This document shows, piece after piece, positions 1-64,000 of a DNA stretch of 64,000 bases (position 1 is the stretch's first letter; every line of letters starts with the position of its first letter). A program made the position numbers and the translations under genes. Location of the stretch: the NCBI RefSeq assembly GCF_032062105.1, contig NW_026936980.1, positions 620,001 to 684,000 on the forward strand, read 5' to 3'. The notes beneath the pieces were generated by a model. The model had not been told where the DNA came from and did no database searches. It saw only the letters and a list, made by a program, of their open reading frames with translations. Origin of the DNA: Saccostrea cucullata (taxonomy: Eukaryota).

Positions 1-30933: not shown

Positions 30934-32633
30934 ATGACGCATTCAGTTTACATCATCAGTTTCCTTATTGTGTTGTGTTTTCTTTTAGGCCTACAAGGTA
31001 TGTTGAACCATTCTTTAAAAGAATTCACAATCTATGTTAAACGTGGTTCAGAGCATGATTGGACGCATGTACACCACATGAGGGATATCGATGCATGTAT
31101 TAGGCAAACAAGGAATAGGGCCTACCGTTACATGTATTTAAATAGCCTAAGCTCGAAAATCCATCTTTGGGAGATAGATCTGCATTGCAACTTCCATGGT
31201 CCTGTGTCGCAGTAGGTGCTCGTCCTTTGTGTGAGACCTTCCCGACAAGTTTTTATTGGTTGGAGTTGACTGTAGGACTTTCATATTTCACATGTGTAGC
31301 CTAGTTCAATGTTGTGACAAGACATCTCTTTGGGTACCAAAATATTTGACATCTTGATCTTGAAGCTTAACACATTTTTTAAAAAAAATTACCAAAGTTT
31401 ATTCTTGTCCATACCGGAGCTAGTGTTTTCTTATTTCATATTAAGCGTTTTCCTCAATAAAAGACATTCAAATATGTTTTATCTCATTACCTTGACCTTG
31501 CTGCAGAACTGTAGCCATTGTGCTTTTATAGGCCTATTATATAGCCTATATATATATATAAAATTTTCAAACTTTAGTCATAGCCATAACTTTTCAGTTT
31601 GAAAAGTTGGTGCTAGGCTAGGGCTTTCGTACTTTACACATGTATTCACTGTGACAAGACCTTTAATTGGGTGTATTTTTTTTTTATCTTTTGACCTTGA
31701 ACTTAGAGTTTGACCCACTTTTAAAATAATTTAACCTTGACCATTACTTTTGAATCGTTAGTACTAGGGCTTTCATACTTCACGGGTGTTTACACCGTGT
31801 CAAGACATTCCTTTTGATACCAAGAGTTTGACCCCCACAAAAAAACTTGAACATTGAACATAAATTTTTGACCGTTACGGTTAGTACTAGGGCTTCCATA
31901 TTTCACAGGTGTATTCCTTGTGATAAGACCTTCCTTTGGGTACCAACAATTTTGACCTTTTGAACTTGACCTTGAAGTTTAACTTGCATTTGAGAAATTT
32001 CAACCCACGCCAAAATTTCGACCCTCGCCACAAGCTGTTTGAATGGTTATGGCAAGGCATTTGTATTCCTTATGACAAGACGTTTTATTGGCATCGACTT
32101 TGACATTTGATTTACATTGAAAAAATAGTCTTTGTAATGAAAGGCACATTTTGTTCTTTATGGAAATAGACAGATGTGTAGCGGCGCCCATTTTGAATTC
32201 TACCCTTAGCCGGACGGGACGTCACAAACGCTGGGAAGATGAAGCATACGACGACTACAGCGGGGGTGAAATTGATTACAAAGAGGAGGTACGTAAATTA
32301 TATCTAATATACTCCACTCTCCTATAGCTTGTGTGGAATTGACTTTGTCATATTTGAAGAACAGGTATACTAATTTACTTGTATTGTAGCAGTTGGAGGA
32401 CAGCTCTTGGTGAGTTGTGCTGTTGGAGGAATGCAAGGGTCTTGTTCTGTTATTTGTTCAAGAAAACTAAAAAAAGCAACTGAAATTTAAACACAATCAC
32501 ATTTAAAATTTCCTTTTAGACTAAGGCCGATTTCAAATGACTTTCAATACGGTATAGACTATTAGTATAGTAGACAGGGGGTGCTTAAATTGCTCTTCCA
32601 TGGAATCTGATCTTATATCAATTTTTTTAACGT

Positions 32634-32668
<35 letters not shown>

Positions 32669-33470
32669 ATTAGATTATACTATGATAATTCTTTCGTTTT
32701 TTTTTTTAAATTATTTTTTTAAATTCTGATTTATAAATTTGTTATTTTCTTTAAAACCACTTTTCCTACAGGTTTGGTCCCATAGTTAAAAAAAAATGCC
32801 ACAAAGGGTTTACTGCTGTTGCTTTAGTTTCAAGTGCAATCTCTTTCGTTCTTTGCAAATAGTTCAAACCAGTTTTTAAAGCTTCAGCACCATCGGATAC
32901 TTCTGGTTATGGTTTGGAGACATAATGTTGTGTAATGGAATTCCGCAATAAGCATTATTTTATTTTCTATTTTATGTGACAGACGGAAGAGGAGGCCAGA
33001 ATTAAGAACTTATTATTAAACTGGGAGAAGCTGGCACTCAAAGCCATCTTTGGTCTCTCCTTCTTCTCGCTGATCTGCATGGTGTGGTACATCTGTTGTA
33101 AGAACTGCTGTAGATATCTGGTGGTGGGCCCTTTGAAGGAGGCCTTTATCGACTATTGGACAAGATTTTGTCCTTGCTGCGTGAAGGACAAACGTAAGAT
33201 ATTCCCATTTTTGCTGCAAATTAATGAATAAAAAATAATATAATGCAAATACATCTACCACTAAATCATCAATTAAATCTCATGTTGTTTTCTGCAAGTT
33301 ATTTTATGTATGTCTTTGTCTTTTATACAGAGTTTCATAGAATGAAAGTTCAAGCCGAGAAGTTTGGCCTGAAGCTAACCCCCTCAACATTCGCTCAACT
33401 GAGGCGCGTGGCGGAACAGGCTGCGGAAACGATGGGGTACGACACCTCAAATCAACCCGCTTACATGTGA
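30934..33470 (+). CDS. Uncharacterised type-I single-pass membrane protein (177 aa); exons 30934-30997, 32170-32288, 32983-33193, 33331-33470
   Basis: GT-AG joins give 534 nt in frame: signal-like MTHSVYIISFLIVLCFLLGLQDRCVAA, RHKR site, acidic WEDEAYDDYSGGEIDYKEETEEE, TM ALKAIFGLSFFSLICMVWYI, Cys clusters CCKNCC and CPCC, tail ending NQPAYM*. Confidence 0.8.
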
Positions 33471-34977
33471 GGGTCCAAAACAACGCACAGATACTGGGAA
33501 GCTTGGAAGAATTCCGAAACAATGGACAGATGCTTGTAATTTCTGTAGGATCCAGTCCCGGTCTTATTTTTACAAAGTGAACAGGCATTTTTTGTCTTAT
33601 TTCGAGGTGCACACAAAGTTGTGCAGAATGTTCATCGATAAAAAGTGGGAAATTGGACCTTTTATTTATTTCATTAATACTTGATATGGCGAACATCAAC
33701 TTTTTGACATATGTATACATATTCTGGAGAAAAAATATATCACTGTATATTGAAAACACTTCTGGTCTTTGAAAGCAGTACATGTACTATAGTATGTATT
33801 AGTTTTGTAGAACGGAAGGAAATAAATATAACTGTTAAATGTACCAGTAATAAAATTAATGATGTAGAAATCGATATAATCTAAATCCCCGTATAGCTTT
33901 GAAACGCAGTGGTGAAATTAGAGAAAAATCTTCTGAATTTGCTCTAAGTACATGTAGGTTGTTGTTTTATGCTCTTGTAATCGAAAATTTGGTTCTTTGG
34001 ATATAAATATATTTGACCTTGGAGTTTGACCCACTTTTTGCAAAATTTAACTTTGGTAATAACTTTTAAAAAGTTGATGCTAGGACTTTCTTACTCCACA
34101 TGGGACAAGGCTTTCTTCGGATATCAACAACTTTGACCTTGACCTTAGAGTGTGACCTCCTTTTGAAAAACTTTAACCTTGACCATAACCTTTGAACAGT
34201 TGGTGCTAGGACCTTAATATTTCACATGTGCATTTCTTATAGCAAGATCTTTCCCCAGGTATCTTTGACCTTGACCTTAGAGTTTGACCCACATTAAAAA
34301 ATAACTTTGGCATATCTTTTGAATGGTTGGTGCTTTGGATTTCATATTTCAGAGGTATATCATTGATACACGTCCTTTTTTTAATAACAACACTTTTGAT
34401 CTCTTTACCTTGGAGTTTGACTTGTATTTTAGAAACTTTAACCTTCGCCAAAGCTGCCAAACGGGAACATCAGTGTTACAAACACGTATTGTTTCCTGTG
34501 ATAATGTTCTATTACAGTTTACATTTTATTTTGAACTGAGTTTTTCACCCGTCACATTAAAAGAAAAGTTTAATGCACAAATATGTAGTCTAAATAAGAA
34601 AAATCACAAAAATGTACATGAAGTAAACATTCACAATATATTGAATTTATTGAATAAACGCAAGCCTTTATCAGCTAGATCCCTGTACATGTTTCATGTG
34701 AATCTGGAAAACTTATCATGTACCGACATCACTGTTGGTGTTATCAGGACCGTCCTGTGCATACCGAGAGCCGCGTGATTACTACTGCGTTATAATATGG
34801 ACGGTCAATAGAAGCTTCCGTGTTACTAAAACAGAAGATGATTCAAATGGATTTTAACAACATTGAAAACATTTGATTTATTTATCGGCATCAATAATTC
34901 AATGGTATATATAATGTTTTTGATGGACACGTAACTTGGTCATTTCAATGTTTAAAGCCACGGCTGGATGTGTGTAT

Positions 34978-37900
34978 ATGGGTGTCTCGGCGTCAAACTC
35001 TGGAGACCGTGATAAACAATTGGTACCAAAAGTCAAAATTGCTCTAGTAGGTACTTATGCTGTTGGAAAAACATCCATAATAACGAGATACATCCGGGAA
35101 ACGTTTTCTTCTGAGTACATATACACGAGAGGTAAGATAACACAGATGATAAAGGACTAAGTGGAAAACCTTGTTGCAGTCCTTCACTCTATGAACTTTT
35201 TCAGATTATTCAATGACAAACAAAAGGCACTCTCCTGACTCACAATGGCTGCTCTAATGGCTACTGTATTTAATGAGCACTTTTTTCTCTATACATTACT
35301 AAATAAGATGCTTTATCTTGAATTTTAATTATATAGTGGTTCTTGAATTTTTTTTAAAAAGATGCCATTATATCGCAGTTCTTGAATTTTTTTTTTAAAA
35401 GATGCCATTATTATGGAATCTGGATAGGGCCATGCAGTTCACTATAGCAAAATCGAAGTTTGGGTTGATAATGCGATGACGATGAAGCAATGGTGCGATA
35501 ACGATGAAGTTATGTTGCGGTATTGCGATAACGATGAAGTGATGGCGCGATAATGCGATGGCGATGGTGCGATAGCACGATGAAGCGATGGTGCGATAAC
35601 ACGATGTTGCGATAGTGATGGCACGATGGTAGGATGACGATGAAGCAATATTCACTTTTACTCTATCGTTCTATCGCACCATCGTCATCGCTTGATCGCA
35701 TCATTGTCATCGCGCTATCGCACCATAGCTCCATCGTCATCGCATCATCGTTATCGCATCATCGCATTATCGTGCCATCGACCTATTAGTCGATACTCGA
35801 TGGTGCGATAGTGAACTGCATGGCCCTATCCGGATTCCATACATTATATTTCACTTATTCTTAATTATCTCACCTCCAAAGATTTCGATCGTGGTTCTTC
35901 ATTTGAATACTAGTAAATTGAATAGAAAAAGCTTTCAAATGAAAACTTTTAAAAAAATTTCAGAAGGTGGATATAATACAATTATTGTTGGTTTGTTTTG
36001 ATGTCAACTCGATGCTTTAGCCATCTTCGAAGTACAGTTCTTCCATTGTTTTATTTGCTGGGATGTTAAGGTTCATAACTGTGAGGTGGGGCTGCCGCTT
36101 TCATTGAACACACGTTCATTAAGATTGTTTGCGCATTAATGAGAGTGAGAGTCATGTGCAAATAAAAAAAACTTTAAAAACTACAATATATTATACTTTC
36201 TGGATTTCAGGGGGAAATATACACAAGAAATTCATAACAGTTTATGGACAGAAACTCCAGATAGAGCTAATGTAAGGTCTTTGTTATGTCGAAGTCATTC
36301 AACATCTATATGTTTTCAATCATGCAGAAAAGTTTCTATATCGTAACTTGATTTATATTTTCATTTATACAGAGATACTGGTGGACAGGATTATCAAAAA
36401 GAAATAGCACCGACTTTGTATAAAGTAGCACAAGTATGTATTTATTTCTAATCAAATGAAATCATTGCTGCATATTCTGAAACATTTTATGAATATTTAT
36501 TATCTGTATCTAATGGTGTCACATTCCTACAAAAAAATCCAACAAAACAACCCTAAAATCATCAAATTCTGAAATTTGCATTTATGATTTATATCTAGAT
36601 TAAGATTTAGATTATGATACACGCTTTAATTTATATTTATGCTATAGTACATGTACATATTTAATAAAATACTCAATATATAGAGAACAGTATTCGAGCT
36701 TAAAAGTCAATATTCAAACAAAACAAATCAGGAGCAAAGCAAACCTGGGCCTCTAAAACATCAGAGGTGGGATCAGGTGCCAGGAAGGAGTGAGCATCCC
36801 CTGCCGACCGGTCATACCCGCTATGTACTCCCTGTCATTATCGGAAAATAAGGGGAAATCTGTAGACAACTAAGTGTGTAAATAATAGCCTTACATTTTG
36901 TTTCATCAACTTGTTTGTCAATACTCTAATTGACCTGGTTAAAGAAGTTGTTCATACCTTGAGCATACTCTTGTCGCATGCGTATCGAATTAAATGAGAT
37001 ATATAAAGCTCTATGTGTAGATGATAAGTAAGATATAAGTAAGGAAAGTTGATGATTAACATCAGGTACCATGGAGGAGTGAGCATCCCCTTTCGTCAAG
37101 TCACATCCGCCGTGTGCTCGATCTTAAATACTTTTTTTATATAAAAAGTTATCTTTATTGTCAACTTGTTTATAAAATAAATTTATACGTAAACCATATT
37201 TAATACTTACCATACGTTTCGACGAAATTTAGATGTTCGCTAAATGTTCTATATTTCGAACTATAAGTTGTTATTCCACCATGGTTTTCCGTTTTGTATT
37301 ATGTTCTTGCCGACTACACGATATTTTATTCTACAGGGAGTCTTAATTGTACACGACATATCGAAACCCAGCAGTTTTGAGGATGTGGAGGAATGGTTAA
37401 CAAGTATTCGCCAGGTAAACGTTATCAGTAGTCATTTCGCCATCATCACTTTGCACTCTGTGTGTTATTTTAAAAAGCCAATGGACGCTTACAGTTATTT
37501 TATTCTTTCTTTACACACAGTAGACGAAATGCATATTCTGTCATTCAATATATTTTAAATACCATCCTTTAAAAAAAACTTAATATTCTTCCATAGAAAA
37601 CTCTTGGAGACCCGGTGATAATGTTAATTGGTAATAAAAACGACTTAGATCCGCTTGGGAAAACTGATGATCCTCCCGCAACAAACAAGAATCTCACCAC
37701 CGGACTTGCTCGAGTTTCTTATGAACAATGTGAAGAGGTATTTTATACATTCTGATGACGTAATGTTTTCAGTACTCAAATCATTGCATCCTTTAGACAG
37801 TTTGCCATTGCATTCTTTAGAAAGTTTGTTATTGCATTCTTAAAACAATCTGCCATTGCATTCTTTAGACAGTTTATCATTGCATTATTTAGACAGTTTG

Positions 37901-39464
37901 TTATTGCATTCTCTACACAGTTTTGTATATTGCAATCTTTAGACAGTTTGTCATTGCATTCGATCGTTAGACAGTTTGTCATTGCATGCATTAGACATTT
38001 TGTTACTGCATGCTTTAAACAGTTTGACATTGCATTCTTTAAGCAGTTTGCCATTGCATTCTTTAGACAGTTATTACATTCTTTCGACAGTGTGTTATTG
38101 CATTCTTTAGAGAGTTCTTGTTATTGCATACTTTAGACAGTATGTTATTGCATTCTTTAGACAGTTTTTTTTATTGCATTCTATTGCATTCTTTAGACAG
38201 TCTGTTATTGCATTCTTTAGACAGTTTGTTATTGCATTCTTTAGACAGTTTGGGGTATTGCATTCTTTAGAACGTTTTTGTTATTGCATTCTTAAGAAAT
38301 TTTCTCTTGTATTCTCTAGACATTTTTATTGCATTCTTTAAACAGTCTGTTATTGCATTCTTTAAACAGTTTGTTATTGCATTCTTCAGACAGTTTGTTG
38401 TTGCATTGCTTAGACAGTTTATCATTGCATTCTTTAGAGAGTTTGTTATTGCATTCTTTGGGGGGTTGTTATTGCATTCTTCAGACAGTCTTTTATTGCA
38501 TTCTTTAGACAGTTTATCAATTCATTCTTTAGACAGTTTATCATTGCATTCTTTAGATAGTTTATCATTGCATTCTTTAGACAGTTTATCATTGCATTCT
38601 TTAGACAGTTTGCATTCTTTACACAGTTTGTTCTTGCTCGCTTTAGACAGTTTGTTATTACATTCATGAACAGTTTTCATTTCTTCCTTTAACAGTTTGT
38701 TAATGCATTCCTCTGACAACATTACATTGCTTTTCCCTAACTGTTTGACATTAGATATGTAAGATAATTTTATTTGCAATCCTCTAATGGATTGCCAATC
38801 CATTCCTTTTATATTCTGTTAAATTGTACACATAGTGACAGATAGTCAACGTATTCCTTCGACAGTCTTTAATTGTATTGCTCTAAAAAAAAATTTTTCT
38901 TTGCATTTCTCAGAGTTTGTTCTTTCCATTAATGGCATTGTTTACCACTCCAGTTTGTCATTGCACACCTCGAAATGAAGAGAGAAATTCTTAACTTTTC
39001 AAAAAAATATTTTATATGTAGTACATTTTGTATTCTCTGTCAGAAGGTACACCAGGAGGGGTTACTTCCCTTTTACAGTGAGGTCAGTGCCAAGACCGGT
39101 ATGAACATAGACCCCGTGTTTGAGCTCCTGGTTAAAGAAATTCTCCATAAACAAAATCGCCTTCTGGGCACTATCTGGGAGCCAGACCTCGGAAAGGTAC
39201 ATCTAATAGTCAGCAGAAAATTGTACGCTAGTTATAATCGGTTCAATGATATCAGAATGAAGTTAAAAGTAATATGATACTTTTGATTTACTACTTATCG
39301 CAAAACATTAAATCTAATTATAACTCCATATATTTTACTACATATATTGTATGTTGATAAATATTGATTAAAATTACCATAATCATATTTTTTTAAAGGT
39401 TGACGATGGAAGATCTGCTGCAGAAAAACCTACCTCCAAATCTTTGACCTGCACGATCTTATAG
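34978..39464 (+). CDS. Highly diverged Rab8-derived small GTPase (237 aa); exons 34978-35131, 36211-36271, 36373-36433, 37337-37414, 37597-37737, 39044-39196, 39399-39464
   Basis: G1 GTYAVGKT, G3 DTGGQ, G4 GNKND, G5 EVSAK, CTIL* end; 714 nt in frame. Exon sizes 61/61/78 and phases 1,2,0,0,0,0 match Rab8 in this window. An upstream in-frame ATG exists at 34948. Confidence 0.88.
35412..35841. mobile_element. Fold-back MITE with TAT...ATA termini and 6-bp TSD (IS3EU-like)
   Basis: TIR TATGGAATCTGGATAGGGCCATGCAGTTCACTAT / ATAGTGAACTGCATGGCCCTATCCGGATTCCATA; TSD CATTAT; GCGAT-rich left half and ATCGC-rich right half. Confidence 0.88.
36718..37120. mobile_element. Short interspersed repeat fragment with internal direct repeat
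   Basis: ATCAGGTGCCAGGAAGGAGTGAGCATCCCC at ~36772 recurs at ~37061; GC-richer than flanks. Confidence 0.45.
37783..38720 (+). repeat. ~24-bp minisatellite in intron 5 of the diverged Rab
   Basis: Unit TTATTGCATTCTTTAGACAGTTTG, roughly 35-40 degenerate copies. Confidence 0.93.
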
Positions 39465-40669
39465 CAGTGATTTACAATGAAATGAACATTGTCGTAAAAC
39501 TTACAGCAACAATAATATTAATGTGGTGAAAAAGAAACAACTGTAAACTCTTCAACTTGGCATCACTGAAAGGATTTTCATTATTCAACTTGTTGGAATA
39601 TTCAGATATGGTTACGGTGCATAATTAAACAATTATTTACCAACATTATCCATATCACAAAATGTCCAGAAATTAAGGGACCCAGTGGCGAATTGGGAAT
39701 TTGTTCTATGGAGATTCACATCGACTCTAAGACATGCCAGACTTTGATTTTTTTTTAGGTTAGGTAGAAGAAGACATATTTCTTAGTGGATTTTATTCCG
39801 AAGGATGACTTTCCTCCTCCCCCTTCCCTAAGATCCGCCCATGTGTTCTTTAATGACAATAACTAAAGTATTCCTGGTAATGCATGTGCTGTGTACTAGT
39901 AACGTGTTATTCATATACTGAACTTCTGTTTTCATTAAACAGGTCTGGATGATTTCCAAATAAGGAAGTCAAGAGTGATAACCGTGAATTGCTATAAATA
40001 ACAGAATAAACAAGGTACTAGTCCTTCTGACCAATCAGATAACGGCATTCAGACAAACCCATAAGAAAATAAATAAAACACATGGTTTTAAAGTTTTTTG
40101 CCCGAAAGATTTTTTTTAGAACAAACTCTTTGTAAACTTAATGGACATTTAGGAATAATATAATATTTATGAAAATTCTACCGTGAACAAACACAACTTG
40201 AAAGCTTAGAATACGTTTTAAGTGGGACTAAAAATCAGTCACAAGGAGGTAGCATTCCCGAAAGTTTAACTTACGTTAAAAATTTGATATAAATAAGTAA
40301 ATTTTTTCAGATTTCAGAGTTTGATATAAAAATTTTATCGAATAGATAACAGTCTTGATTATTTTTGAGTTTTTATAACAAAATCGAAATCAGTTTCTGG
40401 TATGCGAGGTAAGATATTGGGATAAAACACATTCATGTATGATTATTCTCTTTTTCTCCACGTTTTACGCCTTTCCTTATGACCATTTAAAGTTTGCATA
40501 GCTTAGTATTCGGCGCTCATGAAACCCGTGATATTTCAATGTAGTCCATACGATAAACACTTATGTGAGGTGGATATATACACATGGAAATTAAGCATCA
40601 TCGATAAAAATCGGACGGCTTAGCAAAAGAATATTTACCAGCATATAGTATATTCTGGTAAATGTTATA

Positions 40670-41475
40670 ATTATACCCCCCGCAAACGAAGTTTGGGGGT
40701 ACATGTATATTGGAATCAGCTTGTCCGTACGTCTGTCTGTCCGTCCAGCTGTGCAAACGTGTCCGGTCCATATCTTTCTTACCGAGGAACATTAGAATCT
40801 ACTTCACACAAAGATTGCTCATGACCTAAGGGTGTGTCGTGACCTTGATCCAAGGACATTTGGGGAAGTTCAAGGTCACTGGAAGAAAAATTTAATAATT
40901 CGTTTACGGTCCATATCTTTCTTATGGATAAACTTGGTAAGTTCCTATTTCACACAAAGATTCCTCATGACCTAAAGGTGTGTCATTACCTTGACCCAAG
41001 GTCATCTGTGCAAGTTCAAGGTCACTGATTTTTTTTTTATAATTCATGTTTGGTACACGTATACTTTTATTATGGAAAAACTTGAATCTACTACTTCACA
41101 CACAGATGGTTTATGACCTGAGGGTGTGTTATGACCTTGAGCCAAGGTCATTTAAGTTCAAGGTCACTGAAAGAAACAATTCATGTCCAGTCCATATCTT
41201 TCTTATGGATAAACTTGGTAAATTCCTATTTCACACAAAGATTGCTTATGAACTGAGGGTGTGTCATGACTTCCCAAGGTCATTTGTGCAAGTTCAAGGA
41301 CACAGACAGAAAAAAAGTCATAATTCATGTCTGGTCCATATCTGTCTTATGGATAAACATGGTGAGATCCCATTTTACACAAAGATTGCTTATGACCCAA
41401 GGTTGTGTCATGGCTTTGAACCAAGGTCATTTATGCAAGTTTAAGGTCACTGACAGAAAAAGTTCATAACAGTGC
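40670..41475 (+). mobile_element. Helentron-like element with degenerate tandem core
   Basis: TTATACCCCCCGCAAACGAAGTTTGGGGG hairpin head, GTCT/GTCC microsatellite, repeats of CACACAAAGATTGCTTATGACC...CAAGGTCA. Confidence 0.75.
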
Positions 41476-41478
41476 CTG

Positions 41479-41697
41479 GGGTCCGTTTTACAAAAGGACT
41501 TACGACTTAAGACCAAATTTAATTCTTCATATAACTTTTTAATTAACTTTATATCGAAAATTATTTAAAATTCTTTAAAAGGAATGTGGAAAAATATTTT
41601 TACACAACCAATTTCAAAGAGAATTATAAATTTTGCAAATTTTACAATCATCTGAAGTTTTTGGTCTTAGTCGTAAGTTCTTTTGTAAAACGGGCCC
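41479..41697. mobile_element. PIF/Harbinger-like MITE
   Basis: TIR GGGTCCGTTTTACAAAAGGACTTACGAC / GTCGTAAGTTCTTTTGTAAAACGGGCCC; 3-bp TSD CTG. Confidence 0.8.
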
Positions 41698-42462
41698 CTG
41701 GTCTTTATCTTTTGTCTTTATTTTTTTATTAGGGTGCACCTTCGTTTCATTCATAAGAGATATAATGAGCAATTACATTTGCACTAAAAATGTTTGAGCA
41801 TTTCTCTCTCCTCTTAGATTCATAAAATATTCATGATTTGGCACCTCTGAAAAACCCAGTGGGGGTATTTTGTCCTTTTGGGACAGTTCTTGTTAAACTT
41901 GATAAGAACTTGCTGGTGTGATTTATTCCTTCGTAAACGATTACATTGTATCATGCATTTTTTTCTTTACCGAAATAAAAATATCAAGGTTGTTCACGGT
42001 AAATATGTAGGGGATACCTTATTCATCAAAAGTTTTAATCTTACTTCTAAAGATATTTTGTTAAAAAATCTTTTCGAGGAAAAAAAACAAAAGCAGGTGT
42101 TATCTTTTTTGTTCTTTTAAAAAATGAGTATGTAAAAATGCTGTTGTCTGATTGGACAGAAAAAAAATTACGTGTACATGATGTATATTTAAAGCAGCTT
42201 TCAGTTATCGTTCTTGACTTCGATATTTGGAAATCGTCCAAACCTGTTAAATGAACCCTTTCTCTTTTTCTATGAGGGTGCTTATATAGTTATAAATACC
42301 GGTATGAAAAATCGAGACTTGTTTATTAAAGAGATATATATTATATATACATGTACATGTATGTTGTTCCCCGCAAATTTTGTAATAAAACAATTTCTTT
42401 AGTATTTTTTCCTTACTTTATACACCAATGCAGTCTATGTCATTATATTATAATGACAAAAT

Positions 42463-42840
42463 CAGGGGCGTAGCAACGGGGGGGGGGGGGCAGGGGGGCC
42501 TGCCCCCCCCCCCCCCCCACTTTTTTTCACAACCTTACTTATATTATAGGAAATGTTAATTAGAAAGCCTGGTTGCCCCCCCCCCCCACTTTTAGTGATG
42601 TCTTGAAAATGTAGTATTAGAACTGGTACTCAAAGTAGTTGACACTGAGGAAAGGTTTACCCCCCCCCCCCCCCACACACACACACACACACACGAAATA
42701 GGATATTCGACTTTGGGCCATTTTTCCTTTTTTTTTTTTTTTTTTTTTGCTCGTCAACTTTTTCAGGTAAGTAAAAAGAAAAATTTCTCTGGCTGCCCCC
42801 CCCCCCCCCCCCCACTTTCAAAAACGATGCTACGCGCCTG
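42463..42840. mobile_element. MITE with CAG...CTG termini and poly-G/poly-C runs
   Basis: CAGGGGCGTAGC...GCTACGCGCCTG; 5-bp direct repeat AAAAT. Confidence 0.75.
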
Positions 42841-62999: not shown

Positions 63000-63384
63000 G
63001 ATTTTTTCCCTATGAAATTAAAAACCACAACTCCTTTTCGCTAAAACTGAAAAAAAAATATTGATTTAGAAGTGAAAAAGTCAAAAGTCAGGTCAAAAAT
63101 TCTGCGCAATATTTTAGTTTTTAGCATTATGAAATCTGCGATGAAATTTTATGGTCTAAATTAACTTTACTTGTAGGAGATAATAAAATTTGTTTGTGGT
63201 CTATTTTATTGCTAAGGGATTAAATCATTTTAAGAGGCTATTTGAAAGAATTATAAAAAGAGAGATTGACGGAAATTCAGACAGCCAAACCAACAATAAT
63301 ACATGTATCCTCGTCTTAAACCAAAGTGGTGGACGAAAAGCTATAGAAGAGGACTTTCGCAATTCATTGATTGTATATTGTTTT

Positions 63385-63630
63385 AACGTCCCTCCACTGT
63401 TGCCGGTGGAGACTGGAGAGCTGCAAATTTTGTCCTATACTCGGTACTTAGGGCCATTGAGCAGAGAAGATAGATTTTTTTCGTGCTAGCACCTACTGCG
63501 AAACGAGACCTCGGTTTATACGGTCTCATCCAAAGGACCGGTCTCCAAGTCCCACAGTGGGATTCGAACCCGCGACGTAAGGATTGACTCCTTACTTCTA
63601 CTCTTTAACCACTGCGTCATGCAGGCGACC
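63385..63630 (-). mobile_element. tRNA-derived SINE
   Basis: Minus-strand A box TGACGCAGTGG and B box GGTTCGAATCC (63560-63570), followed by a non-tRNA body; degenerate relative near 61470-61610. Confidence 0.7.
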
Positions 63631-63850
63631 TTTCGCAATTGACAGGTTGAAAATAACAATATTTCATACAAGACACCCACAGGCCTGAGTATCATGCAAC
63701 AGCTTTCCAACAACTGAATTTAGTTCGTGTTTTAAACCATGCAGAGGCCATGAATTTAAGTTATGATAAGCAATGGTGCCTCTTTCAAAATTGTAAATTT
63801 CAGGCCATGAAATTCACAATTTTGAAAGCCGCACCATTGCTTATCATAAC

Positions 63851-63978
63851 TTAGTTCGAAATATCTGACGTTTTCCATGCTTTACTGCGATTTTGATATT
63901 TTGGGTGCCAAGCAAACCTGGCATGTGAAATATTAAAACCGTAAAAAAGCATGGAAAACGTGAGATATTTCAGATTAA
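63851..63978. mobile_element. Short palindromic element
   Basis: GAAATATCTGACGTTTTCCATGCTTT mirrored by AAAGCATGGAAAACGTGAGATATTTC; flanked by repeated ATCATAACT. Confidence 0.65.
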
Positions 63979-64000
63979 TCATAACTAAACATTCAGCATG

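Follow-up and report, generated by a model that had tools for sequence, protein, structure and literature searches.

A remodelled small GTPase of true oysters, probably descended from Rab8, with candidate lipidation signals at both ends

Close to the canonical Rab8 gene of the oyster Saccostrea cucullata, in a 64,000-nt stretch of DNA (the whole stretch analysed, here called the window), lies a second gene with Rab8-like exons whose product lacks most Rab family motifs, begins with MGVSAS, and ends with CTIL. This locus raises the questions of whether the gene encodes a functional small GTPase, from which Rab it descends, and how its product might be held on membranes. The candidate gene occupies 34978-39464 on the forward strand, and its seven exons join into a 714-nt open frame encoding a small GTPase of 237 amino acids followed by TAG, with GT..AG at every intron (Table 1). 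RefSeq protein XP_062585288.1, named "Rab-13-like," is the same product from residue 11 on, with a start 10 codons upstream, and database protein P0023 equals the window product when this is read from 34948. Full-length searches were run with P0023 and ortholog database proteins, while the window exons were searched singly. Exon by exon, Pfam and PDB searches returned only weak Ras/Rab matches; exon 1 had a Pfam Ras/Roc match, and exon 5 with its insert had no PDB sequence match.

The flanks and introns of the gene were inspected as well. A TATA-like element is present at 34906-34914, upstream of the RefSeq start, and in Crassostrea gigas at least 172 nt of 5' leader precede the coding part of the mRNA and include several upstream ATGs. 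A bacterial promoter scan upstream of the candidate was empty, a bacterial model being irrelevant to an oyster gene. Reads at 34320-34370 were considered as an upstream 5' exon and rejected, because the loose ends of these reads correspond to a diverged copy of a repeat and show no splice. No RNA-seq reads covered the minisatellite in intron 5.

Table 1. Positions in the window of the candidate gene, its associated elements, and the canonical Rab8 gene
Feature	Position	Strand	Description
In-frame upstream ATG	34948..34950	+	30 nt 5' of the conserved start; RefSeq start; T at -3 and T at +4, weak context
Exon 1	34978..35131	+	Conserved start codon and MGVSAS; variable linker; P-loop (GTYAVGKTS); switch I as far as YIYTR; phase 1 at the 3' end
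Exon 2	36211..36271	+	61 nt, GGNIHKKFITVYGQKLQIEL(I); stands where RabF1 and RabF2 would lie
Exon 3	36373..36433	+	61 nt, DTGGQDYQKEIAPTLYKVAQ; G3 motif and switch II
Exon 4	37337..37414	+	78 nt; beta-4 and alpha-3 (GVLIVHDISKPSSFEDVEEWLTSIRQ)
Exon 5	37597..37737	+	141 nt; G4 GNKND, then insert of ~17 aa (DPLGKTDDPPATNKNLTTGLARV)
Exon 6	39044..39196	+	153 nt; G5 EVSAKTG, alpha-5, conserved LLG.IWEPD
Exon 7	39399..39464	+	Variable tail, CaaL box CTIL, stop TAG
Minisatellite	37781..38710	+	24-nt unit, ~38 copies; most of the candidate's intron 5; noncoding
Canonical Rab8 gene	21779..27113	-	207 aa, ends CTIL; head-to-head, ~7.9 kb from the candidate start
Rab8 exons	27113-26990, 25341-25281, 25163-25103, 24326-24249, 24108-24019, 23746-23630, 21870-21779	-	

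The motifs of a small GTPase are present in the product, namely GTYAVGKT, YTRGG with the switch I Thr, DTGGQ with the catalytic Gln, NKND, and SAK, and a check of the sequence upheld the earlier note in reading G1, G3, G4, and G5 as intact. The ortholog P0006 matched Pfam Ras with an E value of 4e-33 and Arf secondarily with an E value of 1e-9. All of the best 60 PDB sequence matches were Rab or Ypt proteins, and among the Foldseek matches listed nearly all were Rabs, with Rab8a first (TM-score, 0.92-0.94) and one KRAS. The structure prediction called for in the earlier note returned a Rab-like fold, in an AlphaFold model whose G-domain core has a pLDDT above 90. What defines Rab GTPases is a conserved surface through which REP, GDI, exchange factors, and effectors act on them. 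At the positions of RabF1 (IGxDF), RabF2 (KLQIW), RabF3 (RFrsiT), RabF4 (YYRGA), and RabF5 (LVYDIT), the candidate carries RGGNI, LQIELI, YQKEIA, LYKVA, and IVHDIS, of which only RabF5 is recognisable. The hydrophobic triad F45/W62/Y77, which in Rab8 belongs to the surface for effectors, GEF, and GDI, is I55/I72/L87 in the candidate, and switch II RFRTIT has become YQKEIA. These replacements, as first read from the letters alone, were recovered in the alignment to Rab8 and are conserved among the oyster orthologs. Judged by its sequence and modelled structure, the candidate is a small GTPase of the Ras superfamily and a Rab by its nearest relatives, not by the RabF motif definition.

Resemblances to two other families were weighed as well. 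The 17 extra residues after NKND are present in the candidate relative to Rab8 and conserved in the orthologs, and they had been likened to the insert of Rho GTPases. The likeness holds for position, since the extra residues fall between NKxD, at the end of beta-5, and alpha-4. It does not extend to structure: the Rho insert is a helix of ~13 amino acids, whereas the candidate's insert (model residues 139 to 154) is proline-rich and modelled as a disordered loop with a pLDDT of <50 and no helix, although it might fold on a partner, and the rest of the protein is not Rho-like. With Arf/Arl proteins the candidate has in common the N-terminal MG start, the D-x-G-G-Q form of G3, and the secondary Pfam match. 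However, it lacks an amphipathic N-terminal helix and an Arf-type interswitch, and it has a CaaL box and a Rab8-type gene structure.

Orthologs with the same seven exons were found in Saccostrea echinata, Ostrea edulis, Crassostrea angulata/gigas, and Crassostrea virginica, and beyond Saccostrea, Ostrea, and Crassostrea the scores drop from ~450 to ~120 bits. From these sequence comparisons, the candidate family looks restricted to the Ostreidae (true oysters). The gene is older than the split of the three genera and is not a recent local duplicate. Invariant among the oyster orthologs are MG.S.S, GTY.VGKTS, YIYTRGG.I, IELIDTGGQ.YQK, the NKNDLDP insert, LLG.IWEPD, and C.IL. The derived residues occur in none of 95 more distant homologs, except for Ile55, which occurs in one. 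In the latter half of switch II, Crassostrea departs strongly from Saccostrea/Ostrea, indicating that this surface is not uniformly constrained. The names "Rab-13-like" and "RabC-like" are misleading labels for what is one orthologous family; literature searches for "Rab-13-like" together with oyster, for a Crassostrea Rab survey, and for any protein accession involved returned no paper.

We then considered the two ends of the protein. The ortholog N termini GVSASN, GASVSN, GASTST, GASESK, and GSSASK, from five species, fit at the motif level the myristoylation pattern (Met1-Gly2, with G-{EDRKHPFYW}-x(2)-[STAGCN]-{P} at the true N terminus), in line with the MGxxxS fit first noticed for MGVSAS. 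Gly2, Ser4, and Ser6 are invariant in these five species (six sequences), whereas the next 10 residues vary freely. The in-frame upstream ATG occurs only in the two Saccostrea species, which disagree in 4 of the 10 residues encoded from it, and no in-frame upstream ATG was found in O. edulis, C. gigas, or C. virginica (three of five species). The choice between the two starts, which the earlier note had wished to see settled, thus falls to the MG start as the ancestral one, and we infer that translation begins at the conserved MG.S.S rather than at the RefSeq start; use of the upstream ATG would bury Gly2 in Saccostrea. At the other end, the ortholog C termini (CTIL in three, CIIL/CVIL, and CIIL) fit the CaaL motif of GGTase-I.

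Our preferred account, which we hold to be probable rather than secure, is that the candidate is a remodelled, functional small GTPase that descends from Rab8, is found only in true oysters, would be anchored at both ends, and has partners of its own. Translation would start at MG.S.S, and Gly2 would then be N-myristoylated; the C[TIV]IL box would be geranylgeranylated by GGTase-I without REP, placing both ends of the protein on the membrane. Because RabF1 to RabF4 and the F/W/Y triad have been replaced by residues that are themselves conserved, loss of Rab8 partners and gain of new ones is most likely, such that the protein probably does not engage the exchange factors, effectors, REP, or GDI of Rab8. 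The conserved P-loop Tyr, equivalent to Ras Gly12, may also slow GAP-assisted hydrolysis. Dual lipidation and independence from GDI are, on this account, predicted properties. A stricter form of the proposal, which we put forward tentatively, is that the two lipids (myristate and a geranylgeranyl added by GGTase-I) would let the protein bypass REP and GDI and leave it controlled by its nucleotide state only, or locked with GTP by the P-loop Tyr.

We know of no small GTPase with the pair of an N-terminal myristate and a C-terminal geranylgeranyl. The nearest parallels are the N-myristoylated Rab5 types, plant ARA6/RabF1 and Plasmodium Rab5B, which are likewise Rab-derived and have an N-terminal extension that starts with MG and carries an N-myristoyltransferase consensus. 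ARA6 is not known to have a C-terminal prenylation motif and is palmitoylated at its N terminus. Among the N-myristoylated Rabs found in the literature, PfRab5B, the one checked, is reported to be myristoylated, with N-terminal palmitoylation added and no C-terminal prenylation motif (PMC3912013). In contrast to both, the candidate has no N-terminal Cys, keeps its C-terminal CaaL box, and would derive from Rab8, not Rab5.

An alternative explanation, possible although we rate it as doubtful, is that the candidate is an ordinary prenylated Rab-like protein, in which MG.S.S is unmyristoylated or has another role and a single geranylgeranyl supports the usual membrane cycling, perhaps with GDI. 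Myristoylation patterns of the PROSITE type are short and have little predictive power, and the N-terminal 23 residues of the 247-amino-acid AlphaFold model are disordered. Moreover, the more distant exon 1 homolog P0008 starts with MGKSNS, in which the Lys at position 3 is excluded by the pattern, and both Saccostrea species have the upstream ATG. Canonical Rab8 uses GDI despite its own CaaL end, and a CaaL box alone is therefore no sign of GDI independence. Against this explanation stand the invariance of Gly2, Ser4, and Ser6 beside freely varying neighbours, the three species with no upstream in-frame ATG, and the replacement of the RabF motifs, which contact REP and GDI.

Descent from Rab8, as the preferred account has it, is supported mainly by gene structure. 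In a MAFFT alignment, introns 1 to 5 of the candidate and Rab8 fall in the same columns and phases (1, 2, 0, 0, 0). The earlier note had matched all six introns by phase; all six phases do agree, while agreement in position extends to the first five, intron 6 lying in an unalignable tail. The gene models also confirm the 61/61/78-nt internal exons and the CTIL ends common to the two genes. This five-intron G-domain pattern is carried by none of the ~20 other S. cucullata Rab loci examined, and the 61-nt exon 3, whose borders are a phase 2 intron that splits the W codon and a phase 0 intron after YYRGAM, is confined to Rab8 and the candidate among the ~20 Rab paralog loci of this genome; the proposed Rab8 parentage is thereby strengthened. 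Rab10 has introns 1, 2, and 4 in common (three of five), and Rab1, a Rab35-like gene, Rab18, and Rab3 differ. Overall, the candidate resembles the Rab8/Rab10/Rab13/Sec4 group in its Rab8 intron positions and phases, its single-cysteine CaaL box, its best structural matches to Rab8a, and its RefSeq name. It differs from Rab8 in having only 32% amino acid identity, with RabF1 to RabF4 and the triad replaced; in its P-loop, with Tyr at the Ras Gly12 position; in DTGGQ in place of DTAGQ at G3; in the insert and a 10-residue N-terminal extension starting with MG.S.S; and in a conserved LLG.IWEPD in a tail that is normally hypervariable.

Neither the phylogeny nor the neighborhood of the gene recovered this affinity directly. 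In a maximum-likelihood tree that was uninformative as to origin (19 rows by 170 columns, with fragments as paralog rows), the candidate clade was placed not with Rab8 but weakly beside a RabX1-like gene (78/65), and its stem measures 1.9 substitutions per site, a length that makes long-branch artefacts likely; an approximately unbiased (AU) test on the tree with these fragmentary rows did not reject grouping with Rab8 (P = 0.215). The RabX1-like gene is a conserved upstream neighbor in S. cucullata and O. edulis. Rab8, on the other hand, lies within 10 kb of the candidate only in S. cucullata among the species compared; in O. edulis, C. angulata, C. virginica, and S. echinata, the 10 kb upstream contain no Rab8 exon. 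Given this and the age of the gene, the local duplication that the earlier note had proposed is not supported. Origin from another Rab, such as the RabX1-like neighbor, with a Rab8-like gene structure that is ancestral or convergent, would fit the tree and the synteny, as well as PDB sequence scores slightly higher for Rab2A, Rab35, and Sec4 than for Rab8A. We consider it improbable, given the AU result, the long stem, the best structural match to Rab8a, and the differing introns of the other Rab genes. The RabX1-like neighbor as the source is rejected on intron positions: it has none of four placeable introns in common with the candidate. One of its introns interrupts the P-loop and another follows RFRSM, and it lacks introns between W and D and between G4 and G5.

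The gene that we trace to Rab8 is real, spliced, expressed, and under purifying selection. Five of its six splice junctions (2-3, 3-4, 4-5, 5-6, and 6-7) were seen in three oligo-dT RNA-seq runs, with reads supporting 36433>37337 and, in all three runs, 36271>36373 (exon 2-3). The exon 1-2 junction was not confirmed in the S. cucullata reads of these runs, in which cover of exon 1 is thin; in C. gigas, a spliced mRNA contig confirms its equivalent. Although expression was low in the three runs examined, the C. gigas ortholog is represented by full-length spliced transcripts in hundreds of assembled contigs. Coding variants in the RNA-seq reads were synonymous in 14 of 20 cases and nonsynonymous in 6 (11 versus 2 in the G domain alone), and dN/dS among the oyster orthologs is ~0.12 (0.12 to 0.13), at unsaturated dS. 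Together with derived motifs that do not vary across five or six oyster species, these values agree with the reading of a neofunctionalised and not a decaying gene, and the transcripts answer the doubt that it might not be expressed.

A second copy, on contig C19605, has stop codons and frameshifts, but for 14 kb, introns included, it remains collinear with the window copy and differs mostly by 1-nt homopolymer indels, and other Rab loci are likewise present twice in this 1.17-Gb uncollapsed assembly, which favors an unpolished haplotig over a paralog or pseudogene. That the candidate is itself a decaying duplicate or a gene prediction artefact, as its low expression and the C19605 copy might suggest, is very improbable and, as far as sequence data reach, ruled out by the intact and spliced frame of the window copy, the variant pattern, the dN/dS across genera, the C. 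gigas transcripts, and the haplotig-like differences of the second copy.

Collectively, these findings point to a descendant of Rab8 in which the handling surface has been rewritten and the new version kept by purifying selection across the oyster family. In the course of this remodelling, the protein gained a conserved myristoylation signal and retained its CaaL box. Should both lipids be attached, it would provide a natural test of how a Rab-type switch behaves when membrane extraction is impossible, and it would exemplify a trafficking or signalling component specific to oysters.

From a reading of window 34700-39700, the seven exons of the candidate small GTPase gene were joined into a 714-nt open frame encoding 237 aa followed by TAG, and GT..AG boundaries were present at all six introns, upholding the seven-exon model. 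As first described, the nucleotide-binding motifs G1, G3, G4 and G5 are intact in this frame; the protein begins with MGVSAS and ends with CTIL. Alignment with Rab8 likewise reproduced the replacement of the Rab family signature (RabF) motifs and the 17-residue insertion that follows NKND, confirming the reported observation on this locus. An automatic RefSeq annotation with an upstream start already exists (XP_062585288.1, "ras-related protein Rab-13-like", Saccostrea cucullata); this protein, P0023, consists of MFKATAGCVY plus the candidate product, giving 247 aa. The candidate was queried exon by exon, while database proteins served as full-length queries.

Features of the candidate gene and of the canonical Rab8 gene in the window
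Feature	Position	Strand	Description
Candidate exon 1	34978-35131	+	joined reading frame
Candidate exon 2	36211-36271	+	joined reading frame
Candidate exon 3	36373-36433	+	joined reading frame
Candidate exon 4	37337-37414	+	joined reading frame
Candidate exon 5	37597-37737	+	joined reading frame
Candidate exon 6	39044-39196	+	joined reading frame
Candidate exon 7	39399-39464	+	joined reading frame
Candidate G1			GTYAVGKT
Candidate switch I Thr			inside YIYTRGG
Candidate G3			DTGGQ
Candidate G4			NKND
Candidate G5			SAK
Canonical Rab8 gene	27113-21779	-	seven exons, 207 aa, ends CTIL

In a pairwise alignment, the candidate and Rab8 are 32% identical, and introns 1-5 fall in the same columns with the same phases (1, 2, 0, 0, 0); intron 6 is equal in phase and lies in the unalignable tail. 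The earlier note's claim of six matching intron phases, internal exons of 61/61/78 nt in both genes and shared CTIL ends was thereby confirmed, with positions matching for introns 1-5. The S. cucullata genome was searched with the 20-aa exon 3 of Rab8 and about 20 distinct Rab loci were inspected, among which a 61-nt exon flanked by a phase-2 intron that splits the Trp codon and by a phase-0 intron following YYRGAM was found only in Rab8 and the candidate. Rab10 has introns 1, 2 and 4 in common but has exons 3 and 4 joined into one, intron positions or phases differ in Rab1, a Rab35-like gene, Rab18 and Rab3, and the RabX1-like neighbour (about 10.2-16.5 kb, +) has introns within the P-loop and after RFRSM, with none between W and D or between G4 and G5. 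This intron map, specific to Rab8 and the candidate among the loci inspected, therefore points to probable membership of the Rab8/Rab10 lineage, and within it of Rab8.

A tree was computed from 19 rows and 170 columns, in which 13 paralogs were represented by tblastn fragments from 3-kb loci placed on Rab8 coordinates. The oyster clade received support of 100/100 with these fragments included; its stem measured 1.9 substitutions per site, and it was placed weakly (78/65) beside RabX1-like. The expected grouping with Rab8 was not recovered, but it survived an AU test, in which neither candidate plus Rab8 nor candidate plus Rab8 plus Rab10 was rejected (P = 0.215). The fragment-based tree neither favours nor contradicts a Rab8 origin, for which intron positions are a better guide.

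The head-to-head adjacency of Rab8 and the candidate is documented solely in the window. In O. edulis, the 3' end of RabX1-like is followed by a 169-aa gene and then by the candidate, and no Rab8 exon occurs within 10 kb upstream; C. angulata and C. virginica have other upstream neighbours and again no Rab8 exon within 10 kb, and the 10-kb flank in S. echinata extends only to a small neighbouring gene. This small gene, which lies between Rab8 and the candidate (window 30934-33470) and carries no Pfam domain, has a conserved counterpart immediately 5' of the candidate in O. edulis (169 aa; locus L010, 6286-8615) and S. echinata (175 aa; locus L011, 1-1326). The duplication is older than the split of the three genera, and a local inverted duplication is a possible origin. 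The earlier interpretation was partly supported: descent from Rab8 is backed by the intron map, and local duplication is no more than a possibility.

A full-sensitivity search with exon 1 returned a handful of significant matches, and every close one starts MG.S.S. Word-based searches with a full-length ortholog (P0006) and a seven-ortholog profile, which scored the best 8000 candidates by shared words, gave five clusters at 447-483 bits, with the next match at 122 bits. The clusters are S. cucullata, S. echinata, Ostrea edulis, Crassostrea gigas/angulata (XP_011429338, "Rab-13-like") and C. virginica (XP_022309016 and XP_022308863, "RabC-like"), so that members of one orthologous family carry the name "Rab-13-like" in four species and "RabC-like" in the fifth. 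Given the drop in score below these clusters, the family therefore appears to be restricted to Ostreidae in the searched database, among the best 8000 word-sharing candidates. P0008, a 57-aa exon-1 homolog, hints at a more distant family member.

All five genomic orthologs share the seven-exon structure, with exon sizes of 154/157, 61, 61/67, 78, 141, 153/156 and 57-69 nt. Invariant in the family are MG.S.S, GTY.VGKTSIITRYI, YIYTRGG.I and IQIELIDTGGQ.YQK in the N-terminal half and, from G4 onward, GNKNDLDP..K.D, NL..G..RV, EVSAKTG, ELLVKEILH.Q..LLG.IWEPD and C.IL. The derived residues Y27, R51, G53, N54, I72, G75, Y79 and Q80 were absent from all 95 more distant homologs of alignment A1, and I55 occurred in one of them. 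The second half of switch II reads KLVLGFFTKAQVH in Crassostrea versus EIAPTLYKVAQ in Saccostrea and Ostrea, and Crassostrea exon 3 (ortholog loci L041, 10472-10538, and L042, 10892-10958) is 67 nt instead of 61, adding Val-His.

The RefSeq protein begins at the single in-frame ATG upstream of 34978, at 34948 (added codons, window 34948-34977), 30 nt before the MG codon from which the S. echinata, O. edulis, C. gigas and C. virginica orthologs are annotated. Among the orthologs, this ATG is present only in the two Saccostrea species; in O. edulis, C. angulata/gigas and C. virginica, the frame ahead of the MG codon either is closed by a stop codon or lacks an ATG. Of the ten residues that it adds, four differ between the Saccostrea species, versus 10% for the remaining protein. 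Neither ATG has a purine at -3, and G at +4 is found only at 34978; the 5' leader of a C. gigas mRNA contig is at least 172 nt long and contains several ATGs in other frames. Because the -30 ATG is confined to Saccostrea and its codons have diverged, 34978 is, as judged from these comparisons, the conserved, ancestral start, and S. cucullata may also use 34948.

Three oligo-dT RNA-seq runs labelled S. cucullata were mapped on window 34300-39900. Depth over the candidate was low, and the junctions 36271>36373, 36433>37337, 37414>37597, 37737>39044 and 39196>39399 were found; in all three runs the exon 1-2 junction fell below the listing threshold because few reads covered exon 1. The candidate is thus transcribed and spliced, with five of six junctions in reads. 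Relative to the reference, the reads carried 20 coding differences, 14 of them synonymous (11 synonymous versus 2 non-synonymous in the G domain). In pairwise comparisons of the S. cucullata gene, dN/dS was 0.12 with S. echinata, at a dS of 0.38, and 0.13 with O. edulis, at a dS of 1.04. Collectively, the reads and substitution patterns show an expressed and selectively maintained gene; it encodes a G protein whose nucleotide-binding apparatus is intact.

A second copy on another contig of the assembly (G000:C19605:64631-78347; L007-L009) is collinear with window 28944-42847 over 14 kb, introns included, at ~92% identity; it contains stop codons and differs mainly by 1-nt homopolymer indels. 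These indels, the collinear introns and the doubling of other Rab loci (L017/L018, L020/L021, L027/L028, L037/L038) speak against a paralog, and we regard it as a haplotig left unpolished; the 1.17-Gb assembly seems to retain haplotigs that were not collapsed and, in part, not polished.

Several repeats were seen in the introns. Most of intron 5 is a minisatellite (window 37781-38710; 24-nt unit TCATTGCATTCTTTAGACAGTTTG, ~38 copies) without RNA cover in these runs. An element in intron 1 (35412-35841), with 45-nt terminal inverted repeats that are 91% complementary and an interior of GCGATGA-type repeats, themselves palindromic, resembles a foldback element or MITE. Two short intronic segments in 36731-37104 had RNA cover far above the exons in every run, very deep in run X1, with many loosely ended reads, and were interpreted as a transcribed element of high copy number, for instance a SINE, that does not belong to the gene. 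Elsewhere in the genome, three divergent Rab-like exons (AGQERYRSLT.SYYRG..) within ~37 kb of a single contig (G000:C11637:295226-331942; L026, L039, L040) may represent another oyster-specific tandem expansion of Rab-like genes. A Rab26/37-like switch II exon occurs in two versions, ERFRSITRAYYRDAN and ERFRSVTHAYYRDAH, at a distance of 421 nt and with a donor site after each (G000:C21301:715666-716143; L023, L024), and looks like a pair of mutually exclusive alternative exons.

An AlphaFold2 model of P0023, built from a 101-sequence alignment and numbered over 247 aa, predicted a canonical G domain with confidence; pLDDT was below 50 for residues 1-23, 149-164 (the insert) and 223-247. The earlier comparison of the insert with that of Rho GTPases held for its position, but the modelled shape is a low-confidence loop. 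Foldseek ranked Rab8a chains first, followed by Rab27a, Rab4a, Rab3B and Rab11a (TM-scores, 0.91-0.94), and the top 60 PDB sequence matches were all Rab or Ypt, with no clear subfamily preference (Rab2A, 86 bits; Rab8A, 72 bits).

A literature search found no paper on this oyster GTPase family. REP, GDI, exchange factors and effectors act on a surface made up of the RabF motifs and the hydrophobic triad, and myristate alone binds membranes weakly and requires a second signal. CaaX boxes with a final Leu are GGTase-I substrates, while RabGGTase requires REP (PMC5902221). From these properties we infer that the protein, with predicted myristoylation at Gly2 and predicted geranylgeranylation at Cys234, would be anchored to a membrane at both ends, and that REP, GDI and Rab8 partners would no longer act on it; GAP-assisted hydrolysis may be reduced by the conserved Tyr found where Ras has Gly12. 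N-myristoylated Rabs are known, for example PfRab5B, which is reported to lack a C-terminal prenylation motif (PMC3912013), whereas the candidate ends in CTIL. We conclude that the candidate is probably a taxon-restricted, strongly remodelled Rab8 descendant, for which a two-ended lipid anchor is predicted.
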